From Escherichia coli (GTDB lineage Bacteria > Pseudomonadota > Gammaproteobacteria > Enterobacterales > Enterobacteriaceae): a DNA stretch of 64,000 bases. Where the stretch lies: assembly GCF_050920415.1 (NCBI RefSeq), contig NZ_CP169309.1. The stretch is one strand, 5' to 3'. The notes beneath the pieces are model-generated. The model saw only the letters and a list, made by a program, of their open reading frames with translations, did no database searches and had not been told where the DNA came from. Positions 1 through 64,000 of the stretch are shown here, piece by piece. How positions within the stretch are numbered: position 1 is the stretch's first letter; each line of letters opens with the position of its first letter. Both the position numbers and the translations under genes were made by a program.

Positions 1-820
1 TCGGGATCAGCGAACGGGCTAAATCTTCCGACAGCCGCTCGGTGGTGATCACCTGCGTGCCGCACGGCATGCTGCGTTTCGCCAGTTCCGGCTCTACTTT
101 ATCGCCCAGATACGCATTCCCGGCGACAATCACATACTTCGCCGTCACCTGACCATTGGCAGTCCGCACCACGGCTGGCGTGGTGTGCTGGATATGCGTC
201 ACGGCGGAAAGCTCATACACGCGCCCGCCGTTCAGGCGAATGGCATCGGCTTCACCAATGGCGAGGTTTAGCGGATGAATATGCCCACCGCTGTGATCCA
301 GCAGCGCACCAGTGTAGCGATCGCTGGCGACCTCGCGGCGAATAGCGTTGGCGTCCAGCAGCTCCAGCTGTTTATTGCCGTAGCGTTCCCAGTTCTCTTT
401 CTGCTCTTCGAGTGTGGCGAGTTGTTTATCATTCATCGCCACAAACAGGCCGCCGGGGCGATAGTCGCAGTCAATCTGATAACGTTTGATACGTTCGCGG
501 ATGATCTCGCCACCCTCGAACATCATGCTGCCGAGCATACGGGCGGTATCCATGCCGTAGCTTTTTTCGATAACGTCGATGTCGCGGCTGTAGGAGTTCA
601 CAAGCTGCCCGCCGTTGCGTCCGCTTGCGCCGAAGCCGATGCGTGAGGCTTCAAGAACCACCACGTCAAAGCCCGCTTCCGCCAGATGCAGCGCGGAGGA
701 AAGCCCGGTATAGCCGCCGCCGACCACGCAAACGTCGCAGGAAATCGACTCATTCAGCGTGTCGAATGGCGCGTATTTATTCGCACTGGCGGCGTAATAA
801 CTGCTGGTATGTTCGGTCAT
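1..820 (-). CDS. puuB: gamma-glutamylputrescine oxidase, N-terminal part (3' end runs off the window)
   Basis: Minus-strand ATG at 818-820 gives MTEHTSSYYAASANKYAPFDTLNES...; sits directly downstream of puuC as in the puu cluster. Confidence 0.85.
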   Translation of the reverse strand, partial: MTEHTSSYYAASANKYAPFDTLNESISCDVCVVGGGYTGLSSALHLAEAGFDVVVLEASRIGFGASGRNGGQLVNSYSRDIDVIEKSYGMDTARMLGSMMFEGGEIIRERIKRYQIDCDYRPGGLFVAMNDKQLATLEEQKENWERYGNKQLELLDANAIRREVASDRYTGALLDHSGGHIHPLNLAIGEADAIRLNGGRVYELSAVTHIQHTTPAVVRTANGQVTAKYVIVAGNAYLGDKVEPELAKRSMPCGTQVITTERLSEDLARSLIP

Positions 821-821
821 T

Positions 822-2309
822 TCAGGCCTCCAGGCTTATCCAGATGGTTTTCAGTTCGGTGAATTTTTCAAGGGCGTGCAGGGATTTGTCGCGACCGTTG
901 CCGCTCTGCTTATAGCCGCCAAACGGCACGGTCATATCACCGTCGTTGTAGTTATTGACGAAGACGGAACCGGCTTTCAGGCGGCGACTCATGCGGTGCG
1001 CGCGGGAGAGGTCGCGTGTCCATACCGCCGCGCCAAGTCCGTACTGGCTGTCGTTGGCAAGCTGTAGCGCCTGTTCTTCTGATGTGAAACGCGTGACCAC
1101 CAGCACCGGACCGAAAATCTCTTCGCGGCTTAAGGACGCATTCGGGTCTACATCTACAAAGATGGTCGGGCCGATGGCGGCAGCCAGCTCGGCGTTACGG
1201 CCATCCAGCAGCAGTTGCCCTTTGCTTTCGCCTTCCCGAATAAAGCTATGGACCGAGTCGGCGTGGGCGCAGTCGATTAAGGTGCCCATGGTGGTTGCGG
1301 GATCAAGTGGATGGCCCGGCTGCCAGTTTTGCGCCTGCTGTTTTAACAGGGCTAAGAACTCATCGGCAATGCTCTCTTCCAGCAACAAACGCGTTCCGGC
1401 GATGCACACCTGGCCCTGGTTATAGAAGATACCTGCAGCGGTGGCACTCGCGGCTTTTTGCAGATCCGGGCAGTCAGCGAAAACGATGTTGGCGCTTTTG
1501 CCGCCCGCTTCCAGCCAGACGCGTTTCATGTTGCTGTCGCCTGCATCTTTCAGCAGCTGTTTCCCGGTACGGGTCGAACCGGTAAAGGCGATGGCATCGA
1601 TATCGTTATGACGCGACAGCGCCTGCCCCGCTTCATGACCAAAACCCGTCACCACGTTCAACACGCCATCCGGCAGACCTGCTTCTTTCGCCAGCCCGGC
1701 GAGACGAATCGCGCTAAGCGGTGATTTTTCCGACGGCTTCAGGACGACACTGTTCCCTGACGCCAGCGCCGGGCCGAGTTTCCAGCAGGTCAGCAGCAGC
1801 GGGAAGTTCCACGGTACAATGGCAGCAATCACGCCCACCGGTTCACGCACGATCATCGCCAGGTCATTGCTACTGGTGGTCGCCACTTCGCCATACACTT
1901 TGTCGATTGCTTCGGCGTACCAGCGAATGGCGCGCGCCGCGCCGGGAATATCATCACGCAGACTGTGACGAATCGGTTTGCCGGTGTCGAGCGTTTCCAG
2001 CAGTGCCAGCTCTTCGGCGTTGGCTTCCATTAAATCGGCGAGTTTATTCAGTACCGCTTTACGTTTTGCCGGAGAAGAGAGTGACCAGTCGCCGCGTTCA
2101 AATACGCCGCGTGCTGCGCTCACCGCACGGTCGATATCGACGCTCTTGCCGCGGGCAATTTTCGCCAGCGGTGCCTGGGTGACCGGATCAACGGTTTCAA
2201 AAGTTTCATTTTCCGCCGCAGCAGTATATTCACCGTTAATAAATAAGCGGGTTTCAATGGCGAGACTTAACGTTTTATCCTGCCAGTAAGCCAGATGATG
2301 AAAATTCAT
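822..2309 (-). CDS. puuC: gamma-glutamyl-gamma-aminobutyraldehyde dehydrogenase (aldehyde dehydrogenase family)
   Basis: ORF 822..2405 trimmed to internal start MNFHHLAYWQDK..., giving 495 aa; aldehyde dehydrogenase sequence throughout. Confidence 0.9.
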   Translation of the reverse strand: MNFHHLAYWQDKTLSLAIETRLFINGEYTAAAENETFETVDPVTQAPLAKIARGKSVDIDRAVSAARGVFERGDWSLSSPAKRKAVLNKLADLMEANAEELALLETLDTGKPIRHSLRDDIPGAARAIRWYAEAIDKVYGEVATTSSNDLAMIVREPVGVIAAIVPWNFPLLLTCWKLGPALASGNSVVLKPSEKSPLSAIRLAGLAKEAGLPDGVLNVVTGFGHEAGQALSRHNDIDAIAFTGSTRTGKQLLKDAGDSNMKRVWLEAGGKSANIVFADCPDLQKAASATAAGIFYNQGQVCIAGTRLLLEESIADEFLALLKQQAQNWQPGHPLDPATTMGTLIDCAHADSVHSFIREGESKGQLLLDGRNAELAAAIGPTIFVDVDPNASLSREEIFGPVLVVTRFTSEEQALQLANDSQYGLGAAVWTRDLSRAHRMSRRLKAGSVFVNNYNDGDMTVPFGGYKQSGNGRDKSLHALEKFTELKTIWISLEA

Positions 2310-2458
2310 TATGACTCCTGTTTCACGTGTATCAGATATATGCAGTTTGTGAACGTCAGGGCGCAGAGATCCCCGGGCCGTATGCCCGTTTATTTCTGGC
2401 GACATTCTTTATGGATTGCCGGGCGCATTGCGCTTACCCGGCTTACAGAACAAAAAGA

Positions 2459-3016
2459 TTAAAACGTGGTGGGCGTATGGGCGCTGATAATTCGGCAAAT
2501 ACCTGCCGACGTATTACTGAAACTGTGCGGGATGCCGGTATTAATGGCATAACTTTGCCCCGCGACGAGGTGGTAATCCTGACCATTAATCGTCAGAACA
2601 ATTTCACCTTCCAGTACAGTGCCTATTTCCTCACCCTGATGCTTAATTCTTTCCCCAGTGGTTGTGCCCGGCTGGTAAGTTTCAAAGATCATCGCCAGCG
2701 TGCGATTCGGGTTACCGTTATGAACCAGCTTCATTGACACACCCTGACTGCCCATCTCAATTAAGTCGTCCTGATTAATGACGACCTGTGGCTCATCAGG
2801 TTTTTCCGGCTCGGAAAAGAATTCCGAGAGTGACAGACCATACACCTTCAGCAGCTTTTGCAGCGTACTGATGGCAGGGCTGACTTTATCTTGTTCTATC
2901 GTACTGATAGCACTGTGAGTCAGCCCGGAGAGTTCGGCGGCACGACGTTGTGAAAGCCCCTGCTGCTGGCGGATTTCCGACAAGCGTTTTCCTGGCGCCA
3001 GTCCCTCATCACTCAT
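2459..3016 (-). CDS. puuR: HTH/cupin transcriptional repressor of putrescine utilisation
   Basis: 185-aa ORF with N-terminal HTH (QQQGLSQRRAAELSGLTHSAISTIEQ) and C-terminal cupin region. Confidence 0.9.
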   Translation of the reverse strand: MSDEGLAPGKRLSEIRQQQGLSQRRAAELSGLTHSAISTIEQDKVSPAISTLQKLLKVYGLSLSEFFSEPEKPDEPQVVINQDDLIEMGSQGVSMKLVHNGNPNRTLAMIFETYQPGTTTGERIKHQGEEIGTVLEGEIVLTINGQDYHLVAGQSYAINTGIPHSFSNTSAGICRIISAHTPTTF

Positions 3017-3042
3017 ATTTGCATTTCCTTAAACTGTAGTGG

Positions 3043-3807
3043 TCAGAGTCGCTGTTTTTCAGCGATATGGTGCTGACAAGCGGTGATAAAGCCCTCGAAC
3101 AATATACGCGAAAGCGCGTACTCGCTACTGTTCCATTCCGGGTGCCACTGTACGCCCAGCGCAAAAGGATGATTGATGACGCTAACCGCCTCAACTAAGC
3201 CATCCGGCGAGCGAGCTTCAACACGCAACCGTGGGCTAACGACCTTCGCCCCTTGTCCATGCAGAGAGTTTACCCAAAAGTTGCTACATTCAGGTAACAG
3301 TGCAGACAGCAATCCCCCCTCTTCAACCTGAACTTCATGCGACGGTGCATATTGCTGTTCCACCGGCAGTTCGGGATCTTCCCGATGTTCCAGCAATTCA
3401 GGCTGTTCGCACAGCTTGCGATGCAACGAACCACCGGTTGCCACCACCAGTTCCTGTAAACCCCGGCAGATGGCGAAAATGGGGATGCGCCTTTCGAGTG
3501 CGGCATTAATTAACGCCATGCTCAGAAGATCACGCCCGGGATCGGCGTCAGGCTCATCGCCGTTTTCACCATATAGGTGCGGCTGCACATTGCTGGGACT
3601 ACCAGGAAGATAAATACCATCGAGTTTCGGCAAAAGTTGTTCAAGTAATGACGGTTCCGCCAGCGCATGTGGCAGCGCAATTGGCAAGCCGCCTGCGTGG
3701 ATGATGGCATTCAGGTACTTTTCTTGCAGAGTCTGGGTCGCATGACCCTTAAGCCTGTTCCTGCACATTACGACACCGATAACCGGATTGTTCATTATAT
3801 TTTCCAT
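3043..3807 (-). CDS. puuD: gamma-glutamyl-GABA hydrolase
   Basis: ORF trimmed to MENIMNNPVIGVV..., 254 aa; glutamine amidotransferase-like. Confidence 0.88.
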   Translation of the reverse strand: MENIMNNPVIGVVMCRNRLKGHATQTLQEKYLNAIIHAGGLPIALPHALAEPSLLEQLLPKLDGIYLPGSPSNVQPHLYGENGDEPDADPGRDLLSMALINAALERRIPIFAICRGLQELVVATGGSLHRKLCEQPELLEHREDPELPVEQQYAPSHEVQVEEGGLLSALLPECSNFWVNSLHGQGAKVVSPRLRVEARSPDGLVEAVSVINHPFALGVQWHPEWNSSEYALSRILFEGFITACQHHIAEKQRL

Positions 3808-4018
3808 GCTCAATCTCACAAAGTGGACTAAATTATCGCCATTACTGCGCTTTAAATGACCTTTATGTTCAATATTTTTTCAATTTAGCAGCGGGTTTTC
3901 ATTTTTGCAAACTCAATTTAACATTTGACAAACATTTAGTTTGCATACAGATTCGAATGGTGGTCATTATATTTTACGCTTTGATAACGAGCGGAAAACA
4001 AACCAAAGGCGAAGAATC
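3808..4018. promoter_or_regulatory. divergent puuD / puuA promoter-operator region
   Basis: AT-rich 211 bp intergenic between divergently oriented puuD and puuA; individual sites not resolved. Confidence 0.5.
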
Positions 4019-5437
4019 ATGGAAACCAATATCGTTGAAGTAGAGAACTTTGTTCAGCAGTCAGAAGAGAGGCGGGGTAGCGCCTTTACGCAGGAAGTGA
4101 AACGCTACCTGGAGCGCTACCCGAATACGCAATATGTTGATGTTTTACTTACCGATCTGAATGGTTGTTTTCGTGGGAAACGTATTCCTGTTTCAAGCCT
4201 GAAGAAGCTCGAGAAAGGGTGTTATTTCCCGGCCTCGGTGTTTGCAATGGATATTCTGGGCAACGTAGTAGAAGAAGCGGGCCTGGGTCAGGAAATGGGC
4301 GAGCCGGATCGTACCTGTGTTCCTGTTCTCGGTTCCTTAACCCCATCTGCTGCAGATCCTGAGTTTATCGGTCAGATGCTCCTGACCATGGTCGATGAAG
4401 ATGGCGCTCCCTTTGACGTTGAGCCGCGGAACGTTCTTAACCGCCTGTGGCAGCAGCTACGCCAGCGCGGATTGTTCCCGGTTGTAGCGGTAGAGCTGGA
4501 GTTCTATTTACTGGATCGCCAGCGCGACGCTGAAGGGTATCTGCAACCGCCCTGCGCGCCCGGCACCGATGACCGCAATACACAAAGTCAGGTTTACTCC
4601 GTTGATAACCTCAACCACTTCGCCGACGTGCTCAATGATATTGATGAGCTGGCGCAGTTACAGCTGATTCCGGCAGATGGCGCGGTCGCCGAGGCCTCGC
4701 CAGGTCAGTTTGAAATCAATCTTTACCATACCGATAACGTGCTGGAAGCTTGCGATGATGCGCTGGCACTAAAACGCCTGGTGCGTCTGATGGCAGAAAA
4801 GCATAAGATGCACGCCACTTTTATGGCGAAGCCGTATGAAGAGCACGCGGGCAGCGGGATGCATATCCATATCAGTATGCAAAATAATCGTGGCGAGAAC
4901 GTGCTTTCTGACGCGGAAGGCGAAGATTCGCCGCTGCTGAAAAAGATGCTCGCCGGGATGATTGACCTGATGCCGTCATCAATGGCGTTGCTGGCACCAA
5001 ACGTGAACTCGTATCGCCGCTTCCAGCCGGGGATGTATGTACCGACGCAGGCGTCGTGGGGCCATAACAACCGCACCGTCGCCCTGCGTATTCCCTGCGG
5101 CGATCGCCATAATCACCGCGTGGAATATCGCGTGGCGGGTGCCGATGCCAACCCGTATTTGGTGATGGCAGCGATTTTTGCCGGTATTTTGCACGGTCTT
5201 GATAACGCGCTGCCGTTGCAGGAAGAAGTCGAAGGCAACGGGCTGGAGCAGGAAGGCTTACCCTTCCCGATTCGCCAAAGCGATGCCCTGAGTGAGTTTA
5301 TCGAGAACGATCATCTACGCCGCTATTTAGGTGATCGCTTCTGCCATGTCTATCACGCCTGTAAAAATGATGAGCTGTTGCAGTTTGAGCGCCTCATCAC
5401 AGAAACAGAAATTGAGTGGATGCTCAAAAACGCGTAA
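4019..5437 (+). CDS. puuA: glutamate-putrescine ligase (glutamine synthetase family)
   Basis: ORF 3941..5437 trimmed to METNIVEVENF..., 472 aa. Confidence 0.9.
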   Translation: METNIVEVENFVQQSEERRGSAFTQEVKRYLERYPNTQYVDVLLTDLNGCFRGKRIPVSSLKKLEKGCYFPASVFAMDILGNVVEEAGLGQEMGEPDRTCVPVLGSLTPSAADPEFIGQMLLTMVDEDGAPFDVEPRNVLNRLWQQLRQRGLFPVVAVELEFYLLDRQRDAEGYLQPPCAPGTDDRNTQSQVYSVDNLNHFADVLNDIDELAQLQLIPADGAVAEASPGQFEINLYHTDNVLEACDDALALKRLVRLMAEKHKMHATFMAKPYEEHAGSGMHIHISMQNNRGENVLSDAEGEDSPLLKKMLAGMIDLMPSSMALLAPNVNSYRRFQPGMYVPTQASWGHNNRTVALRIPCGDRHNHRVEYRVAGADANPYLVMAAIFAGILHGLDNALPLQEEVEGNGLEQEGLPFPIRQSDALSEFIENDHLRRYLGDRFCHVYHACKNDELLQFERLITETEIEWMLKNA

Positions 5438-5739
5438 TACCCCTTACGGGGTTGTTTCATCGGCCTGAGCGGAGCCAGGCCTGACATTTGCTGGTAATCC
5501 AGACATTTCCCGGATGTCGCGTTATGGAGCGCAGGCGGCAACGGGCTTCCGTTAACGATTAAGACTGTGACGAGGAAATGAGATGATGCCGATGATTAAA
5601 TCCCCGCATGGCGAGGGAGGCTGCGTATGCGCCCCTCCTGCGACTGACTGGACTCCGCCCCCTTTGCTTCCCTTGCTAAACAGGTTTGATTTCAGGTCGA
5701 TACGACCGCAAACCTTATTACGCAGGGGAGGCAGCAATT

Positions 5740-7125
5740 ATGGCTATTAATTCACCACTGAATATTGCTGCGCAACCCGGCAAAACCCGTCTGCGAAAAT
5801 CACTGAAATTGTGGCAGGTGGTGATGATGGGTCTGGCCTATCTCACGCCGATGACTGTGTTCGATACCTTTGGCATTGTTTCCGGCATTAGCGACGGTCA
5901 CGTTCCGGCGTCCTATTTGCTGGCGCTGGCGGGTGTGCTGTTTACCGCGATCAGCTACGGCAAACTGGTTCGCCAGTTTCCGGAGGCCGGTTCGGCCTAT
6001 ACCTACGCGCAAAAGTCGATTAACCCGCACGTCGGATTTATGGTCGGCTGGTCATCGCTGCTGGATTATCTCTTTTTGCCGATGATCAACGTTTTGTTGG
6101 CGAAAATCTATCTCTCCGCCCTCTTCCCGGAAGTGCCGCCGTGGGTGTGGGTGGTAACCTTCGTCGCCATTTTAACCGCCGCGAATCTGAAGAGTGTCAA
6201 CCTGGTCGCTAACTTCAATACCCTGTTTGTGCTGGTGCAGATTTCCATCATGTTGGTGTTTATCTTCCTGGTGGTTCAGGGGCTGCATAAAGGAGAAGGC
6301 GTTGGCACCGTCTGGTCACTTCAGCCGTTTATCAGCGAGAACGCGCACCTGATCCCGATTATTACCGGGGCGACGATTGTCTGTTTCTCGTTCCTCGGTT
6401 TCGATGCGGTGACCACGCTTTCGGAAGAGACGCCGGACGCCGCACGCGTGATCCCGAAAGCCATCTTCCTGACGGCGGTATACGGCGGCGTTATCTTTAT
6501 CGCGGCGTCGTTCTTTATGCAGCTGTTCTTCCCGGATATCAGCCGCTTTAAAGATCCGGACGCCGCACTGCCGGAAATCGCACTGTACGTTGGCGGCAAG
6601 TTGTTCCAGTCGATTTTCCTCTGCACGACGTTTGTGAACACGTTAGCGTCTGGCCTGGCGTCACATGCCAGCGTGTCGCGTCTGCTGTATGTGATGGGGC
6701 GCGACAATGTGTTTCCGGAACGCGTGTTTGGCTATGTGCATCCGAAATGGCGGACTCCGGCACTGAATGTCATTATGGTCGGGATTGTCGCGTTGTCAGC
6801 GCTGTTCTTTGATTTAGTCACCGCGACAGCATTGATTAACTTCGGTGCTCTGGTGGCGTTTACCTTTGTGAATCTGTCGGTGTTTAATCATTTCTGGCGG
6901 CGTAAAGGAATGAATAAAAGCTGGAAGGAGCACTTCCACTATTTGCTGATGCCGCTGGTTGGCGCGCTGACGGTGGGTGTGCTGTGGGTTAACCTCGAGT
7001 CAACGTCACTGACACTCGGTCTGGTATGGGCTTCATTAGGCGGCGCATATTTGTGGTATCTGATCCGCCGCTATCGCAAAGTGCCGTTGTATGATGGTGA
7101 CAGAACGCCGGTGAGCGAAACGTAA
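5740..7125 (+). CDS. puuP: putrescine importer (APC-family permease)
   Basis: ORF trimmed to [14 protein letters not shown]..., 461 aa; polytopic membrane protein. Confidence 0.9.
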
Positions 7126-7133
7126 TAGTCGGA

Positions 7134-7173
7134 TGCGCGGCGCATTATCCTGCCTGAGGGTAATGCGCCGCGC
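7134..7173 (+). terminator. GC-rich hairpin just downstream of puuP
   Basis: Inverted repeat gcgcggcgcatta...taatgcgccgcgc 9 nt after the puuP stop; no strong T-tract. Confidence 0.4.
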
Positions 7174-7258
7174 CATTAACTATAAAAAGATGTATGACCC
7201 GGATCACGAGTGCTATCATCCGCCCTTATGCTTAGCGCATTAACCCCAGGGGCAAATA

Positions 7259-7504
7259 ATGAACCACGATATCCCGCTAAAATATTTTGATATTGCCGAT
7301 GAGTACGCGACCGAATGCGCAGAGCCTGTCGCAGACGCTGAACGCACACCGCTGGCCCACTACTTCCAGTTACTGCTCACCCGTTTGATGAACAATGAAG
7401 AGATCAGCGAAGAAGCCCAACATGAAATGGCTGCTGAAGCGGGGATTAATCCCGTACGCATTGATGAGATCGCAGAGTTTTTGAATCAATGGGGTAATGA
7501 GTAA
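7259..7504 (+). CDS. ymjA: small uncharacterised protein YmjA (81 aa)
   Basis: 81-aa [22 protein letters not shown]... in the expected position between puuP and sapA. Confidence 0.8.
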
Positions 7505-7537
7505 TTATTTCATTGCAGACGCTCGGTCAGTATCGTT

Positions 7538-7568
7538 GCCCGGATAAAGCGTTCACGCCGCATCCGGC
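7538..7568. repeat. REP (repetitive extragenic palindrome) element
   Basis: gcccggataaagcgttcacgccgcatccggc matches the REP consensus family (ccggataa...gcatccgg). Confidence 0.55.
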
Positions 7569-7816
7569 TAAAAATGACACGCACTGCAGCGTGCTTTAAT
7601 GGGTTTCTCACGATCGTACCGCTCTGCTCCTCGCTAAGTTGTTCTGTGAGTTATAGTTATAGAGAAATCACGGGTACGAATGTTGAACAGATGGCGACGT
7701 CACCTGTTCAACGACCAACCACACGGCCCTCATTACGACCCCTGAACACAAACGGTAATGGCAAATGTCATTAAATATTAGTAAGATAGCCTCTTTACAT
7801 AAAATCCCTTAATATT

Positions 7817-9460
7817 ATGCGCCAGGTATTATCGTCTCTTTTGGTGATTGCTGGACTTGTGAGTGGTCAGGCAATCGCCGCGCCTGAATCCCCCCCGCAT
7901 GCTGATATCCGCGACAGCGGTTTTGTCTATTGCGTCAGCGGGCAAGTCAACACCTTTAACCCATCCAAAGCGAGCAGTGGGTTAATTGTCGATACCCTTG
8001 CCGCCCAGTTTTATGATCGACTCCTGGATGTCGATCCCTATACCTATCGCCTGATGCCGGAACTTGCCGAAAGCTGGGAAGTGCTCGACAACGGCGCGAC
8101 CTATCGCTTCCACCTGCGTCGCGATGTTCCGTTTCAAAAAACCGACTGGTTTACTCCCACTCGTAAAATGAATGCCGACGATGTGGTGTTTACCTTCCAG
8201 CGAATTTTTGACCGCAACAACCCGTGGCATAACGTCAACGGCAGCAACTTCCCCTACTTCGACAGCCTGCAATTTGCCGATAACGTGAAAAGCGTCCGCA
8301 AACTGGATAATCATACCGTTGAGTTCCGACTCGCCCAGCCGGATGCTTCTTTTTTGTGGCACCTGGCGACCCATTATGCATCGGTCATGTCGGCAGAATA
8401 TGCCGGGAAGTTAGAGAAAGAAGATCGCCAGGAGCAACTCGACCGTCAACCGGTTGGCACTGGACCGTATCAGTTGTCGGAATACCGCGCCGGGCAATTT
8501 ATTCGCCTACAACGTCATGATGACTTCTGGCGCGGCAAACCGTTAATGCCGCAGGTGGTGGTGGATTTAGGCTCCGGCGGTACCGGACGTCTGTCGAAAC
8601 TCCTGACCGGGGAGTGCGACGTTCTGGCCTGGCCTGCTGCCAGCCAGCTATCTATTTTGCGTGACGACCCACGCTTGCGTTTAACGCTGCGTCCAGGGAT
8701 GAATGTCGCCTATCTGGCATTTAACACCGCTAAACCGCCGCTAAATAATCCCGCCGTGCGCCATGCGCTGGCTCTGGCGATCAATAACCAACGCCTGATG
8801 CAATCCATCTATTATGGTACGGCTGAAACGGCGGCCTCTATTTTACCGCGCGCCTCGTGGGCCTATGACAACGAGGCTAAAATTACTGAATACAATCCGG
8901 CGAAATCGCGCGAACAGTTGAAGGCGTTAGGGCTGGAAAACTTAACTCTGAAACTTTGGGTGCCCACACGTTCGCAGGCGTGGAACCCCAGCCCACTGAA
9001 AACCGCCGAACTAATTCAGGCGGATATGGCGCAGGTTGGCGTAAAAGTGGTGATTGTGCCGGTAGAAGGTCGTTTTCAGGAGGCGCGGTTGATGGATATG
9101 AGCCATGATCTGACGTTATCCGGTTGGGCGACAGACAGTAACGATCCGGACAGTTTCTTTCGTCCGCTACTGAGCTGCGCAGCAATACATTCCCAGACCA
9201 ACCTCGCCCACTGGTGCGATCCGAAATTCGACAGCGTGTTGCGTAAGGCGCTCTCCTCGCAGCAGCTAGCGGCGCGTATTGAAGCCTATGACGAAGCGCA
9301 AAGTATTCTGGCGCAGGAATTGCCCATTTTGCCGCTGGCGTCGTCATTGCGCTTGCAAGCCTACCGTTACGATATCAAAGGGCTGGTTCTTAGCCCGTTT
9401 GGTAACGCCTCCTTTGCTGGTGTGTATCGCGAGAAACAGGATGAGGTGAAAAAACCATGA
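7817..9460 (+). CDS. sapA: periplasmic substrate-binding protein of the Sap ABC transporter
   Basis: 547-aa ORF with signal peptide, family-5 SBP-like; first gene of a 5-gene ABC operon. Confidence 0.92.
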
Positions 9461-10422
9461 TTATCTTCACCTTACGCCGCATTTTGTTATTGATTGTCAC
9501 CTTGTTCCTGCTGACGTTCGTTGGCTTTAGCTTGAGCTATTTCACCCCACATGCGCCGTTACAAGGCGCGTCACTGTGGAATGCCTGGGTGTTCTGGTTT
9601 AACGGCCTGATCCACTGGGATTTTGGTGTTTCCAGCATTAACGGTCAACCGATTGCCGAACAGTTAAAAGAGGTCTTCCCGGCGACGATGGAACTGTGCA
9701 TCCTCGCCTTCGGTTTTGCGCTGATTGCTGGCATCCCCGTAGGAATGATTGCCGGGATTACGCGCCATAAGTGGCAGGATAACTTGATCAACGCCATCGC
9801 CTTACTGGGCTTTTCAATCCCGGTGTTCTGGCTGGCGCTTCTGTTGACGCTGTTTTGTTCACTCACGCTAGGTTGGTTGCCCGTTTCAGGGCGTTTCGAT
9901 CTGCTCTACGAAGTGAAACCGATTACCGGTTTTGCGTTGATTGATGCCTGGCTTTCGGACTCACCGTGGCGGGATGAAATGATCATTAGCGCAATCCGTC
10001 ATATGGTATTGCCCGTGATCACCCTGTCGGTTGCGCCAACAACTGAAGTGATCCGACTAATGCGTATCAGCACTATCGAAGTGTATGACCAGAATTATGT
10101 AAAAGCGGCGGCGACCCGCGGTTTGTCACGCTTTACTATTTTGCGTCGCCACGTTCTGCATAACGCGTTACCTCCGGTTATTCCTCGCCTGGGCTTACAG
10201 TTTTCCACCATGCTGACGCTGGCAATGATCACCGAAATGGTCTTTAGCTGGCCGGGTTTAGGGCGCTGGTTAATTAACGCCATCCGCCAGCAAGATTACG
10301 CGGCCATTTCCGCCGGAGTGATGGTGTGTGGCTCACTGGTCATTATTGTTAACGTGATTTCTGATATTTTGGGTGCCATGGCTAACCCTCTGAAACATAA
10401 GGAATGGTATGCCTTACGATAG
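9457..10422 (+). CDS. sapB: Sap ABC transporter permease
   Basis: 321-aa membrane protein; start overlaps the sapA stop by 4 nt. Confidence 0.92.
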
Positions 10423-11299
10423 CGTATACAGCGAAAAGCGCCCGCCGGGCACGCTGCGTACCGCCTGGCGCAAATTTTATAGTGATGCCTCTGCGATGGT
10501 CGGTCTGTACGGCTGCGCGGGACTGGCTGTACTGTGTATTTTTGGCGGCTGGTTTGCGCCTTACGGCATCGATCAGCAATTTCTCGGCTATCAATTATTG
10601 CCGCCTTCATGGTCACGCTATGGCGAAGTTTCTTTCTTCCTGGGGACTGACGACCTCGGACGCGATGTTTTAAGTCGTTTACTGAGTGGAGCTGCACCAA
10701 CCGTGGGGGGGGCATTTGTGGTGACGCTTGCAGCGACAATCTGTGGCCTGGTACTTGGCACCTTTGCCGGGTCGACGCACGGTCTACGCTCAGCAGTACT
10801 AAACCATATTCTGGATACCTTACTGGCGATCCCTTCTCTGCTGCTGGCAATTATCGTTGTAGCGTTTGCCGGACCGAGTTTGTCGCACGCCATGTTTGCC
10901 GTCTGGCTGGCGCTGCTGCCTCGTATGGTACGTTCGATTTACAGCATGGTGCATGACGAACTGGAAAAAGAGTACGTTATCGCCGCCCGTCTGGATGGCG
11001 CATCAACGCTGAATATTCTCTGGTTTGCTGTGATGCCAAACATCACCGCCGGGCTGGTCACCGAGATCACCCGCGCACTTTCGATGGCAATTCTCGATAT
11101 CGCCGCGCTGGGCTTTCTCGATCTCGGCGCACAACTCCCCTCGCCTGAATGGGGAGCGATGCTCGGTGATGCGCTGGAACTGATTTATGTCGCCCCGTGG
11201 ACTGTCATGCTGCCAGGTGCGGCAATTATGATTAGCGTGCTGTTGGTTAACCTCCTTGGCGACGGTGTTCGTCGTGCAATTATTGCGGGGGTGGAATAA
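10409..11299 (+). CDS. sapC: Sap ABC transporter permease
   Basis: 296-aa membrane protein; overlaps sapB. Confidence 0.92.
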
Positions 11300-12291
11300 T
11301 GCCATTACTCGATATTCGTAACCTGACCATTGAATTTAAAACCGGTGATGAGTGGGTTAAAGCCGTCGACCGCGTAAGTATGACCTTAACCGAAGGTGAA
11401 ATCCGCGGTCTTGTTGGCGAATCCGGTTCCGGCAAAAGTTTGATTGCAAAAGCAATTTGTGGGGTGAATAAAGATAACTGGCGTGTTACTGCTGACCGTA
11501 TGCGTTTTGATGATATCGATTTGCTGCGTCTCTCCGCACGCGAACGGCGCAAGCTGGTTGGTCACAACGTGTCGATGATTTTCCAGGAACCGCAGTCGTG
11601 TCTTGACCCGTCAGAACGTGTGGGTCGCCAGTTGATGCAAAACATCCCAGCCTGGACCTATAAAGGCCGTTGGTGGCAGCGTTTTGGTTGGCGCAAACGT
11701 CGCGCTATTGAACTGTTGCACCGCGTGGGGATTAAAGATCACAAAGATGCGATGCGCAGTTTTCCCTATGAGTTGACAGAAGGTGAATGTCAGAAAGTGA
11801 TGATAGCCATTGCACTGGCGAATCAACCGCGTCTGCTGATTGCTGACGAACCGACCAACTCAATGGAGCCAACAACCCAGGCGCAAATTTTTCGCCTGTT
11901 GACGCGTCTCAACCAGAACAGCAATACCACTATTTTGCTTATCAGCCATGACTTACAAATGCTTAGCCAATGGGCGGATAAAATTAACGTGCTTTACTGC
12001 GGTCAAACGGTGGAAACCGCGCCAAGTAAGGAGTTGGTGACAATGCCACATCATCCTTATACCCAGGCGCTGATCCGCGCGATACCAGACTTCGGCAGCG
12101 CGATGCCGCATAAAAGTCGCCTCAATACGCTGCCCGGCGCTATCCCACTGCTGGAACAGTTACCGATTGGGTGTCGTCTGGGGCCGCGTTGCCCGTATGC
12201 ACAACGAGAATGCATTGTGACGCCACGTTTGACGGGGGCGAAAAATCATCTCTATGCCTGTCACTTCCCGCTGAACATGGAGAAAGAGTGA
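11299..12291 (+). CDS. sapD: Sap ABC transporter ATP-binding protein
   Basis: 330 aa with Walker A (GESGSGKS) and C-terminal oligopeptide-ABC domain. Confidence 0.92.
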
Positions 12292-12292
12292 G

Positions 12293-13099
12293 ATGATCGA
12301 AACGCTGCTTGAAGTGCGTAATTTAAGTAAAACGTTCCGTTACCGGACCGGCTGGTTTCGTCGTCAGACCGTAGAAGCGGTAAAACCTTTGAGCTTTACG
12401 CTACGTGAAGGCCAGACACTGGCGATCATTGGCGAGAATGGTTCTGGTAAATCCACGCTGGCGAAAATGCTGGCGGGAATGATAGAACCGACCAGCGGCG
12501 AGTTATTGATTGACGATCATCCGCTGCATTTTGGCGATTATTCCTTCCGTAGTCAGCGTATTCGCATGATTTTTCAGGATCCTTCGACCTCGTTGAATCC
12601 CCGTCAACGTATCTCGCAGATTCTTGATTTTCCACTGCGCTTGAACACCGATCTGGAACCTGAACAGCGTCGGAAACAGATTATTGAAACGATGCGGATG
12701 GTTGGGCTGCTACCGGATCACGTCAGTTACTATCCGCATATGTTGGCACCCGGGCAAAAACAGCGTCTGGGGCTGGCGCGCGCGCTGATATTGCGCCCAA
12801 AAGTCATTATTGCCGATGAAGCCCTCGCCTCACTGGATATGTCGATGCGTTCGCAGTTGATTAATCTGATGCTGGAGTTACAGGAAAAACAGGGCATTTC
12901 GTATATTTATGTTACCCAGCATATTGGGATGATGAAGCACATTAGCGACCAGGTACTGGTGATGCATCAGGGCGAGGTTGTCGAGCGAGGTAGTACTGCG
13001 GATGTGCTCGCCTCTCCGCTGCACGACCTCACTAAACGACTGATTGCCGGTCATTTTGGCGAGGCATTGACGGCGGATGCGTGGCGTAAGGACCGTTAA
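12293..13099 (+). CDS. sapF: Sap ABC transporter ATP-binding protein
   Basis: 268 aa with Walker A (GENGSGKST). Confidence 0.92.
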   Translation: MIETLLEVRNLSKTFRYRTGWFRRQTVEAVKPLSFTLREGQTLAIIGENGSGKSTLAKMLAGMIEPTSGELLIDDHPLHFGDYSFRSQRIRMIFQDPSTSLNPRQRISQILDFPLRLNTDLEPEQRRKQIIETMRMVGLLPDHVSYYPHMLAPGQKQRLGLARALILRPKVIIADEALASLDMSMRSQLINLMLELQEKQGISYIYVTQHIGMMKHISDQVLVMHQGEVVERGSTADVLASPLHDLTKRLIAGHFGEALTADAWRKDR

Positions 13100-13169
13100 T
13101 TTTCTGAATCAAGCTTGCAGAATATTCACCTCATTCTGACAGGGAAATTCATCCTGTCAGAATGAAGGG

Positions 13170-13532
13170 ATGGATAAAATAAAAGCAAATGCCCGCGATT
13201 TAAGACGCAACCTCACCCCGCAGGAGCGAAAGTTCTGGCGATATCTTCGCAGCCGACGTTTTGCTGATTTCAAATTTCGCCGTCAACATCCGGTGGGGAA
13301 TTACATTCTCGATTTTGCCTGTTGCTCTGCACGTTTAGCGGTAGAGCTTGATGGTGGGCAACATGATTCAGCTATCGCGTATGATACCAGGCGCACGCGC
13401 TGGCTTGAGTCCCAGGGCTGGACCGTGCTGCGTTTCTGGAATAACGAGATCGATCATAATGAAGAGGCGGTTCTGGGGGAGATTCTGCAGGAACTGAGCC
13501 GCCGGTCACCCTCACCCCAACCCTCTCCCTGA
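13170..13532 (+). CDS. ycjD: DUF559-family protein YcjD; 3' end runs into a repeat element
   Basis: 120-aa ORF MDKIKANARDLRRNLTPQERKFWRYL...; C-terminal codons lie inside the repeat region 13478-13568. Confidence 0.75.
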   Translation: MDKIKANARDLRRNLTPQERKFWRYLRSRRFADFKFRRQHPVGNYILDFACCSARLAVELDGGQHDSAIAYDTRRTRWLESQGWTVLRFWNNEIDHNEEAVLGEILQELSRRSPSPQPSP

Positions 13533-13740
13533 AAGGGCGAGGGGGCTGTATGTGCCTGTTTGTTGCTGCGCAGGCAAATGAACAAGCGGTGCCGGGGATC
13601 ATTCTGCAGGAACTGAGCCGCCTGTTACCCTCTCCCTGAAAGGGCATGGGGGCTGTATGTGCCTGTTTGTTGCTGGGGTGACAACGCGCACAATCGGTCC
13701 CCTCGCCCCTCTGGGGAGAGGGTTAGGGTGAGGGGAAAAG
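13478..13740. repeat. cluster of hairpin repeats: two direct copies (~13482-13568 and ~13601-13676) plus an inverted copy of the ccctcacccNaaccctctccc motif (13713-13736)
   Basis: Direct reading: attctgcaggaactgagccgcc...ccctctccctgaaagggc(g/a)(a/t)gggggctgtatgtgcctgtttgttgctg occurs twice; ggggagagggttagggtgagggg is the reverse complement of the motif at 13509-13529. Confidence 0.7.
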
Positions 13741-13888
13741 CGCACACCCGTGCCCACATTCCTGCCAACTATAGCCACTCACACCCAGGTTGATTATAAT
13801 AACCGTTTATCTGTTCGTACTGTTTATTCAAACGACGAATCGCCTGATTTTCAGGCAACAACAAGCATCAACAATAAGGATTAAAGCT

Positions 13889-14677
13889 ATGGGTTTTCTT
13901 TCCGGTAAGCGCATTCTGGTAACCGGTGTTGCCAGCAAACTGTCCATCGCCTACGGTATCGCTCAGGCGATGCACCGCGAAGGAGCTGAACTGGCATTCA
14001 CCTACCAGAACGACAAACTGAAAGGCCGCGTAGAAGAATTTGCCGCTCAATTGGGTTCTGACATCGTTCTGCAGTGCGATGTTGCAGAAGATGCCAGCAT
14101 CGACACCATGTTCGCTGAACTGGGTAAAGTTTGGCCGAAATTTGACGGCTTTGTACATTCCATTGGTTTTGCACCGGGCGATCAGCTGGATGGTGACTAT
14201 GTTAACGCCGTTACTCGTGAAGGCTTCAAAATTGCCCACGACATCAGCTCCTACAGCTTCGTTGCAATGGCAAAAGCTTGCCGCTCCATGCTGAATCCGG
14301 GCTCTGCCCTGCTGACCCTTTCCTACCTTGGCGCTGAGCGCGCTATCCCGAACTACAACGTTATGGGTCTGGCAAAAGCGTCTCTGGAAGCGAACGTGCG
14401 CTATATGGCGAACGCGATGGGTCCGGAAGGTGTGCGTGTTAACGCCATCTCTGCTGGTCCGATCCGTACTCTGGCGGCTTCCGGTATCAAAGACTTCCGC
14501 AAAATGCTGGCTCATTGCGAAGCCGTTACCCCGATTCGCCGTACCGTTACTATTGAAGATGTGGGTAACTCTGCGGCATTCCTGTGCTCCGATCTCTCTG
14601 CCGGTATCTCCGGTGAAGTGGTCCACGTTGACGGCGGTTTCAGCATCGCTGCAATGAACGAACTCGAACTGAAATAA
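13889..14677 (+). CDS. fabI: enoyl-ACP reductase (NADH)
   Basis: ORF trimmed to [26 protein letters not shown]..., 262 aa. Confidence 0.95.
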
Positions 14678-14820
14678 TCGTTCTGTTGGTCAAGATGGGC
14701 GGCGTTCTGCCGCCCATTATCTCTGTTATACCTTTCTGATATTTGTTATCGCCGATCCGTCTTTCTCCCCTTCCCGCCTTGCGTCAGGATAACGATTTCC
14801 TTCACGACCAAGGAGCGCCC

Positions 14821-15948
14821 ATGGAACAACGCCACATCACCGGCAAAAGCCACTGGTATCATGAAACGCAATCCAGTACTGCGGAGAATGACGTTCTGCC
14901 TCTGGTCCCGGAAGCCGCAAAGGTTCGCGATCCCTTTCTGCTCGACGTGATCCTTGATGAAGAAACGCTGGCCCCCTTCCTTTCATGGATGGTCCCGGCG
15001 CGCATTCTTGCAGCGGAGTTGTTCCCTGACCAGCTTACTGTGACCCGTTCACAGACCTTCACCGCTTATGAACGCTTGACGACGGCCCTGACGGTTGCTC
15101 AGGTTTGCGGCGTCCAGCGGTTATGTAACTACTATTCGGCGCGACTTACGCCGCTCCCCGGGCCTGATTCCTCCAGGGAAAGTAATCATCGGTTGGCACA
15201 AATCACGCAATATGCCCGCCAACTGGCCAGCTCGCCTTCTATTATCGACAACCGATCGCGCCAACATCTGAATGACGTCGGTCTTACTGCCTGGGACTGT
15301 GTGATAATCAACCAAATAATTGGTTTTATTGGCTTTCAGGCGCGGACAATTGCGACATTTCAGGCTTATCTCGGGCATTCGGTACGCTGGTTACCCGGTC
15401 TGGAGATACAAAACTACGCCGACGCGTCACTGTTTGCTGATGAATCAATACGCTGGCGAAGCAGCTATGAGGTGGAAAAACTACCTGAAGAGCACACAAA
15501 AAGTTCTAATGCAGAACTTTGCCAACTGACCGAAACACTCTCTCTCCACCCTATTTCACTTTCCCTTCTCGAAAAGTTGTTAAACAGCACACGGGTCAAT
15601 ACACAGCCGGATAATAAGCTTGCGGCGTTGTTATGCGCGCGTATTAATGGCAGTCCTGCCTGTTTTGCTGCCTGTATGAATTCATCAAATGAATATAAAA
15701 AAATCAGCCCCCTTCTGCGCAAGGGCGAAAATGAAATTAACCAATGGGCTGACCGTGATTCTGTTGAGCGCGCTACCGTTCAGGCGATACAATGGCTGAC
15801 CCGAGCACCCGATCGCTTTAGCGCCGCCCAGTTCAGCCCATTACTCGAACACGAAAAATCATCAACGCAGATTATTAATCTGCTGGTATGGAGCGGGCTG
15901 TGTGGCTGGATAAATCGCTTAAAAATCGCGTTGGGTGAGACATATTAA
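14821..15948 (+). CDS. yciW: uncharacterised protein YciW (CMD/peroxidase-related fold predicted)
   Basis: ORF trimmed to [17 protein letters not shown]..., 375 aa. Confidence 0.8.
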
Positions 15949-16015
15949 CCTTGCCGCGTCAGACAGATTCGCGTAAAACTGTCAGCCGCTCTAATGGCCA
16001 CCAAAATAGACAATT

Positions 16016-17950
16016 ATGTTTCAGGACAACCCGCTGCTAGCGCAGCTTAAACAGCAACTGCATTCCCAGACGCCACGCGCTGAAGGGGTGGTAAAAGCCA
16101 CAGAAAAAGGCTTTGGCTTCCTGGAAGTCGACGCGCAAAAAAGTTATTTCATTCCGCCGCCGCAGATGAAAAAAGTCATGCATGGCGACCGAATTATCGC
16201 GGTGATCCACAGTGAAAAAGAACGTGAATCCGCAGAGCCAGAAGAACTGGTTGAACCGTTTCTGACTCGTTTCGTGGGTAAAGTTCAGGGCAAAAATGAC
16301 CGTCTGGCCATCGTTCCTGATCATCCACTCTTAAAAGACGCCATTCCTTGCCGCGCAGCCCGTGGCCTGAACCACGAGTTTAAAGAAGGCGACTGGGCGG
16401 TTGCCGAAATGCGCCGTCATCCGCTGAAAGGCGATCGTTCTTTCTATGCTGAACTAACACAATACATCACTTTTGGTGACGACCACTTTGTACCGTGGTG
16501 GGTTACCCTGGCGCGCCATAACCTGGAAAAAGAAGCACCAGACGGCGTCGCTACCGAAATGCTCGATGAAGGTCTGGTTCGTGAAGATCTGACAGCGCTG
16601 GATTTTGTCACCATCGACAGTGCCAGCACTGAAGATATGGATGACGCCCTTTTCGCTAAGGCGTTGCCGGATGACAAACTTCAGCTGATTGTGGCGATTG
16701 CCGATCCAACCGCGTGGATTGCTGAAGGCAGCAAGCTGGACAAAGCCGCGAAAATTCGCGCATTCACCAACTATCTGCCTGGCTTCAACATCCCTATGCT
16801 GCCTCGCGAGCTTTCTGACGATCTCTGCTCACTGCGCGCCAATGAAGTCCGCCCGGTACTGGCATGCCGCATGACGCTCTCCGCTGATGGCACCATTGAA
16901 GATAATATCGAATTCTTTGCCGCCACCATCGAATCCAAAGCGAAGCTGGTGTATGACCAGGTCTCTGACTGGCTGGAAAATACCGGTGACTGGCAGCCTG
17001 AAAGTGAAGCAATTGCCGAACAAGTCCGTTTGTTAGCGCAAATTTGCCAACGCCGTGGCGAGTGGCGTAATAACCACGCACTGGTATTTAAAGATCGCCC
17101 GGATTACCGCTTTATTCTCGGTGAAAAAGGTGAAGTGCTGGATATCGTCGCCGAGCCTCGTCGCATTGCCAATCGTATCGTCGAAGAAGCGATGATTGCC
17201 GCTAACATTTGTGCGGCCCGCGTACTGCGCGATAAGCTCGGTTTTGGCATCTATAACGTGCATATGGGCTTTGATCCGGCGAATGCCGACGCGCTGGCGG
17301 CGTTGCTGAAAACCCATGGTCTGCATGTCGATGCCGAAGAAGTGCTCACGCTGGACGGTTTCTGCAAACTGCGTCGTGAACTGGATGCGCAACCAACTGG
17401 TTTCCTCGACAGCCGCATTCGTCGCTTCCAGTCATTTGCTGAAATTAGCACTGAACCCGGTCCTCACTTTGGCCTCGGTCTGGAAGCATACGCCACCTGG
17501 ACTTCGCCAATCCGTAAATATGGCGACATGATCAACCACCGTCTGCTGAAAGCGGTTATCAAAGGCGAAACTGCGACGCGTCCGCAGGATGAAATCACTG
17601 TCCAAATGGCCGAGCGTCGCCGTCTCAACCGAATGGCAGAACGTGATGTTGGCGACTGGTTATACGCACGCTTCCTGAAAGACAAAGCCGGGACCGACAC
17701 CCGTTTCGCGGCGGAAATTGTCGATATCAGCCGTGGCGGCATGCGTGTGCGTTTGGTTGATAACGGCGCTATCGCCTTTATTCCAGCACCTTTCTTACAC
17801 GCTGTGCGCGATGAACTGGTTTGCAGCCAGGAAAACGGCACTGTACAAATTAAAGGTGAAACGGCTTACAAAGTGACCGACGTTATTGACGTCACCATTG
17901 CCGAAGTCCGCATGGAAACCCGCAGCATTATTGCACGCCCGGTCGCGTAA
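16016..17950 (+). CDS. rnb: exoribonuclease II
   Basis: 644-aa [42 protein letters not shown]..., RNB domain. Confidence 0.95.
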
Positions 17951-17960
17951 TCTCCTTTCA

Positions 17961-17992
17961 CGGCCCATTCCTCATGAATGGGCCGTTTATTT
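17961..17992 (+). terminator. rho-independent terminator of rnb
   Basis: Hairpin ggcccatt-cctcatg-aatgggcc followed by tttattt. Confidence 0.7.
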
Positions 17993-18184
17993 CCCCGCTC
18001 CACCTTCGCCATATCCCGGCAGATTTTTAACTGACTTTCGTTTGAAAACTGGCGTTTTTCCAAAACTGGATTACAAATAAATAGATAAAAAAAACAATGC
18101 GTTTAGCCGCCGTTAATTTCATGTAAGTCATGTTGTTCCTTTTATTTAACCGCGAACTCCGCTGTTAACCGGAGGATATGCATC

Positions 18185-20170
18185 ATGAAAACCGTTAGGG
18201 AGTCCACAACGTTGTACAACTTTCTCGGATCGCACAATCCATACTGGCGGTTGACGGAAAGCAGCGATGTTTTGCGCTTTTCTACCACCGAAACCACAGA
18301 ACCTGAACGTACGTTGCAGTTATCTGCCGAACAGGCTGCTCGCATCAGGGAAATGACGGTCATCACTTCCAGCCTGATGATGAGTCTGACCGTCGATGAA
18401 AGCGATCTTTCTGTGCATCTGGTAGGACGAAAAATCAATAAACGGGAATGGGCTGGCAACGCGTCGGCATGGCATGACACACCGGCGGTTGCTCGTGATT
18501 TATCACACGGGCTTTCCTTTGCTGAGCAGGTAGTTTCTGAAGCACATTCCGCAATAGTGATTCTCGACAGTCGGGGGAATATCCAACGCTTCAATCGGTT
18601 ATGTGAAGATTACACAGGGTTGAAAGAACACGACGTCATTGGGCAAAGCGTGTTTAAACTGTTTATGAGCCGTCGTGAAGCTGCGGCATCCAGGCGCAAT
18701 AACCGTGTATTTTTTCGAAGCGGCAATGCATATGAAGTCGAACTGTGGATACCAACACGTAAAGGCCAGCGGCTGTTTCTGTTTCGCAATAAATTTGTCC
18801 ACAGCGGCAGTGGCAAGAACGAGATTTTTTTAATCTGTTCCGGCACCGACATTACCGAAGAGCGCCGCGCTCAGGAGCGACTGCGTATTCTGGCAAATAC
18901 CGACAGTATCACCGGACTGCCGAATCGTAACGCAATGCAGGAGTTAATCGATCACGCCATTAATCAGGCAGATAACAATAAAGTTGGGGTTGTGTATCTT
19001 GATTTGGATAATTTTAAAAAGGTCAACGACGCTTATGGGCATTTGTTTGGTGACCAGCTATTACGCGAAGTGTCATTGGCCATTTTAAGCTGTCTCGAAC
19101 ATGATCAGGTGTTGGCGCGTCCAGGTGGCGATGAGTTTCTGGTACTGGCATCCAATACCTCACAAAGCGCGCTGGAAGCAATGGCATCACGAATTTTGAC
19201 CCGCTTACGACTCCCCTTCCGCATTGGTTTAATTGAAGTTTATACCAGCTGTTCAGTGGGTATTTCACTCTCTCCCGAACATGGTTCGGACAGCGCGGCT
19301 ATTATTCGTCACGCCGACACAGCAATGTACACAGCGAAGGAAGGCGGACGAGGACAATTTTGCGTTTTTACCCCAGAAATGAATCAGCGGGTATTTGAAT
19401 ATCTCTGGCTGGATACCAACTTGCGTAAAGCACTGGAAAACGATCAGTTGGTTATTCACTATCAACCGAAAATCACTTGGCGTGGCGAAGTACGCAGTCT
19501 GGAAGCTTTAGTACGTTGGCAGTCACCTGAACGTGGGTTGATTCCACCGTTGGACTTTATTTCCTACGCCGAAGAGTCAGGGCTAATTGTGCCTTTAGGC
19601 CGTTGGGTGATTCTCGATGTCGTACGCCAGGTGGCGAAGTGGCGGGATAAAGGCATTAACCTGCGAGTGGCGGTAAACATTTCTGCACGTCAGCTCGCCG
19701 ATCAAACCATTTTCACCGCCCTGAAACAGGTTCTCCAGGAACTCAATTTTGAATACTGCCCTATTGATGTTGAACTGACGGAGAGCTGCCTGATTGAGAA
19801 TGATGAACTGGCACTGTCTGTTATTCAACAATTTAGCCAACTAGGTGCGCAAGTGCATCTGGACGATTTTGGTACCGGCTACTCTTCACTTTCGCAACTG
19901 GCGCGCTTTCCGATCGATGCGATTAAACTTGACCAGGTTTTTGTTCGAGATATTCACAAACAACCTGTATCGCAGTCGCTGGTCCGGGCGATCGTCGCTG
20001 TGGCCCAGGCATTGAATCTTCAGGTGATCGCTGAAGGAGTGGAGAGTAAAAAGGAAGATGCTTTTTTAACCAAGAACGGGATCAATGAGCGGCAAGGATT
20101 TTTGTTTGCCAAACCGATGCCCGCCGTCGCCTTCGAACGCTGGTATAAACGCTATCTGAAGCGCTCATAA
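18185..20170 (+). CDS. pdeR: c-di-GMP phosphodiesterase with PAS-GGDEF-EAL architecture
   Basis: 661 aa; degenerate GGDEF region followed by an EAL domain. Confidence 0.9.
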   Translation: MKTVRESTTLYNFLGSHNPYWRLTESSDVLRFSTTETTEPERTLQLSAEQAARIREMTVITSSLMMSLTVDESDLSVHLVGRKINKREWAGNASAWHDTPAVARDLSHGLSFAEQVVSEAHSAIVILDSRGNIQRFNRLCEDYTGLKEHDVIGQSVFKLFMSRREAAASRRNNRVFFRSGNAYEVELWIPTRKGQRLFLFRNKFVHSGSGKNEIFLICSGTDITEERRAQERLRILANTDSITGLPNRNAMQELIDHAINQADNNKVGVVYLDLDNFKKVNDAYGHLFGDQLLREVSLAILSCLEHDQVLARPGGDEFLVLASNTSQSALEAMASRILTRLRLPFRIGLIEVYTSCSVGISLSPEHGSDSAAIIRHADTAMYTAKEGGRGQFCVFTPEMNQRVFEYLWLDTNLRKALENDQLVIHYQPKITWRGEVRSLEALVRWQSPERGLIPPLDFISYAEESGLIVPLGRWVILDVVRQVAKWRDKGINLRVAVNISARQLADQTIFTALKQVLQELNFEYCPIDVELTESCLIENDELALSVIQQFSQLGAQVHLDDFGTGYSSLSQLARFPIDAIKLDQVFVRDIHKQPVSQSLVRAIVAVAQALNLQVIAEGVESKKEDAFLTKNGINERQGFLFAKPMPAVAFERWYKRYLKRS

Positions 20171-20317
20171 GTAGATGAATATATATACTTAGCGATGTAT
20201 TCCGTCATTATATATCGTATTCCCGGATGATAATTAGCCGTTGCCGTTAAACACTTCTCTTTTAGCGGCAATTTTTGCATTATTCACTTTCCCCCTTTTG
20301 CTATAAGGATGTCCTTG

Positions 20318-20491
20318 ATGTCTGAATTTGATGCCCAGCGCGTTGCCGAACGTATTGATATTGTGTTAGATATCCTTGTGGCAGGCGATTACCACTCTGC
20401 GATCCATAATCTCGAGATACTTAAAGCAGAACTCTTGCGCCAGGTTGCTGAATCTACGCCAGACATCCCGAAGGCACCGTGGGAGATTTAA
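20318..20491 (+). CDS. yciZ: UPF0509 small protein YciZ
   Basis: ORF trimmed to [42 protein letters not shown]..., 57 aa. Confidence 0.75.
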
Positions 20492-20580
20492 CAATCGTGC
20501 CTTCAGGTTTTCCTATTTGAGGATGCCCGGCGCGTCAGTATTTTTTTATTAAGTATTATAACGTTATAAGAATTACAGCG

Positions 20581-21330
20581 ATGAATTCCCGACAACAAAC
20601 TATTCTACAGATGGTCATTGACCAGGGTCAGGTTAGCGTAACCGATCTGGCAAAAGCCACTGGAGTTTCTGAAGTTACCATTCGCCAGGATCTCAACACC
20701 CTCGAAAAACTGAGTTACCTCCGCCGTGCACATGGCTTTGCAGTTTCGCTTGATAGTGATGACGTCGAAACCCGTATGATGAGCAACTATACACTGAAGC
20801 GTGAACTCGCCGAGTTTGCCGCGTCACTGGTTCAACCGGGCGAAACTATCTTTATCGAAAATGGCAGCAGCAATGCCCTACTCGCCCGGACTCTGGGCGA
20901 GCAGAAGAAAAACGTCACTATCATCACGGTCAGCAGCTATATTGCACATTTGCTGAAAGACGCGCCTTGTGAAGTCATTTTACTCGGTGGCGTGTACCAG
21001 AAAAAAAGCGAAAGTATGGTTGGCCCTTTGACACGTCATTGCATCCAACAGGTGCATTTCAGCAAGGCATTTATTGGTATTGATGGCTGGCAGCCTGAAA
21101 CTGGGTTTACCGGTCGCGATATGATGCGTACCGATGTGGTCAATGCCGTGCTGGAAAAAGAGTGCGAAGCGATAGTCCTGACTGACAGTTCGAAATTTGG
21201 TGCTGTACATTCATACTCCATCGGCCCCGTTGAGCGATTCAATCGCGTGATTACCGATTCGAAAATACGCGCCAGCGATCTGATGCATCTTGAGCACAGT
21301 AAACTCACCGTTCACGTCGTTGACATTTAA
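20581..21330 (+). CDS. yciT: DeoR-family transcriptional regulator
   Basis: 249 aa with N-terminal HTH ([25 protein letters not shown]) and DeoR C-terminal sugar-binding region. Confidence 0.88.
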
Positions 21331-21598
21331 CCATTTCCCTTCTCTACGGATGATTTGCTGTTTTGCAAATCATCCGCTCTAAGATGATTCCTGGTTGATA
21401 ATTAAGACTATTTACCTGTTATTAACACTCTCAAGATATAAAATTATTATCAGCGATATAACAGGAAGTCATTATCACCTGCGTGATATAACCCTGCGCG
21501 CGAGCGGATTTCACGGAATAATTTCACCAGGCTTATTCTTAGCTATTATAGTTATAGAGAGCTTACTTCCGTGAATCATAAATTCAGGAGAGAGTATT

Positions 21599-21817
21599 AT
21601 GTTTGTAACGAGCAAAAAAATGACCGCGGCTGTTCTGGCAATTACCCTGGCAATGTCTCTGAGTGCCTGTTCTAACTGGTCTAAACGAGACCGTAACACC
21701 GCAATTGGCGCGGGCGCAGGTGCATTAGGCGGTGCAGTACTGACCGATGGCAGTACGCTGGGTACATTAGGTGGTGCAGCCGTCGGTGGTGTTATTGGTC
21801 ACCAGGTCGGTAAATAA
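21599..21817 (+). CDS. osmB: osmotically inducible lipoprotein B
   Basis: 72 aa; lipobox LSAC, glycine-rich repeats GAGAGALGGAV. Confidence 0.92.
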   Translation: MFVTSKKMTAAVLAITLAMSLSACSNWSKRDRNTAIGAGAGALGGAVLTDGSTLGTLGGAAVGGVIGHQVGK

Positions 21818-21912
21818 TCGTAAATAAATGTCGATTATCGACTCGCAATTATAATACGCTTGATTCTGTTCAGTACGAAATAACTGAATAATACACACAG
21901 TAAAATATTCTA

Positions 21913-21940
21913 AAGCCACGGATATATCCGTGGCTTTTTA
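21913..21940. terminator. bidirectional intrinsic terminator (osmB on +, pyrF-yciH on -)
   Basis: agccacggatatatccgtggct hairpin followed by ttttt on +; it lies 3 nt from the yciH stop on -. Confidence 0.7.
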
Positions 21941-21942
21941 TG

Positions 21943-22272
21943 TTAACCGCCGGCGAGTTTTACCTTCATCCCTTTCGCTTCAAGCAGTGATTTTAATAAA
22001 TCGCGCTTATCACCCTGGATTTCAATAATTCCATCTTTAACTGCCCCGCCGCAGCCGCATTTTTTCTTCAGTTCCGCTGCCAGTTTTGTCAGTTCGGCAT
22101 CATCGAGATCGACACCGGTAATCAAGCAAACGCCCTTACCTTTACGTCCACTGGTCTGACGCTGAATACGCACCACACCGTCGCCTTTAGGGCGTACAGG
22201 GGCCGCTTTTGGCTCATCAATACGTCCGGTTTCCGTTGAGTAGACCAGACGGCTGTTGGAATCACTCATCAT
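21943..22272 (-). CDS. yciH: SUI1-family translation initiation factor homologue
   Basis: 108/109-aa [25 protein letters not shown]...; first ATG overlaps the pyrF stop (ATGA). Confidence 0.88.
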
Positions 22273-23006
22273 GCACTCCGCTGTAAAGAGGCGTTGATCG
22301 CTTTCAGCGTTTGCGCTGGATCTACCGATTGCGTTACCGGGCGACCAATCACCATATAATCAACACCAGCCGCCAACGCCTGTTCTGGCGTCATAATGCG
22401 GCGCTGGTCACCAGCTTCACTCCCCTGCGGACGAATGCCCGGCGTAACCAGTTTGAACTCCTGACCGAATACCTGTTTAAAGCGCACAGCTTCCTGAGCA
22501 GAACACACCACACCATCAAGGCCACATTTTTGCGTCAGTGCCGCCAGACGTTCTGCATAATCTGCAGGTGACAGCGTCACGCCAAGATCGGCCAGGTCGC
22601 TGGCTTCCATGCTGGTCAACACCGTCACAGCAATCAAAAGCGGTGCATCTTTGCCAAACGGGACGAGTGCCTCACGCGCTGCGGTCATCATACGCGCCCC
22701 ACCGGAGGCGTGAACATTCACCATCCACACGCCTAAGTCAGCTGCAGCAGCGACAGCGTGCGCTGCAGTGTTGGGAATATCGTGAAATTTCAGGTCGAGG
22801 AAGATATCAAAACCACGCTGTTGAAGTTCGCGTACAAATTGAGGTCCAAACAGCGTAAACATCTCTTTGCCGACTTTCAGACGACAATCGCGTGGGTCGA
22901 TCTTGTCGACAAAGGCCAGCGCGGCATCACGATTATGATAATCAAGGGCAACAACCACAGGAGAATTCGTAACAGCGCGGGAAGAAGATGAAGCAGTTAA
23001 CGTCAT
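22269..23006 (-). CDS. pyrF: orotidine-5'-phosphate decarboxylase
   Basis: ORF trimmed to [23 protein letters not shown]..., 245 aa. Confidence 0.93.
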
Positions 23007-23197
23007 GACCAGACCTTCTTGATGATGGGCACCGGAAGTGGCGCGAAACAGGTAAACGGCGAGCATTCTACCCGTGGAAATAAAAAATTAACAGTTGCGA
23101 TTTCTCCCCTGGCAGGCTTTTCTGCGCCCGAGTTACCGGAGCACAATGGAACATTAATAATAAGTATGTTGTAACTAAAGTCGGATTTTTTTAAAAA

Positions 23198-24367
23198 TTA
23201 CAGGCCATCAAGACCGCGAATCGGTTTAATGGTTGACCAGGCCCGACAAGATGGACAATGCCAGTAGAGGGTGTATGCGGTAAAACCACATTTCTGGCAG
23301 CGATAACGAGGCTTACTACGCACCTTCTCGCCAACCATGTCACGCAGCACCATCAGACTCTCTTTGGCACGCCCTTCTTCCGCTTCATTTAAGTGGTAAT
23401 CCATTAGCTTATGGAACACACGCATGGTCGGATGACGCTGAAGCTGACGCGTAATATAGACCTGTGCGGCCTCACTACCGTCGCGCGCTTCGATGATGTC
23501 CGCAAGCATTAGTTCAGCATCGGCACCGGTGTTCTCTTCCACCGCGCGCTGCAGGAACTCAGCCCATTCGGCAGTTTTACCCAACTGCTGGTAGCAGGTT
23601 TGCAGCATTTCCAGCGTTTCGCTGACCAGTTCTCTGTCCTGGGATATCACGCGTTGCAAACTTTCGACGGCTTTGGCGTATTCTCCTTTCGCCATAAATA
23701 CGCGTCCCATCATGATGGATACGCGGGCGCTGTTTTTATCTGCCGCTGCACCTTTTTTTAACAAGGCCATGGCACGATCGAGATCGTCGCTGGCCATATG
23801 CTGTAGGGCTAACTCGCAGTAGAAATGAGCAATTTCGACGCGCTGCTTATCTTTACCCAGCTTCACCAGGCGTTCGGCAACATCAATTGCTTTCTGCCAC
23901 TCGCTGGTAGCCTGGTAGATTTGTAGCAGTTGTTGCAGCGCACCAATGCGGAAGTCAGTTTCATCGGTCAACTGATTGAACATGTCTTCCGCGCGGTCGT
24001 ATAACCCGGCGGCCATGTAATCACGCCCCAGTTGTTGAATCGCCAACAGACGCTGTTCATAGGTCAGCGAGGCGCTTTCCATTAGGGTCTGATGGATGCG
24101 AATAGCGCGATCAACTTCGCCACGCGAACGGAACAGGTTTCCGAGCGTAAGGTGGGCTTCAACGGTACCCGTATCCTCTTTAAGCATATCGAGAAACAGG
24201 TCTACCGCTTTATCCTGTTGATTACTAAGCAGAAAGTTAACCCCCGCTACGTAATCACGCGACAAGCGGTTGGCTTCATCTTGCTTGTTTTGTTGCGCAC
24301 TTCTGCGGCCCATATACCAGCCATAGGCAGCGGCTACAGGCAAAAGCAGAAACAACAACTCCAGCAT
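23198..24367 (-). CDS. lapB: LPS assembly protein B (TPR repeats plus C-terminal rubredoxin-like CxxC...CxxC)
   Basis: 389 aa; N-terminal TM, TPR-like repeats, C-terminal CQKCGFTAYTLYWHCPSC. Confidence 0.92.
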   Translation of the reverse strand: MLELLFLLLPVAAAYGWYMGRRSAQQNKQDEANRLSRDYVAGVNFLLSNQQDKAVDLFLDMLKEDTGTVEAHLTLGNLFRSRGEVDRAIRIHQTLMESASLTYEQRLLAIQQLGRDYMAAGLYDRAEDMFNQLTDETDFRIGALQQLLQIYQATSEWQKAIDVAERLVKLGKDKQRVEIAHFYCELALQHMASDDLDRAMALLKKGAAADKNSARVSIMMGRVFMAKGEYAKAVESLQRVISQDRELVSETLEMLQTCYQQLGKTAEWAEFLQRAVEENTGADAELMLADIIEARDGSEAAQVYITRQLQRHPTMRVFHKLMDYHLNEAEEGRAKESLMVLRDMVGEKVRSKPRYRCQKCGFTAYTLYWHCPSCRAWSTIKPIRGLDGL

Positions 24368-24373
24368 AGAAAG

Positions 24374-24682
24374 TTATTCCTTCGCCGCTGACGAATGCGG
24401 CGCTACAGCCACGTCAGTCGCGGGTGAAAGCTGGTTTTCCAGTCGCTTTATTTTACGTTCAGCGCGCGCCAGGGAAACACGAACTCGCAGCCAGAACAGG
24501 CCGCAAATCAGCCAACCGATAGCAAACCCCGCAGCAAACAATACCGCCAGCAATGTGGAAATACGGTACTCCCCTTGCGCTAACAGATAATTAAACGTCA
24601 CCTGTTGATCGTTCTGCGCACCCAACGTGACCGAAATCACGAAGATCGCTAACACCAGTAAGAAAATGAGTAAATATTTCAC
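24374..24682 (-). CDS. lapA: LPS assembly protein A
   Basis: 102-aa small membrane protein immediately upstream of lapB. Confidence 0.88.
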   Translation of the reverse strand: MKYLLIFLLVLAIFVISVTLGAQNDQQVTFNYLLAQGEYRISTLLAVLFAAGFAIGWLICGLFWLRVRVSLARAERKIKRLENQLSPATDVAVAPHSSAAKE

Positions 24683-24830
24683 ATTACTTCCCGTTATGTG
24701 GTTAGAGCGAATAAATTATGGTCAACTTACCGCAATAGCCCTTTAAAGTACCATTTTCGCGCCGTCTGCGAAATGGCAACCACGCGCATTGTTGATGATT
24801 TAAGGGCTAAATTCAGAAAATCAACCAGCG

Positions 24831-25595
24831 TTAACTTTCTTGTTCTCGTTGTGCAATTTCGCGATTTTCTTCCGCAGGTGGTGTTAATGGCCCACAAATT
24901 CGTTGCGCAAGCCACGTTGCCACCGCCACCAGCGCCCACGAAATCAACGTAGCTACCACCAGATCGCGTGGCCAATGCATCCCGAGCAGCAGGCGGCTTC
25001 CCATGACTCCGGTTGCCCAGACCAGCAAGATAGCAATAGTTAACGTTCGCCGACGCGGCCATAGCAAACCAACGGCCAGCAGCGCCCAACTGGCAGCAAA
25101 CATCGTGTGACCGGAAGGAAAGGCAAACCCCGTCTCTTTCTGCCAGTGTGAACGCAAATATTGTGGGATATTATTCTCTTCAGCCAACTGTTCTTTCACT
25201 AAATTTCCGCGTTCTGCTCGCTTTAAAGTGTAGAACTCATCAACCGGAATATGATGTGTTTTTTCCAGCCAGATTACAAAAGGTCGTGGTTCCTGGACTT
25301 TGTCTTTGATCCAGGATTTAACGCCTTGTCCCACAAGGATTGCCGCCGCCAGAATGGCAAATAACATAATGGCAGCCTTAATGCGAAAACGCAGACACCA
25401 GAGAAACCAGCCGAATAAAATCAAATGTGTAATGACGCCCCAGGGCTGAGTGACAGTTTCAGTAACCCAAAAAGCCGCTTTTAGTAGCCAACTTTGTTCT
25501 CCAGGTTGCCAACGCCAGCCAGAAATCCATACGGCTACCGGCATAACAAGCAATAGTGCAGCTCCCACTGCGGTACGTCTGGCAATCGAACGCAT
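24831..25595 (-). CDS. pgpB: phosphatidylglycerophosphatase B (PAP2 family)
   Basis: 254-aa polytopic membrane protein with PAP2 motifs (PSGH, SRLLLGMHWPRD). Confidence 0.92.
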   Translation of the reverse strand: MRSIARRTAVGAALLLVMPVAVWISGWRWQPGEQSWLLKAAFWVTETVTQPWGVITHLILFGWFLWCLRFRIKAAIMLFAILAAAILVGQGVKSWIKDKVQEPRPFVIWLEKTHHIPVDEFYTLKRAERGNLVKEQLAEENNIPQYLRSHWQKETGFAFPSGHTMFAASWALLAVGLLWPRRRTLTIAILLVWATGVMGSRLLLGMHWPRDLVVATLISWALVAVATWLAQRICGPLTPPAEENREIAQREQES

Positions 25596-25764
25596 GGCAT
25601 CTCCTTTTTGATAAGTCCCACAATCATAACTGAAAATGCCAGTTCCAGGAAAAATTGACAGATTTGTGCCATTCCGTGAACGATCGACGCGTCGTGATTA
25701 GGTGAACCCCTTCTCGTTATGGCAAAATAAGCCAATACAGAACCAGCATTATCTGGAGAATTTC

Positions 25765-26355
25765 ATGCAGCTTAAACGTGTGGCAGAAGCCAAACTGCCA
25801 ACCCCATGGGGCGATTTCCTGATGGTGGGATTTGAAGAACTGGCAACCGGACACGATCATGTCGCGCTAGTCTATGGCGATATTTCCGGGCATACCCCGG
25901 TACTTGCGCGCGTCCATTCCGAATGTCTGACCGGTGACGCCCTGTTCAGCTTGCGCTGCGATTGTGGCTTCCAGCTCGAAGCGGCACTGACGCAAATTGC
26001 CGAAGAAGGCCGTGGTATTTTGCTGTATCACCGTCAGGAAGGTCGTAACATTGGTCTGCTGAATAAAATCCGCGCTTATGCACTGCAGGATCAAGGTTAC
26101 GATACTGTAGAGGCTAACCACCAGTTAGGCTTCGCCGCTGATGAGCGCGACTTCACTCTTTGCGCTGATATGTTCAAACTCCTTGGCGTCAATGAAGTCC
26201 GCTTGTTAACCAACAACCCGAAAAAAGTCGAAATTCTGACCGAAGCAGGGATTAATATTGTTGAACGCGTACCGTTGATTGTAGGTCGTAACCCCAATAA
26301 CGAACATTATCTCGATACCAAAGCCGAGAAAATGGGTCATTTGCTGAACAAATAA
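25765..26355 (+). CDS. ribA: GTP cyclohydrolase II
   Basis: ORF trimmed to [18 protein letters not shown]..., 196 aa; CxxC...C zinc motif. Confidence 0.93.
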
Positions 26356-26375
26356 CCCTCTTGCATTGTTTAATT

Positions 26376-26413
26376 CATTTGCTTGCCGGAAGCAAAATAA
26401 CCGGCAAGCAAAT
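26376..26413. terminator. bidirectional hairpin between convergent ribA and acnA
   Basis: Inverted repeat catttgcttgccgg / ccggcaagcaaat. Confidence 0.6.
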
Positions 26414-26418
26414 ACTCG

Positions 26419-29094
26419 TTACTTCAACATATTACGAATGACATAATGCAAAATGCCGTCGTTCTGGTAGTAAGTCAACTCCGTCGCGGTGTCGATACGA
26501 CAACAGCAGGGTACGACTTCCTGGCTACCATCCGCGCGCGTAAACGTCACCGGAACCGTCGCACCGGGTTGTAGACTTTGCAGATCGACAATATCAATCT
26601 TCTCTTCCCCGATTAGCCCTAACGTTTTACGCGTCACGCCTAGCGGAAATTCCAGCGGCAGGATGCCCATGCCAATTAAATTCGAACGGTGAATTCGTTC
26701 AAACGATTCGGCAATCACAACACGAATACCAAGCAGACGCGGACCTTTTGCTGCCCAGTCACGGCTGGAGCCTGATCCATACTCTTTCCCGGCAATCACC
26801 GCCAGCGGCGTTTGCTCCTGCTTATAGCGCATCGCGGCATCATAAATAGAGACGACATCACTGTCAGGTAGATGCCGCGTCATCCCCCCTTCAACGCCAG
26901 GCACCATTTCATTACGAATGCGAATATTGGCGAAGGTGCCGCGCATCATCACTTCATGGTTACCACGCCGCGAACCGTAGGAGTTAAAGTCTTTGCGCTC
27001 AACACCCCGACCTTGTAGATATCGCCCCGCCGGGCTATCGGGCTTAATGCTGCCCGCCGGAGAAATGTGGTCAGTGGTAACCGAATCCCCCAGCATTGCG
27101 AGGATCCGCGCACCGTGAATATCTTCCACAGGTGCTGGTGTTGCCTGCATTTCATCAAAGAAAGGCGATAAGCGAATATAGGTTGAATCCTCCTGCCAAC
27201 CGTAGGTATCGGATCGCGCAACGTTAATCTCTTTCCATTCCGCCGTGCCTTCAAAAACTTCTGCGTACTCTTTGCGGAACATTTCTGTGGAGACTTGTTC
27301 TACCGCACGGGCAATTTCTTGTGCCGATGGCCAGATATCTTTCAGATATACCGGATCGCCTTTACGATCGTGACCAATAGGCTCAGAAGTGAGGTTAATA
27401 TTCATATTTCCCGCCAGCGCATAGGCAACCACCAGCGGCGGCGAGGCCAGCCAGTTAGTTTTAACCAGCGGATGGATACGGCCTTCAAAGTTACGGTTGC
27501 CGGACAGCACCGCACCGACGGTTAAATCGCCTTTTTTGATTGCCGTTTCGATAGGATCGGGCAATGGACCAGAGTTACCAATACAGGTGGTACAACCGTA
27601 TCCCACAAGGTTAAATCCCAGTTCATCCAGATACGGTGTCAGTTTCGCTTTTGCCAGATAATCAGAAACGACTTTCGAGCCTGGTGCCAGCGACGCTTTG
27701 ACCCACGGTTGCCGCTTGAGGCCCAGAGTTACAGCTTTTTTCGCCAGCAAACCTGCGGCCATCAGCACACTTGGGTTAGAGGTGTTGGTGCACGACGTTA
27801 TCGCAGCAATGACCACCGCGCCATCAGGTAACTGATACTGATGTCCGTTCATAACATAATCGACCGGCTGGCGATCTTTATGCGTGGCATTTACTTCCAG
27901 TTCGTTACTGGCGGCAAATGCTTTTGGTACATCGGGCAGTGCAACGCGATCCTGTGGGCGTTTTGGCCCTGCCAGGCTCGCTTCAACGTCATTCATATCC
28001 AGTTCTAACGTACTGGTAAAAATCGGTTCATCGCCCGGGTTACGCCACATGCCCTGCGCTTTGGCATATTTTTCGACCAACTCGACCTGATCTTCGCTGC
28101 GCCCGCTTAAACGCATGTAATCGAGGGTGACAGCATCGATTGGGAAGAAGCCACAGGTGGCACCATATTCTGGCGACATATTGGCAATGGTGGCGCGATC
28201 CGCCAGCGGTAGTGAATCCAGCCCATCACCATAAAATTCGACGAATTTCCCCACCACGCCATGTTTGCGCAGCATTTGGGTAACGGTGAGAACCAGGTCT
28301 GTGGCGGTAATACCTTCACGTAATTTTCCGGTGAGTTTAAAGCCCACTACGTCCGGGATAAGCATGGAAACCGGCTGGCCTAACATTGCGGCTTCGGCTT
28401 CGATCCCACCAACGCCCCACCCCAGCACGCCAAGGCCGTTGATCATGGTGGTGTGCGAGTCAGTACCAACGAGTGTATCCGGATAAGCAATCCATTCACC
28501 GTCCTGCAATTCGCTCCACACTGCTTTGCCGAGATATTCGAGGTTAACCTGATGGCAAATGCCTGTGCCTGGCGGCACGACGCTAAAACGACTGAACGCC
28601 TGCTTTCCCCATTTCAGGAACACATAACGTTCGTGGTTGCGCTCCATTTCCAGGCGCACGTTTTCTTCAAATGCCTCATCATCACCAAAACGATCGACGG
28701 TCACCGAGTGGTCAATGACCAGGTCGACCGGTGAGAGCGGGTTAACCTTTGCAGTATCGCCGCCGAGGCGTTTAACCGCTTCGCGCATTGCCGCCAGATC
28801 AACAACGGCAGGTACGCCGGTAAAGTCCTGCATCAGCACCCTTGCCGGGCGGTAGGCAATTTCACGGTCAGCATGGGCATTTTTCAGCCATCCCACCAGC
28901 GCGTAGATATCCTCTTCGGTAACCGAGTTACCATCCTGCCAGCGCAGCAGGTTTTCGAGCAAAACTTTGAGTGACTTAGGCAGACGGGTGATATCGCCCA
29001 GTGATTTGGCAGCAAGCGGCAGGCTGTAGTAGTGGTAAGTTTTATCTTTGGCCTGCAACGTGTCCTTACTGGCTTCTCGTAGGGTTGACGACAT
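26419..29094 (-). CDS. acnA: aconitate hydratase A
   Basis: 891-aa ORF; aconitase/IRP family. Confidence 0.96.
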
Positions 29095-29466
29095 AGCTCC
29101 TCCTTAATGACAGGGTTGCGAAGCCCTGATTCTCTTCAGGGTGAATATTAAAGATAACACAAACATTGCGTAACGATTTGATAACAACCCAAATTGATAA
29201 AAGAGGAGAAACCTTGTGGCAAAGCAAATGAAAACCCCGCCGCAGCGGGGTCAGGGATCAGTGAGTAATGATCCAGAGGAGTTCGGCCCAGAAGAGCATC
29301 GACAGAGAAAATGCGCCCATCCAGGACCAATATTTCATATTTGTGTTGATCATAGGCTACACCCTTAACGGTTATTACTTTGTGTTGAGATAACTCAACC
29401 TGTTATTGCTGCGGTGTATTAAAAGCCCTTTAATTCATTAAAAATGGGTAATAAGAATGATGATAA

Positions 29467-29634
29467 TTATTGTTTCGGCTGATCATCTTCAGCAAACAGT
29501 TCTATAAAGGCTTGCTGCTGCGTTGTTAGTTGCCAGTCGTCTGGAATAACGACGGAACATTCCCGTTTCGTTACTGGTTCATTGTCACTATGCTGACATA
29601 ATTGTGACGACTCCAGTTGCTCCTGACCGACCAT
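29467..29634 (-). CDS. yciX: small protein YciX
   Basis: ORF trimmed to MVGQEQLESSQLCQHSDNEPVTKRECS..., 55 aa; directly downstream of ymiA. Confidence 0.7.
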   Translation of the reverse strand: MVGQEQLESSQLCQHSDNEPVTKRECSVVIPDDWQLTTQQQAFIELFAEDDQPKQ

Positions 29635-29636
29635 AG

Positions 29637-29765
29637 TTATCCCCACACTTTCCAAATCAGCAGTGCGACAACCCCCCAGAAAAGTGCAGAACCAAGAAAT
29701 ACCGCTAGCCAGGCTTTGCGTTTTAATTCAGGGTCCCGGCGGGGTTCCTGATTTCCAGAAGGCAT
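29637..29765 (-). CDS. ymiA: small membrane protein YmiA
   Basis: 42-codon ORF below the ORF-track threshold, read by hand: MPSGNQEPRRDPELKRKAWLAVFLGSALFWGVVALLIWKVWG. Confidence 0.7.
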   Translation of the reverse strand: MPSGNQEPRRDPELKRKAWLAVFLGSALFWGVVALLIWKVWG

Positions 29766-30049
29766 TGCTAACCTCATATAATCGCCATCACTTATCAGCA
29801 AGACGTTGAACGATTGGTGTAATTAATCATACGATGAGACAAATCCTAAAGAAACTTTAGTCAAAAATCCAGCGAATTTACGAATCGTCTCCAGTGAATA
29901 ATTCAATCTTTTGACCTGAAATAGATATTTGAAAACTGGAGTTTGCGAGGCGGGTAATTAGACACTACTTTACAGGTGATTTACCCTATAAATATGAGGG
30001 ATAAAAATATTGTGCACGGTATACAAATAAGCAACAAAAGAGAATATAT

Positions 30050-30080
30050 TCCGGCACCTTCGCTACATAAAAGGTGCCGA
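30050..30080 (-). terminator. hairpin downstream of cysB
   Basis: cggcacctt...aaggtgccg inverted repeat 16 nt after the cysB stop. Confidence 0.5.
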
Positions 30081-30095
30081 AAATAACGCAAGAAA

Positions 30096-31094
<999 letters not shown>

Positions 31095-31221
31095 TCAGAA
31101 CATCGTTTTTTCGTCACACCTGGCGGGTGACTAATACGATTTAATAATAAAAAATGTGCTAACTATAACCACTATATCATTTATAGCCTTAGTGTATAGG
31201 TGTGAAGAAAAAATAATATGC

Positions 31222-31252
31222 AATAAAAAAGGGCCGCTTTCGCGACCCTTTG
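31222..31252 (-). terminator. rho-independent terminator of topA
   Basis: Minus-strand hairpin aagggtcgcg-aaa-gcggccctt followed by tttttt. Confidence 0.7.
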
Positions 31253-31279
31253 TTTATAATAACCTGACAGGATTAAAGG

Positions 31280-33877
31280 TTATTTTTTCCCTTCAACCCA
31301 TTTGCCATCAACATAAAATGCTGACCAGCCAGTCGCCTTTCCGTCTTTTTCCGAAGAGACATATTGCTGTTTGGTTTTACGGCTAAAGCGAACCATGGTC
31401 TTATTACCTTCCGGATCCTGCTGTGGCGCATCGGCCAGATAACGCAGTTTTTCCGGCAGACGGTCGCGGAAGCGATAAAGCTCTTCCACCAGTGGCGCAC
31501 GTGTTTCACGCGATTTCGGGAAGGTATTGGCCGCCAGGAACACACCGGCAGCACCGTCACGCAGCACGAAATAAGCATCTGATTTTTCGCACGGCAGCTC
31601 CGGTAATGGCACCGGATCTTCCTTCGGTGGTGCCACTTCGCCGTTACGTAAAATCTTACGTGTGTTTTTACACTCTTCGTTAGTGCAGGCCATGTATTTA
31701 CCGAAACGCCCCATTTTCAGGTGCATTTCAGATCCACATTTTTCACACTCAACGATCGGGCCGTCATAACCTTTAATGCGGAATTCGCCCTCTTCGATCT
31801 CGTAACCGTCGCAGGTTGGGTTATTACCACAGACATGCAACTTACGTTTCGGATCGATGAGATAGCTGTCCATCGCCGTGCCGCATTTCGGGCAACGACG
31901 TTTTGCGCGCAGCGCGTTGGTTTCAGCGTCTTCACCTTCCAGCACGTTTAGCACTTCGTTTTCCGGCACCAGGTTGATGGTGGTTTTGCAACGCTCTTTC
32001 GGTGGCAGAGCGTAGCCGGAACAGCCAAGGAATACCCCGGTGCTCGCTGTGCGAATACCCATTTTGCGACCACAGGTCGGGCAGTCGATGCTGGTCAGAA
32101 CCATCTGGTTCGGGCGCATACCCCCCTCTTCGGGATCTTTTTCAGCTTTATCTAACTGCTGGGTGAAATCCGAGAAGAAGTGATCCAGTACAGCTTTCCA
32201 CTCTGCTTCGTGATTTGCCACCTGGTCGAGGCTGTTTTCCATCTGTGCGGTGAAGTCGTAGTTCATTAACTCACGGAAATTCTCTTCCAGGCGATCGGTG
32301 ACGATTTCGCCCATTTTTTCCGCATAGAAACGACGATTTTCTACTCGCACATAGCCACGATCCTGAATGGTCGAAATGATCGACGCGTAGGTAGACGGAC
32401 GACCGATACCGCGTTTTTCCAGCTCTTTAACCAGCGATGCTTCACTGAAACGGGCTGGCGGCTTGGTAAAGTGCTGGGCTGGTGTCAGTTCAACGAGCGT
32501 CAGAGCATCGCCTTTATCGACTGCCGGTAAGATACGATCTTCATCGCCTTTACGCAGCGCAGGCATCACTTTCGTCCAGCCATCAAAGCGCAAAATACGA
32601 CCGCGTGCTTTCAGGCGGAAATCGCCCGCACCAACGGTCAGCGTCGTGGAGTCATATTTCGCTGGGGTCATCTGGCAGGCAACGAACTGACGCCAGATTA
32701 ACTGGTACAGTTTCTGCGCATCTGCTTCCATATCCTTCAGCGATTCCGCCATCACATTGACGTCAGAAGGACGAATCGCTTCGTGCGCTTCCTGTGAGTT
32801 TTCTTTGCTGGCGTACTGATTCGGACTTTCCGGCAGATATTTCTTACCAAAATTATCGCTGATATAACCGCGAACCATATTTACTGCGTCCTGACTCAGG
32901 TTGGTGGAGTCGGTACGCATGTAAGTGATATAGCCTGCTTCATACAAACGCTGCGCCATCATCATGGTTTTTTTCACGCCAAAACCAAGACGGGTGCTGG
33001 CAGCTTGTTGCAGCGTAGAGGTAATAAAAGGAGCGCCAGGTTTACTGGTTGTCGGTTTGTCTTCACGTTCCAGCACGCTGTAGCGCGCTTTTTCCAGCAG
33101 ACTTACCGCAGCCTGAGTTTGTTCTTTGTTGACCGGGCGGAACGGTTTGTCGTTCTGATGAGTCACCTGCAACGCCAACGCATCACCAGATGGCGTGGTC
33201 GTGCTGGCATCGACTTCCCAGAACTCTTCCGGTACGAACGCTTTAATTTCACGCTCACGCTCGACCACCAGGCGGACCGCCACCGACTGCACACGACCTG
33301 CAGACAGACCACGAGCGATCTTTTTCCACAGCAGCGGCGAAACCATATATCCCACCACGCGGTCCATAAAGCGACGCGCCTGCTGGGCATTAACACGATC
33401 AATATTCAGCTCACCTGGTTTGTTAAATGCCTGGCGGATCGCGTTTTTAGTAATTTCGTTAAACACCACTCGGCTATAGCGCGCATCATCACCACCAATC
33501 ACTTCCCGCAGGTGCCATGCAATGGCTTCCCCTTCGCGGTCAAGGTCGGTTGCGAGATAGATGTGGTCTGCTTTTTCAGCCAGTTGTTTCAGTTCAGAGA
33601 CGACCTTCTCTTTACCAGGCAGCACTTCATAGTGCGCCTCCCAATTGTGCCACGGGTCAACCCCCATACGGTTGACGAGAGCGCCACGTTCATCCTTTTT
33701 AGGCTTTTTAGCCGTCTTGGTGGAGGTAGAGTCGGCACTCTTTTTGGCAGCTGAGCCACTGGTCGGCAAATCGCGGATGTGACCGACGCTGGATTTCACC
33801 ACGTAGTCACTACCCAGATACTTGTTGATCGTTTTGGCTTTTGCCGGGGACTCAACGATGACAAGAGCTTTACCCAT
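31280..33877 (-). CDS. topA: DNA topoisomerase I
   Basis: ORF trimmed to [22 protein letters not shown]..., 865 aa; C-terminal zinc ribbons. Confidence 0.96.
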
Positions 33878-34256
33878 ATTCACCTTACCTAATTTGATTC
33901 TTCCAGGAATGCGTCGCACGTTGATAAACCTTCCACTGGCAACGAGTTACCGATATGGACTCGTTCTCTGCGGATATCAACCCCTTGTCGTGACTCTGTT
34001 CACGAAAATTCAGGTGACTGAGTTAACAGGTCTTGGCCTACAGGCGCTATAGCACGACGGAATTTTGGTCGAATGTCAAGCAAATCTATTGCCAGATTGA
34101 CGAAAGCGTCACACTGTACCTGATAAAATCCGATACGCAACTTTATTAGCATGCAAAATCCAAAGTTACCAGTAAGGCGCTCTTGCCACCAGCGTGGTAT
34201 ATTTGTCTGCAAGCCATGCCTGGCGTAGACTAATGTCCTTGTTTAAGGAGTAAATA

Positions 34257-34508
34257 ATGAACAAAGAGACACAACCCATCGACCGCGAAACGCTGTTGAA
34301 AGAGGCCAATAAAATCATTCGTGAGCATGAGGATACGCTCGCAGGGATTGAAGCCACCGGCGTCACGCAGCGTAATGGCGTGCTGGTATTTACCGGCGAC
34401 TACTTTTTAGATGAACAAGGATTGCCAACAGCCAAAAGCACCGCGGTGTTTAATATGTTCAAACACCTGGCCCATGTGCTTTCAGAAAAATATCACCTGG
34501 TTGATTAA
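34257..34508 (+). CDS. yciN: small protein YciN (DUF2498)
   Basis: 83-aa [30 protein letters not shown]... Confidence 0.85.
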
Positions 34509-34511
34509 AGC

Positions 34512-34545
34512 AAAACGCGAGGTCTTACCCTCGCGTTTGTCTTTT
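34512..34545 (+). terminator. intrinsic terminator of yciN (overlaps the sohB stop)
   Basis: aaacgcgagg-tcttac-cctcgcgttt hairpin followed by gtctttt. Confidence 0.7.
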
Positions 34546-35593
34546 ACATCAATGGCTTTTGCCCCCGCTGCCACCAGCGTAGCAACAATCGATCAGCGCT
34601 CTCTGCCGCGCTGCCGGTGAATCGGTCAATGAGTCGTTTACGCTGCATATAGCGTACATTGACCACTTCACGGCCTTCCATCAGGCTAAGAATAACTTCA
34701 TCACTGGTGTTGATTTCATCAACCAGGCCTTTCTCTACCGCCTGTTGTCCGTACCAGTGTTCACCCGTTGCCACCTGTTCAATATCCAGAGACGGACGCA
34801 TACGCTTCACAAAATCTTTAAATAACTGATGCGTTTCGTTCAGCTCTTCGCGGAATTTCTCCCGCCCTTCTTCGGTGTTTTCACCCAGCAAGGTCAGCGT
34901 GCGCTTATACTGCCCGGCGGTGTGCAGTTCGATATCAATATCTTTGCTTTTCAGGAAGCGGTTAAAGTTGGGCATTTGCGCCACCACCCCAATGGAACCC
35001 ACAATAGCAAACGGTGCGGAAACAATTTTGTCCGCCACACAGGCCATCATGTAACCGCCGCTGGCAGCAACTTTGTCTACCGTAACAGTTAAAGGAATGT
35101 TTTTATCACGCAGACGCTGCAGCTGCGAAGCCGCCAGCCCGTAACCATGCACCATGCCACCAGGGCTTTCCAGACGTAGCACAACCTGATCCTGCGGTTT
35201 AAATGCTGCGAGTACCGCCGTTATCTCTTCACGTAGCGAGTTCACTTCATGGGCGTCCATGCTGCCTTTAAAATCCAGCACCCAGACGCGAGGTTTACTG
35301 TCAGTTGCCACCTCGCCCAGTTTGGCTTTCGCTTTTGCGGCTTTCGCTTCTTGCTTGTGCTTTTTCTTCTGCGCTTTATGCCACTGTTTTTGCTGATGAG
35401 TGTCCATCAGCGCCGCGGCCAGTTCTTCTTTCATCTCCTTATACTGTTCGCTGAGATTGTTGACCCGTAACTCGCCACGCTGGCGTTTATTACGTTGAGC
35501 AACATTGACAATAATGGCGGCAATCGCCGCAATCGCTAGCACAACGGTAACGATTTTCGCCAAAAACAAACCATATTCAGACAACAATTCCAC
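34544..35593 (-). CDS. sohB: S49-family inner-membrane peptidase
   Basis: 349-aa ORF with N-terminal TM and ClpP/SppA-like domain. Confidence 0.92.
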   Translation of the reverse strand: MELLSEYGLFLAKIVTVVLAIAAIAAIIVNVAQRNKRQRGELRVNNLSEQYKEMKEELAAALMDTHQQKQWHKAQKKKHKQEAKAAKAKAKLGEVATDSKPRVWVLDFKGSMDAHEVNSLREEITAVLAAFKPQDQVVLRLESPGGMVHGYGLAASQLQRLRDKNIPLTVTVDKVAASGGYMMACVADKIVSAPFAIVGSIGVVAQMPNFNRFLKSKDIDIELHTAGQYKRTLTLLGENTEEGREKFREELNETHQLFKDFVKRMRPSLDIEQVATGEHWYGQQAVEKGLVDEINTSDEVILSLMEGREVVNVRYMQRKRLIDRFTGSAAESADRLLLRWWQRGQKPLM

Positions 35594-35812
35594 GAGTCCC
35601 CACCTTGGTTAAACAACGCTTTGGCTCACAGTTTACAACAGGCATGTTAAGCCGTCTCGCAGAGATGTTATTGCAGCGAAAGTATGACAAAGTATCCATT
35701 TTGCGGTGTTATCGCCCCAGGCTGATTGAAATGCCCTTCTGTTTCAGGCATAAAGCCCCAAAGTCTTAAAGTACACTGGCAGCGCGACAGACAACGTCGT
35801 TGAGGAGTAGCC

Positions 35813-36571
35813 ATGCATTACCAGCCAAAACAAGATTTACTCAATGATCGCATTATCCTGGTGACGGGAGCCAGCAATGGTATTGGTCGTGAAGCCGCGA
35901 TGACGTATGCACGCTATGGTGCGACAGTGATTCTGTTGGGCCGTAATGAAGAAAAATTACGTCAGGTAGCCAGCCACATAAACGAAGAAACTGGGCGTCA
36001 GCCACAGTGGTTTATTCTCGATTTGCTGACCTGCACGTCCGAAGATTGCCAACAACTGGCACAGCGCATTGCCGTTAATTATCCGCGTCTGGATGGTGTT
36101 TTGCATAATGCCGGATTGCTCGGCGATGTTTGCCCAATGAGCGAGCAAAACCCGCAGGTCTGGCAGGACGTCATGCAGGTCAACGTTAATGCCACCTTTA
36201 TGCTCACCCAGGCACTGCTTCCTTTATTACTCAAATCGGACGCCGGTTCACTGGTCTTTACTTCATCAAGCGTTGGACGTCAGGGGCGTGCAAACTGGGG
36301 CGCTTATGCAGCGTCGAAATTTGCCACCGAAGGGATGATGCAGGTACTGGCCGATGAATATCAGCAGCGCCTGCGCGTCAACTGCATTAACCCAGGTGGT
36401 ACGCGCACCGCAATGCGCGCAAGCGCCTTCCCGACCGAAGATCCACAGAAACTTAAAACACCCGCTGATATCATGCCGCTCTACCTCTGGCTGATGGGCG
36501 ATGACAGCCGCCGTAAAACCGGCATGACCTTTGACGCCCAACCGGGCCGTAAACCAGGAATATCCCAATGA
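35813..36571 (+). CDS. yciK: short-chain dehydrogenase/reductase
   Basis: 252 aa; TGASNGIGRE Rossmann motif. Confidence 0.9.
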   Translation: MHYQPKQDLLNDRIILVTGASNGIGREAAMTYARYGATVILLGRNEEKLRQVASHINEETGRQPQWFILDLLTCTSEDCQQLAQRIAVNYPRLDGVLHNAGLLGDVCPMSEQNPQVWQDVMQVNVNATFMLTQALLPLLLKSDAGSLVFTSSSVGRQGRANWGAYAASKFATEGMMQVLADEYQQRLRVNCINPGGTRTAMRASAFPTEDPQKLKTPADIMPLYLWLMGDDSRRKTGMTFDAQPGRKPGISQ

Positions 36572-37158
36572 GTGATGAACGCTACCAACAGCGTCAGCAG
36601 CGTGTAAAAGATAAAGTGGATGCCCGTGTGGCCCAGGCCCAGGATGAACGCGGTATTATCATCGTCTTTACCGGCAATGGAAAAGGCAAAACCACCGCGG
36701 CATTTGGTACAGCAGCTCGCGCAGTTGGTCACGGAAAAAAAGTGGGCGTCGTGCAGTTTATTAAAGGCACCTGGCCTAATGGCGAACGAAAACTGCTGGA
36801 GCCACACGGCGTTGAGTTTCAAGTGATGGCAACGGGCTTTACCTGGGATACGCAAAACCGCGAATCTGATACCGCAGCCTGCCGTGAAGTCTGGCAACAT
36901 GCCAAACGAATGCTGGCAGATGCTTCACTGGATATGGTTTTGCTCGATGAGCTGACGTATATGGTGGCGTATGACTATTTACCACTGGATGAAGTGGTGC
37001 AGGCGTTAAATGAACGTCCACATCAACAGACGGTGATTATCACGGGTCGTGGTTGTCATCGGGATATTCTTGAACTGGCGGATACGGTAAGTGAATTACG
37101 CCCTGTCAAACATGCGTTTGATGCCGGTGTTAAGGCGCAAATCGGGATTGATTATTAA
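36568..37158 (+). CDS. btuR: cob(I)yrinic acid a,c-diamide / corrinoid adenosyltransferase
   Basis: 196 aa; P-loop GNGKGKTTAAFG; start overlaps the yciK stop by 4 nt. Confidence 0.93.
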   Translation: MSDERYQQRQQRVKDKVDARVAQAQDERGIIIVFTGNGKGKTTAAFGTAARAVGHGKKVGVVQFIKGTWPNGERKLLEPHGVEFQVMATGFTWDTQNRESDTAACREVWQHAKRMLADASLDMVLLDELTYMVAYDYLPLDEVVQALNERPHQQTVIITGRGCHRDILELADTVSELRPVKHAFDAGVKAQIGIDY

Positions 37159-37163
37159 GGGAA

Positions 37164-37197
37164 AGCACCTCAAAAGATCGCCTCTTGAGGTGCTTTA
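37164..37197. terminator. hairpin downstream of btuR (also downstream of the 102-aa minus-strand ORF)
   Basis: agcacctcaa...ttgaggtgct inverted repeat followed by tttaat. Confidence 0.55.
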
Positions 37198-37210
37198 ATC
37201 ATAATTATAT

Positions 37211-37519
37211 TCAAGCGGCAATAGCAAAACTCAGAATCCGTTTAATCTCATTCAAATGTCCCGGATATGCTTCATGATTCTCAGCGTCAACATCTTCAAT
37301 AAATAATATCAGTTCAGTAATTAACGCATTGGCATCTTCATAACTGATTCCGCTTAACTCTGGCGAAGTTTCAGTACCGTAGTTAATCGTCAGATTGTTC
37401 ATCACCGTGAGGATAAGGATAAAATATTTATGACAAACCTTGCAAGTGGTTTTGTTGCCCAGAGTATTATACAGCATATCAAGTAATGCCAGTATTCTAC
37501 GGTTTTGTACATCGTTCAT
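37211..37519 (-). CDS. hypothetical 102-aa protein, second gene of an AT-rich two-gene module; function unknown
   Basis: Uninterrupted ORF in ~35% GC DNA; strong SD (taGGAGGggc) 7 nt upstream of ATG; starts 12 nt after the upstream lipoprotein stop; single CxxC (CKVCH), acidic C-terminal half. Confidence 0.6.
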   Translation of the reverse strand: MNDVQNRRILALLDMLYNTLGNKTTCKVCHKYFILILTVMNNLTINYGTETSPELSGISYEDANALITELILFIEDVDAENHEAYPGHLNEIKRILSFAIAA

Positions 37520-37531
37520 AAAAAGCCCCTC

Positions 37532-38533
37532 CTATAACATTATTCCGCTGGCAATAAGTAATTTCGCCAGCCCCTCAGACGCCTTTAACCCACTAATGAC
37601 CTGTGCGCGTAATATTTCATTTAATCTGTTTTGTTCAGCTGCCGTGCGTGTTTTATTAGTGTATAAACCTTTTAGATAATCACCCTTATCTATAAAGGCA
37701 TTTAAAGCTTCAATCGCGGGCATTGCAGCAGCCGATGCCTGTAGTCTGGTTTCATTCACATTGATTACTGAACTTAGAAACTCCTTCCTGTTTTTCAGAG
37801 TGTTAAACTCTGTATTCTTAGAGTTTTTAGATACCGCATTATAATAAAGCATATTATTATGTACATTCGCAAAGGTATAATTTTCAATCTTATCGCCTTT
37901 TGTATAAATATCATTACGCAAAACAGTCATGTTTTTTATAAGTCTTACCCAATTTTTATCCGCCGTTTTACCTATTTTCCCAGCATTGACCTTTATTATA
38001 TATAACTCGTTGAAATAACTTACTAAATCTTTAACTGCCGCTGCCGATTCAGCTAAATCTTTGCTATGTGAAACATCAAGTAGTGTTTGCGCGTTGTTTG
38101 CGTGATCCAGAGCCTGTTTAAGTAATGTCACTTGCTGACTTTCTGTAGTTTTTATGTCTTCAGTCAAGAGCTCTACATAAGCACTCATGCTATTAATGAC
38201 TTCCATTGAAGCCAGTAGTTTCTCTTTTTCGAATGGGACTAATTGTACTTTATCTGTTTTTTCTTCAGGGGGCCTGCATAATTTTCCACCCTGACCATCG
38301 TTCGCAACATCAATGGTATAATCAGGTCGCAATGCACAATCCGGATTAGTCGCATAAAAATTAACAAGGAAGTTTTCACGAGAAGCATAGTATTGTTTAA
38401 AGAAACTTGCATTCGCCGCAACCGCCTTGTTACCCGCAGTAATAACAGTTTCAGCTTGCTCATTTTTCAATGCTTCAGTTGCACAACCTGAAAGCATTAA
38501 CAGCGATAGAAATAATCCACTATATCTAATCAT
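37532..38533 (-). CDS. hypothetical 333-aa lipoprotein (predicted outer-membrane-targeted), first gene of the AT-rich module
   Basis: N-terminus MIRYSGLFLSLLMLSGC-ATEA (signal peptide plus lipobox LSGC, Ala at +2); SD agaGGTGG upstream; 1 kb ORF in AT-rich DNA where stop codons are frequent. Confidence 0.7.
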   Translation of the reverse strand: MIRYSGLFLSLLMLSGCATEALKNEQAETVITAGNKAVAANASFFKQYYASRENFLVNFYATNPDCALRPDYTIDVANDGQGGKLCRPPEEKTDKVQLVPFEKEKLLASMEVINSMSAYVELLTEDIKTTESQQVTLLKQALDHANNAQTLLDVSHSKDLAESAAAVKDLVSYFNELYIIKVNAGKIGKTADKNWVRLIKNMTVLRNDIYTKGDKIENYTFANVHNNMLYYNAVSKNSKNTEFNTLKNRKEFLSSVINVNETRLQASAAAMPAIEALNAFIDKGDYLKGLYTNKTRTAAEQNRLNEILRAQVISGLKASEGLAKLLIASGIML

Positions 38534-38654
38534 AACCCACCTCTTGACGTTGAGTTTATCTCAGATAATTAAATAGTAATGTGGCTATTCCCTGGCATTA
38601 TTCATAAGCAAGTATGAAATTAAATTAAAATACTGCGACTATTTATCATGCTTC

Positions 38655-38690
38655 AAATGAAGAAAAGGCCCCGCAGGGCCTTTATTTAAT
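38655..38690 (-). terminator. rho-independent terminator of rluB
   Basis: aaaggccc-cgca-gggccttt hairpin 20 nt after the rluB stop, followed on the minus strand by ttttcttcattt. Confidence 0.7.
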
Positions 38691-38702
38691 ACTTAACTTA
38701 AA

Positions 38703-39578
38703 TTAACCGTTATTATTACGTCCACCAGAACGACGACCGCCGCTGACCTGGCTGTGACGTTTCACCGCACGACGAATTTGATTCGCCTTCATACGACGAC
38801 GGTCTTTTTCTACAGCAACTTTAGAGCTGGTTTCTGGCGGTAGTTCCACCAGCTCACGCAGATAGTTAGTCTGGGCAAGATCCAGCTCAGTCCAGCCACC
38901 GCGTGGCAGACCTTTCGGCAGTGGGATATCACCGTAACGCACGCGGATCAGACGGCTCACCTGCACACCAACAGCTTCCCAAAGACGACGAACTTCACGG
39001 TTACGGCCTTCGGTCAGAGTAACATTGTACCACTGGTTGATCCCTTCGCCGCCGCTGAACTTAATGGTTTTAAAGGCTGCCGGACCATCTTCCAGCTGCA
39101 CGCCACGACTCAAATCACGCAGTTTCGCGTCGTCAACCTGACCAAATACACGCACGGCATATTCACGTTCAACTTCACGGCTTGGATGCATTAGACGGTT
39201 TGCCAGTTCACCGTCGGTGGTAAACAGCAGGAGACCGCAGGTGTTAACGTCCAGACGACCTACGGCAATCCAGCGTGCACCGCGCAGTTTTGGCAGACGG
39301 TCAAATACCGTTGGACGCCCTTCCGGATCGTTACGGGTACACAACTCACCTTCCGGTTTGTAATAGGCCAGAACGCGACAAATTTGTTCAGCGGACTCAC
39401 GTACCGAAATCAGGTGACCATCGATACGGATTTTCAATCCAGGGGTAATTTCAACACGATCGCCGAGTTTAGCAATTTTGCCATCAACACTCACACGACC
39501 GGCTTCAATAATAGATTCGATTTCACGGCGAGAACCGTGGCCGGCACGCGCCAGCACTTTCTGTAGCTTTTCGCTCAT
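38703..39578 (-). CDS. rluB: 23S rRNA pseudouridine(2605) synthase
   Basis: 291 aa; S4 domain at the N-terminus, pseudouridine synthase core, basic RG-rich tail. Confidence 0.93.
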
Positions 39579-39678
39579 AGAGCTTCCTTTTGGTGTCGCC
39601 TTCCCAGGCGTCGAACAGGAGAATCAATGGCGCAGTAGAGCGCCATTTTAAGGCCGCGTAGTATACAGAGTTAATCAC

Positions 39679-40299
39679 TTATAAAAAAGGCTTCACATCA
39701 CCTACACCTTCACGCAATACGACTGGCGTATCATCGGTGAGATCAATAACCGTTGTCGGTTTCTGCCCGAGATAGCCGCCGTGAATAATCAAATCCACCT
39801 GTTTTTCCAGACGGTCTTTAATTTCTTCCGGGTCAGACTCGGTAAATTCGCTGCCAGGTAGCATCAGTGATGTGGAAAGCATCGGTTCGCCCAATGCTTC
39901 AAGCAACGCCTGCGCAATCGGGTTAGAAGGCACACGCATACCGATGGTTTTGCGTTTTTCCTGCAACAGACGGCGTGGCACTTCCTTCGTCCCCTTCAGG
40001 ATGAAAGTGTAGTTACCCGGCGTATTGTTTTTCATCAAACGAAACGCAACGTTATCGACAAATGAATAGGTCGAGAGTTCAGAAAGATCGCGACACATCA
40101 GGGTAAAGTTGTGACCGTCCGGCAGCTGGCGAATACGACAAATACGCTCCATGGCGTTTTTATCTTCAATTTTACAGCCGAGCGCATAGCCGGAATCAGT
40201 TGGATAAACAATCACCCCGCCTTTACGCACGATCTCCACCGCCTGGTTGATCAGACGTTGCTGCGGGTTATCAGGATGAATATAAAAAAACTGGCTCAT
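39679..40299 (-). CDS. yciO: YrdC/Sua5-family dsRNA-binding protein
   Basis: ORF trimmed to MSQFFYIHPDNPQQRLINQAVEIVRKGGVIVYPTDSGYALGC..., 206 aa. Confidence 0.88.
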   Translation of the reverse strand: MSQFFYIHPDNPQQRLINQAVEIVRKGGVIVYPTDSGYALGCKIEDKNAMERICRIRQLPDGHNFTLMCRDLSELSTYSFVDNVAFRLMKNNTPGNYTFILKGTKEVPRRLLQEKRKTIGMRVPSNPIAQALLEALGEPMLSTSLMLPGSEFTESDPEEIKDRLEKQVDLIIHGGYLGQKPTTVIDLTDDTPVVLREGVGDVKPFL

Positions 40300-41177
40300 A
40301 ATTCCCTCTCTGTGGTGTTCTGCGGCTGTTCCCATAGCTGCCAGACGCCTTCAACGCCTGCGGGCAGCCAGAGTTTACGACCCAGTTCGATCCACGGGCA
40401 TGGCTGATGAAAATCAGATCCTTGTGATGCCCATAAATGGTGCTGGCGGGCAAGCGTCGCCAGTTGGGTGCGTTCATTGGGCGATTGCTGGCACTGCGCG
40501 ACTTCCATCGCGTCGCCGTGGTGTTCGGCAAAATGCGCAACCAATCTTTTCAGCCATTTAGCACTAAGATTGTACCGCCCAGGATGAGCAAGCACTGCCT
40601 TACCGCCAGAATGATGAATGACATCAATAGCTTGTTCTATTGTACACCACTGTGGCGGAACGTATCCGGTTTTCCCGCGTGCCAGATATTTTTTAAAGAC
40701 ATCCGCTATTGAACTGGCTTTGCCACATTCAACCAAGAAACGCGCAAAATGACCGCGCGTCACCGCACCGCCCTGCGCCAGTCGTTGCGCGCCTTCCAGC
40801 GCCCCAGGTATTTGCGCTTTTTCAAGTCTTTCGGCAATTAACTTCGCCCGCTGATTGCGCCGTTCTGTCTGCTGCGCGAGGAACTCACTCATTGCCGAAT
40901 GTGCAATATCAATATTCAGCCCGACAATATGAATTTCATGATTTTCCCAGACGGTGGATATTTCCACGCCAGGAATAAGATTCAGTGCCAGTCCTGAACG
41001 TGAAATTTCTTCTCTTGCTGGCGCGATTGCCGCTGTGGTGTCATGGTCGGTGATCGCCAGGGTGCCGACGCGCATCTCGACTGCACGGTGCACCAATGCT
41101 TCTGGCGTCAGGCAGCCATCGGAAGCTGTGGTATGGCTGTGCAGGTCATAAATCACTGCGTAATTCGTGTCGCTCAA
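40296..41177 (-). CDS. trpH: PHP-domain 5'-3' exoribonuclease / phosphoesterase (TrpH / YciV / RNase AM)
   Basis: PHP motif HSHTTASDG; proposed TTG start (plus-strand caa at 41175-41177) gives 293 aa; an alternative ATG lies upstream. Confidence 0.85.
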   Translation of the reverse strand: MSDTNYAVIYDLHSHTTASDGCLTPEALVHRAVEMRVGTLAITDHDTTAAIAPAREEISRSGLALNLIPGVEISTVWENHEIHIVGLNIDIAHSAMSEFLAQQTERRNQRAKLIAERLEKAQIPGALEGAQRLAQGGAVTRGHFARFLVECGKASSIADVFKKYLARGKTGYVPPQWCTIEQAIDVIHHSGGKAVLAHPGRYNLSAKWLKRLVAHFAEHHGDAMEVAQCQQSPNERTQLATLARQHHLWASQGSDFHQPCPWIELGRKLWLPAGVEGVWQLWEQPQNTTEREL

Positions 41178-41251
41178 GGCGCACTCCCGTTTTGGATAAT
41201 GTTTTTGCGCCGACATCATAACGGTTCTGGCAAATATTCTGAAATGAGCTG

Positions 41252-41290
41252 TTGACAATTAATCACCGGACTAGTTAACTAGTACGCAAG
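41252..41290 (+). promoter_or_regulatory. trp promoter (-35 TTGACA 41252-41257, -10 TTAACT 41275-41280) with overlapping TrpR operator
   Basis: Direct reading: ttgaca-17 bp-ttaact; palindromic actagttaactagt operator core. Confidence 0.85.
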
Positions 41291-41313
41291 TTCACGTAAA
41301 AAGGGTATCGACA

Positions 41314-41358
41314 ATGAAAGCGATTTTCGTACTGAAAGGTTGGTGGCGCACTTCCTGA
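41314..41358 (+). CDS. trpL: trp operon leader peptide
   Basis: [14 protein letters not shown] with tandem Trp codons. Confidence 0.9.
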
Positions 41359-41400
41359 AACGGGCAGTGTATTCACCATGCGTAAAGCAATCAGATACCC

Positions 41401-41428
41401 AGCCCGCCTAATGAGCGGGCTTTTTTTT
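41401..41428 (+). terminator. trp attenuator (3:4 terminator hairpin)
   Basis: agcccgcctaatgagcgggc followed by tttttttt, 22 nt before the trpE ATG. Confidence 0.9.
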
Positions 41429-41449
41429 GAACAAAATTAGAGAATAACA

Positions 41450-43012
41450 ATGCAAACACAAAAACCGACTCTCGAACTGTTAACCTGCGAAGGTGCTTAT
41501 CGCGATAATCCGACCGCGCTTTTTCATCAGTTGTGTGGGGATCGTCCGGCAACGCTGCTGCTTGAATCCGCAGATATCGACAGCAAAGATGATTTAAAAA
41601 GCCTGCTGCTGGTGGACAGTGCGCTGCGCATTACAGCATTAGGTGACACTGTCACTATTCAGGCACTTTCCGGCAATGGCGAAGCTCTGCTGGCATTACT
41701 GGATAACGCCCTGCCTGCGGGTGTGGAAAATGAACAATCACCAAACTGCCGCGTGCTGCGCTTCCCTCCTGTCAGTCCATTGCTGGATGAAGACGCCCGC
41801 TTATGCTCTCTTTCGGTTTTTGACGCTTTTCGCTTATTGCAGAATCTGTTGAATGTACCGAAGGAAGAACGAGAAGCAATGTTCTTCGGCGGCCTGTTCT
41901 CTTATGACCTTGTGGCGGGGTTTGAAGATTTACCGCAATTGTCAGCGGAAAATAACTGCCCTGATTTCTGTTTTTATCTCGCTGAAACGCTGATGGTTAT
42001 CGATCATCAGAAAAAAAGTACCCGTATTCAGGCCAGTCTTTTTGCTCCCAATGAAGAAGAAAAACAACGTCTCACTGCTCGCCTGAACGAACTTCGCCAG
42101 CAACTGACCGAAACCGCGCCGCCGCTGCCGGTAGTTTCCGTGCCGCATATGCATTGTGAATGTAATCAGAGCGATGAAGAGTTCGGTGGCGTAGTGCGTT
42201 CGTTGCAAAAAGCGATTCGCGCCGGAGAAATTTTCCAGGTCGTACCATCTCGCCGTTTCTCACTGCCCTGCCCGTCATCGCTGGCGGCCTATTACGTGCT
42301 GAAAAAGAGTAATCCCAGCCCGTACATGTTTTTTATGCAGGATAATGATTTCACCCTGTTCGGCGCGTCGCCGGAAAGTTCGCTCAAGTATGACGCCTCC
42401 AGCCGCCAGATTGAGATCTACCCGATTGCCGGAACACGCCCACGAGGACGTCGCGCCGATGGTTCACTGGACAGAGACCTGGACAGCCGCATTGAACTGG
42501 AGATGCGTACCGACCATAAAGAGCTTTCTGAACATCTGATGCTGGTGGATCTCGCCCGTAATGACCTTGCGCGCATTTGCACTCCTGGCAGCCGCTACGT
42601 TGCCGACCTGACCAAAGTTGACCGTTACTCTTACGTGATGCATCTCGTCTCCCGCGTTGTCGGTGAGCTGCGCCACGATCTTGACGCCCTGCACGCTTAC
42701 CGCGCCTGTATGAATATGGGCACGTTAAGCGGTGCCCCGAAAGTGCGCGCCATGCAGTTAATTGCCGAAGCGGAAGGTCGTCGACGCGGCAGCTACGGCG
42801 GTGCGGTAGGTTATTTCACCGCACATGGCGATCTCGACACCTGCATTGTCATCCGTTCGGCGCTGGTGGAAAACGGTATCGCCACCGTGCAAGCCGGTGC
42901 TGGCGTAGTCCTTGATTCTGTTCCGCAGTCGGAAGCCGACGAAACCCGTAATAAAGCCCGCGCTGTACTGCGCGCTATCGCCACCGCGCATCATGCACAG
43001 GAGACTTTCTGA
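41450..43012 (+). CDS. trpE: anthranilate synthase component I
   Basis: 520-aa [57 protein letters not shown]... Confidence 0.96.
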
Positions 43013-44607
43013 TGGCTGACATTCTGCTGCTCGATAATATCGACTCTTTTACTTATAACCTGGCAGATCAGTTGCGCAGCAATGGGCATAACGTGGTGAT
43101 TTACCGCAACCATATTCCGGCGCAAACCTTAATTGAACGTCTTGCGACCATGAGCAATCCGGTGCTGATGCTTTCTCCTGGCCCCGGAGTGCCGAGTGAA
43201 GCGGGTTGTATGCCGGAACTCCTCACCCGTTTGCGTGGCAAGCTGCCAATTATTGGCATTTGCCTCGGACATCAGGCGATTGTCGAAGCTTACGGGGGCT
43301 ATGTCGGTCAGGCGGGAGAAATTCTTCACGGTAAAGCGTCGAGCATTGAACATGACGGTCAGGCGATGTTTGCCGGATTAACAAACCCATTGCCGGTAGC
43401 GCGTTATCACTCGTTGGTTGGCAGTAACATTCCGGCAGGTTTAACCATCAATGCCCATTTTAACGGCATGGTGATGGCGGTGCGTCATGATGCGGATCGC
43501 GTTTGTGGATTCCAGTTCCATCCGGAATCCATTCTCACCACCCAGGGCGCTCGCCTGCTGGAACAAACGCTGGCCTGGGCGCAACAGAAGCTGGAGCCGA
43601 CCAACACACTGCAACCAATTCTGGAAAAACTGTATCAGGCGCAGACGCTTAGCCAACAAGAAAGCCACCAGCTGTTTTCAGCGGTGGTGCGTGGCGAGCT
43701 GAAACCGGAACAACTGGCGGCTGCATTGGTCAGCATGAAAATTCGCGGCGAGCACCCGAACGAAATCGCCGGGGCAGCAACTGCCCTTCTGGAAAATGCT
43801 GCGCCGTTCCCACGCCCTGATTATCTGTTTGCCGATATCGTCGGCACCGGCGGTGACGGCAGCAACAGTATCAATATTTCTACCGCCAGTGCGTTTGTCG
43901 CCGCGGCCTGTGGGCTGAAAGTGGCGAAACACGGTAACCGCAGCGTCTCCAGTAAATCCGGCTCGTCGGATCTGCTGGCGGCATTCGGTATTAATCTTGA
44001 TATGAACGCCGATAAATCGCGCCAGGCGCTGGATGAGTTAGGCGTCTGTTTCCTCTTTGCGCCGAAATATCACACCGGATTTCGCCATGCGATGCCGGTT
44101 CGCCAGCAACTGAAAACCCGCACCCTGTTCAATGTGCTGGGGCCATTGATTAACCCGGCGCATCCTCCGCTGGCGTTAATTGGTGTTTATAGTCCGGAAC
44201 TGGTGCTGCCGATTGCCGAAACCTTGCGCGTGCTGGGGTATCAACGCGCGGCGGTGGTGCACAGCGGCGGGATGGATGAAGTTTCATTACACGCGCCGAC
44301 AATCGTTGCCGAACTGCATGACGGCGAAATTAAGAGCTATCAGTTGACCGCTGAAGATTTTGGCCTGACTCCCTACCATCAGGAGCAACTGGCAGGCGGA
44401 ACACCGGAAGAAAACCGTGACATTTTAACACGCTTGTTACAAGGTAAAGGCGACGCCGCCCATGAAGCAGCTGTCGCGGCGAATGTCGCCATGTTAATGC
44501 GCCTGCATGGCCAGGAAGATCTGCAAACCAATGCGCAAACCGTTCTTGAGGTACTGCGCAGTGGTTCCGCTTACGACAGAGTCACCGCACTGGCGGCACG
44601 AGGGTAA
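43012..44607 (+). CDS. trpD: bifunctional anthranilate synthase component II / anthranilate phosphoribosyltransferase
   Basis: 531 aa; start overlaps the trpE stop (tgATGg). Confidence 0.96.
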
Positions 44608-45969
44608 ATGATGCAAACCGTTTTAGCGAAAATCGTCGCAGACAAGGCGATTTGGGTAGAAGCCCGCAAACAGCAGCAACCGCTGGCCAGTTTTCAGAAT
44701 GAGGTTCAGCCGAGCACGCGACATTTTTATGATGCACTGCAAGGCGCACGCACGGCGTTTATTCTGGAATGCAAAAAAGCGTCGCCGTCAAAAGGCGTGA
44801 TCCGTGATGATTTCGATCCGGCACGCATTGCCGCCATTTATAAACATTACGCTTCGGCAATTTCGGTGCTGACTGATGAGAAATATTTTCAGGGGAGCTT
44901 TGATTTCCTCCCCATCGTCAGCCAAATCGCCCCGCAGCCGATTTTGTGTAAAGACTTTATTATCGACCCTTACCAGATCTATCTGGCGCGCTATTACCAG
45001 GCCGATGCCTGTTTATTAATGCTGTCGGTGCTGGACGACGATCAGTATCGCCAGCTCGCTGCTGTAGCCCACAGTCTGGAGATGGGCGTGCTGACCGAAG
45101 TCAGTAATGAAGAGGAGCTGGAGCGCGCCATTGCATTGGGAGCAAAAGTCGTTGGTATCAACAACCGTGATCTGCGTGATTTGTCGATTGATCTTAACCG
45201 TACCCGCGAGCTTGCGCCGAAACTGGGGCACAACGTGACGGTGATCAGCGAATCCGGCATTAATACTTACGGCCAGGTGCGTGAGTTAAGCCACTTCGCT
45301 AACGGCTTTTTAATTGGTTCGGCGTTGATGGCCCATGACGATTTGAACGCCGCCGTGCGCCGGGTGTTGCTGGGTGAGAATAAAGTATGTGGTCTGACGC
45401 GTGGGGAAGATGCTAAAGCAGCCTATGACGCGGGTGCGATTTACGGTGGATTGATATTTGTTACAACGTCACCGCGTTGCGTCAGCATTGAAGAGGCGCA
45501 GGAAGTGATGGCTGCGGCACCGTTGCAATACGTTGGCGTGTTCCGCAATCACGATATTGCCGATGTGGTGGACAAAGCTAAGGTGTTATCGCTGGCGGCA
45601 GTGCAACTGCATGGTAATGAAGATCAGCTGTATATCGATACGCTGCGTGAGGCTCTGCCAGCAAACGTCGCCATCTGGAAGGCTTTAAGTGTCGGTGAAA
45701 CTCTTCCCGCGCGCGATTTTCAGCACATCGATAAATATGTATTCGACAATGGTCAGGGCGGGAGCGGACAACGTTTCGACTGGTCACTGTTAAACGGTCA
45801 ATCTCTTGGCAACGTTCTGCTGGCGGGTGGCTTAGGCGCAGATAACTGCGTGGAAGCGGCACAAACCGGCTGCGCCGGGCTTGATTTTAATTCTGCTGTA
45901 GAGTCGCAACCGGGCATCAAAGACGCACGTCTTTTGGCCTCGGTTTTCCAGACGCTGCGCGCATATTAA
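44608..45969 (+). CDS. trpC: bifunctional indole-3-glycerol-phosphate synthase / phosphoribosylanthranilate isomerase
   Basis: 453-aa ORF immediately after the trpD stop. Confidence 0.95.
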
Positions 45970-45980
45970 GGAAAGGAACA

Positions 45981-47174
45981 ATGACAACATTACTTAACCC
46001 GTATTTTGGTGAGTTTGGCGGCATGTACGTGCCACAAATCCTGATGCCTGCTCTGCGCCAGCTGGAAGAAGCTTTTGTCAGCGCGCAAAAAGATCCTGAA
46101 TTTCAGGCCCAGTTCAACGACCTGCTGAAAAACTATGCCGGGCGCCCAACCGCGCTGACCAAATGTCAGAACATTACAGCCGGGACGAACACCACACTGT
46201 ATCTGAAGCGTGAAGATTTACTGCACGGCGGCGCGCATAAAACTAACCAGGTTCTGGGCCAGGCTTTGCTGGCGAAGCGGATGGGTAAAACCGAAATCAT
46301 TGCCGAAACCGGTGCAGGTCAGCATGGCGTGGCTTCTGCGCTTGCAAGCGCCCTGCTCGGCCTGAAATGCCGTATTTATATGGGTGCCAAAGACGTTGAA
46401 CGCCAGTCGCCTAACGTTTTTCGTATGCGTTTGATGGGTGCGGAAGTGATCCCGGTGCATAGCGGTTCCGCGACGCTGAAAGATGCCTGTAATGAGGCGC
46501 TACGCGACTGGTCCGGCAGTTATGAAACCGCGCACTATATGCTGGGCACTGCAGCTGGCCCGCATCCTTACCCGACCATTGTGCGTGAGTTTCAGCGGAT
46601 GATTGGCGAAGAAACGAAAGCGCAGATTCTGGAAAGAGAAGGTCGTCTGCCGGATGCCGTTATTGCTTGTGTTGGCGGCGGTTCGAATGCCATCGGCATG
46701 TTTGCTGATTTCATCAACGAAACCGACGTCGGGCTGATCGGCGTGGAGCCTGGTGGTCACGGTATCGAAACTGGCGAGCACGGCGCACCGTTAAAACATG
46801 GTCGCGTGGGCATCTATTTCGGTATGAAAGCGCCAATGATGCAAACCGAAGACGGGCAGATTGAAGAATCTTACTCGATTTCTGCCGGACTGGATTTCCC
46901 GTCAGTCGGCCCGCAACACGCTTATCTCAACAGCATTGGACGCGCTGATTATGTGTCAATCACCGATGATGAAGCTCTGGAGGCCTTCAAAACGCTGTGC
47001 CTGCACGAAGGGATTATCCCGGCGCTGGAATCCTCACATGCGCTGGCCCATGCGCTGAAAATGATGCGCGAAAACCCGGAAAAAGAGCAGCTACTGGTGG
47101 TTAACCTTTCCGGTCGCGGCGATAAAGACATCTTCACCGTTCACGATATTTTGAAAGCACGAGGGGAAATCTGA
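45981..47174 (+). CDS. trpB: tryptophan synthase beta chain
   Basis: 397-aa [28 protein letters not shown]... Confidence 0.96.
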
Positions 47175-47980
47175 TGGAACGCTACGAATCTCTGTTTGCC
47201 CAACTGAAGGAGCGCAAAGAAGGCGCATTCGTTCCTTTCGTCACCCTCGGTGATCCGGGCATTGAGCAGTCGCTGAAAATTATCGATACGTTAATTGAAG
47301 CCGGTGCTGACGCGCTGGAGTTAGGTATCCCCTTCTCCGACCCACTGGCAGATGGCCCGACGATTCAAAACGCCACACTGCGTGCCTTTGCGGCAGGTGT
47401 GACCCCGGCGCACTGCTTTGAGATGCTGGCACTCATTCGCCAGAAGTACCCGACCATTCCGATCGGCCTTTTGATGTATGCCAACCTGGTGTTTAACAAA
47501 GGCATTGATGAGTTTTATGCCGAGTGCGAGAAAGTCGGCGTCGATTCGGTGCTGGTTGCCGATGTGCCCGTGGAAGAGTCTGCGCCCTTCCGCCAGGCCG
47601 CGTTGCGCCATAACGTCGCACCTATCTTCATCTGCCCGCCGAATGCTGATGATGATTTACTGCGCCAGATTGCCTCTTACGGTCGTGGTTACACCTATTT
47701 ATTGTCGCGTGCGGGTGTGACCGGAGCTGAAAACCGTGCCGCGTTACCTCTCAATCATCTGGTTGCGAAGCTGAAAGAGTACAACGCTGCGCCTCCATTG
47801 CAAGGATTTGGTATTTCCGCCCCGGATCAGGTAAAAGCAGCGATTGATGCAGGAGCGGCGGGCGCGATTTCTGGTTCGGCAATTGTTAAAATCATCGAGC
47901 AACATATTAATGAGCCAGAGAAAATGCTGGCGGTACTGAAAGCTTTTGTACAACCGATGAAAGCAGCGACGCGCAGTTAA
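47174..47980 (+). CDS. trpA: tryptophan synthase alpha chain
   Basis: 268 aa; start overlaps the trpB stop (tgATGg). Confidence 0.96.
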
Positions 47981-47987
47981 TCCCACA

Positions 47988-48014
47988 GCCGCCAGTTCCG
48001 CTGGCGGCATTTTA
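47988..48014 (+). terminator. trp operon terminator (trp t)
   Basis: gccgccag-ttccg-ctggcggc hairpin followed by atttt. Confidence 0.8.
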
Positions 48015-48360
48015 ACTATCTTTAATGAAGCAGGAAAAATCCTAAATTCATTTATTATTTATCTTTTTACCGTTTCGCTTACCCCTGACGTACGTTAACT
48101 TACGTCATTTTTCCGCCCAAAAGTAATATAATCAAACAAATTAATCCCGCAACAAAACACTACTAAAATCAATAATTTTCTCTAACCCACTTATTTCTTG
48201 GGTATTTATGAATATATCGAAACTCTTTTTCAAAATATATTTTTCACATTCCTTCTCACTTTGCTCAATTTGACTAATTCTCATTACCGACTAATTTTAA
48301 TGAGTGTCGACACACAACACTCATATTAATGAAACAATGCAACGCAACGGGAGAAATAAC

Positions 48361-48540
48361 ATGGCCGAACATCGTGGTGGTTCAGGAAATTTCGCCGAAG
48401 ATCGTGAGAAGGCATCCGACGCAGGCCGTAAAGGCGGTCAACACAGCGGCGGTAATTTTAAAAATGATCCGCAACGCGCATCCGAAGCGGGTAAAAAAGG
48501 CGGTCAGCACAGCGGTGGAAATAAATCAGGAAAATCCTGA
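48361..48540 (+). CDS. yciG: small glycine-rich stress protein YciG
   Basis: ORF trimmed to MAEHRGGSGNFAEDREKASDAGRKGGQHSGGNF..., 59 aa with KGG repeats. Confidence 0.85.
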   Translation: MAEHRGGSGNFAEDREKASDAGRKGGQHSGGNFKNDPQRASEAGKKGGQHSGGNKSGKS

Positions 48541-48632
48541 TCCGCCGTTAATTATTAATATCAGCTGACGTTGATAAAGATAATTGCCTCTGCGGGCCGT
48601 ATGGCTCGCAGTGATTTCACTGGAGTAAAAAT

Positions 48633-49133
48633 ATGAATATGAAGTCCATTGAAGATGTATTTATTCACCTGCTTTCAGACACCTACAGTGCAGAAAAACA
48701 ATTAACACGGGCACTGGCAAAACTCGCCAGAGCAACATCAAACGAAAAATTAAGTCAGGCTTTTCATGCGCACCTCGAGGAAACTCATGGACAGATTGAA
48801 CGTATTGATCAAGTTGTGGAATCTGAACCGAATCTGAAAATTAAGCGCATGAAATGTGTGGCAATGGAAGGTCTCATTGAAGAAGCTAATGAGGTCATCG
48901 AAAGCACCGAGAAAAACGAAGTGCGTGATGCCGCACTGATTGCCGCGGCACAGAAAGTCGAGCACTATGAGATCGCCAGTTACGGGACCTTAGCGACGCT
49001 GGCTGAACAATTAGGTTATCGTAAAGCAGCGAAGCTTCTGAAAGAAACCCTGGAAGAAGAAAAGGCCACCGACATCAAATTGACTGATCTGGCCCTTAAT
49101 AACGTAAATAAGAAAGCAGAAAATAAAGCCTGA
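48633..49133 (+). CDS. yciF: DUF892 ferritin-like stress protein YciF
   Basis: 166-aa ORF. Confidence 0.88.
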   Translation: MNMKSIEDVFIHLLSDTYSAEKQLTRALAKLARATSNEKLSQAFHAHLEETHGQIERIDQVVESEPNLKIKRMKCVAMEGLIEEANEVIESTEKNEVRDAALIAAAQKVEHYEIASYGTLATLAEQLGYRKAAKLLKETLEEEKATDIKLTDLALNNVNKKAENKA

Positions 49134-49178
49134 AATATGAACTTTAACTTTTAGTCATTTTATAAAGAGGACATTTTC

Positions 49179-49685
49179 ATGAATCGTATTGAACATTATC
49201 ATGACTGGTTACGTGACGCCCACGCAATGGAAAAGCAAGCAGAATCTATGCTTGAATCCATGGCCAGCCGCATAGATAATTATCCTGAGCTACGCGCTCG
49301 TATTGAACAACATGTTAGTGAAACCAAAAACCAGATTGTACAACTGGAAACTATTCTTGATCGTAATGACATTTCACGCTCAGTCATTAAAGATTCTATG
49401 AGTAAAATGGCTGCACTTGGGCAGTCAATCGGTGGTATATTCCCTTCTGATGAAATAGTCAAAGGCTCTATTAGCGGATATGTCTTCGAGCAATTTGAAA
49501 TCGCCTGTTACACCTCACTATTAGCAGCAGCAAAAAATGCCGGTGATACAGCTTCAATTCCAACCATCGAAGCGATTTTAAATGAGGAAAAAGAAATGGC
49601 CGAGTGGCTGATTCAGCATATTCCGCAAACAACTGAGAAATTTTTAATACGCTCTGAAACTGATGGCGTAGAAGCGAAGAAATAA
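49179..49685 (+). CDS. yciE: DUF892 ferritin-like stress protein YciE
   Basis: 168-aa ORF, paralogous to yciF. Confidence 0.88.
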   Translation: MNRIEHYHDWLRDAHAMEKQAESMLESMASRIDNYPELRARIEQHVSETKNQIVQLETILDRNDISRSVIKDSMSKMAALGQSIGGIFPSDEIVKGSISGYVFEQFEIACYTSLLAAAKNAGDTASIPTIEAILNEEKEMAEWLIQHIPQTTEKFLIRSETDGVEAKK

Positions 49686-49708
49686 TACCCTTTATACCAT
49701 GTCCTTAT

Positions 49709-49737
49709 TGACCCCGTATATTACGGGGTCGTTTTTA
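49709..49737. terminator. bidirectional terminator between convergent yciE and ompW
   Basis: accccgta-tat-tacggggt hairpin followed by cgttttta. Confidence 0.7.
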
Positions 49738-49744
49738 TGCGGAA

Positions 49745-50383
49745 TTAAAAACGATATCCTGCTGAGAACATAAACACCCACGGATCGAGGCGTACGCTAT
49801 CGTGTTGCTGTGCACCGCCCAGTTTATAATTGGCGGTGGTGTCAATATCCATGTACCACACTGACATATTCACCAACCAGTCACGGTTAATCAGATAATC
49901 AACCCCCACCTGCCCGGCAGCTCCCCAGGAATCTTTCAGACTGAGATCGGAAAGCCCCGCCTCTTTGCCATGATCGTTAAATCCATTATCAAAGAAGGTG
50001 GTGTAGTTAATACCTGCCCCAACGTAAGGACGGAATTTGCTGCTGGCATCACCAAAATACCACTGCGCCATCAGTGTTGGCGGCAGATGATGAACGGTTG
50101 CAATATCACCGGTCGCCCGGGTACCGATTTTATGGCGGAACGGCGTAGCTGCCAGTAATTCCACACCAATATTGTCGGTCGCCATATAAGTAAACGTCAG
50201 GCCCAGTTGAGTGTTATTGGTTACGCTAAATCCACCCAGACTTCCTAATGTACCACCAGCACCTTCTGTTGGACGTACAGTTGCAGAACCTGCACGCATA
50301 AAAAATTCGCCTGCTTCATGCGCAAAGGCACTGCCAGAGAGAAGAGTTGTTACTGCCAAAGCCGCCACTGTTAACTTTTTCAT
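49745..50383 (-). CDS. ompW: outer membrane protein W
   Basis: ORF trimmed to MKKLTVAALAVTTLLSGSAFA..., 212 aa; C-terminal GYRF. Confidence 0.93.
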   Translation of the reverse strand: MKKLTVAALAVTTLLSGSAFAHEAGEFFMRAGSATVRPTEGAGGTLGSLGGFSVTNNTQLGLTFTYMATDNIGVELLAATPFRHKIGTRATGDIATVHHLPPTLMAQWYFGDASSKFRPYVGAGINYTTFFDNGFNDHGKEAGLSDLSLKDSWGAAGQVGVDYLINRDWLVNMSVWYMDIDTTANYKLGGAQQHDSVRLDPWVFMFSAGYRF

Positions 50384-50737
50384 ATCCGCTCCGTCGTTAT
50401 GGTTATAAAAACGTGACGAATATACCCACATTGGAGTAACAAATGATCCTACACAGATCACATTATATATGATAATTCACCCTTTATTGATCTGGATTAA
50501 TTTAGAAGTTGCACTGTGAATCCTGGTTAATGTGATTTAAATCAATTCCTATATATTTCACTACGCAAACATTAACTCGCTCGCCACTTGCTGCGGTTTG
50601 CCCATAGCTTAGACCCGCAATTACCTCCGCTTTACAAAGATATGCTTTTCCATACAAGACCTGATGCTGCCACCCGAGGCTTAACCAGGGTACAATTGCC
50701 CGCTAATTAACACCTGCATAAAACTCAAGGAGAGTGC

Positions 50738-51481
50738 ATGTCTATCACGGCGCAGTCCGTATACCGTGACACCGGAAATTTCTTCCGTAATCAATTTATG
50801 ACCATTCTGTTGGTATCGTTGCTATGTGCGTTTATCACAGTGGTGTTAGGGCATGTTTTCTCACCCAGTGATGCACAGCTTGCACAGCTCAATGACGGCG
50901 TGCCCGTTAGCGGCAGTAGTGGGTTGTTCGACCTGGTTCAGAATATGTCACCTGAACAGCAACAAATTTTGCTGCAGGCTTCAGCGGCGTCCACTTTTTC
51001 AGGATTAATCGGTAACGCCATTCTCGCCGGAGGCGTAATATTAATTATCCAACTGGTGTCTGCGGGTCAGAGAGTCAGTGCGCTTCGAGCTATTGGTGCC
51101 AGTGCGCCGATATTGCCAAAGTTATTTATTCTGATTTTTCTGACTACCCTTTTAGTACAGATTGGCATCATGCTGGTGGTCGTTCCGGGAATTATCATGG
51201 CCATTTTACTGGCTCTGGCACCGGTGATGTTGGTACAGGACAAAATGGGCATTTTTGCCTCGATGCGTAGCAGTATGCGGCTGACATGGGCGAATATGCG
51301 TCTGGTGGCACCCGCAGTACTGAGCTGGTTGCTGGCAAAAACACTATTGCTACTTTTTGCCTCTTCTTTTGCCGCATTAACCCCGGAAATTGGTGCCGTA
51401 CTGGCGAACACTTTGAGCAACATGATTTCAGCCGTACTGCTCATCTATCTGTTCCGCCTGTATATGTTGATTCGCCAATAA
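50738..51481 (+). CDS. yciC: UPF0259 inner-membrane protein YciC
   Basis: 247-aa polytopic membrane ORF. Confidence 0.85.
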
Positions 51482-51510
51482 CCTTAAGCATTTGATTACG
51501 GAATCGTAAA

Positions 51511-52050
51511 ATGAAGCAGTTTCTTGATTTTTTACCGCTGGTTGTCTTTTTCGCGTTTTACAAGATTTATGACATCTATGCGGCTACTGCGGCGCTGATC
51601 GTCGCCACGGCGATTGTGCTTATATATAGCTGGGTTCGCTTTCGTAAGGTTGAGAAGATGGCCCTGATCACTTTTGTTCTGGTGGTCGTCTTCGGTGGCT
51701 TGACGCTGTTCTTCCACAATGATGAGTTTATTAAATGGAAGGTTACTGTCATTTATGCCCTGTTTGCAGGTGCCCTGTTAGTCAGCCAATGGGTGATGAA
51801 AAAGCCGCTAATTCAGCGGATGCTGGGTAAAGAACTCACGCTGCCGCAACCGGTATGGTCGAAGCTGAATCTGGCCTGGGCTGTTTTCTTTATCCTTTGC
51901 GGTCTGGCAAACATCTACATCGCATTCTGGCTGCCGCAAAATATTTGGGTCAACTTTAAAGTGTTTGGCCTGACCGCTCTTACCTTAATCTTCACATTGT
52001 TAAGCGGTATCTATATCTACCGCCACATGCCGCAGGAAGATAAATCCTAA
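51511..52050 (+). CDS. yciB: inner-membrane protein YciB (intracellular septation protein A family)
   Basis: 179-aa membrane ORF. Confidence 0.88.
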
Positions 52051-52154
52051 CCAGACTGCCAGTCCTTCGGGGCTGGCACTGTATCTCCTCTGTTCTCCTC
52101 AGGAAAATCATAGTAGCATCGCGCCTGTGATTTTCCTTTTAAGTCGGTTTTACC

Positions 52155-52553
52155 ATGTCTACAACACATAACGTCCCTCAGGGCGATCTTGTTTTACGTA
52201 CTTTAGCCATGCCCGCCGATACCAATGCCAATGGTGACATCTTTGGTGGTTGGTTAATGTCACAAATGGATATTGGCGGCGCTATTCTGGCGAAAGAAAT
52301 TGCGCACGGTCGCGTAGTGACCGTGCGGGTTGAAGGAATGACTTTCTTACGACCGGTTGCGGTCGGCGATGTGGTGTGCTGCTATGCACGCTGTGTCCAG
52401 AAAGGGACGACATCGGTCAGCATTAATATTGAAGTGTGGGTGAAAAAAGTCGCGTCTGAACCCATCGGGCAACGCTATAAAGCGACAGAAGCATTATTTA
52501 AGTATGTCGCGGTTGATCCTGAAGGAAAACCTCGCGCCTTACCTGTTGAGTAA
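52155..52553 (+). CDS. yciA: acyl-CoA thioesterase (hotdog fold)
   Basis: 132-aa ORF. Confidence 0.9.
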   Translation: MSTTHNVPQGDLVLRTLAMPADTNANGDIFGGWLMSQMDIGGAILAKEIAHGRVVTVRVEGMTFLRPVAVGDVVCCYARCVQKGTTSVSINIEVWVKKVASEPIGQRYKATEALFKYVAVDPEGKPRALPVE

Positions 52554-52555
52554 TA

Positions 52556-52586
52556 GTCAAAAGCCTCCGGTCGGAGGCTTTTGACT
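52556..52586. terminator. bidirectional terminator between convergent yciA and tonB
   Basis: tcaaaagcctccg-gtc-ggaggcttttga palindromic hairpin. Confidence 0.8.
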
Positions 52587-52592
52587 TTCTGC

Positions 52593-53312
52593 TTACTGAA
52601 TTTCGGTGGTGCCGTTAATTTTAAACAGGATATTCACCACAATCCCACTGCCTGGCTTACCCGGCTCATAACGCCATCTGCGCATCGCATTTTTCACCTC
52701 ACGCTCAAACATGTTCGCAGGCTTGGCTGAGAGGATTTGCACGTTATCCACGCGACCATCCGGCGTGACATCAAATTTAACTTTAACCTGCCCTTCAATG
52801 CGCAATGCCTGTGCTCGTGCCGGATACTGCGGCTGATTGCGACTTAATGCGCGTGGTCCTGAAGCCACACTTGTAACCGGCTTGCTGGTTGCAGCCGTCG
52901 CCGTACTTGATGTCGGGCGCGCGGGTGCCGTATTTTCAAACGGTGATGCCGGACGCGACTCTACGGGTTTGACATCGCGTTTTGGCTGCTCCTGTACCTT
53001 TTTCACCGGCTTCGGTTTTGGCTTAGGTTTCGGCTTAGGCTTTTCAATGACCACCGGTGCTTCTTTTGGCGGTTCAGGGATCGGCTCAGGTTCCGGTTCT
53101 GGCTCTACCACCGGCTCCGGTGGCGGCTGAACGGCTTGTGGCGGTTCGAGATCCGCAGGCGCAACCATCGTGACAGAAATTGGCTGCGCAGGCGCAGGTA
53201 GTTCAATAACCTGATGTACCGAGGTATAGAGCAGACCCGCCACAACAGCACCATGAATGCAGACCGAAAGTAACGTCGGCCAGGGGAAGCGGCGAGGTAA
53301 ATCAAGGGTCAT
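52593..53312 (-). CDS. tonB: TonB energy-transducing protein
   Basis: ORF trimmed to [17 protein letters not shown]..., 239 aa; (EP)n and (KP)n proline-rich repeats. Confidence 0.95.
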
Positions 53313-53535
53313 TGAAGTCATAATCATTTCAGCAGAAAAACCAGGCCTCGATTTTAAATGCAAATAGCAATCATATTCAATAAGGCAAGACGATCAGGAT
53401 CAGTGAAAATGTCATTTTTGGCGTAATTGACCTTACTTTATGCATGGTCTTAACAAAGACATCATCTTTCCGTTGCAGATCTTCGCCCTTTCAAATAACG
53501 TACTTTACAACTTTCCCGAACAAGGAGTTGTGCCC

Positions 53536-53832
53536 GTGTTGTATGTTATTTACGCTCAAGACAAAGCTGATAGCCTCGAAAAACGCCTTTCCGTTCGTCC
53601 GGCACATTTAGCACGTTTACAGTTACTGCATGATGAAGGTCGATTGTTGACCGCCGGTCCAATGCCAGCAGTAGACAGTAACGATCCAGGGGCTGCGGGA
53701 TTTACTGGCTCAACCGTTATTGCTGAATTTGAATCGCTGGAAGCAGCTCAGGCCTGGGCCGATGCTGACCCGTACGTGGCGGCAGGAGTCTATGAACACG
53801 TTTCAGTGAAACCATTTAAGAAAGTGTTCTGA
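53536..53832 (+). CDS. yciI: YciI-like protein (98 aa), GTG start
   Basis: SD caaGGAGtt then GTG at 53536; product (M)[27 protein letters not shown]... Confidence 0.8.
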
Positions 53833-54132
53833 ATAGAGATTCAATATTTAAGGGCACGGTTTTAGCAACCGTGTTCTAGTTTGGCCTTTCCTTATAGGTC
53901 TGTCAGTGCATTCACCCCCACAAGCAGATAATAACTTTATCTGTATTTCTTTATATGATGTGAGCATATTCAGGAAAAATGCCCTTTCCTGACGCAGAGT
54001 TGCTCACTCAAAACCTTTGATTACTTCAGATAAAGTCATCTACTATTGTTTAACACATTCACGTGCTGCATGTATGTTCAGAAAATGTGCACGTTGAGAT
54101 AATTAAACAAAATTGTGGTTACAGAGGTATCA

Positions 54133-55386
54133 GTGAGTCACTGGACTACATTCAAACAAACAGCAACAAATTTATGGGTGACCCTACGGCACGACATTCT
54201 CGCGCTGGCCGTCTTTTTAAATGGATTGCTTATTTTTAAAACAATCTATGGTATGTCGGTCAATTTGCTTGATATTTTCCATATCAAAGCCTTTTCAGAG
54301 TTAGATCTCTCCTTGCTGGCAAATGCCCCACTCTTTATGCTCGGCGTCTTTCTTGTCCTGAACTCCATTGGCTTACTGTTCCGGGCAAAGCTCGCATGGG
54401 CAATCAGTATCATTTTGTTGTTGATAGCGCTAATTTACACCCTGCATTTTTATCCCTGGCTGAAATTTAGTATTGGATTTTGCATTTTTACGCTGGTGTT
54501 TTTGCTGATACTGCGCAAAGACTTCTCCCACAGTAGCGCCGCAGCCGGGACAATTTTCGCATTTATTAGTTTCACGACGTTACTGTTTTACTCCACCTAC
54601 GGTGCGCTTTATTTAAGCGAAGGTTTTAATCCGCGAATAGAAAGTTTGATGACCGCGTTCTATTTTTCGATAGAAACCATGTCAACCGTCGGCTATGGCG
54701 ATATTGTCCCTGTTTCTGAATCAGCACGATTGTTCACTATTTCGGTCATTATTTCCGGCATTACCGTTTTTGCCACCTCCATGACTTCAATTTTTGGTCC
54801 GCTTATCCGCGGGGGATTCAACAAACTTGTAAAAGGAAAAAATCATACAATGCATCGTAAAGATCATTTTATTGTTTGCGGGCATTCGATTCTCGCCATC
54901 AATACGATTCTGCAACTGAATCAACGCGGACAAAATGTAACGGTTATCAGCAACTTGCCTGAAGATGATATCAAGCAACTTGAGCAACGCTTAGGTGATA
55001 ACGCTGATGTTATCCCCGGTGACAGTAATGACAGTTCAGTATTAAAGAAAGCAGGAATCGATCGATGCCGGGCCATTCTGGCGCTGAGTGATAACGATGC
55101 TGATAACGCGTTTGTTGTACTATCGGCAAAAGATATGAGCAGTGATGTCAAAACAGTTCTCGCCGTCAGTGATAGCAAAAACCTGAATAAGATTAAGATG
55201 GTACATCCGGATATCATTCTCTCGCCGCAACTGTTTGGCAGCGAAATTCTGGCACGAGTTTTAAATGGTGAAGAGATTAATAATGATATGCTCGTTTCAA
55301 TGTTGTTGAACTCCGGTCATGGTATTTTCAGCGATAACGATGAACAAGAAACGAAAACTGACAGCAAAGAATCGGCGCAAAAATAG
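54133..55386 (+). CDS. kch: voltage-gated potassium channel Kch
   Basis: K+ selectivity filter TVGYGD; RCK/TrkA-N domain; GTG start proposed (417 aa). Confidence 0.9.
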   Translation: MSHWTTFKQTATNLWVTLRHDILALAVFLNGLLIFKTIYGMSVNLLDIFHIKAFSELDLSLLANAPLFMLGVFLVLNSIGLLFRAKLAWAISIILLLIALIYTLHFYPWLKFSIGFCIFTLVFLLILRKDFSHSSAAAGTIFAFISFTTLLFYSTYGALYLSEGFNPRIESLMTAFYFSIETMSTVGYGDIVPVSESARLFTISVIISGITVFATSMTSIFGPLIRGGFNKLVKGKNHTMHRKDHFIVCGHSILAINTILQLNQRGQNVTVISNLPEDDIKQLEQRLGDNADVIPGDSNDSSVLKKAGIDRCRAILALSDNDADNAFVVLSAKDMSSDVKTVLAVSDSKNLNKIKMVHPDIILSPQLFGSEILARVLNGEEINNDMLVSMLLNSGHGIFSDNDEQETKTDSKESAQK

Positions 55387-55440
55387 AGTTTGAAGACGAA
55401 AGGGCAAACTTATTGGGCACCGCAATGGTGCCCAGAACAT

Positions 55441-55614
55441 TTAGATATTGTAGATCGCAAACAATAACGAGTTACGCTGTTTGTTTAGAATGCACTTCCT
55501 GATGCTGTGGATACGCATATTTCGGCGCGACTGCCCCTCAAGCCAACGCGATTTACGTCGGCTAGCCTGACGCTGCATGCGCCAGCGCCCCACTTCCGTT
55601 CTACTCCGCTTCAT
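55441..55614 (-). CDS. yciY: small basic protein YciY (57 aa)
   Basis: Internal start of the 94-aa ORF gives MKRSRTEVGRWRMQRQASRRKSRW..., 57 aa, matching my recollection of YciY; no strong SD seen. Confidence 0.45.
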   Translation of the reverse strand: MKRSRTEVGRWRMQRQASRRKSRWLEGQSRRNMRIHSIRKCILNKQRNSLLFAIYNI

Positions 55615-55756
55615 GTTAACTACTCTATGCAATAACAGAATGGTCATTATACCCCCGACCCCGACGCTGACCAGTGCTTTTCCCGCGTTTTTATTTGCCA
55701 GATGAATCCATATGCGTAAACTCATAACAATGCGCTTTCAAAAGGATTTCTAATCT

Positions 55757-57581
<1,825 letters not shown>

Positions 57582-57602
57582 ATAATCGCTTTTGCCATGA
57601 AA

Positions 57603-57632
57603 AAGGGCTGACAACTGTCAGCCCTTATTTTG
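57603..57632. terminator. bidirectional terminator between convergent yciU and oppF
   Basis: gggctgaca-ac-tgtcagccc hairpin followed by ttattttgttt. Confidence 0.7.
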
Positions 57633-57633
57633 T

Positions 57634-58638
57634 TTAAAGCGGATCGACTTTCAGGCAAGACACGGCGTGTCTGAAACTCCCCTCCAGCACAGGACGTGTT
57701 TTGGCACACTCTGGACCGGCAATCGGGCAACGGGTACGGAAAACACAACCGGAAGGCGGGTTGATCGGCGACGGTAATTCCCCTTCCAGTAACTGGATAG
57801 TTTTGTTCTTCTCCAGATCCGGATCAGGTATGGGGACTGCCGACATCAATGCCCTGGTGTAAGGATGTAGCGGATTGTGGTAGACCTCATCATAGGTCCC
57901 CAGTTCTACCGCATGGCCGAGATACATCACCAGCACACGATCGGAAATGTGTTTTACCACGGCCAGGTCGTGAGCGATAAAAATTAATGACAATCCCATC
58001 TCGCGTTGCAGCTGCTGGAGCAGGTTGACCACCTGCGCCTGAATTGACACGTCCAGCGCCGACACCGGCTCATCACAGATAATCAGCTTCGGTTCAAGAA
58101 TAAGAGCACGAGCAATCCCGATACGCTGGCACTGCCCACCAGAGAACTCATGCGGATAGCGGTTAATCAGGTTAGGCAATAACCCGACTTTCAGCATCAT
58201 CGCCTTCACGCGCTCGCGAACTTCCTGGCGTGACATTTTCGGATGATAAGTACGCAGTGGTTCAGCGATGATCTCGCCGATGGTCATACGCGGGTTAAGC
58301 GATGCCAATGGATCCTGGAAAATCATCTGAATATCACTGCGAACGGCACGCCATTCATCGGGCTTCATGCCCAGCAACTCTTTACCTAACCAGGCAACAT
58401 GACCGTCGGTCGCTTTAACCAGGCCAATGATGGCGCGAGCAAAGGTGGACTTACCGCATCCCGACTCCCCTACCACACCTAATGTTTCCCCTTCATACAG
58501 GCGAAGAGTTACACCATCTACGGCTTTGAGCGTTTTCGGCGGTTGCCAGAACCACTGTTTGCCATCTTTGATTTCAAAGTGCACTTTCAGATCGGCGATT
58601 TCGAGGAGGACTTTTCTTCCTTCGGTTACAGCATTCAT
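57634..58638 (-). CDS. oppF: oligopeptide ABC transporter ATP-binding protein
   Basis: 334 aa; Walker [10 protein letters not shown]. Confidence 0.95.
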
Positions 58639-59648
58639 AACAGTTCCTCCACCGGTTTAAAGCAAGCACGCAGACGGCCAGGCGTAAACTCTTCCAGCGG
58701 CGGTGCGCTACTACAAATTTCCATCGCATGCGGACAACGTGGCTGGAACGGGCAACCTTTCGGTAATCGCAACAGGTTTGGCGGATTACCCGGGATGGTC
58801 AACATTGTTTCACCTTCCGCATCGAGACGCGGCACCGCGTTGAGTAAACCGATAGAATAAGGATGAACGGGTTGATAAAAGACATCGCGCGCGTTGCCAT
58901 ATTCCATCGTGCGCCCGGCGTACATTACCAGCACTTTGTCGCAGATCCCTGCCACCACGCCAAGATCGTGGGTGATCATAATGATGGCGGTATTAAATTC
59001 CCGCTTCAGTTCATTCAATAGCGTCATGATCTGCGCCTGTACGGTGACGTCCAACGCAGTAGTGGGTTCATCAGCAATCAGCAGCTTAGGTCGACATAGC
59101 AATGCCATCGCAATCATGACTCTTTGACGCATGCCGCCAGAAAATTCATGCGGAAACATCTTCATGCGTTTACGCGCTTCCGGCATTTTTACCGCATCGA
59201 GCATCCGCACCGACTCTTCAAACGCCTCAGATTTGCTCATGTTCTTATGCAACATCAGCACTTCCATCAACTGCTCACCGACGCGCATATAGGGATTCAA
59301 CGAAGTCATCGGATCCTGAAAAATCATTGAGATTTGTTCAGCACGCAGTCTATTGAGTTCACGCTCTGGCAAATTGAGGATTTCACGCCCATTGAAGGTT
59401 GCCGATCCGCCAATACGTCCGTTGGCAGCCAGCAGGCCCATCAACGCAAATGCAGTTTGCGATTTACCCGAACCAGACTCACCTACAATGCCCAGCGTTT
59501 CTCCGGCACGTAGGGAAAAATTCAAATCATTGACCGCCGTGACGTCGCCGTCCGGGGTACTAAAGGTGACACGCAAATCTTTCACGTTCAGCAGTGCGTC
59601 AGCCTGTTGTTGTGCGAGCGGCACAGTTGCAGTTTCAATTACGCTCAT
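58635..59648 (-). CDS. oppD: oligopeptide ABC transporter ATP-binding protein
   Basis: 337 aa; Walker [10 protein letters not shown]; overlaps oppF by 4 nt. Confidence 0.95.
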
Positions 59649-59659
59649 GGCTGCACTCC

Positions 59660-60568
59660 TTAACGATCTTTCGGGTCGAGGGCATCACGCAAGCCATCGC
59701 CGATAAAGTTGAAACAAAATAGCGTCACCACGAGGAATCCCGCTGGGAACAACAGTAACCATGGAGAGACTTCCATCGAGTTCGCGCCATCACTCAGCAA
59801 TGCGCCCCAGCTGCTTAACGGCTCTTGCGTCCCCAACCCCAGGAAGCTAAGGAAAGATTCAAAGAGGATCATGCTGGGCACCAATAGCGATGCGTAGACC
59901 ACCACCACACCGAGAACGTTCGGTACAATGTGGCGAATAACAATGCCCGGCGTCGATACACCGCCAACTTGTGCCGCCTCAATAAACTCTTTACGCTTCA
60001 GACTCAGGGTTTGCCCACGCACAATACGAGCCATATCCAGCCAGGAAACCATGCCAATCGCCACGAAAATCAGCAGGATGTTTTGACCGAAAAAGGTCAC
60101 CAGCAAAATGACGAAGAACATGAATGGGAAGGAGTTGAGGATTTCCAGCAGACGCATCATTACCGAATCCACTTTACCGCCCAGATAACCGGAAAGCGAA
60201 CCATAAAGTGTCCCCACGACCACTGCCACCAGTGCCGCAGCAACACCGACCATGAGTGAGATACGCCCGCCAATCGCAACACGCACAAGCAGGTCGCGAC
60301 CGGATGAGTCAGTACCAAAGTAGTGACCGGACTCCATATCTGGGGCGCTGGACATCATCGCCCAGTCAGTATCGTCATAGGCAAACTGCGAAAGCATCGG
60401 TGCCAGGATTACAAATAACGCGATTAGCACCAGCACTATCAGACTGGCAACCGCCGCACGGTTATGCATAAAACGTCGACGTGCGTCCTGCCACAAGCTG
60501 CGCCCTTCGACCTCCAGCTTTTCACTGAAATTTTCCAGCGTCTCGCTGTTTTTCTTACTTAACATCAT
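59660..60568 (-). CDS. oppC: oligopeptide ABC transporter permease
   Basis: 302-aa membrane ORF. Confidence 0.95.
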
Positions 60569-60582
60569 CGCGAGCTCCAGTA

Positions 60583-61503
60583 TCAGTAACGGATTTTCGG
60601 GTCGATAACCGCATATAGCACATCGACAATGGCATTAAACAAAATGGTTAACGCGCCAACCAGAATGGTCAGACTTAACACTAAGGAATAGTCACGATTC
60701 AATGCGCCATTAACGAACAATTGCCCAATCCCCGGTAAACCATAAATGGTTTCGATGACCATAGAACCGGTAATAATGCCGACAAATGCAGGGCCCATAT
60801 AGGAGAGCACGGGTAACAGAGCAGGTTTTAATGCGTGGCGTAAAATGATCCGCCGCATAGGTAACCCTTTCGCCCGGGCAGTACGTATAAAGTTGGAGTG
60901 TAATACTTCAATCATAGAGCCACGGGTAATACGCGCAATACTGGCGATATAGGCGAGTGACAACGCCACCATTGGCAGTATCATGAATTTAAGCGCACCA
61001 CCATTCCAGCCACCGCCCGGCAGCCAATGCAAAATGATCGCAAATATCATGACTAATAATGGCGCAACCACAAAACTGGGGATAACAACCCCGGTCATTG
61101 CCAGCCCCATCACGGTATAGTCCCATTTGGTGTTTTGTTTTAATGCGGCAATAACGCCAGCACTAACACCCAGTATTACCGCAAGGAAAAATGCTGCGGC
61201 TCCCAGTTTGGCAGAAACGGGAAAACTGGATGCAACCAGGTCGTTGACCGAATAATCTTTATATTTAAACGATGGACCGAAATCGCCATGCGCCAGTTGT
61301 TTCAGGTAGCTGAAATACTGTGTCATGATCGGATCATTAAGATGATATTTCGCTTCGATATTGGCCATCACTTCTGGCGGTAAAGTACGTTCGCCGGTAA
61401 AAGGGCTTCCCGGCGCGAGGCGCATCATGAAGAACGAAATAGTAATAAGAATAAATAGCGTCGGAATCGCTTCCAGACAGCGACGTAGAATAAATTTTAA
61501 CAT
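60583..61503 (-). CDS. oppB: oligopeptide ABC transporter permease
   Basis: 306-aa membrane ORF. Confidence 0.95.
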   Translation of the reverse strand: MLKFILRRCLEAIPTLFILITISFFMMRLAPGSPFTGERTLPPEVMANIEAKYHLNDPIMTQYFSYLKQLAHGDFGPSFKYKDYSVNDLVASSFPVSAKLGAAAFFLAVILGVSAGVIAALKQNTKWDYTVMGLAMTGVVIPSFVVAPLLVMIFAIILHWLPGGGWNGGALKFMILPMVALSLAYIASIARITRGSMIEVLHSNFIRTARAKGLPMRRIILRHALKPALLPVLSYMGPAFVGIITGSMVIETIYGLPGIGQLFVNGALNRDYSLVLSLTILVGALTILFNAIVDVLYAVIDPKIRY

Positions 61504-61588
61504 TGCCCTACCTTCTGGCCTGTGCCTTCTGTAATGCGATAAAAATCAGACACCGTGGAGCAGGACACTCCTGCCCCACGTATTGCCA

Positions 61589-63220
61589 TTAGTGCTTCAC
61601 AATGTACATATTCCGGGTGTAGGTATTATCCAGCGGATCTTTGCCGGTATAGCCACCAACCCACGGTTTCACCAGACGCGCATTCACGTAGTAATAAACA
61701 GGAACAATGGCCGAATCCTTATCCAGCTGTTGTTCTGCTTTAGTGTACAGAGCTGTGCGCTGCGCCTCGTCAGTCGCTTTCAGCGTTTCCGCCATAATGC
61801 TGTCAAAGGCCGGGCTCTTATAATGCGCGGTATTCATCGAGCTGTTCGACAGCATGGTGTTCAGGAAGGAAGTTGGTTCGTTGTAGTCTGCACACCAGCC
61901 TGCACGGGCCACATCAAAAGTGCCCTGGTGACGGGTGTCGAGGAACGTTTTCCACTCCTGGTTAACCAGTTTGACGTTTACACCAATGTTTTTCTTCCAC
62001 AATGAAGAGGCAGCAATCGCCAGCTTTTTATGCAGATCGGAGGTGTTATACAACAGGTTGATGGTCAACGGTTTGTCTGCGGTATAACCCGCTTCAGCCA
62101 GCAGTTTTTTCGCTTCTTCGTTACGTTTTTCCTGGCTCCAGCCAAACCATTCCGGCTGAGTCAATTTTGCGCCATCAGTATACGGTGGAGTGTAACCATA
62201 GGCGGGCATGTCGCCCTGCGCTTTCACTTTATTAACAATGATATCGCGGTCCATACCCAGTTTCAGTGCGGTACGCACACGTACATCGTTGAATGGCGGT
62301 TTCTGGTTGTTAATTTCGTAATAATAAGTGCACAGGTATGGATCAACGTGAACTTCGTCCGGGATCTCTTTTTTCAGCTTCTGGAACAATTCGATCGGCA
62401 TGTTGTTATAAGTCATGTCGATTTCACCACTACGGTAGCGGTTGACATCGGTAACTTCAGAAGCAATAGGCAAATAGGTTACCTGGTTAATAACGGTTTT
62501 CGCGTTGTTCCAGTAGGTTGGGCTGCGTTCAAGAACGATTCGTTCGTTTACGACCCAATCTTTTAAGGTATAGGCACCGTTGGTGATGATATTACCAGGC
62601 TGGGTCCATTTTTCGCCGAATTTCTCGATAGCGGCTTTTGGCACCGGTGAAGTTGATGGGTGAACAAGTAATTTATAGAAGTACGGAACAGGTTCACTTA
62701 AGGTGACTTCTAATGTGTGATCATCAATAGCTTTCACGCCGAGATCGGTAATCGGTTTTTTCCCTTCAAGAATTTCATCAATACCGGCGATATGCCCATA
62801 TTGCAGATAACTGGCATACGGAGAAGCGGTGTTTGGATCAACAGAACGTTGCCAGCTATACACAAAGTCTTGTGCTGTGACTGGCGTGCCATCAGACCAT
62901 TTCGCATCTTTACGCAAATGGAAGGTCCAGACTTTCGCGTCTTTATTATCCCAGGATTCAGCGACGCCAGGTGCCGGATGACCGTCAAGATCGCTGACCA
63001 GTAAGCCTTCAAACAGGTCTCGGCTGATATTAGACTCCGGAACACCTTCAATTTTATGCGGATCTAATGACTGAACTTCTGAACCATTGTTACGTACCAG
63101 CGTTTGTTTTTCCGCCAGTGTGACGCCTGCGGGTACATCAGCTGCCAGCGCGACATTCCCTGCCATAAGCGCAGCCAGAACGCCAGCTGCTACTAAACTT
63201 CTCTTGGTGATGTTGGTCAT
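61589..63220 (-). CDS. oppA: periplasmic oligopeptide-binding protein
   Basis: ORF trimmed to MTNITKRSLVAAGVLAALMAGNVALA..., 543 aa. Confidence 0.95.
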   Translation of the reverse strand: MTNITKRSLVAAGVLAALMAGNVALAADVPAGVTLAEKQTLVRNNGSEVQSLDPHKIEGVPESNISRDLFEGLLVSDLDGHPAPGVAESWDNKDAKVWTFHLRKDAKWSDGTPVTAQDFVYSWQRSVDPNTASPYASYLQYGHIAGIDEILEGKKPITDLGVKAIDDHTLEVTLSEPVPYFYKLLVHPSTSPVPKAAIEKFGEKWTQPGNIITNGAYTLKDWVVNERIVLERSPTYWNNAKTVINQVTYLPIASEVTDVNRYRSGEIDMTYNNMPIELFQKLKKEIPDEVHVDPYLCTYYYEINNQKPPFNDVRVRTALKLGMDRDIIVNKVKAQGDMPAYGYTPPYTDGAKLTQPEWFGWSQEKRNEEAKKLLAEAGYTADKPLTINLLYNTSDLHKKLAIAASSLWKKNIGVNVKLVNQEWKTFLDTRHQGTFDVARAGWCADYNEPTSFLNTMLSNSSMNTAHYKSPAFDSIMAETLKATDEAQRTALYTKAEQQLDKDSAIVPVYYYVNARLVKPWVGGYTGKDPLDNTYTRNMYIVKH

Positions 63221-64000
63221 TGTTTTTTGGACTCCCTCATTATAATTACTGGTATTAACCAGCATGTGTAATCCCGGATTGGGACCCTGCACAGGCTCGG
63301 AGACTTTCTGCTGTCAGGTTACTTTATCGTTACGGATTGCTATCACCGACTTTATTTATTCTGGTGATTCAGACGATCACCTTATGTCGATTCGTACTGT
63401 GTCTCCCCTGTCGAGACACATTATTCTTTTGCGACGCTCTTTAATTGTTAATTATTCTCATTACCAATAAAAATCGCCTGGCGGTTGGTCGGAAAGTACC
63501 AAATGCGCTTCTTACTCGCCAATACATTTTGCAAAATTGTTAAGCAATTCTCTTTTATTGACAGTGTCAGAATCTACAGCGCGCGTCCATGCTTTAACAA
63601 ACATCTTTCAATTCAATCAAATAGAGAACTGTTAAGCATGTCTATCTTTTCTGGCTATAGATTAAGTCGTGAAATACACAATAATTTAACAAACGATTAT
63701 TATTTAGCACTTTCCTCTACCAAAGGCAGTGGAATTACTAATATCATTTCAATTATTCTTCAGCAAGCCCAGGATTATGATGTGGCGAAAATAACATGAT
63801 GGTGAGGCGAAGCAGTTAAGGAAATCCTTATAACTAACTGTAATTTCAGAGGAATATTCTTACCTATTCCTTTTGCCTTTGCTTTTGATAACTGCGCGGG
63901 AACAAAGTAAAAATAATGACGAAAAAACGGAGCATGTCAGCTCCGTTTCATTTGAAAGGAATTAATTAAGCAGGCCGGGGAAAATCCCCTTAATACCAGT

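Follow-up and report, generated by a model that had tools for sequence, protein, structure and literature searches.

A co-inherited lipoprotein gene and small-protein gene on a mobile AT-rich islet of Escherichia coli

Described systems that resemble the locus

SitA and SitI are lipoprotein toxin-immunity pairs of Myxococcus that are associated with outer membrane exchange (PMC5562445, PMC8546572). The locus described here lies in a stretch of 64,000 nucleotides of Escherichia coli DNA (the window, to which all positions refer) and has a layout like that of SitA/SitI. A protein with a lipobox is followed by a small cytoplasmic protein, the N-terminal part of the first is conserved, its divergent 3′ part is swapped together with the downstream gene, and the locus is mobile. 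Unlike SitA/SitI, the E. coli pair has no detectable toxin domain, its variable parts are homologous to each other, and the small protein is the more conserved of the two. Knock-outs of the small gene also exist beside an intact lipoprotein gene, and there is no sequence similarity to the Myxococcus proteins. A type II toxin-antitoxin system was considered as well and rejected; the large protein is predicted to be exported (signal peptide and lipobox), and the pair has no toxin-antitoxin family or DNA-binding domain.

Four-helix bundles serve as executioners in the 4HB domain of MLKL, the fungal HeLo and HELL domains, plant RPW8, and the CC-NLRs (PMC7705454, PMC12881547). Unlike the MLKL, HeLo, RPW8, and CC bundles, the small protein has no attached regulatory domain, and it has no sequence similarity to them. 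A Foldseek search with its model gave nothing significant, and the scores of designed bundles were nearly as high.

Zinc-binding anti-sigma factors (ZAS, e.g., RsrA) have an HxxxCxxC motif and the zf-HC2 family. Like them, the small protein is a small cytoplasmic helical bundle with conserved Cys and His residues, and it could bind zinc or sense redox and sequester a partner. We rejected an identification as a ZAS anti-sigma factor: the motif is CxxC(H)...H and not HxxxCxxC, zf-HC2 gave no match at E 10, and there is no sigma gene in the operon.

TraT, Bor/Iss, Cor, and Llp are accessory surface or exclusion lipoproteins of mobile elements. The large protein described here is like these in that it is probably an outer-membrane lipoprotein encoded on AT-rich mobile DNA, including a conjugative element, and shows signs of diversifying selection. 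Unlike in those systems, neither protein of the pair has sequence similarity to them. To our knowledge, TraT, Bor/Iss, Cor, and Llp act alone, without a conserved co-translated cytoplasmic partner.

The islet and its two genes

The window is from an E. coli chromosome and is 100% identical in this region to strain MFDS1022581 (NZ_CP169399.1). The gene order is cysB, topA, yciN, sohB, yciK, cobO, the small ORF, the lipoprotein gene, rluB, yciO, rnm, and trpE. Together the small ORF and the lipoprotein gene make up an AT-rich islet of 1.5 kb between cobO (36568..37158, + strand) and rluB (38703..39578, − strand), with a GC content of 33-40% vs. ~52% in the flanks. In K-12, which lacks the islet, rluB and btuR/cobO are separated by just 39 bp. 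The low GC content, the absence from K-12, and an AT-rich copy on an ICE (described below) identify the islet as a horizontally mobile accessory operon of foreign origin. In E. coli, AT-rich islets are in many cases silenced by H-NS. A search of Rfam gave no match inside the islet.

Between the convergent ends of cobO and the small gene, RNA folding places a hairpin with a 15-bp stem (37162..37196). Its folding energy of −22.7 kcal/mol (z −5.4) was equalled by 0 of 200 shuffles, and it is probably a bidirectional terminator that closes the operon. At the other end, the 5′ region of the operon (38534..38663, − strand) is ~98% conserved between alleles and contains the Shine-Dalgarno (SD) sequence AGAGGTGGG preceding the ATG of the lipoprotein gene. 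The rluB terminator is located just upstream of this region (38683..38664). No promoter passed a consensus promoter scan of 38534..38663. An internal promoter candidate at 37865..37838 was rejected; its TATAAT corresponds to conserved Tyr-Tyr-Asn codons, and its −35 element is not conserved.

The lipoprotein gene (37532..38533, − strand) encodes 333 aa, beginning with a signal peptide and lipobox (MIRYSGLFLSLLM-LSGC). The lipobox Cys is Cys17 and is followed by Ala at +2. The lipobox is invariant, also in Citrobacter and in the ICE homologue. Under the sorting rule, Asp at +2 retains a lipoprotein in the inner membrane. Because Ala is at +2, the lipoprotein is probably sorted to the outer membrane. 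Its sequence is conserved at the N-terminus (residues 1-65) and in the C-terminal tail (~300-333) and varies in the center. In the alignment, invariant Cys66 and Cys86 flank a hypervariable loop (codons 66-86, 38276..38338, − strand), and this stretch is the fastest-evolving part of the lipoprotein, with a pN/pS of 0.7-0.9 vs. 0.2-0.5 elsewhere. The two Cys residues probably close a periplasmic disulfide loop. AF2 predicts a helical lipoprotein, but with a pLDDT of 49 this model is low in confidence and could not support a fold search. Searching with a profile built from the lipoprotein alignment returned nothing new.

The small gene (37211..37519, − strand) has an ATG start and encodes 102 aa. 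It corresponds to a RefSeq CDS (WP_001000709.1) annotated as a hypothetical protein. The sequence-only reading had quoted a translation with a CKVCH motif, an acidic C-terminal half, and no signal peptide. The translation is exact, and CKVCH occupies residues 26-30. Residues 52-102 have a pI of 4.2 and a charge of −8 vs. +1.6 for residues 1-51, and the sequence indeed contains no signal peptide. The hydrophobic segment YFILILTVM that had also been pointed out is present at residues 32-40; in the predicted bundle it forms the buried face of helix 2, and it is not a membrane segment. The usual Kyte-Doolittle cut-off for a membrane segment is 1.6. The maximum 19-residue mean is 1.06 in the small protein and 0.22 in its remote homologue. 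We rejected a membrane anchor at YFILILTVM, which is too short and whose hydrophobicity is not conserved. A Tat signal at the RR of residues 7-8 was also rejected: there is an Asp in the stretch that follows, the remote homologue lacks the RR, and the model confidently places the segment in a helix of the bundle. The small protein is thus predicted to be cytoplasmic and soluble.

In a search of 5.8 billion proteins, full-length relatives of the small protein were found only in Escherichia, at 65-97% identity; a relative in Citrobacter sp. ANG330 was added through its genome context. When 1.84 billion representatives were searched exhaustively with a profile, a single distant relative came up, P0042 (95 aa, E 1.6e-7). 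A scan of species-representative genomes returned two Escherichia loci only, and there were no relatives in 2.9 million viral contigs. Where dS has not reached saturation, the small gene has a dN/dS of 0.11-0.27; the two main E. coli alleles, whose synonymous sites are saturated, differ by a dN of 0.15. The small gene is under purifying selection. A chance ORF could be suspected in that the reading frame is short, lies in AT-rich DNA, and has no family match. Against this, several genera share the frame at identities of 65-97%, and Erwinia shares it at 35%. Its dN/dS is well below 1, its start, SD, and length are conserved, and its fold prediction is confident. We give a chance ORF virtually no probability; the reading is refuted, and 37211..37519 is a real gene.

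The two genes are closely coupled in sequence, as had been described from the sequence alone. The small ORF starts 12 nt past the TAG of the lipoprotein gene (spacer 37520..37531), and a strong SD overlaps this stop codon. At the junction (37528..37534, − strand), the TAG is at 37534..37532 and the AGGAGG at 37533..37528, 8 nt before the ATG at 37519; the − strand reads TTA TAG GAGGGGCTTTTT ATG. TAGGAGG is kept in all Escherichia and Citrobacter alleles and GGAGG in the ICE pair, and the stop-SD-ATG spacers are 6-14 nt in all relatives. A terminator scan found none between the two genes and a strong hairpin only after the small gene. The conserved overlap of SD and stop, the conserved spacing, and the uninterrupted stretch between the genes agree with the co-transcription and coupling that had been proposed. 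The SD overlapping the stop suggests matched synthesis of both proteins. The junction RNA has no significant fold (z −0.28), and sequestration of the SD by RNA structure was rejected on this value.

For the small protein, AF2 confidently predicts a four-helix bundle (pLDDT 88, pTM 0.83), the shallow alignment notwithstanding, with helices at residues 3-21, 27-42, 60-76, and 82-99. Cys26, Cys29, His88, Ser52, and Glu54 are invariant throughout the family, including P0042, as is a motif in helix 3 (A63-N64-x-x-I67-T68-E69-L70-x-L72-F73-I74-x-D76). His30 is not invariant and is Lys in P0042. In the model, Cys26 and Cys29 at the start of helix 2, Asp76 at the end of helix 3, and His88 in the upper part of helix 4 should be close in space. 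Residue conservation and the placement of the helices point to a probable, as yet putative, zinc or redox site at the Cys/His triad, which would clamp helices 2 and 4. A heme c site at the CxxCH was rejected, as the protein has no export signal, His30 is not conserved, and there is no match to a cytochrome family. Matches to C2H2 zinc fingers (E 0.26-2.2) were attributed to chance; both His positions of that motif are Asn in the small protein.

Searches of Pfam (with single sequences and with every member of the alignment), NCBIfam, PADLOC, PHROGs, and PDB sequence profiles yielded no usable match for either protein or its relatives. With PADLOC-DB v2, neither the two proteins nor the ICE homologues matched any family (0 families), even when E was relaxed to ≤ 1 or 0.1. 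Foldseek searches of the small-protein model against AFDB50 and PDB gave nothing significant; RPW8, HeLo-like, and MLKL-like entries turn up repeatedly among the structures listed, none of them significant. An hhalign comparison of the small protein with the lipoprotein found no relation between the two. One allele (WP_001000713.1) has been named "amino acid kinase family protein" by PGAP. The sole kinase trace is to arcC (TIGR00746), with E 0.13 and 11 bits vs. a cut-off of 358, over 35 residues. Since this trace is only 11 bits, there is no Pfam match, and the protein is 102 aa long and all-helical, the name is spurious and reflects a chance match. Literature searches by protein accession, gene neighbors, and locus names found nothing on the gene pair. 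The pair is an orphan family, annotated as hypothetical only and included in no described family; its architecture recalls known kinds of system and corresponds to none of them.

Co-inheritance, allelic exchange, and natural disruption of the pair

A survey of 5426 complete E. coli genomes found the small gene in 1234 (~23%) and the lipoprotein gene in just as many. There are essentially no orphan copies of the small gene, which occurs at 1237 places in the 1234 genomes, and the two genes adjoin in every case inspected. In Citrobacter sp. ANG330, E. whittamii, and E. albertii the pair likewise lies between cobO and rluB. The most distant pair is in Erwinia gerundensis (JAOSHP, PMC9872571), where the gene for P0042 is 14 nt downstream of the gene for a 347-aa lipobox protein. 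Along its entire length this protein is 26% identical to the lipoprotein of the window (E 7e-33), and the small proteins are 35% identical. The remote pair is cargo on a PFGI-1-type ICE, recognized by the ICE markers TIGR03747, TIGR03752, TraD, and TraC. Together with a gene for an Mrr-type nuclease it forms an islet of 28-36% GC inside ICE DNA of 56% GC.

The proposal from the sequence that the two genes are partners is thus upheld by the equal counts in E. coli (1234 vs. 1234 genomes) and by the pairs in Citrobacter, E. whittamii, E. albertii, and the Erwinia ICE. Two observations had been named that would speak against it, namely that the genes usually lie apart and that the small ORF is not conserved; we found the genes together and the ORF conserved. 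The partnership survives this test because even the remote pair, at 35% and 26% identity, is adjacent on the Erwinia ICE. The two genes are inherited, lost, and exchanged together.

Two main allele types occur in E. coli. About 424-458 genomes have type A, the one seen in the window, and about 776-810 have type B (ST131 and others). They differ in a hyper-divergent allelic cassette (37168..38340) that comprises the small gene and the lipoprotein gene from codon ~65 to its end. In a sliding window, nucleotide identity between A and B is 52-80% inside the cassette vs. 95-100% outside it, and in ST131-type genomes megablast aligns only positions 1161-1544 of the query. Synonymous sites are saturated inside the cassette, with a pS of 0.7-0.9 vs. 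0.05-0.15 in the first 60 codons. Because of this saturation, the A and B alleles must be far older than the surrounding chromosome. The inner edge of the cassette is at codon ~65, and therefore the promoter region, signal peptide, and first helix are a conserved frame; the rest of the lipoprotein gene and the small gene are exchanged as one unit. A third type (L005; roughly 34 genomes, by count difference) has the type-A small gene and the last ~36 lipoprotein codons combined with a different lipoprotein center, which is only ~60% identical to type A. Together with the strict pairing and the copy on a conjugative element, these allele classes suggest long-term diversifying or balancing selection, as at surface antigens, phage receptors, and toxin/immunity loci.

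The A and B lipoproteins are homologous over their whole length and are not unrelated modules. Between the E. coli alleles, identity is 75% for the small protein vs. 63% for the lipoprotein, and to Citrobacter it is 69% vs. 51%. The small protein evolves more slowly than the lipoprotein.

Natural disruptions have been found in both genes. At three loci (L021, L022, and L023), the small gene is destroyed by IS1 or a deletion next to a lipoprotein gene that is full-length by sequence. In isolate GCA_014144795.1 (L021), IS1 splits the small gene after codon 77, with no difference from the common ST131 allele in the lipoprotein gene or in the 169 bp upstream of it. A metagenome contig has IS1 after codon 48 of the small gene and a full-length lipoprotein gene, and in a third contig one third of the small gene is missing at its 3′ end. 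L018, the one complete genome that turned up with an IS-split small gene, also has IS1 in the 5′ end of the lipoprotein gene. In all, 2 of the 1234 genomes lack an 80% match to the small gene. As cells exist in which the small gene is destroyed and the lipoprotein gene appears intact, the small gene is probably dispensable and not an essential antidote.

The converse also occurs, i.e., a lipoprotein gene that is frameshifted, truncated, or interrupted by an IS element beside an intact small gene. An intact small gene next to a truncated or frameshifted lipoprotein gene was seen in E. albertii NBRC 107761, at L004, and in one ICE copy. This state would be unexpected for a pure chaperone if the lesions are old. 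The disruptions are individual cases and not counts over all genomes, so they support no claim of a rate asymmetry between the genes. L016, in which both genes are broken and the genome looks error-rich, and L017, a short read-assembly contig, were left out.

Possible functions of the pair

Strict pairing, ancient and sharply bounded alleles, and the copy on a conjugative element together indicate that the two proteins work together. The sequence-only reading had compared the pair to toxin/immunity and effector/chaperone pairs, and had fittingly marked this as inference. The comparison is not supported: neither protein has a domain recognizable as that of a toxin, an immunity protein, or a chaperone, the small protein evolves the more slowly of the two, mosaic pairings occur, and IS1 knock-outs exist. 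A toxin/immunity label for the gene pair is premature, partly contradicted, and not supported.

We tentatively favor, as one possibility, that the small protein is a dedicated intracellular partner (a putative "keeper") of the lipoprotein precursor. The small protein would be made in step with the lipoprotein and would bind a conserved part of the unexported precursor, either the N-terminal helix or the C-terminal tail. It may then hold, neutralize, or dose the precursor before Sec export, and it would not be essential for viability. Binding to the conserved termini would explain why the partner stays conserved while the exposed center of the lipoprotein diversifies, and mosaic combinations that keep the termini would be viable. 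It counts against such a role that Sec/Lol lipoproteins normally have no need of a dedicated cytoplasmic chaperone.

It is rather unlikely that the two proteins never touch and that the small protein has a cytoplasmic job of its own, e.g., as a zinc- or redox-sensing regulator that is merely co-transcribed. The different compartments of the two proteins fit such independence, and the invariant CxxC...H suggests a metal or redox switch. The small gene is also kept where the lipoprotein gene is broken, and its loss is tolerated where the lipoprotein gene is intact. However, adjacency, order, and spacing are kept down to 26-35% identity and across the move from chromosome to ICE, and presence and absence of the two genes match over 5426 genomes. 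The small protein has no DNA-binding or other domain, and the SD overlapping the stop suggests matched synthesis. More doubtful still is a defense module (anti-phage, exclusion, or abortive infection), in which the lipoprotein, at the surface or in the periplasm, would block or sense an invader and the four-helix bundle would be a membrane-attacking or signaling effector in the cytoplasm, much like the executioner bundles of MLKL, HeLo, RPW8, and CC-NLRs.

We consider it equally doubtful that the pair is a SitA/SitI-like polymorphic lipoprotein toxin with its cognate cytoplasmic immunity protein. The toxin would be displayed on the outer membrane and reach neighbors by contact or in vesicles, the small protein would shield kin, and the C-terminal part and the immunity gene would form the cassette. 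Much of the architecture is what such a system would have: a small acidic protein of the cytoplasm is encoded 6-14 nt behind a lipobox protein, and ~65 conserved 5′ codons give way to a divergent cassette with sharp edges, of which the downstream gene is part. The allele classes are ancient, with dS saturated within a single species, and the DNA is mobile and AT-rich. In the cases inspected the lipoprotein gene is often inactivated with the small gene intact, and at L018 the IS-split small gene is accompanied by an IS1 hit in the 5′ end of the lipoprotein gene. The proteins themselves argue the other way. Searches of Pfam, NCBIfam, PADLOC, PHROGs, and PDB sequences revealed neither a toxin domain nor any family match. 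The "variable" parts are not unrelated modules, since they share homology along their entire length (63% identity), and the lipoprotein is less conserved than the small protein. The type-A small gene also occurs beside a lipoprotein center that shares only ~60% identity with type A, orphan small genes are essentially absent (1237 places in 1234 genomes), and IS1 knock-outs lie beside a wild-type lipoprotein gene and upstream region. We also know of no lipoprotein exchange machinery of the TraAB type in E. coli, which counts against this reading.

More speculative than any of these, and improbable in our view, is that the islet is a new enterobacterial conflict system made up of a polymorphic outer-membrane lipoprotein, with its C-terminal four-fifths swapped as a cassette, and a cognate cytoplasmic zinc/redox four-helix bundle. 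If so, the pair would be a SitA-like toxin and immunity protein, the first outside myxobacteria, or alternatively an envelope sensor or excluder with an MLKL/CC-like executioner. Its ancient allele classes would then be maintained in Escherichia, including pandemic ST131, and also carried on an ICE.

In practical terms, the partnership of the two genes is real, the toxin/immunity label is premature, and one RefSeq product name is spurious. If neither a toxin/immunity pair nor a defense module, the islet is one more orphan accessory operon; if it is one of these, it would be a new family. If the lipoprotein is surface-exposed, it would be a candidate for strain typing or an antigen.

Remote relatives and the naming of the small protein

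The small gene (37211..37519) has an allele, WP_001000713.1, at positions 350..658 of locus L020 (NZ_CM142798.1), to which RefSeq/PGAP has given the product name "amino acid kinase family protein." This name looks spurious; the sole support that we found for it is a match of 11 bits (E-value 0.13) to the carbamate kinase model TIGR00746, which has a cut-off of 358 bits. The best full-length structural overlap with the small protein came from two uncharacterized AFDB entries that match it in size, the 101 aa protein A0A0H3I4W8 of Pectobacterium parmentieri and the 98 aa protein A0A7U3Z6H9, with TM scores of 0.72–0.75, Foldseek probabilities of 0.96–0.98, and E-values of 3–5. The two could be very remote relatives.

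A remote lipoprotein/small-protein pair is carried by Erwinia gerundensis (JAOSHP010000004.1, locus L010, 4800..7300), together with a convergent nuclease gene (Mrr_cat). The three genes form one islet of 28–36% GC, located between conserved transfer genes of a PFGI-1-type conjugative element of 56% GC. The nuclease weakly matches the PADLOC candidate PDC-S02 (E-value 5e−4).

Insertion sequences and truncated lipoprotein genes

In the Escherichia coli islet, which comprises the lipoprotein gene and the small gene, IS1 and the IS5-like ISKpn26 have inserted repeatedly into both genes (loci L018 [NZ_LR898874.1], L021 and L022 and database hits H26 and H127). Many database entries of both proteins are labeled "partial" and lie at contig ends, which fits an islet that is a target of IS elements. 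The lipoprotein gene of the Escherichia albertii type strain NBRC 107761 (locus L015, 2898..3916) is truncated to 244 codons, and the small gene beside it is intact. Several database members have truncated forms of 241–252 aa, which suggests that the E. albertii gene is a lineage-fixed pseudogene.

Flanks of the islet and edges of the allelic cassette

Between the convergent 3′ ends of cobO and the small gene is a perfect hairpin with a 15 bp stem (37162..37196; −22.7 kcal/mol, z −5.4), which was not picked up by a consensus terminator scan. K-12 has a different, unrelated hairpin at this location, within its 39 bp spacer. On the other side of the islet, yciQ (DUF2207, ~631 aa) is missing from the window, and rluB (38703..39578) and yciO (39679..40335) are separated by only 100 bp (39579..39678). 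The gene is present between yciO and rluB in K-12, ST131-type strains, SMS-3-5, and E. whittamii; Citrobacter sp. ANG330 likewise lacks it.

The E. coli alleles differ across a hyper-divergent cassette with sharp edges at ~37168 and ~38340, one of which falls within the lipoprotein gene at codon ~65. Nucleotide identity between the alleles is 52–80% within the cassette, compared to 95–100% outside. Synonymous sites in the interior are saturated, and thus the alleles are older than the species-level divergence of their flanks.

Follow-up and report, generated by a model that had tools for sequence, protein, structure and literature searches.

A polymorphic two-gene cassette between rluB and cobO of Escherichia coli encodes a putative outer-membrane lipoprotein of an undescribed family

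Introduction

Among the described systems closest to the locus reported here are the exclusion and conversion lipoproteins Cor (phi80/N15), Llp (T5), TraT with its companion TraS (F) and Bor (lambda), which are lipid-anchored envelope proteins encoded by AT-rich accessory genes. The traS-traT genes form a two-gene unit of a lipoprotein and a small protein, as does the cassette that we describe below. Bor, Iss and TraT confer serum resistance, and prophage-borne lipoproteins of such a kind are known. Lipoproteins of the periplasm are, in addition, a common format of immunity proteins. Accessory genes of this sort have preferred positions in some phage genomes: orf30 of P2 is one of three loci at which P2-like phages commonly hold horizontally acquired genes (PMC3091744; PMC6823313).

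Here we analyse a locus in a stretch of 64,000 nucleotides from Escherichia coli (assembly GCF_050920415.1, contig NZ_CP169309.1), which we refer to as the window. An earlier note on this DNA, made from the letters alone, had proposed that it encodes an outer-membrane lipoprotein, and had raised an exclusion-type function for it. We compared the gene, its neighbours and its relatives with these systems, and find a lipoprotein gene that shares with them the probable lipid anchor and the low GC content and, with traS-traT, the small companion gene.

Results

The lipoprotein gene. The gene is real in E. coli. It is an open-reading frame of exactly 333 codons plus a stop on the minus strand (coordinates of all features are given in Table 1), and over its whole length it matches E. 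coli MFDS1022581 at 100%, where the coding sequence is annotated as a hypothetical protein. The earlier argument that an uninterrupted 1 kb frame is no accident holds good, since a run of 333 codons without a stop would arise by chance with a probability of ~1e-11, given the local composition; the dN/dS of 0.10-0.28 in the between-allele comparison indicates a protein under purifying selection. GC content is 0.371, as against 0.50 for the window. A Shine-Dalgarno sequence, GAGGTG, lies 5 nt 5' of the ATG, and a sigma-70 consensus scan of the AT-rich region upstream (38534..38663) returned no convincing promoter site. The protein had been called Asn/Lys-rich, and both residues are indeed raised (Asn 9.0%, Lys 8.4%), but the rise is moderate only and is expected for an AT-rich gene.

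Table 1. Positions of the cassette, its genes and their features in the window
Feature	Position	Strand	Basis
Prelipoprotein gene (333 aa)	37532..38533	minus	ORF list; dN/dS 0.10-0.28; RefSeq WP_000622030.1 'hypothetical protein'
AT-rich upstream region with Shine-Dalgarno sequence GAGGTG (38538-38543)	38534..38663	minus	sequence
Putative signal peptide (residues 1-16) and lipobox L14-S15-G16-C17 (lipobox codons 38483-38494)	38483..38533	minus	pattern matches; Cys invariant in 42 homologues
C66-C86 codons, presumed disulfide-closed loop, the protein's most variable spot	38276..38338	minus	C66/C86 invariant in 42; predicted hairpin E73-77/E93-97; allele divergence
Hypervariable central segment (~residues 69-296), which defines the allele classes	37648..38330	minus	nucleotide identity vs other E. 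coli alleles
Partner gene, 102-aa acidic protein with conserved C26-x2-C29-H30 (WP_001000709.1)	37211..37519	minus	ORF; Shine-Dalgarno overlap; dN/dS 0.15-0.27
Hairpin, 15-bp stem, between cobO stop and partner stop	37162..37196		inverted repeat 93% complementary, 5-nt loop
Whole 1537-bp low-GC cassette replacing the 32-bp K-12 rluB-btuR spacer	37159..38695		BLAST of K-12 junction; K-12 annotation

Export signal and conserved residues. The N-terminus of the protein, MIRYSGLFLSLLMLSGC followed by ATE, reads as a canonical lipoprotein signal peptide and fits both the PROSITE-type pattern (PS51257-type: an N-terminal basic residue, a hydrophobic core and [LVI][ASTVI][GAS]C within the first ~35 residues) and the G+LPP-type pattern. 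Its lipobox cysteine is invariant in 42 of 42 homologues, in an alignment that reaches down to 16% identity, and the strict pattern fits 37 of them. A Sec-exported lipoprotein with a lipobox is thus strongly supported by these patterns, as the earlier note had proposed from the LSGC motif and the Ala at +2. By the established +2 rule for the Enterobacteriaceae, lipoproteins that lack Asp at +2 are routed by Lol to the outer membrane. The query has Ala at +2 and Thr at +3; the 37 pattern-matched homologues have Ala (29), Gly (7) or Thr (1) at +2, the remaining five have Ala or Ser, and Asp occurs in 0/42. Because Asp is never found at this position, Lol-dependent routing to the outer membrane is predicted, in agreement with the earlier application of the rule to the query.

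Two cysteines of the mature protein, C66 and C86, are also invariant family-wide (42 sequences), with a spacing of 18-28 residues, and their conservation gives strong comparative support to a putative periplasmic disulfide between them. Such a pair had been noticed before, but with a spacing of 23 residues, which in fact is 20. Only four residues are invariant in the alignment, namely C17 of the lipobox, C66, C86 and Y119, and this argues against an enzyme.

Predicted structure. An AlphaFold model made with the 42-sequence alignment (pLDDT 73.7, pTM 0.69) supersedes one made with 12 close homologues (pLDDT 45.6) and consists, in order, of a long first helix, a beta-hairpin at residues 73-97 (after C66 and containing C86) and six to seven helices. 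A mature lipoprotein that is a non-enzymatic helical bundle with one beta-hairpin between the invariant cysteines is strongly supported as a prediction. Two features of the earlier description do not survive the model: the body is not all-helical, as the hairpin is placed between helices, and the coiled coils that had been suggested are replaced by a compact up-and-down bundle with no long coiled coil. The hydrophobic C-terminus to which the earlier note had drawn attention is conserved across the family, but is neither long nor hydrophobic enough to cross the membrane (mean Kyte-Doolittle value over 19 residues, 1.1).

In a Foldseek search against AFDB50 the family itself came first, followed by lipoproteins that carry the label DUF3829 or imelysin-like (TM 0.34-0.78); the best of the DUF3829-labelled matches probably belongs to the query lipoprotein's own family, and helical bundles match promiscuously. 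The best match among viral structures (BFVD) had a TM of 0.27, and a sequence-profile search of the PDB gave coiled-coil noise only. TorS sensor and chemoreceptor 4HB domains share ~10% identity with the lipoprotein over ~115 of its 333 residues. This likeness is generic, since designed helical bundles match equally well, and 4HB sensors are parts of transmembrane receptors whereas the query protein is, by prediction, lipid-anchored. An imelysin-like (Peptidase_M75) assignment was rejected on the lack of a Pfam match, the lack of an invariant His or Glu (HxxE metal site) and a fold TM of only 0.36-0.52.

The earlier lead towards DUF3829 holds, at most, as a likeness of predicted folds. Membership of DUF3829 (PF12889) was rejected at the sequence level by both Pfam and hhalign: the query gives no DUF3829 match at E<=10, the Pfam DUF3829 model does not match the Yokenella relative that UniProt labels DUF3829, BLASTP of the lipoprotein against E. 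coli YiiG gives an E-value of 2.3, and hhalign of the family profile against YiiG gives a probability of 4% over a 17-residue stretch of the lipobox region only, with a single-sequence template of limited sensitivity. DUF3829 proteins such as YiiG resemble the query in being lipoproteins of ~330-350 aa with an all-helical periplasmic body; YiiG differs in its long Ala/Pro-rich linker and in lacking the Cys pair. Membership would explain little, as DUF3829 is itself uncharacterised, and our literature search returned no reported function for it.

Family. A word-indexed search found relatives in Escherichia, E. albertii and Citrobacter only, with identities down to 50%, and the same kind of search with the 42-sequence profile added no new ones. 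A profile search of 1.84 billion representatives recovered 59 proteins at E<=0.001, of which ~30 are full-length (324-357 aa, 16-25% identity to the query), and a scan of a genome collection yielded a Yokenella locus as its sole find. The sources of the relatives include Buttiauxella, Raoultella, Klebsiella, Rahnella, Pantoea, Methylomonas, a Chlorobiaceae MAG and many metagenomes, and in the named sources all are annotated as hypothetical. Pfam matched none of the 42 family members at E<=0.1; Pfam, NCBIfam, PADLOC and PHROGs gave no match to the lipoprotein or its 102-aa partner; and ten diverse distant members had nothing significant or above chance in NCBIfam, PHROGs and PADLOC. Literature searches by protein accession, flanking gene names and DUF3829 returned nothing on the lipoprotein gene. 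As judged by these comparisons, the lipoprotein belongs to an undescribed family, and neither cassette protein has a family or a function in the databases. No characterised housekeeping lipoprotein was found among the homologues, and the lipoprotein signal is both present and conserved, in keeping with the earlier note.

Partner gene and operon. The lipoprotein gene is followed after a gap of 12 nt by a gene for an acidic protein without a signal peptide, whose Shine-Dalgarno sequence (GGAGG) overlaps the lipoprotein stop codon, TAG. This partner has a between-allele dN/dS of 0.15-0.27 and matched no family or solved structure. With one exception, the contexts examined (Citrobacter, E. albertii, Buttiauxella, Raoultella, Pantoea, Yokenella, Methylomonas, a Chlorobi-like genome and metagenomic contigs) have an open-reading frame of 96-107 aa at a distance of 1-45 nt downstream of the lipoprotein gene; in the exception, the downstream protein is 269 aa long with a hydrophobic C-terminal half. 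It is strongly supported that the lipoprotein gene is the first of a translationally coupled two-gene operon with a gene for a small (~100 aa), cytoplasmic-looking protein. By sequence, the partners form three groups that are only weakly linked and have one Cys in common near residue 21-26. An hhalign comparison of enteric with non-enteric partners did not support homology, and none was statistically supported across the groups. The CxxCH motif of the window partner was considered as a haem c site and rejected, the protein having no export signal and the motif being absent in the Buttiauxella relative. The earlier note had missed this translationally coupled partner, the cassette nature of the locus and its extreme allelic divergence.

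A cassette at rluB-cobO and elsewhere. Where the window has the gene pair, btuR/cobO and rluB of K-12 are separated by a terminator spacer of 32 bp. The cassette has a GC content of 0.33-0.40, compared with 0.50-0.55 in its flanks; it is preceded by the rluB terminator, and the hairpin at its other end is probably a bidirectional terminator. Neither direct repeats nor att-like sites were found in the flanks, and Rfam gave nothing at threshold. The window copy is chromosomal and stands between cobO and rluB, and its surroundings contain no phage genes. Plasmid matches were set aside as artefacts: the sequences are chromosomal but were deposited as plasmids, and one has frameshifts.

The same rluB-cobO position is occupied in Escherichia, E. 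albertii and Citrobacter, and other genera carry the cassette at other sites. It forms a low-GC islet between dinB and the nqr operon in Yokenella, adjoins an hns-like gene in Pantoea, sits in Raoultella within an island with an integrase, AlpA, IS, HicB, an AbiC-like gene and a PDC-S15 candidate defence gene, and in Methylomonas lies near VapBC, Fic, Y1 transposase and MazG_C genes. The Buttiauxella agrestis cassette is an insert of 34-40% GC in a P2-like prophage of 58% GC, exactly between gpS and gpV, which is the position of the non-essential P2 orf30; this is the sole relative seen inside a prophage. These contexts strongly support a self-contained AT-rich accessory cassette that is found at different sites in different genera. 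Scans of IMG/VR found no family members, tblastn of the prophage-borne Buttiauxella relative against GenBank phages gave no match, and PHROGs had no significant match to the family, all of which speaks against a life spent mainly in phages. PADLOC (PADLOC-DB v2) matched neither the window pair nor the Raoultella pair, and the main text of a survey of E. coli defence hotspots makes no mention of the rluB-cobO site.

Allelic diversity in E. coli. A search of 5426 complete E. coli genomes found the lipoprotein gene of the cassette in 1234 (23%); the other 77% lack it. It occurs in at least three allele classes: an ST131-type allele (query: blood isolate MS14385) is the commonest, with 779 genomes, the type of the window and SMS-3-5 is found in ~424 (7 of them at >=99% nucleotide identity to the window) and a third class, that of strain elppa4, in ~30. 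Lipoproteins of different classes are 65-68% identical, and the flanking proteins are nearly the same (RluB, YciK and YciO 99-100%, CobO 96-100%). This divergence is confined to part of the cassette. All classes have the initial 216 nt of the lipoprotein gene in common, and the first ~65-70 codons, the upstream region and rluB are 95-100% identical at the nucleotide level (cobO 85-100%), whilst the central segment has 43-87% identity to the other E. coli alleles. Synonymous divergence is ~0.1 in the first 60 codons and saturated mid-gene.

The divergent block has sharp bounds, and these differ between comparisons. With the ST131 type it runs over 37168-38330, partner gene included; with elppa4 it covers 37648-38330 only and the partner is 98% identical, which shows that recombination has taken place inside the cassette. 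The ST131-type allele is nearer to the E. albertii allele (85.6%), at a synonymous divergence about that of the flanks between both species. Between alleles that are ~90% identical, the hotspot is at 38248-38307 (residues 76-95), with 68% nucleotide identity, and coincides with the Cys-bounded loop. In some strains the lipoprotein gene is interrupted by IS1 insertions. A presence/absence polymorphism with deeply diverged alleles is strongly supported for the E. coli cassette. From sequence comparison, the divergence looks like that of old alleles that have been kept or imported; overall dN/dS is below 1, and positive selection is not demonstrable.

Discussion

The deep allelic divergence and the variable loop fit a binding protein engaged in a conflict with some external agent that varies. 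An exclusion-type function, as raised in the earlier note, is the most attractive reading of the locus, although a hypothetical and unproven one: we put the probability that the cassette is a non-enzymatic envelope exclusion or protection module, most likely against infecting phage, at about 0.3. On this reading the lipoprotein would work by binding or blocking in the outer-membrane/periplasm compartment, and would protect the cell from an external, fast-evolving agent, most likely a phage, in the manner of superinfection or surface exclusion. Specificity would reside in the central helices and in the hypervariable loop between the cysteines, the conserved N- and C-terminal helices might form a scaffold or touch a conserved host component, and the small partner could, as guesses, be a regulator or an export-stage helper. 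The exclusion reading is weakened by the absence of the family from phage collections, by the lack of a match to any known defence system and of any homology that would tie the family to phage resistance, and by the partner's being predicted in another compartment; a joint mechanism is hard to draw for one protein in the outer membrane and another in the cytoplasm. A fuller proposal makes the pair a two-component envelope conflict system, in which the loop would recognise or block a phage or toxin component, the partner would act inside the cell, balancing selection would keep ancient allele classes in Escherichia and a minimal islet would spread across the Proteobacteria; this we offer as speculative.

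Several other functions deserve weight. The lipoprotein may instead be an orphan immunity protein that neutralises a polymorphic toxin acting in the periplasm (a type VI effector, a colicin or similar), with classes that track toxin variants. The common use of periplasmic lipoproteins for immunity, the predicted non-enzymatic binding fold and the AT-rich accessory islet with its deep allelic divergence and hypervariable loop would all suit this, and rarity in phage collections suits immunity better than phage exclusion. We nevertheless think it rather doubtful, as no toxin, Rhs/CDI/T6SS or bacteriocin gene stands beside the cassette in the contexts examined, a conserved small cytoplasmic partner would be unexpected and 330 aa is large for an immunity protein. 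An ordinary accessory protein of the envelope, of the DUF3829/imelysin-like class and concerned with envelope maintenance, metal handling or sensing, would owe its fast evolution to weak constraint. Such a protein agrees with the Foldseek labels at TM 0.34-0.78, with dN/dS <1 and with the position of the Yokenella and Pantoea cassettes among housekeeping genes; but there is no sequence link to DUF3829, helical bundles match promiscuously, the gene is absent from 77% of E. coli, and weak constraint fails to explain a saturated synonymous divergence that is limited to mid-gene, beside flanks of 95-100% identity and with sharp recombination breakpoints, so that we consider this explanation unlikely.

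A role at the host surface, in which the protein would aid survival in the host like Bor, Iss and TraT and immune pressure would keep the classes apart, draws on the presence of the commonest allele in 779 genomes that include bloodstream isolate MS14385, on the resemblance of the hypervariable, putatively disulfide-closed loop to an antigenic loop and on the known prophage-borne lipoproteins of such a kind. Relatives in environmental bacteria that do not live with a host, such as Methylomonas and the Chlorobi-like genomes, and in soil or water metagenomes make it quite unlikely, as does the lack of any relation, in sequence or in fold, to proteins such as TraT and Bor; no analysis that we made predicts surface exposure, and the partner gene is left unexplained. 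A selfish module of the addiction type, of which one product would be harmful and the other would counteract it so that the pair persists without benefit to the host, we regard as improbable. Its compact, translationally coupled two-gene operon and its islet between core genes, beside IS elements and toxin-antitoxin genes, are what one would look for in such a module, but only one of the two products carries an export signal, which predicts different compartments, Pfam, NCBIfam and PADLOC show no toxin or antitoxin domain, and the disruption of the lipoprotein gene by IS1 is tolerated, an observation that is neutral at best for addiction.

A segment of ~1.2 kb at 43-87% nucleotide identity inside flanks of 95-100%, together with a hypervariable loop, is typical of arms-race molecules. 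If phage or toxin exclusion is its true function, the cassette would add a non-enzymatic mechanism at the level of the envelope, and would bear on the host range of phage therapy in clinical lineages. If it is not, the locus remains a clear example of allelic diversity that has lasted long at one fixed chromosomal site, and gives curators a new family of lipoproteins. An accessory envelope lipoprotein module is in itself no surprising kind of locus; this one is widespread, cleanly delimited and tractable, and occurs in clinically important E. coli lineages.

Comparison with known systems

Measured against Cor, Llp, TraT and Bor, the query lipoprotein has no sequence or fold similarity to any of them, and it exceeds Cor, Llp or Bor four- to fivefold in size. 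Most cassettes, moreover, encode a partner that is no membrane protein, and the window copy does not lie in a prophage. The likeness to the P2 orf30 locus is one of location only, as P2 orf30 itself is on the opposite strand and the cassette of the window is not in a phage. What the cassette has in common with the exclusion and conversion lipoproteins, beyond the features with which we began, is a Buttiauxella relative in a moron slot of a P2-like prophage and, within the cassette, allelic variation of the type expected of specificity.

Variation at and around the cassette

Synonymous divergence between E. coli strains is 0.11-0.26 in cobO and rluB, the two genes that flank the cassette, and falls to about 0.05-0.07 in yciK, one gene farther away; this excess in the immediate neighbours suggests that imports through recombination, or old linked polymorphism, reach into the cassette flanks. 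Gene content also varies here: yciQ, a 1.9 kb gene for a DUF2207 membrane protein, is missing from the rluB/yciO interval of the window strain, and gene-order comparison places it between yciO and rluB in K-12, in MS14385 and SMS-3-5 (carriers of the ST131-type and window-type alleles) and in elppa4 (third allele class), whilst E. albertii and Citrobacter sp. ANG330 are likewise without it. yciQ is a second presence/absence polymorphism, 1 kb away from the cassette.

Loss of the lipoprotein gene is itself tolerated, since IS1 has inserted inside it in some E. coli strains (NZ_CP170374.1, H55, and NZ_AP022044.1, H95). The PLSDB 'plasmid' records with the cassette, CP054249.1 (L020, 'plasmid pBone4_2') and NZ_CP134663.1 (H56), are chromosomal sequence: one of the two is a 33-kb fragment with the trp operon and a frameshifted cassette copy, the other a 4.9-Mb replicon.

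In Rfam, the AT-rich stretch between the rluB terminator and the lipoprotein gene start gave a full-length match to STnc130, an sRNA of enterobacteria; this match lies far below threshold (24.3 bits, E 0.81; gathering score 55) and is probably due to chance. In the Buttiauxella P2-like prophage that carries a cassette relative (L015), a Peptidase_C92 gene lies between tail genes I and H, apparently a further insertion in the tail module.

Features at the cassette locus and in its relatives
Feature	Sequence	Coordinates	Strand
cobO	window	36568-37158	
C-K-V-C-H, codons 26-30 of partner gene	window	37435-37446	
STnc130 match	window	38557-38692	+
rluB	window	38703-39578	
Site lacking yciQ	window	39579-39678	
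Peptidase_C92 gene	L015	10026-10613	reverse
Gene 3' of lipoprotein gene	L017	2171-2980	

The partner protein

In the metagenomic relative L017, the gene 3' of the lipoprotein gene encodes 269 aa, versus the usual length of about 100, and the C-terminal half of its product is hydrophobic and probably membrane-spanning, which hints at a possible inner-membrane site of action for the partner in some cassettes. A sequence check found no export signal in the 102-aa partner protein of the window. Its conserved C-K-V-C-H, replaced by C-x4-C in the Buttiauxella relative, could possibly form a metal or redox site, and formally matches the CxxCH haem c motif.

Follow-up and report, generated by a model that had tools for sequence, protein, structure and literature searches.

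K-12 carries yciQ between yciO and rluB, and the 64,000-nucleotide stretch of Escherichia coli DNA analyzed here (the window) has only a short spacer at that place. The original prediction, made from the sequence and the gene order of K-12, was that this genome lacks yciQ and that the neighborhood of rluB is a variable hotspot. The locus raises the question of whether the short spacer is what remained after a deletion or an allele in its own right, and of how it came to stand close to a second variable segment, an AT-rich module located on the other side of rluB.

Anatomy of the yciO-rluB interval and comparison with K-12

Positions 37000-41300 of the window are 100% identical to the chromosome of E. 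coli strain MFDS1022581 (NZ_CP169399.1), in which the RefSeq annotation gives the order cobO, two hypothetical proteins, rluB, yciO, rnm, and trpL-trpE. The features of the region are the following.

36568..37158, plus strand: btuR/cobO, left border of the variable neighborhood (RefSeq annotation of the identical record; tblastn, 97% to K-12 BtuR)
37159..38702, minus strand: AT-rich module in the btuR-rluB interval, GC content 0.37 (composition), annotated as two hypothetical proteins
37211-37519, minus strand: ORF102, 102 amino acids, inside the AT-rich module
37532-38533, minus strand: ORF333, 333 amino acids, predicted lipoprotein with the N-terminal lipobox LSGC, inside the AT-rich module
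38703..39578, minus strand: rluB, 23S rRNA pseudouridine(2605) synthase, 291 amino acids (ORF; RefSeq annotation of the identical record)
39579..39678, minus strand: short yciQ-free yciO-rluB spacer, 100 bp (read directly)
39679..40299, minus strand: yciO, Sua5/YciO/YrdC family, 206 amino acids (annotation)
40296..41177, minus strand: rnm (yciV/trpH), PHP-domain RNase (annotation of the identical record; tblastn, 98% to K-12 Rnm)
41335-41428: tryptophan operon leader (Rfam RF00513, 93 bits), in its expected place ahead of trpE

The two genes that flank the spacer were identified by their domains as well as by annotation. RluB matched NCBIfam NF007976 at 630 bits and the Pfam families S4 and PseudoU_synth_2, and YciO matched TIGR00057 at 266 bits and Pfam PF01300. 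The rluB start codon occupies positions 39576-39578 (CAT on the plus strand) and the yciO stop codon positions 39679-39681 (TTA on the plus strand). The sequence between them, 39579-39678, is exactly 100 bp long and free of genes, in agreement with the predicted gap of about 100 bp. No credible ORF was present in the spacer according to the six-frame ORF list. The sole ORF touching it, a 51-amino acid frame with a GTG start (39523-39678), was rejected as unsupported, as it overlaps rluB out of frame.

The gene order given for K-12 turned out to be right. The MG1655 annotation lists rnm (b1266), yciO (b1267), yciQ (b1268), rluB (b1269), and btuR (b1270); yciQ, which encodes a DUF2207 membrane protein, is 1896 bp long and located at 1324746-1326641, yciO ends at 1324718, and rluB starts at 1326852. 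The K-12 gap is thus 2133 bp long, and K-12 does not have the spacing of about 100 bp that would have contradicted the absence of a gene from the window. The flanking genes, their order, and their strands are identical in both genomes, with nucleotide identities of 96.3% for yciO and 95.8% for rluB and no difference in the 34 bp that precede the rluB ATG. An alignment of the window with K-12, which had been proposed as a check, showed homology up to the final base of the yciO stop codon (39679), a break there, and renewed homology from 39612, 34 bp before the rluB ATG. Between these two points the window has 66 bp (39613-39678), while K-12, as well as E. coli SMS-3-5, has 2099 bp, which in K-12 comprise yciQ and a long rluB leader. 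Since 66 bp stand against 2099 bp, the difference is a replacement and not a clean deletion. K-12 also differs from the window in being devoid of the AT-rich module between btuR and rluB.

The possibility that yciQ was located elsewhere was addressed in two ways. A tblastn search with YciQ found no homologue in the window (best E = 1.0). A chimeric query, in which the AT-rich module and rluB of the window were joined to K-12 yciQ in inverted orientation, matched one place in the source chromosome and in each of six sister genomes, and two places in yciQ-positive controls that carry the AT-rich module. At megablast sensitivity, there is then no yciQ elsewhere on chromosome NZ_CP169399.1. The statement that the genome lacks yciQ holds for the window by tblastn and for the chromosome by the chimeric query.

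Conserved elements of the short spacer and their counterparts in other genera

Inspection, folding, and alignment of the 100-bp spacer distinguished the elements listed below.

39579..39612, minus strand: part common to both alleles, GACGCCTGGGAAGGCGACACC followed by the Shine-Dalgarno sequence AAGGAAG and the ATG; K-12 homology resumes here
39592-39615, minus strand: invariant block TTCGACGCCTG(T/G)GAAGGCGACAC, directly ahead of the Shine-Dalgarno sequence of rluB and conserved in taxa ranging from Escherichia to Serratia and Yersinia
39613..39678, minus strand: allele-specific segment of 66 bp; the 2099-bp K-12 counterpart consists of a 27-bp spacer, yciQ, and 176 bp
39626..39647, minus strand: terminator-like hairpin AAUGGCGC-ucuacu-GCGCCAUU, 8 bp (folding)
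39652..39667, minus strand: promoter-like motif TGTATACT-ACGCGGCC, an extended -10-like hexamer plus a GC block (conserved alignment columns)

A scan for RluB with one genome per species produced at least 80 loci; Salmonella, Shigella, E. fergusonii, Klebsiella, and the cryptic Escherichia clades are absent from the 80 loci listed, none of which encodes a YciQ homologue. The yciO-rluB spacer is about 90-110 bp long in E. albertii, Enterobacter, Lelliottia, Kosakonia, Phytobacter, and Buttiauxella, and at eight Citrobacter-type loci, seven of them labelled Citrobacter and one a MAG labelled Raoultella. These short spacers align with the 100 bp of the window, the 66 allele-specific bases included, and they have three conserved elements, namely TATACT-ACGCGGCC, a hairpin whose position is fixed, and the invariant leader block, which is recognized by TTCGACGCCTGTGAAGGCGACAC. 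The spacers from E. albertii to Buttiauxella differ from that of the window by species-level divergence, by the sequence of the hairpin, where the changes are compensated, and by the loop base of the invariant block, which is T and not G. E. albertii resembles the window further in that homologues of the AT-rich module, with 61-73% amino acid identity, occupy the same btuR-rluB site. Judged by these alignments, the spacers of the window, E. albertii, Citrobacter, and Enterobacter are orthologs, and the window allele is typical of the closest relatives of E. coli.

The part of the spacer shared by both alleles has a core that is invariant from Escherichia to Yersinia and holds a 5-bp stem-loop (stem CGCCU/AGGCG). 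The block, also given as GACGCCTGKGAAGGCGAC, was invariant in 19 to 29 taxa in the alignments, with the core GACGCCTG(T/G)GAAGGCGACA, and it is more conserved than the adjacent coding DNA. The spacer had no match in Rfam, where only the trp leader was detected nearby. The invariant block may be an rluB leader or regulatory element.

The conserved promoter-like motif is likely the rluB promoter. A homologous motif is present in taxa with long leaders and in yciQ-carrying alleles, and its diverged copy upstream of rluB in K-12 is GTGTAGTATGTTGCGCC. The notion that yciQ-carrying alleles lack any counterpart of the 66 bp was abandoned: BLAST found none, but alignment with the long leaders revealed that the diverged promoter-like motif is shared. 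A consensus promoter scan chose another, overlapping pair, TTAACT/TAAAAT, and the consensus promoter and terminator scans performed at background level (2 found vs 0.9 expected).

Folding of the hairpin in a context of 121 nt gave an MFE of -33.2 and z = -2.0. The hairpin is retained at a fixed position in other genera, where the sequence differs and the pairing is kept, as judged by folding the sequence of each species separately; in the RNAalifold consensus, length variation misaligns the stem. It is likely a yciO terminator or a leader element. The hairpin of Enterobacter and Lelliottia has a U5 tail and the look of a classical intrinsic terminator, yet it is located downstream of the promoter-like motif. 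If both elements are functional, transcription of rluB in these two genera must read through a terminator.

Allele frequencies and origin of the window haplotype

The distribution of both alleles was determined in 5426 complete E. coli genomes. A 401-bp probe that crosses the empty junction was contiguous in 1441 of them (~27%) and K-12 yciQ was found in 3977 (73%), and these two classes together cover nearly all the genomes. The yciQ-free strains 08-00022, G3/10, and 1919D62 have the same 100-bp spacer type and the same junctions as the window. Compared with the window, the common yciQ-free version has 5 differences in the 66 allele-specific bases, and the flanks differ as well (94.5% identity over the 401 bp); these common yciQ-free genomes, unlike the window, are without the AT-rich module.

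The AT-rich module had also been pointed out, and it is indeed present beyond rluB as two genes that are missing from K-12. It was detectable in 1234 of the 5426 genomes (23%), with very divergent alleles. All four combinations of yciQ and the module exist: yciQ alone in K-12, both in SMS-3-5, neither in 08-00022, and the module alone in the window. The proposal that the window carries the module instead of yciQ is right in that one is absent and the other present; it fails in that these are two separate intergenic polymorphisms and there was no exchange of one for the other. The two are nevertheless strongly associated in the population. A probe requiring both features found the yciQ-free, module-positive combination in 9 of the 5426 genomes, compared with about 328 expected under independence, a deficit that does not amount to a formal test because the genomes are phylogenetically structured and not independent samples. 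The negative association of the module with the empty allele could be due to population structure (phylogroups) alone. The window haplotype is rare in E. coli, and the nine complete genomes share the whole of it at 98.6-100% identity.

The reading that we favor, to which we assign a probability of roughly 85%, is that the window carries an old, short, yciQ-free allele, orthologous to the spacer of the outgroups and exchanged by recombination, rather than a deletion derivative of the K-12 allele. The short allele would be old, and it segregates in E. coli beside the yciQ-carrying one, the empty state presumably being ancestral in Escherichia. In the short allele, the rluB promoter-like motif starts 11 nt after the yciO stop, followed by a short hairpin and the invariant leader block; in the K-12-type allele, yciQ is placed between yciO and the diverged promoter motif, and a longer leader follows. 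Homologous recombination appears to move both alleles from one lineage to another, the conserved flanks being yciO and, on the opposite side, the invariant leader with rluB. The AT-rich module is otherwise almost always linked to yciQ, and its presence beside the short allele thus points to a haplotype that is most likely recombinant.

The flanks of the spacer have the mosaic appearance that such exchanges produce. The identity along rnm-yciO and rluB is mosaic when followed in 100-bp blocks, and the empty alleles of six E. coli strains show differing combinations of flank variants: the loop base of the invariant block may be G or T, and the rluB 5′-end and the yciO 3′-end each come in two types. 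The window rluB is 97.4% identical to that of SMS-3-5, which carries both yciQ and the module. About 400 bp at the 3′-end of the window yciO (39679-40080) form a divergent patch, with 91-95% identity to K-12, SMS-3-5, and 08-00022, and are followed by 300 bp at 99-100%. This patch looks like a recombination tract.

A narrower version of the favored reading, opposed to vertical retention of an empty allele, is that a lineage carrying both yciQ and the module, like SMS-3-5, imported the short allele together with the ~400-bp yciO 3′-end from another E. coli lineage. The mosaic pattern of the flanks makes such an allelic replacement the likeliest origin of the combination of an empty allele with the module, and we consider the odds about even. 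In its favor, only 9 of the 1234 module-carrying genomes are yciQ-free, the divergent yciO patch is followed by nearly identical sequence, and the YciO protein of the window (WP_001353240.1) also occurs in strain GF4-3, which is without the module. The window also shows in the leader a variant typical of yciQ-carrying alleles (G in GCCTGGGAAGG) and a K-12-type rluB 5′-end. However, the empty alleles of 1919D62 and HH97 have this G variant and the K-12-type 5′-end too, so that these markers are not diagnostic, and the G/T position was dropped as a marker tying the window flank to yciQ-carrying alleles when four more empty alleles were seen to show both bases. Furthermore, the AT-rich module in this lineage has ~92% identity to the next alleles, a divergence that would fit an old separate lineage equally well.

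A recent and simple deletion of yciQ from a K-12-like allele, for instance by illegitimate recombination or replication slippage, is very improbable. Such an event would be compatible with the similarity of rluB to that of SMS-3-5, and a yciQ-positive ancestor of the window lineage is plausible given that module haplotypes almost always carry yciQ. A deletion would nonetheless be expected to join sequences of the longer allele, and the 66 bp are not contiguous in the K-12 or SMS-3-5 allele; they cannot be aligned with it as a block, only the diverged promoter motif being shared, and they match the spacers of E. albertii and Citrobacter position by position. The same junction is found in 1441 genomes, and the K-12 cassette has no flanking direct repeats to mediate its loss. 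An assembly or annotation artefact, with yciQ present and collapsed or moved elsewhere, is a general possibility only and deserves next to no credence, since nine independent complete genomes share the haplotype, 1441 share the junction, and neither another yciQ place on the chromosome nor a YciQ-like sequence in the window was found.

The yciQ cassette and the yciO-rluB site as a hotspot

If the short allele is old, the history of the other allele must be considered too. YciQ proteins with at least 94% identity were found in a protein search only in E. coli. The next matches, at 50-56%, include those of Klebsiella sp. RHBSTW-00484 and K. huaxiensis, and they are followed by one at 38% in Serratia fonticola. 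The homologues of two Klebsiella genomes (K. oxytoca group) are located at the same site, in the order rnm-yciO-DUF2207-rluB, and two contigs have homologues there as well, one of them Klebsiella-like and metagenomic, the other Leclercia-like, with flanks nearest to Leclercia and Lelliottia. These homologues have 52-57% amino acid identity; the Serratia homologue lies elsewhere in its genome. The same-site homologues share the K-12 junction motifs, which are TTCCAYGGAWGGAA preceding the start codon and, at the right-hand border, TAYCA|GACGCC. Pairs of YciQ proteins are 95% identical when both come from E. coli, 84-87% when both belong to the Klebsiella group, and 52-60% when the genera differ; among the flanks, YciO and RluB range over 93-100% and Rnm over 76-99% in the same comparisons. 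As the divergence of YciQ scales with that of the flanks, the cassette seems to be old and fast evolving and not a recent transfer; a recent passage between Klebsiella and E. coli found no support on the same grounds, the identity being only 52-57%. Since the cassette has diverged together with its hosts, both alleles look old.

A third type of spacer helps to place the insertion. Long empty spacers of 160-400 bp exist in Serratia, Yersinia, Pseudocitrobacter, Pluralibacter, Mangrovibacter, and Enterobacter sp. BIGb0383, with the same motif (TGTAnnAT followed by GCGGCC), the same invariant block, and a longer leader between them. The yciQ-rluB spacer of K-12 aligns over its full length with these long empty yciO-rluB spacers. 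This orthology with the whole of the long spacer indicates that yciQ was inserted on the upstream side of the rluB promoter motif. The alignments accordingly give the site three states: short and empty, as in the window; long and empty; and long with cargo between yciO and the putative rluB promoter. The distance from the motif to the invariant block, that is, the alternative rluB leader, is 42 nt in the short allele vs about 120 nt in the long one. Both alleles were seen within a single species, E. coli, yciQ in some Klebsiella and Leclercia-like genomes, and empty sites in related genera. It is tempting, and in our estimate doubtful, to regard yciO-rluB as an ancient two-allele locus whose two forms would have persisted, or would have been re-exchanged repeatedly, across genera of the Enterobacteriaceae, namely Escherichia, Klebsiella, and a Leclercia-like lineage, purely by recombination in the ultra-conserved flanks, with leaders that would regulate rluB differently.

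What YciQ does was approached through its domains and the literature. DUF2207 is its only Pfam domain; YciQ and the proteins of the AT-rich module had no PADLOC or NCBIfam match, and ORF102 and ORF333 none in Pfam. The sole functional study of DUF2207 found in the literature concerns a mutant of Streptococcus mutans. In metabolic engineering papers yciQ serves as a neutral integration site, and one pan-genome study counts it among 'extended-core' candidate loci (PMC12595684); no literature specific to a yciQ polymorphism was found. In E. coli O157:H7 NZ_CP038316.1 the gene is broken by an IS1203 element of the IS3 family, and in O157:H7 NZ_CP038321.1 the match is in two pieces with only 83% covered. 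The broken gene in these two strains fits a dispensable function. In addition, a Logan assembly contains a 399-amino acid protein that matches a quarter of YciQ with 100% identity and has SohB peptidase S49 domains in the remainder. This implies that in one sample or another, perhaps of an engineered strain, a deletion or a misassembly joined yciQ to sohB, with rluB, btuR, and yciK gone.

Chromosomal integration hotspots between conserved core genes are a general concept of pan-genome analysis. The yciO-rluB site resembles them in that a single core pair brackets unrelated cargo in different Enterobacterales. Gap sizes range from 90 to 4800 bp among the 80 loci listed, and the cargo belongs to at least 8 different Pfam families among the loci examined. 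Examples from other genera are T6SS Hcp, a Rap1a immunity protein, alpha/beta hydrolases, MlrA-like and LysR regulators, a GT1 glycosyltransferase, and a trypsin-like lipoprotein. The gaps of Leclercia adecarboxylata and Serratia contain an orphan T6SS Hcp (PF05638, E = 1e-33) and a Rap1a T6SS immunity protein (PF18602, E = 5e-21), cargo that indicates that the hotspot at times houses genes for interbacterial competition. Within E. coli the site is polymorphic (27% empty vs 73% with yciQ, and the AT-rich module in 23% next door). The idea of a variable hotspot around rluB was borne out both within the species, through the four combinations, and across Enterobacterales, through the unrelated cargo. 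The yciQ cassette differs from such hotspots in lacking an integrase, a tRNA, an IS element, and flanking direct repeats, and its exchange appears to depend on homology in the flanks alone. No mobile-element genes were present at the K-12, SMS-3-5, or Klebsiella loci, and direct repeats were limited to short ones at chance level, with none at the borders of the K-12 cassette. Insertion or excision mediated by a mobile element was rejected, there being no integrase, transposase, tRNA, or att-like repeats at the borders.

The polymorphism is that of an ordinary accessory gene and is already visible, annotated versions of the two alleles being present in thousands of public genomes. The fidelity of the cassette position across genera and the existence of alternative rluB leaders are mildly novel. 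The absence of yciQ is the short, outgroup-like state and has little significance for biology at large. The K-12 gene order is not the norm of the species at this place, and 'missing relative to K-12' should not be taken to mean a deletion. Lineage and recombination can be followed with the yciO-rluB and btuR-rluB spacers as markers, the double haplotype marking nine complete genomes, and a 23-nt block upstream of rluB that is invariant across families, together with two alternative leaders, may be of use for studies of rluB expression.

What the first reader, a model, noticed from the sequence alone, without database searches (positions are those of the whole stretch)
40296..41177. trpH (yciV / RNase AM) appears to use a TTG start and abuts yciO
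Seen in sequence: the conserved N-terminus (M)SDTNYAVIYDLHSHTTASDG has no in-frame ATG directly in front of it; the codon there is TTG (plus-strand caa at 41175-41177). The nearest upstream ATGs would add 13-27 residues. The trpH stop (40296-40298) is directly adjacent to the yciO start (40299), suggesting translational coupling. yciI (GTG at 53536) and kch (GTG at 54133) also seem to use non-ATG starts.
Basis: partly seen in the sequence, partly recalled or inferred. Interest (0 to 1): 0.15.

Follow-up and report, generated by a model that had tools for sequence, protein, structure and literature searches.

The report
RNase AM gene's conserved TTG start
The E. coli ribonuclease gene trpH (also called yciV or rnm, encoding RNase AM) does start at a TTG codon, as reference annotations already say; the upstream ATGs that looked like alternatives sit in the gene's likely promoter, so the finding is correct but ordinary.

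Summary
On the minus strand, the trpH/yciV/rnm CDS runs from TTG 41177-41175 to TGA 40298-40296. Both NCBI's PGAP annotation pipeline (on a record identical to the window) and the K-12 reference (b1266) annotate exactly this 293-aa CDS. The yciO ATG (40299-40297) overlaps the trpH stop as ATGA, so the two genes overlap by 4 nt rather than merely abutting.

Comparative evidence is strong:
- TTG is invariant at the homologous site in 81/81 Enterobacteriaceae loci. The 20 other conserved Leu columns each use 3-6 different codons.
- A GGAG Shine-Dalgarno sequence lies 6 nt upstream.
- Third-position wobble begins right after TTG-AGC.
- Many species have an in-frame stop 5-8 codons upstream with no start codon in between.

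The upstream ATGs (41219-41214) lie in or on a conserved -10-like hexamer, TAT(G/C/T)AT. They are in frame here only because of a rare 1-nt shorter A-tract (A5 instead of A6). That allele is found in about 0.4% of complete E. coli genomes and matches an E. fergusonii-named allele. In K-12 the ATGs are out of frame behind a TGA.

Published cell-free initiation profiling (INRI-seq) shows a peak at the K-12 TTG. The yciI and kch GTG starts are also the annotated ones.

By-product: an unexplained 48-nt stretch inside trpH that is conserved at synonymous sites.

The parts
40296..41177 (-). trpH / yciV / rnm CDS (RNase AM, a PHP-domain 5'-3' exoribonuclease), 293 aa, running from the TTG start to the TGA stop
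   Evidence: PGAP CDS rnm WP_001353241.1 at these coordinates. NCBIfam RNaseRnm equivalog NF047791.1 scores 502.8 bits against a cutoff of 375, and Pfam PHP also matches.
41175..41177 (-). TTG initiation codon of trpH
   Evidence: Invariant TTG in 81/81 Enterobacteriaceae loci. It is the annotated start in K-12. INRI-seq shows a peak at the K-12 equivalent, 1323220, in 5/5 replicates.
41184..41188 (-). Shine-Dalgarno GGGAG, 6 nt upstream of the TTG
   Evidence: Anti-SD duplex energy is -6.9 kcal/mol, against +0.2 for either upstream ATG. A conserved GGA core lies at -10..-7 across 80 loci.
41214..41219 (-). ATGATG: the two upstream in-frame ATGs (+14 and +13 codons). These are the rival start candidates and are judged not to be used.
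   Evidence: Neither has a Shine-Dalgarno sequence. The first lies inside the conserved -10-like hexamer and the second overlaps its last two bases. They are out of frame in K-12 and in 5184/5423 E. coli records.
41215..41220 (-). Predicted -10 hexamer TATGAT of the trpH (yciVOQ) promoter
   Evidence: The consensus scan finds TTCAGA-17-TATGAT. TAT(G/C/T)AT is present at a fixed offset from the trp -35 in 81/81 loci (TATGAT 55, TATCAT 20, TATTAT 5, TACTAT 1). No TSS data were found, so the promoter assignment is an inference.
41238..41243 (-). Predicted -35 hexamer TTCAGA of the trpH promoter, back-to-back with the trp operon -35 (TTGACA, + strand 41252-41257)
   Evidence: TTCAGA 46, TTCAGT 20, TTTAGA 7 of 81.
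41202..41206 (-). A5 tract in the predicted 5' UTR. It is 1 nt shorter than the A6 (or AATAAA) of K-12 and other Escherichia, and this is what puts the upstream ATGs in frame in this window.
   Evidence: alignment; allele counts; identical allele in contigs carrying the E. fergusonii-named protein P0005.
40296..40299 (-). ATGA overlap: the yciO start ATG (40299-40297) overlaps the trpH stop TGA (40298-40296)
   Evidence: The overlap is conserved in 69/81 loci; the other 12 have gaps of 10-26 nt or an undetected yciO start.
40304..40308 (-). yciO Shine-Dalgarno GAGGG inside the 3' end of trpH, 4 nt upstream of the yciO ATG
   Evidence: Anti-SD duplex energy is -7.0 kcal/mol. The conserved gagagggaa motif is seen.
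39679..40299 (-). yciO CDS (Sua5/YciO/YrdC family), 206 aa
   Evidence: PGAP annotation. Pfam PF01300 matches at 5.8e-52. In K-12 the annotated start shows both an INRI-seq peak and an in vivo Ribo-RET peak.
53536..53538 (+). GTG start of yciI (secondary claim)
   Evidence: PGAP CDS 53536..53832. The sequence aAGGAGttgtgcccGTG is seen. The K-12 annotated start gives an INRI-seq peak.
54133..54135 (+). GTG start of kch (secondary claim)
   Evidence: PGAP CDS 54133..55386. The sequence aGAGGtatcaGTG is seen. The K-12 annotated start gives a strong INRI-seq peak.

Best explanation
trpH (yciV/rnm, RNase AM) is translated from the TTG at 41177-41175. Initiation is directed by a GGGAG Shine-Dalgarno sequence 6 nt upstream and yields the 293-aa protein MSDTNYAVIYDLHSHT.... 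The mRNA most likely starts about 30 nt upstream of the TTG, around 41208. It would come from a weak sigma-70-type promoter (TTCAGA-17-TATGAT) that lies back-to-back with the trp operon promoter. If so, the upstream ATGATG is promoter DNA (the -10 hexamer plus 1 nt) and is not in the transcript.

In this window the ATGs are in frame only because of a 1-nt shorter A-tract in the 5' UTR, a rare allele matching one named E. fergusonii. The TTG has been kept unchanged across Enterobacteriaceae. I infer that a weak start codon is selected to keep this 5'-3' exoribonuclease at a low level.

The downstream gene yciO starts at an ATG that overlaps the trpH stop (ATGA) and has its own Shine-Dalgarno sequence inside trpH. 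It can therefore be translated both by termination-reinitiation and by independent initiation.

Shown: the annotation, the sequence features, the conservation, and in vitro initiation at the K-12 TTG. Inferred: the promoter and TSS, the selective reason for keeping TTG, and functional coupling.
For: - **Annotation.** PGAP places rnm at 40296..41177 on the identical record. K-12 b1266 is 1323220..1324101, beginning at TTG.
- **K-12 reading frame.** In K-12 the in-frame codon 14 upstream of the TTG is TGA, with no start codon between them. The K-12-type 67-nt start region is identical in 5184/5423 E. coli records.
- **Cross-species conservation.** TTG is present in 81/81 Enterobacteriaceae loci and is never ATG, GTG or CTG. 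The 20 other conserved Leu columns each use 3-6 codons. In-frame stops lie 5-8 codons upstream, with no start between, in many genera.
- **Coding signature.** Per-site entropy shows period-3 wobble starting at codon 3, and no periodicity upstream except the Shine-Dalgarno sequence. Codon 7 (Ala) has 39 synonymous and 0 non-synonymous changes. 'Codons' -10..-1 have 57 synonymous and 506 non-synonymous changes and include stop codons.
- **Shine-Dalgarno pairing.** Duplex energies are -6.9 kcal/mol for the TTG, +0.2 for the ATGs and -1.9 for the codon-8 GTG.
- **Promoter.** A -10-like TAT(G/C/T)AT hexamer is present in 81/81 loci. Its distance to the TTG varies from 35 to 40 nt in 78 of the 81 loci (51 and 105 nt in the other three). 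Of 105 ATGs overlapping it, 87 are out of frame.
- **Experimental data.** INRI-seq Table S2 (PMC9825163) reports a peak at 1323220 in 5/5 replicates.
- **yciO junction.** The ATGA overlap occurs in 69/81 loci.
Against: - No in vivo evidence for the TTG was found. The Ribo-RET value quoted in the INRI-seq table for yciV is 0/FALSE, and the gene is absent from the one N-terminomics supplement searched.
- The INRI-seq template starts 30 nt upstream of the TTG, so it could not test the upstream ATGs. It also reported out-of-frame peaks near the start (GTG at -7, ATG at +16).
- No TSS data could be retrieved, so the promoter is only a consensus match plus conservation.
- The family profile and distant homologues begin around residue 8-9 of the E. 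coli protein, which on its own would fit a start at the codon-8 GTG.
- In 17 of 80 loci (not this window) an in-frame ATG lies 4 codons upstream of the TTG and overlaps the Shine-Dalgarno sequence.
Confidence: 0.92

Rival explanations
1. In this A5-allele lineage the upstream ATG (41219 or 41216) is used, giving a 307- or 306-aa protein beginning MMSAQKHYPKRECAL. Some automated gene callers predict this.
For: The ATGs are in frame with no intervening stop in the window. 307-aa gene models exist in public collections (P0028, P0029, P0041, P0096).
Against: - There is no Shine-Dalgarno pairing (+0.2 kcal/mol).
- The first ATG lies within, and the second overlaps, the conserved -10-like hexamer, whose 4th position varies G/C/T between species.
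- The extension is out of frame or stop-interrupted in K-12, in about 96% of E. coli genomes and in most genera.
- The extension adds nothing to the family score (502.6 vs 502.8 bits).
- 'Codons' upstream of the TTG show no coding signature.
- PGAP calls the TTG on this very allele.
Confidence: 0.03
2. The real start is the GTG at codon 8 (41156-41154), giving MIYDLHSHT.... This matches the N-terminus typical of distant PHP-family homologues, and TTG..GCA would then be untranslated leader.
For: The NCBIfam RNaseRnm profile aligns from residue 9. Distant homologues at 48-54% identity start with ATG plus 1-3 residues before DLHxH.
Against: - Codon 8 is not a conserved start: GTG 51, ATT 18, GTA 4, ATA 3, GTC 1, CTG 1 of 80.
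- Codons 3-7 show amino-acid-level purifying selection with synonymous wobble; Ala7 has 39 synonymous and 0 non-synonymous changes.
- Shine-Dalgarno pairing is poor and mis-spaced (-1.9 kcal/mol, 15 nt).
- The INRI-seq peak was assigned to the annotated TTG.
Confidence: 0.03
3. TTG is the start, but it is invariant because the TTGAGCGA sequence has a second role at the DNA or RNA level (a protein or RNA binding site, or a structure), not because a weak start codon is selected.
For: Conservation extends beyond the start codon. Codon 2 is AGC in 78/80 loci, with no synonymous change among six possible Ser codons, and positions +7 and +8 are also invariant.
Against: No motif or structure was identified. 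MFE folds of the putative leader show no strong structure involving the Shine-Dalgarno sequence or the TTG. Constraint on the second codon and the +4 A is a general feature of bacterial initiation regions (own knowledge; compare PMC5850271, listed).
Confidence: 0.15

Closest known systems
E. coli K-12 b1266 (yciV/trpH/rnm, RNase AM; NP_415782.1, 293 aa)
   Same: It is the same gene with the same TTG start, the same Shine-Dalgarno sequence, the same ATGA overlap with yciO, and the same divergent position next to the trp promoter. Its function as a 5'-3' exoribonuclease that matures the 5' ends of 5S, 16S and 23S rRNA has been shown experimentally (PMC7261194).
   Different: The window carries a divergent allele (about 96.5% DNA identity) with a 1-nt shorter A-tract in the leader, which accidentally puts the promoter ATGs in frame. 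The window's operon also lacks yciQ downstream of yciO.
Other non-ATG-initiated E. coli genes (GTG or TTG starts, e.g. yciI and kch in this window); infC with its AUU start is the classic regulated case
   Same: They use a near-cognate start codon with a normal Shine-Dalgarno sequence. By general knowledge, a few percent of E. coli genes use TTG.
   Different: Unlike infC, there is no evidence that the trpH start codon is a regulatory sensor. UUG is accepted by IF3 as a canonical start (own knowledge). What stands out here is only the strict conservation, 81/81.
Translationally coupled overlapping gene pairs, e.g. trpE-trpD and trpB-trpA (the classic coupling examples, both present in this window)
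   Same: The stop and start codons overlap in co-directional operon genes. trpE/trpD share base 43012 and trpB/trpA share base 47174; trpH/yciO share ATGA.
   Different: Coupling of trpH and yciO has not been tested. yciO has its own strong Shine-Dalgarno sequence and shows an in vivo Ribo-RET peak where trpH shows none. In 12/81 species the genes are separated by 10-26 nt or the yciO start was not detected.

Membership tests
RNase AM / Rnm (PHP-domain 5'-3' exoribonuclease, NCBIfam NF047791 equivalog) | Whole-protein score above the curated equivalog cutoff | tested here: met
   502.8 bits against a cutoff of 375; profile positions 2-275 of 275 align to residues 9-282.
RNase AM / Rnm (PHP-domain 5'-3' exoribonuclease, NCBIfam NF047791 equivalog) | PHP domain with the N-terminal HxH metal-binding motif | tested here: met
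   Pfam PF02811 scores 37.3 bits against a cutoff of 26.4. The DLHSHT motif at residues 11-16 is conserved in all 81 loci.
RNase AM / Rnm (PHP-domain 5'-3' exoribonuclease, NCBIfam NF047791 equivalog) | 5'-3' exoribonuclease activity on rRNA precursors | not testable with these tools
   Shown for the K-12 orthologue (98% identical) in PMC7261194. It is inferred by orthology here.
Genes with a genuine TTG initiation codon | TTG preceded by a Shine-Dalgarno sequence at functional spacing, with no better in-frame start available | tested here: met
   GGGAG lies 6 nt upstream, -6.9 kcal/mol. In K-12 and many genera an in-frame stop lies upstream with no start codon between.
Genes with a genuine TTG initiation codon | Start codon conserved at nucleotide level, with the coding signature beginning immediately after it | tested here: met
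   TTG in 81/81 loci. Period-3 wobble begins at codon 3, and no coding signature is seen upstream.
Genes with a genuine TTG initiation codon | Direct evidence of ribosome initiation at the codon | tested here: inconclusive
   An in vitro INRI-seq peak at K-12 1323220 appears in 5/5 replicates, but the in vivo Ribo-RET value is 0 (PMC9825163 Table S2). This is K-12 data, not the window's allele.
Genes with a genuine TTG initiation codon | Protein N-terminus determined (Edman sequencing or N-terminomics) | not tested
   No entry for the gene in the one N-terminomics supplement searched.
Translationally coupled overlapping gene pair | Stop codon of the upstream gene overlaps or abuts the start codon of the downstream gene | tested here: met
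   ATGA at 40299-40296; present in 69/81 loci.
Translationally coupled overlapping gene pair | Downstream translation depends on upstream translation | not testable with these tools
   This needs a premature-stop or start-codon mutant of trpH with a yciO reporter. yciO has its own Shine-Dalgarno sequence (-7.0 kcal/mol) and an in vivo initiation peak where trpH has none, which argues against strict dependence.

The most novel reading that the evidence does not exclude
The TTG start, and the adjacent invariant AGCGA, is kept unchanged across Enterobacteriaceae (81/81 species-level loci) because a weak, fixed-strength initiation site caps synthesis of RNase AM, a 5'-3' exoribonuclease whose excess would presumably be harmful. 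More distant homologues use ATG and lack the 8-residue N-terminal extension, so this would be a lineage-specific expression 'governor'. Separately, the 48-nt synonymous-site-conserved block inside trpH (40646-40599, containing CAATAG-N6-CTATTG) could be an undescribed regulatory element embedded in the coding sequence.
Probability: 0.35. Interest if true: 0.35.

Novelty: already known. Interest (0 to 1): 0.1.

Why it matters
It matters little for biology: the TTG start and the overlap with yciO are already in the reference annotations.

It has practical value for annotation quality. On the rare A5 allele some gene callers extend the gene to a promoter-embedded ATG and produce spurious 307-aa models. 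The comparative evidence here shows that the 293-aa model is right.

The strict conservation of a weak start codon on an rRNA-maturing exoribonuclease is a modest example of selection on start-codon identity. The conserved block inside the gene is a small open question.

Tried and rejected
- **TSS data for the trpH promoter.** I searched the supplements of the Cappable-seq paper, the ROSE paper and a dRNA-seq paper. The gene and its coordinates do not appear in the files held as text, so the promoter remains an inference.
- **N-terminomics.** The TRAINSPOTTER supplement has no entry for the gene.
- **Full-text search.** 'yciV' plus 'start codon' returned nothing.
- **Intermediate relatives.** The search for homologous proteins returned only Escherichia in its top 120, so it did not supply Yersinia- or Serratia-level relatives. 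The representative library gave only homologues at 54% identity or less. The phylogenetic depth of the TTG beyond Enterobacteriaceae is therefore unresolved. Three distant homologues use ATG.
- **Upstream ATG as start.** Rejected; see the rival explanations.
- **Codon-8 GTG as start.** Rejected on codon conservation and the coding signature.
- **Internal conserved block.** I found no sigma-70 consensus promoter, no Rfam family and no consensus RNA structure on either strand. An antisense ORF is unlikely because conservation stops after about 14 codons. The 6-bp palindrome it contains is not significant on its own: 15 of 100 shuffles give at least one match at up to 1 mismatch.
- **Coordinate error.** My first Shine-Dalgarno calculation used ATG coordinates that were off by one. 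It was corrected.
Full report
**What is there**

The window is the E. coli trp region. It is 100% identical to NZ_CP169399.1 (strain MFDS1022581); window position x corresponds to record position x + 2778424.

On the minus strand an ORF encodes the PHP-domain protein TrpH/YciV/Rnm (RNase AM). It scores 502.8 bits against the NCBIfam RNaseRnm equivalog, whose cutoff is 375, and it matches Pfam PHP. RNase AM is the 5'-3' exoribonuclease that trims the last three precursor nucleotides from the 5' ends of 5S, 16S and 23S rRNA (PMC7261194).

The sequence in front of the conserved N-terminus reads ...ccaaaacGGGAGtgcgccTTGagcgacacgaat....

**Annotation**

PGAP annotates rnm as 40296..41177 and yciO as 39679..40299 on the identical record. 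K-12 MG1655 annotates b1266 as 1323220..1324101, and its first codon is the same TTG.

The yciO ATG (40299-40297) and the trpH TGA (40298-40296) overlap as ATGA. The genes overlap by 4 nt rather than being merely adjacent.

**The upstream ATGs**

In the window, ATG codons at 41219-41217 and 41216-41214 are in frame, +14 and +13 codons from the TTG. K-12 has caaaaaac where the window has caaaaac. In K-12 the ATGs are therefore out of frame, and the in-frame reading hits TGA (within aTGAtg) 14 codons upstream of the TTG, with no start codon in between.

- The K-12-type 67-nt start region is identical in 5184 of 5423 E. coli records.
- The window-type A5 region is exact in 9 records, and about 13 more differ from it by one substitution at the same length. 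That is roughly 0.4% of complete genomes.
- Other Escherichia species (E. whittamii, E. albertii) have the longer length, so A5 is the derived state.
- The A5 allele is identical to that on contigs carrying protein P0005, which NCBI names as E. fergusonii.
- On this allele some gene callers produce 307-aa models beginning MMSAQKHYPK... (P0028, P0029, P0041, P0096). PGAP still calls the TTG.

**Cross-species evidence for the TTG**

I fetched 80 species-level orthologous loci from Enterobacteriaceae at 77-98% protein identity. Together with the window and K-12, 81 sequences could be analysed.

- The homologous codon is TTG in 81/81. One of these has a 2-codon insertion after TTG-AGC.
- The 20 other columns with conserved Leu each use 3-6 different codons.
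- Only 5 of 132 fully conserved degenerate columns have an invariant codon.
- In-frame stops lie 5-8 codons upstream, with no start between, in Citrobacter, Kosakonia, Leclercia, Pluralibacter and others.
- Per-site entropy shows third-position wobble starting at codon 3. Upstream there is no periodicity except a conserved GGA(G) at -10..-7.
- Relative to the consensus, 'codons' -10..-1 show 57 synonymous and 506 non-synonymous differences and include stop codons. Codons 2-8 show 98 and 75. Codon 7 (Ala) shows 39 and 0.

Codons 2-8 are therefore translated, which excludes the GTG at codon 8. That codon is in any case ATT, ATA, GTA, GTC or CTG in about a third of species. This matters because the family profile and distant homologues (48-54% identity, ATG starts) begin only 1-3 residues before the DLHxH motif. 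The 8-residue extension and its TTG are thus a feature of the enterobacterial lineage.

**Shine-Dalgarno pairing**

| Candidate start | Anti-SD duplex (kcal/mol) | Spacing |
|---|---|---|
| TTG 41177 | -6.9 | good |
| Upstream ATGs | +0.2 | n/a |
| Codon-8 GTG | -1.9 | 15 nt |
| yciO ATG | -7.0 | n/a |

**The ATGs are promoter sequence (inference)**

A consensus scan finds TTCAGA-17-TATGAT on the minus strand at 41243-41215. This lies immediately next to the divergent trp promoter -35, TTGACA at + strand 41252-41257.

- All 81 loci carry TAT(G/C/T)AT at this fixed offset (TATGAT 55, TATCAT 20, TATTAT 5, TACTAT 1). The matching -35 hexamers are mainly TTCAGA or TTCAGT (46 and 20 of 81).
- The sequence between this hexamer and the Shine-Dalgarno sequence is unconserved.
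- The distance from the hexamer to the TTG varies from 35 to 40 nt in 78 of the 81 loci (51 and 105 nt in the other three), so it is not kept to multiples of 3.
- Of 105 ATGs overlapping the hexamer, 87 are out of frame.

The 'G' of the first ATG is the one variable position of a -10 hexamer. A TSS about 7 nt downstream, near 41208, would leave both ATGs out of the mRNA. I could not retrieve TSS data, so this step is not shown.

**Experimental data in the literature**

INRI-seq is cell-free, retapamulin-arrested initiation profiling on a synthetic K-12 template pool. Its Table S2 (PMC9825163) lists yciV at 1323220 with peaks in all five replicates (14.2, 10.3, 6.5, 8.5, 15.3), scored 'TRUE'. 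The in vivo Ribo-RET column (Meydan et al. 2019) is 0/FALSE.

- The template begins 30 nt upstream of the TTG, so it does not test the ATGs. They are out of frame in K-12 anyway.
- yciO shows both in vitro peaks and an in vivo peak of 78.
- The yciI and kch GTG starts also have in vitro peaks.

**trpH-yciO junction**

The ATGA overlap is present in 69/81 loci. In 11 of the others the gap is 10-26 nt, and in one no yciO start was found. Synteny trpH-yciO(-rluB) also holds in distant homologues.

Because yciO has its own Shine-Dalgarno sequence and a far stronger in vivo initiation signal than trpH, coupling is plausible but probably not obligatory. This was not tested.

**Verdict**

The matter is already known from annotation. 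New here are three points:
- why the ATGs appear in frame in this window;
- the invariance of the TTG across a bacterial family;
- the likely promoter identity of the ATG sequence.

Interest is low.

**By-products**

- **Conserved block inside trpH.** Codons 178-193 (40646-40599) have normalised synonymous-codon entropy of about 0.08, against 0.66 for the gene. The rare codon ATA is kept in 80/81 loci, and the block contains the palindrome CAATAG-N6-CTATTG. No promoter consensus, Rfam family or consensus RNA fold explains it.
- **Divergent trp operon.** The trpD-trpC segment of the window is only 90-95% identical to 4170 of 5422 E. coli records, whereas topA is 95-99% identical or better. This suggests an introgressed, E. 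fergusonii-like trp segment.
- **Gene content.** yciQ is absent downstream of yciO, and two hypothetical genes without Pfam hits lie between rluB and cobO.

Noticed in passing
window 40599-40646 (minus strand; trpH codons 178-193), with the palindrome at 40625-40642: A 48-nt block inside trpH is conserved at synonymous sites across 81 Enterobacteriaceae loci. Normalised synonymous entropy is about 0.08 against a gene mean of 0.66. All 5 invariant-codon columns of the gene fall in codons 171-189, and the rare ATA codon is kept in 80/81 loci. The block contains the perfect inverted repeat CAATAG-N6-CTATTG. No sigma-70 consensus, Rfam hit or consensus RNA structure was found, so its function is unexplained.
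   Followed up: partly
window 41202-41206 and the whole trp segment, about 40200-46000: The trp operon/trpH segment of this strain is unusually divergent for E. coli. trpD-trpC is 90-95% identical to 4170/5422 records, and only the source record reaches 99% or more. topA, 8 kb away, is 95-99% identical or better. The trpH protein and its leader allele match sequences that NCBI names E. fergusonii. This looks like an introgressed segment shared by a handful of strains, e.g. 2020CK-00188, EC42405, R32_14_1F and N96.
   Followed up: partly
window 37211-38533 (minus strand) and the yciO-rluB junction at 39579-39678: Compared with K-12, yciQ (DUF2207) is missing between yciO and rluB. Two hypothetical CDSs (333 aa and 102 aa) with no Pfam match lie between rluB and cobO.
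   Followed up: partly
window 41215-41257: A back-to-back divergent promoter arrangement. The predicted trpH promoter (-35 TTCAGA 41243-41238, -10 TATGAT 41220-41215) starts 9 bp from the trp operon -35 (TTGACA, + strand 41252-41257). Both are conserved in all 81 loci, which raises the possibility of shared or competing RNA polymerase or TrpR occupancy.
   Followed up: partly
public protein collections (P0028, P0029, P0041, P0096); loci L091-L093: 307-aa gene models of RNase AM starting MMSAQKHYPK(R/W)ECAL exist on A5-allele contigs; P0029 is seen on 172 contigs. They are most likely over-extended start calls.
   Followed up: yes
window 41170-41174 (trpH codon 2 and the first two bases of codon 3): Codon 2 is AGC in 78/80 loci, with no synonymous change among six possible Ser codons, and TTGAGCGA is essentially invariant. 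Nucleotide-level constraint therefore extends a few bases past the start codon.
   Followed up: no
K-12 coordinates 1323212 and 1323235 (equivalent to window about 41185 and 41162): The INRI-seq alternative-site table lists out-of-frame peaks at a GTG 7-8 nt upstream of the yciV TTG and at an ATG 16 nt downstream of it. The ATG does not exist in the window allele (TAC instead of TAT-G). These may be resolution artefacts of the same initiation complex.
   Followed up: no
window 43012 and 47174: The classic coupled junctions of the trp operon are present. trpE/trpD and trpB/trpA each share one base between stop and start in the annotation. They make useful internal comparators for the trpH/yciO ATGA overlap.
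   Followed up: no

Follow-up and report, generated by a model that had tools for sequence, protein, structure and literature searches.

The trp regulatory region

The stretch of DNA analysed (hereafter the window, 64,000 nucleotides from Escherichia coli) is 100% identical over 24 kb to record NZ_CP169399.1 of E. coli MFDS1022581 (assembly GCF_050920435.1), a strain whose source was animal-source food in South Korea; positions in that record are obtained by adding 2,778,424 to those of the window. The RefSeq annotation of NZ_CP169399.1 and the list of open reading frames place a promoter/operator directly upstream of trpL and trpEDCBA (Table 1). It is a TrpR-regulated trp promoter/operator, in which TTGACA and TTAACT hexamers separated by 17 bp form a σ70 promoter and the operator overlaps the −10 element. 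The attenuator was recognised by a leader peptide with tandem Trp codons and by a match to the Rfam Trp_leader covariance model RF00513 (93.1 bits; gathering score, 41). Positions 41270–41321 are identical to K-12 on alignment, and on this basis the transcription start was located, the trpL AUG lying at +27 in the textbook numbering of K-12. A consensus promoter scan omits the trp promoter because its rule demands an A at the second position of the hexamer, which TTAACT fails, a limit of the tool.

Each TrpR monomer contacts one half-site, which is GNACT in the consensus quoted in PMC9413887 from Jaseja, Jeeves and Hyde (2002). Read against this quoted consensus, the operator contains inverted half-sites, GGACT at 41268–41272 and GTACT on the bottom strand at 41281–41285, that flank ACTAGTTAACTAGT.

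A second σ70-like site, TTCAGA-17-TATGAT, occupies 41243–41215 on the minus strand and is directed at the divergent rnm gene (trpH/yciV); by its sequence it is a possible rnm promoter, arranged back-to-back with the trp promoter.

Table 1. Positions in the window of the trp regulatory elements, trpE and the substitutions relative to E. coli K-12
Feature	Position	Strand	Remarks
−35 hexamer, TTGACA	41252–41257	+	Identical to K-12
T>C at −22	41266	+	In the promoter spacer, immediately left of the 20-bp operator pseudo-palindrome
TrpR operator, 20-bp pseudo-palindrome CGGACTAGTTAACTAGTACG	41267–41286	+	Dyad between 41276 and 41277
A>G at −19	41269	+	N of the left half-site (G−20 N−19 A−18 C−17 T−16) under GNACT as quoted in the text
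Operator core ACTAGTTAACTAGT, 14 bp	41270–41283	+	Identical to K-12
−10 hexamer, TTAACT	41275–41280	+	17-bp spacing from −35; identical to K-12
Transcription start (+1)	41288	+	Placed by identity to K-12
trpL leader peptide, 14 residues	41314–41358	+	Codon 3 (41320–41322) is GCG
A>G in trpL codon 3, GCA>GCG	41322	+	Synonymous
trp leader/attenuator RNA (RF00513)	41335–41428	+	Identical to K-12
Terminator hairpin followed by T-run	41401–41421	+	Within the attenuator; identical to K-12
trpE, first structural gene of the operon	41450–43012	+	

Differences from E. coli K-12

Alignment to the K-12 reference, MG1655 (NC_000913.3), showed that, from −36 through the whole attenuator, the window differs at only three positions (41266, 41269 and 41322). 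The window shares with the K-12 trp promoter/operator the −35 element, the 17-bp spacer length, the −10 element, the ACTAGTTAACTAGT core and the right half-site, along with its place before trpL-trpEDCBA, the leader/attenuator and a conserved TrpR, but is unlike it in carrying C at −22 and G at −19, at the spacer/left edge of the operator, and GCG as codon 3 of trpL. The original prediction, which compared the window with a remembered K-12 promoter, had claimed two substitutions at the left edge of the operator and an intact −35, −10, operator core and attenuator. The alignment bears out both claims, the substitutions being T>C at 41266 and A>G at 41269, and shows that the remembered sequence was correct, as no exact match to K-12 was found. 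The 32-mer quoted in support is present once, but its start had been set one base too far to the right, and its real span is 41257–41288. Because the left half-site reads G(−20) G(−19) A C T, the change at −19 falls on the N of GNACT in the form in which that consensus is quoted. Together, C at −22 and G at −19 turn the palindrome TCGA into the palindrome CCGG.

The prediction had also noted a silent change in trpL codon 3, and this was recovered at 41322, outside the interval that the prediction had marked. It is synonymous because the peptide encoded by the GCG-carrying trpL shares its accession, WP_001700591.1, with that of GCA strains. Upstream of the promoter, the window differs from K-12 by G>A at 41148, A>G at 41160 and C>T at 41192, and a T-run near position ~41201 is one T shorter.

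Distribution of the alleles in E. coli

Allele counts were obtained with 91-bp queries, with at least 99% identity taken as an exact match, in the 5,421 complete genomes of E. coli in which the region is present. The −22C/−19A haplotype is present in 86 of these and the −22T/−19G haplotype, for which a synthetic query was used, in seven, while −22C/−19G is confined to a single genome, that of the window itself. The comparison with natural variants that had been proposed for this site thus finds both single alleles in E. coli and the double allele once. Among 103 metagenome contigs with a trp promoter, 101 carry T/A at the two positions and two carry C/A; −19G was found in none of the 103.

The E. 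coli −22C allele (86 complete genomes, for example FDAARGOS_497, ST648) shares C at −22 with the window, and both it and the trp promoter of E. whittamii are identical to the window from −36 to +26 except for A at −19. Its E. coli carriers have a flanking haplotype other than that of the window, with 41148G, 41192C, six Ts and GCA in trpL. The E. coli −19G allele, found in 19SZHZ886Rt, S163-2, TUM9754, EC9, EC10, DETEC-P61 and one more genome, shares its G with the window and has an otherwise identical promoter/operator, but with T at −22. These seven genomes represent at least two haplotype backgrounds, two K-12-like flanking haplotypes that differ at 41160. Within E. coli, the flanking haplotypes with −19G number at least three and those with −22C at least two, so that both changes are recurrent transitions.

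Among the strains aligned, variation in the core promoter is confined to −28, −22 and −19. The first of these, equivalent to window position 41260, is a third variable spacer position, with T>C in O157:H7 TW14359 and in Escherichia sp. E1V33. Taken together, the three positions map the variation that is tolerated in nature, in agreement with the GNACT model as quoted above.

Comparison across species

One genome per species was scanned with TTGACA-N12-ACTAGTTAACTAGT, the spacer being left free, which yielded 82 stretches with 83 matches and 65 unique promoter sequences. Position −22 is nearly unconstrained across the 65 unique promoters, with 0.30 bits of information (T31 A21 G7 C6); E. whittamii, Citrobacter amalonaticus, Salmonella enterica subsp. 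arizonae and Enterobacter soli have C there. Conservation at −19 is moderate, 0.93 bits (A51 T7 C4 G3) as compared with 1.17 bits for the G at −20. G at −19 is native in Klebsiella grimontii, Raoultella terrigena and Enterobacter sp. 10-1, where it stands right before an identical core. The K. grimontii and R. terrigena operators share with the window the −35 element, −19G and the ACTAGTTAACTAGT core, but their upstream spacers are unlike that of the window (TTAATCTCTCGG and TTATTCCTCTGG) and have T at −22. The occurrence of −19G ahead of an identical core in Klebsiella and Raoultella shows it to be compatible with a native trp operator. By these alignments −19G is tolerated in working trp operators but A is preferred, a preference that shared ancestry or function may underlie.

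The TrpR repressor

Recognition of the operator by TrpR occurs partly through water-mediated and shape readout (PMC4139847), so that bases flanking the half-sites can matter. The cognate trpR gene of the same genome is located at 4405805–4406131 of NZ_CP169399.1, on the minus strand. Residues 1–106 of its product, including the helix-turn-helix, are identical to K-12, while the C-terminus reads ...LLKDH in MFDS1022581 vs ...LLKSD in K-12; over 161 bp, the trpR promoter/operator shows no difference from K-12 (100% identity). Co-variation of the repressor with the operator was rejected, as only the C-terminal dipeptide of TrpR differs and both its DNA-binding region and the trpR operator are those of K-12.

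Lineage context and recombination

The closest relatives of the window (2017-02-2CC, N96, EC42405, WL297, 2013C-4282, 2020CK-00188 and R32_14_1F) share its flanks, with 41148A, 41192T, the shorter T-run and trpL GCG. At −22 and −19 they have the K-12 bases, and these two changes are therefore private to the window genome within the lineage. The trpL GCG codon was found in 14 genomes by exact match and in at least four more with an extra nearby SNP, all of the window's lineage (at least 18 in total). Both GCG at 41322 and T at 41192 also occur in the species representatives of E. albertii and E. whittamii. Since GCG is common to these two species, it is probably ancestral in Escherichia, a silent lineage marker that would reflect the ancestral state rather than a new mutation. 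From the same comparison, the window's lineage seems to keep the ancestral states at 41322 and 41192, and mainstream E. coli (GCA and C) seems to be derived.

WL297 and 2013C-4282 carry an A>C change inside trpL at the equivalent of 41337. The accession of their leader peptide, WP_071986690.1, is unlike that of the window, which makes this change a missense in the leader peptide.

A 47-kb alignment with four relatives contains 130 substitutions private to the window. These peak between ~36000 and 50200, from cobO through trpEDCBA to yciE, where 9–20 occur per 2 kb vs 0–3 elsewhere. The whole clade is a patchwork in the trp region, with 95–99% identity per kb and each relative differing in different patches. 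As judged from these alignments, the interval ~36000–50200 is a recombination mosaic, a hyper-divergent block. In 4,796 of the 5,429 E. coli records, identity to the window is just 90–95% across the 8.6 kb that span trpE to yciE. Searches for the source of the divergent trp block identified no donor lineage, the best match other than to itself being 97.7% over 8.6 kb. An introgressed promoter, derived from E. whittamii or another Escherichia species, was rejected, as the per-kb identity to E. whittamii and to E. sp. E1V33 (91–96%) is lower than that to ordinary E. coli. The trp regulatory region is far better conserved than the surrounding structural genes, as expected under purifying selection.

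Origin of the paired substitutions

The pair would most likely represent two recurrent transitions at tolerated positions. If the two alleles were independent, 5421 × 0.016 × 0.0015 = ~0.13 double carriers would be expected by chance; one was seen (Poisson P ~0.12), so that no special mechanism is required. An origin in one event, by multinucleotide mutation or by gene conversion of a very short tract from a CCGG donor outside the sampled genomes, is a reasonable but less likely alternative. It would account for the spacing of the changes, which lie 3 bp apart and, with 40596, are the only private changes in the ~1.9 kb between 39675 and 41563; a rough post hoc probability for two independent changes within 3 bp is ~0.01. 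It would also fit the symmetry of the change, as TCGA>CCGG at the trp promoter is the sole palindrome-to-palindrome private change in 47 kb, and the heavy recombination mosaic of the surrounding trp region across the clade. However, a donor with CACCGGACTAG was not found in the 5,421 E. coli genomes, the 103 metagenome contigs or the 82 species-representative stretches, both changes are transitions with independent occurrences elsewhere, and the expectation of 0.13 co-occurrences is not far from the one observed. Inspection of the vicinity by eye showed no template, inverted or direct, that exceeds a 6-mer in length. For a template switch from a nearby repeat, the only candidate seen by eye was the inverted 6-mer CCGGAC in trpE near 41546, which is no better than chance. 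A single event concerns the origin of the pair only and leaves its near-neutral functional reading unchanged.

That a consensus error in a single assembly, for instance at a palindrome methylated in this strain, accounts for either substitution or for both is very improbable. In favour of an error, no genome but the window's own has the double allele, the change is symmetric on both strands, which is a signature of methylation-linked basecalling error at a palindrome, and several prophage genes in the same assembly are annotated as 'frameshifted'. Against such an error, each substitution alone exists in independent assemblies, divergence in the surrounding 24 kb is coherent and patterned by codon, and neither of the two private indels in 47 kb lies in a homopolymer. 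A systematic methylation-linked artefact at TCGA is rejected by this paucity of private indels and by the finding that only one of the 153 TCGA sites shared with relatives is altered to CCGG; a one-off consensus error is unlikely.

The genes annotated as 'frameshifted' (portal, lysis protein, N-6-adenine methyltransferase and one hypothetical protein) belong to a lambdoid prophage that adjoins prfC at ~4.430–4.470 Mb of NZ_CP169399.1, outside the window. Their frameshifts may represent real decay or some assembly indel noise.

Functional interpretation

The region is a standard E. coli trp promoter-operator-attenuator that carries a rare pair of minor spacer alleles, most likely an ordinary near-neutral polymorphism. 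Both changes leave untouched the elements read by RNA polymerase (the −35, the −10 and the 17-bp spacing) as well as the bases read specifically by TrpR, namely the ACTAGTTAACTAGT core and the G, A, C and T of GNACT as quoted. With the read bases untouched and the DNA-binding region of TrpR unchanged, repression and attenuation should persist as in K-12: transcription would start from TTGACA-17-TTAACT, Trp-bound TrpR would repress it on the overlapping operator, and trpL would mediate attenuation, with at most a small quantitative shift in regulation relative to K-12. We infer this near-neutrality and unchanged regulation from sequence identity, allele frequencies, cross-species tolerance and an intact TrpR. 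The suggestion in the original prediction that the changes are probably neutral strain variation is upheld by the presence of each in other E. coli (86 genomes with −22C and seven with −19G) and in other species; it also fits their positions, −22 being outside the operator and of low information (0.30 bits) and −19 being the unspecified N of the quoted half-site. Against neutrality stands the A found at −19 in 51 of the 65 promoters, G being rare there; this conservation (0.93 bits), close to that of the G at −20 (1.17 bits), may express some functional preference for A. A slight change in TrpR affinity, which the prediction had also raised, or in promoter strength is possible, whether through −19 itself, through shape or water-mediated readout or through the composition of the spacer.

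It is very unlikely that the double substitution is a functional cis-regulatory allele that retunes basal expression of the trp operon in this strain. Such an allele could alter TrpR occupancy, for instance where extra dimers bind the left flank in tandem or cooperatively, or it could change promoter strength through a spacer richer in G+C. The moderate conservation of A at −19 across species (0.93 bits), the indirect readout used by TrpR (PMC4139847) and the clustered, symmetric nature of the changes are in its favour, and the trp structural genes of the lineage are unusually divergent, so that their regulation could have co-adapted. However, the K-12 operator is retained in the closest relatives, which share these divergent trp genes, and the allele is therefore not tied to the trp genes of the lineage. 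Both positions fall outside the specifically read bases as given by the quoted GNACT consensus, −19G is native to Klebsiella and Raoultella operators with an identical core, and the DNA-binding part of TrpR is unchanged. Among 5,421 genomes the double allele occurs once, and nothing points to its spread. The tac promoter, which has a G at the equivalent spacer position, is strong, and this too counts against a functional allele. It is highly improbable that TCGA>CCGG is a selected cis-regulatory change, acting by extra TrpR dimer occupancy or spacer-dependent strength, or that CCGG comes under the influence of a strain-specific DNA methyltransferase; a selected change would imply a different set-point for tryptophan biosynthesis in this strain.

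The trp promoter-operator is among the best-characterised regulatory regions in biology, and a rare allele at its least constrained positions matters little. The pair has modest worth as a catalogue entry of natural variation, and the −22C, −19G and double alleles could provide ready natural variants for quantifying the effects of flanking bases on TrpR binding.

Gene order upstream of the trp region

The gene yciQ is absent from the window, where 66 bp (39613–39678) between rluB (38703–39578) and yciO (39679–40335), both on the minus strand, take the place of ~2.1 kb found between these genes in E. coli SMS-3-5, which include the DUF2207 gene yciQ. The rluB-yciO order without yciQ is also found in the four closest relatives.

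Follow-up and report, generated by a model that had tools for sequence, protein, structure and literature searches.

The spacer between trpA and yciG in Escherichia coli carries two inverted repeats, and the question that they raise is whether either of them is a regulator binding site or a structure of the 5' untranslated region that would serve the yciGFE genes. This question was addressed in a window of 64,000 nucleotides, which is the whole stretch of DNA that was analysed, and by comparison with complete genomes of E. coli and with the corresponding loci of other Enterobacteriaceae. The joint reading that, on balance, we regard as probable is that the upstream repeat, element (i), is a lineage-specific quasi-palindrome without a conserved role, and that the downstream repeat, element (ii), is an inverted repeat placed on the transcription start point which gives no stable leader hairpin. 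The two elements are unrelated to each other. Both inverted repeats are real, and the sequence comparisons support neither a conserved regulator site nor a leader structure for either of them. In the accessible literature, no description of either inverted repeat as an element was found. What is already established for this region are the terminators trp t and trp t', and the yciG promoter under the control of sigma-S, H-NS, and YncC(McbR).

The genes of the window follow the order trpB-trpA, yciG-yciF-yciE, and ompW, with ompW on the opposite strand (Table 1). The flanking genes trpA and yciG-yciF-yciE agree with the annotation of an identical E. coli genome and bear out the proposal of an earlier note, made from the letters of this DNA, that the locus is the upstream region of yciG. 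The trpA-yciG spacer has about 380 bp, is AT-rich (GC 0.34), and is 100% identical in E. coli strain MFDS1022581. The locus belongs to a deep haplotype, with an identity to K-12 of 93.6% in trpA, 90.3% in the spacer, and 96.0% in yciF, and a spacer at least 95% identical to that of the window is found in just 14 of the 5,426 complete E. coli genomes. The synteny trpA-yciGFE(katN)-ompW is retained in Salmonella, C. rodentium, and C. sedlakii, and a comparison across the genome collection showed that in other genera yciGFE lies mostly apart from trpA. Salmonella and Citrobacter were used as outgroups; a scan of the genome collection for YciF, together with protein searches, gave E. coli as the sole species of Escherichia. 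Published work places the yciG region under upstream input from H-NS, YncC/McbR, and RcsB, and describes yciGFE as RpoS-dependent, with yciG counted in the rpoS regulon. The RcsB consensus TN(G/A)GAN4TC(T/C)NA and the Salmonella yciG box that is aligned in Table 1 have been published (PMC7913699).

Table 1. Features of the trpA-yciG region and its flanking genes, in positions of the window.
Feature	Position	Strand	Remarks
trpB	45981-47174		
trpA	47174-47980		upstream flank of the spacer
trp t, intrinsic terminator of the trp operon	47988-48008	+	stem GCCGCCAG / CTGGCGGC, then ATTTT
RcsB-like box CAGGAAAAATCCTA	48031-48044	.	aligned homologue of the Salmonella box TAAGAAAACTCCTA; context only
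Element (i), 22-bp quasi-palindrome TGACGTACGTT / AACTTACGTCA	48086-48107	.	right arm alone conserved outside its own haplotype
T5 run	48108-48112	+	directly 3' of palindrome (i); gives a terminator-like look
C-rich, G-poor rut-like stretch	48108-48199	+	C 23, G 3; expected site of the Rho-dependent trp t'
-35 hexamer TTGACT, yciG promoter	48270-48275	+	same hexamer and 16-bp spacer in 20/20 sequences
-13C and -10 hexamer TAATTT, then TAA discriminator	48291-48297	+	-13C at 48291, -10 at 48292-48297; sigma-S-type
Element (ii), inverted repeat ATGAGTGT-N9-ACACTCAT	48300-48324	.	about -6/-4 to +19/+21 of the yciG start
yciG transcription start	48304-48306	+	G48306 mapped in K-12; G48304 homologous to the mapped Salmonella start
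Core 10-bp perfect palindrome GTGTCGACAC	48304-48313	.	+1 to +10; common to E. coli and Salmonella
Shine-Dalgarno GGGAG of yciG	48349-48353	+	unpaired in every predicted fold
yciG CDS	48361-48540	+	59 aa, KGG-repeat stress protein; Q50H versus K-12
yciF	48633-49133		downstream of yciG
yciE	49179-49685		downstream of yciF

Element (i) reads TGACGTACGTTAACTTACGTCA, and its two arms are complementary at 10 of 11 positions and meet without a spacer. The 22-bp near-palindrome that the earlier note had reported at 48097-48118 is present as a sequence, with its true position offset by 11 nt, at 48086-48107. Palindromes of 22 bp of this kind occur four times in the window, compared with 0.70 +/- 0.78 in first-order Markov random sequences, and the probability of at least one of them in a 381-bp spacer of the same composition is 0.009. 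No second copy was found in the window and the element is single-copy in E. coli genomes, which rules out a repeated or mobile element of the REP type. It is located 105 nt past the stop codon of trpA and 77 nt past the trp t hairpin, on the trp sense strand, and directly precedes the C-rich stretch. Given that some 210 bp separate its centre from the transcription start of yciG downstream, element (i) is not in the yciG promoter or 5' region, to which it had been assigned, and lies instead in the zone between trp t and trp t'.

Tandem terminators, the intrinsic trp t and the Rho-dependent trp t', were reportedly described at the end of the E. coli trp operon by Wu, Christie and Platt in 1981. 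We take trp t', which is placed about 250 nt beyond trp t, to correspond to the stretch at 48108-48199, and the composition of this stretch resembles that of a Rho-utilisation site. A Rut peak at trp t' has been published (PMC9499579). The fold predicted for trp t has an energy of -18.1 kcal/mol (z = -6.4), and this terminator is unchanged in all the E. coli alleles compared. In the RNA of the window allele, element (i) is predicted to give a 7-bp hairpin of -7.6 kcal/mol (z = -3.7), with three G-C pairs and a loop of 8 nt, which is followed by U5, and the RNA of the K-12 allele does not fold at this place (-1.6 kcal/mol, z = +1.2). Element (i) together with its T5 run is flagged as terminator-like by the terminator scan, and shuffled sequences give approximately 0.9 such sites per 800 nt.

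The complementarity of the arms forms a series among the sampled E. coli alleles, from 6/11 in the K-12 type through 7/11 in a T type and 9/11 in a rare haplotype to 10/11 in the window. The K-12 22-mer at this place is GGTCGAACGTCAACTTACGTCA, with an identical right arm and a left arm that differs at 4 of the 11 positions. This left arm, GGTCGAACGTC, with G at position 1, is found in K-12 and in most E. coli, where the left half is a direct-repeat copy, ACGTCAAC. The left arm of the T type is TGTCGAACGTC, and the rare haplotype, which reads TGACGTACGTC, is linked to the substitution Q50H in YciG and occurs in at least two backgrounds. In the form found in the window, the C at the centre is replaced by T. 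An exact 55-mer with the GTCAAC centre of the 9/11 form was found in 16 of the 5,426 complete genomes, and the same search placed 510 genomes in the band of one to two mismatches and 3,416 in the K-12 band. The GTTAAC form of the window, taken over 94 bp, is present in one complete E. coli genome. Overall, palindromic arms are carried by about 17 of the 5,426 complete E. coli genomes, or approximately 0.3%. When metagenome contigs were scanned with the four palindromic variants, one contig of the 9/11 type was obtained, and the perfect form of the palindrome was not found among the contigs scanned.

In Salmonella and Citrobacter the palindrome is absent. Salmonella has a single ACGTCAA followed by TTTCCCCCGCC, which corresponds to the right arm with a T/C-rich tail, and no left arm; at the place of the left arm, the E. 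coli sequence is about 32 nt longer than that of Salmonella. Citrobacter carries TATGTATATTTATGTCAAC and AACGTAAGTTTATGTCAGC, which are direct-repeat-like sequences of the form AYGTnA-N4-AYGTCA, and no palindrome. The candidate site therefore fails in the very comparison by which the earlier note had proposed to judge it: given that K-12 and most E. coli, as well as Salmonella and Citrobacter, have not conserved element (i), it is refuted as a conserved regulatory site.

Palindrome (i) is most likely a mutational by-product, and its origin can be inferred as follows. The old part of the element would be the right arm, with ACGTCA, the T run, and CCGCC, and a few substitutions in the rare haplotype would have made the left half complementary to it. 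The source of these substitutions may have been a hairpin-templated quasi-palindrome correction, or drift. Quasi-palindrome correction is an intramolecular template switching, known from the model of Ripley and from the reporters of the Lovett laboratory. Every allele-specific change (T to A at arm position 3, A to T at position 6, and C to T at position 11) provides a Watson-Crick partner for the conserved right arm. The rare haplotype is defined by two of these changes, which are separated by 3 nt and are compatible with one templated patch (ACGTA). Such a pattern is typical of quasi-palindrome correction. Element (i) resembles the quasi-palindrome hotspots of the Ripley model and of the thyA and lacZ reporters of Lovett in that mismatches have been turned into the exact complement of the other arm by clustered substitutions. 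It differs from them in that it is known as standing allele variation alone, and in that a C/T mismatch is left at arm position 8. The only effect predicted for element (i) would be the weak 7-bp hairpin with U5 in the RNA that reads through trp t, which might act as a marginal extra terminator or exonuclease barrier, and the element as such is probably without function. The allele series could nonetheless illustrate how a quasi-palindrome is perfected and how a terminator-like hairpin arises de novo.

A possible alternative to this origin is that palindrome (i) is old and has been decaying in most lineages. The Citrobacter outgroups carry the K-12 base at arm position 3 and are split at position 6, and the T at position 11 of the window is derived within its own haplotype. 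The comparison suggests, weakly, that the more perfect state is the derived one. For an old palindrome it counts that the Citrobacter alignment, while favouring the K-12 state at one arm position, is ambiguous at another.

All the changes in element (i) that are specific to the window or to its haplotype raise the complementarity, which could be the result of selection for the hairpin. Palindrome (i) would in that case be an RNA element for which selection has acted in the trp operon of this lineage, namely a second intrinsic terminator or a barrier to 3' exonucleases before trp t'. Such a role would account for a 7-bp stem followed by U5 and flagged by the terminator scan, for a folding energy with a z of -3.7 where the K-12 allele is unfolded, for a location on the sense strand of trp that follows trp t by 77 nt and abuts the C-rich stretch, and for the fact that every allele-specific change adds pairing. 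Nonetheless, we consider it unlikely, given that the stem is weak, with its three G-C pairs, 8-nt loop, and five U set against the -18.1 kcal/mol of trp t, that it is present in approximately 0.3% of complete E. coli genomes and missing in other species, and that shuffling produces such sites at the frequency given above. When compared with the tandem terminators themselves, element (i) is like them in lying between both on the trp sense strand, with a hairpin and then a U run as in trp t. It is unlike them in being far weaker (-7.6 versus -18.1 kcal/mol), absent from K-12, where both terminators were defined, and without known termination activity.

That a dimeric transcription factor uses palindrome (i) as its operator and acts from far upstream on yciGFE or on trp read-through is highly improbable: the dyad symmetry is near-perfect and unlikely to arise by chance, and the intergenic region has known upstream input from H-NS, YncC/McbR, and RcsB, but the element is not conserved in K-12, most E. 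coli, Salmonella, or Citrobacter, its centre is at about -210 from the start, there is no second copy in the window, and it does not fit the GTTAAC-centred operator of TrpR, whose CTAG elements are absent. The consensus of the TrpR operator is GTACTAGTTAACTAGTAC, centred on GTTAAC and with CTAG elements. In a comparison by eye with this consensus, GTAC abuts GTTAAC in element (i) without the TA spacer and neither CTAG is present, and a single genome has the GTTAAC centre. The motifs of MetJ, PurR, CRP, FNR, NarL, and IHF, likewise compared by eye, gave no convincing match. In Salmonella, yciG is activated by PhoB (PMC10715179). A PhoB box was rejected because the box predicted in Salmonella, TAGAGATAATATATTCTATATT, is elsewhere, centred at -154.5, and because the ACGTCA repeat has a period of 10 bp and not of 11.

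The arrangement TTGACT-16-C-TAnnnT-TAA, which fits a sigma-S promoter, is common to all 20 yciG upstream regions compared, taken from E. coli, Salmonella, three Citrobacter lineages, Klebsiella, Enterobacter, Lelliottia, Leclercia, Pseudocitrobacter, Trabulsiella, Phytobacter, and Kosakonia, and it reads TTGACT-16-C-TAATTT-TAATGA in the window. Beraud et al. in 2010 reportedly described pyciG as sigma-S-dependent, silenced by H-NS, and activated by YncC/McbR, with cis-acting differences upstream of the promoter. Element (ii) overlaps the start of this promoter, whose -35, 16-bp spacer, -13C, -10, and TAA fit sigma-S and are conserved in Enterobacteriaceae; what sets it apart from the known pyciG is that the inverted repeat is not described as a regulatory site in the accessible literature.

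The start of yciG in K-12 is listed at 1314114, with 2 reads in one dataset and a 5'UTR of 55 nt (Kim et al. 2012, PMC3415461 supplement). The K-12 upstream string ...AATGAGTG (...TTTTAATGAGTG) places it at G48306, which is the sole start that this dataset lists between trpA and yciG. The mapped start in Salmonella is the G in ataggGtgtcgacac, directly before TGTCGACAC (PMC10715179 supplement), and it aligns to G48304. The start in E. coli is thus given by 2 reads in one dataset and by homology to Salmonella, and the geometry of the promoter and its start site are now located on this sequence. A perfect TATAAT at 48127-48132 was rejected as a promoter, since it has no -35 and no extended -10, the promoter scan is negative, and no start is listed there.

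The arms of element (ii), at 48300-48307 and 48317-48324, pair over 8 bp without a mismatch and enclose a loop of 9 nt. The hairpin that had been drawn at 48299-48326 exists as an inverted repeat, in a range that takes in unpaired flanks. Its distance to the yciG ATG, given as about 35 nt, holds (the 3' arm ends 36 nt before the ATG at 48361-48363), and so does its place beside the yciG promoter, as it straddles the start of a promoter of the sigma-S type. Among random spacers of this size, 11% would contain a perfect 8-bp stem with a loop of 3-12 nt and, therefore, element (ii) needs conservation in order to count beyond chance. Element (ii) is invariant in E. coli. The whole block from the -35 to the ATG is nearly invariant in this species, with 48200-48265 highly variable, which makes the invariance uninformative with respect to the repeat. 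It is probably due to the core promoter and the first transcribed nucleotides being constrained, and not to a constraint on a hairpin.

Both candidate starts fall inside the 5' arm, so that 2-4 nt of this arm are transcribed, and element (ii) would give no stable leader hairpin because only these last nucleotides of the arm enter the RNA. In the RNA that begins at G48304, the predicted stem of element (ii) has 4 bp, an energy of -0.3 kcal/mol, and a probability of approximately 0.2, and it competes with a 4-bp tetraloop stem that has a probability of approximately 0.5-0.6. The full hairpin, with -7.5 to -8.9 kcal/mol and z = -3.45, is obtained only if transcription starts at or before 48300. 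By these folding predictions, element (ii) does not form a stable structure in the 5' UTR of the transcript as it is known. The suggestion of the earlier note that it could be one is not upheld, with the start at G48306 or G48304 inside the 5' arm, a stem of 2-4 bp, and a 3' arm that is not conserved in Salmonella.

A different role for element (ii), or for its core GTGTCGACAC, would be that of a DNA operator over the start, where a candidate dimeric regulator would block or modulate initiation by sigma-S and add to the poor expression of yciGFE in E. coli. The complementarity continues upstream beyond the start by 4-6 bp (ATGA/TCAT), in a stretch that cannot pair as RNA, and E. coli and Salmonella have the same core at +1 to +10, with the rest of the leader diverged; a protein operator would account for both. 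Inverted repeats at +1 are also found in Citrobacter. Against it, no known motif or protein is attached to the site, conservation within E. coli is uninformative because nothing in the block from the -35 to the ATG varies there, and an 8-bp stem is expected in 11% of such spacers. The extended complementarity may also be a coincidence because ATGA is the ancestral discriminator, with TAATGA present in Kosakonia cowanii as well, and the ancestral 3' arm has TCGT, which is similar to TCAT. As an account of element (ii), we give a DNA-level regulator site at the start point a low probability, and it found no support in the tests made here. A bolder version, in which the core, extended in E. coli to the full ATGAGTGT-N9-ACACTCAT, is a repressor operator that gates the sigma-S promoter of yciGFE, and in which element (i) is separately perhaps a nascent terminator produced by hairpin-templated mutation, appears to us quite unlikely. 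If it were true, a repressor at GTGTCGACAC would help to explain the poor expression of yciGFE in E. coli.

It is very unlikely that a longer leader, initiated upstream or produced by trp read-through, contains element (ii) as a true RNA hairpin that acts on the stability or translation of the yciG mRNA. The fully transcribed repeat has the favourable energy given above, with every pairing probability at 0.84 or higher, other genera have a conserved leader hairpin, and the perfect TATAAT at 48127-48132 could be seen as an upstream promoter element. Nonetheless, G48306 is the sole start listed for K-12 between trpA and yciG, read-through should end at trp t and trp t', the promoter scan finds none upstream, and the hairpin is not conserved in Salmonella. 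With element (ii) read as a start-point inverted repeat and element (i) as a quasi-palindrome of one lineage, two candidate regulator sites can be struck off, namely a rare allele from the zone in which trp transcription ends and a repeat on the start of a known promoter, a result of little wider weight.

The start-point repeat of E. coli can be set beside the yciG leaders of other Enterobacteriaceae. Where yciG is not linked to trpA, the leader is about 10 nt longer, with 62-72 nt versus 55-59 nt, and it has a stronger hairpin, with a total fold energy of -7 to -12.8 kcal/mol for the first 45 nt and a stem that begins at about +9 to +14 counted from the predicted start. In Salmonella, the core is kept at +1 to +10 and the E. 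coli 3' arm of element (ii) is absent. When E. coli and Kosakonia are aligned jointly, CGACAC of E. coli falls on the 5' arm of the hairpin in Kosakonia, the 3' arm of E. coli, ACACTCAT and then ATTAATGAAACAA, falls on that of Kosakonia, AGTGTCGT and then TTAACTGAAACAA, and the gaps are placed after the discriminator and in the loop. From this alignment we infer that element (ii) may be a re-wired remnant of a leader hairpin, brought onto the start by a shortening of the leader. In the loci linked to trpA (E. coli, Salmonella, C. rodentium, and C. sedlakii), the leader is about 10 nt shorter and its pairing would have been re-wired. The loss or re-wiring of the leader stem-loop in the trpA-linked loci of E. 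coli and Salmonella may bear on the known difference between species in the expression of yciGFE.

Stabilising stem-loops at the 5' end, of the ompA type, were reportedly described by Emory, Bouvet and Belasco in 1992. The yciG leaders are similar to them in having an inverted repeat at the very start of the leader of a stress gene, and in that related species have small stems from +1 or +2 (GUGAC/GUCAC in C. sedlakii). They differ in that E. coli forms only 2-4 bp from the mapped start, and in that, for 9 of the 13 sequences from the other genera, a distance of 7-13 nt lies between the predicted 5' end and the start of the hairpin, more than the classical rule of 5'-end protection allows.

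The side observation with the best evidence is that the yciG leader hairpin of other Enterobacteriaceae covaries and is not in Rfam. With Rfam 15, no relevant match was obtained in 47900-48700 at E <= 10, and the loci of Klebsiella, Kosakonia, Salmonella, and Citrobacter gave no match at the gathering thresholds. In 13 sequences from other Enterobacteriaceae, RNAalifold finds a 6-bp leader stem with compensatory changes in 5 of the 6 pairs. The stem is paired in 94.9% of the cells, compared with 13-51% in the slid controls, and its covariation score is reached by 0 of 500 shuffles.

In Klebsiella, Enterobacter, Citrobacter youngae, C. werkmanii, Leclercia, Lelliottia, Pseudocitrobacter, Trabulsiella, Phytobacter and Kosakonia, the leader of yciG contains a stem-loop. 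Compensatory changes have occurred at five of the six pairs of its stem, and in many of these leaders the stem-loop is flanked by a conserved GAACGACAAC on its 5' side and CTGACATAA on its 3' side. The search of Rfam returned no match for it.

Coordinates of the sequence features of the window and of related loci
Feature	Location	Remark
Leader stem-loop, 6 bp or longer	L004-L023 (loci of other Enterobacteriaceae), roughly 60-100 nt before the yciG ATG in each	alignment A5
RcsB-like box CAGGAAAAATCCTA	window 48031-48044	agrees with TN(G/A)GAN4TC(T/C)NA at 7 of its 8 specified positions
Perfect TATAAT	window 48127-48132	20 nt downstream of the 22-bp quasi-palindrome at 48086-48107
AATATATC and palindrome AAAATATATTTT	window 48211-48218 and 48232-48243	nearly invariant islands upstream of the yciG -35
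Salmonella perfect palindrome TTTACGCGGTAAA	L105 (Salmonella locus) 1101-1113	centre at about -63 relative to the yciG start
Further 22-bp palindromes, at least 10/11	window 21914-21935, 52560-52581, 57604-57625	
IS1 in the trpA-yciG spacer	window about 48040; L088 1614-2311 and L106 2576-3273 (other loci)	

Upstream of the yciG promoter, each of the two islands is altered in a single allele among those compared in E. coli, and the sequence that surrounds them (48200-48265) is hypervariable. ATATAT is part of the McbR ChIP-seq motif in K-12 (2026 paper). The perfect palindrome of Salmonella is missing in E. coli, and we infer that it may be the YncC (McbR) site that sets Salmonella apart from E. 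coli.

The RcsB-like box is the homologue of the RcsB motif of Salmonella yciG, TAAGAAAACTCCTA, and is also kept in Citrobacter. The yciG row in Table 2 of PMC7913699 contradicts itself, given that the motif start (1782070) and the transcription start (1782355) place the motif at about -285, whereas the printed distance is -55 to -41. Either this distance is a typographical error, or it was meant for another start, located further upstream and close to the ACGTCA element. The yciGFE genes are also among the candidate targets of an unknown osmotic activator with a motif ending in TCCTAAAAT (Reg-Seq preprint).

The TATAAT hexamer is unchanged across all E. coli alleles. It is accompanied by neither a -35 element nor a TG extension, and the K-12 dataset (PMC3415461 supplement) has no start site at this position.

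The divergence of the trp-yci locus (47174-49685) from K-12 is unusual for E. coli, with a DNA identity of 93.6% in trpA. The E. coli haplotypes of the trpA-yciG spacer are mosaic, which suggests that old alleles have been reshuffled by recombination. The spacer is also a target of IS1: one strain carries IS1A between the trp operon terminator trp t and yciG, while in another IS1B is present and yciGFE is deleted. A match to the spacer is absent from ~700 of the 5,426 complete E. coli genomes.

The window holds three further 22-bp palindromes, AGCCACGGATATATCCGTGGCT, AAAGCCTCCGGTCGGAGGCTTT and AGGGCTGACAACTGTCAGCCCT. On the trp sense strand, the stretch 48108-48199 contains 23 C and 3 G, a rut-like composition consistent with the Rho-dependent terminator trp t'.
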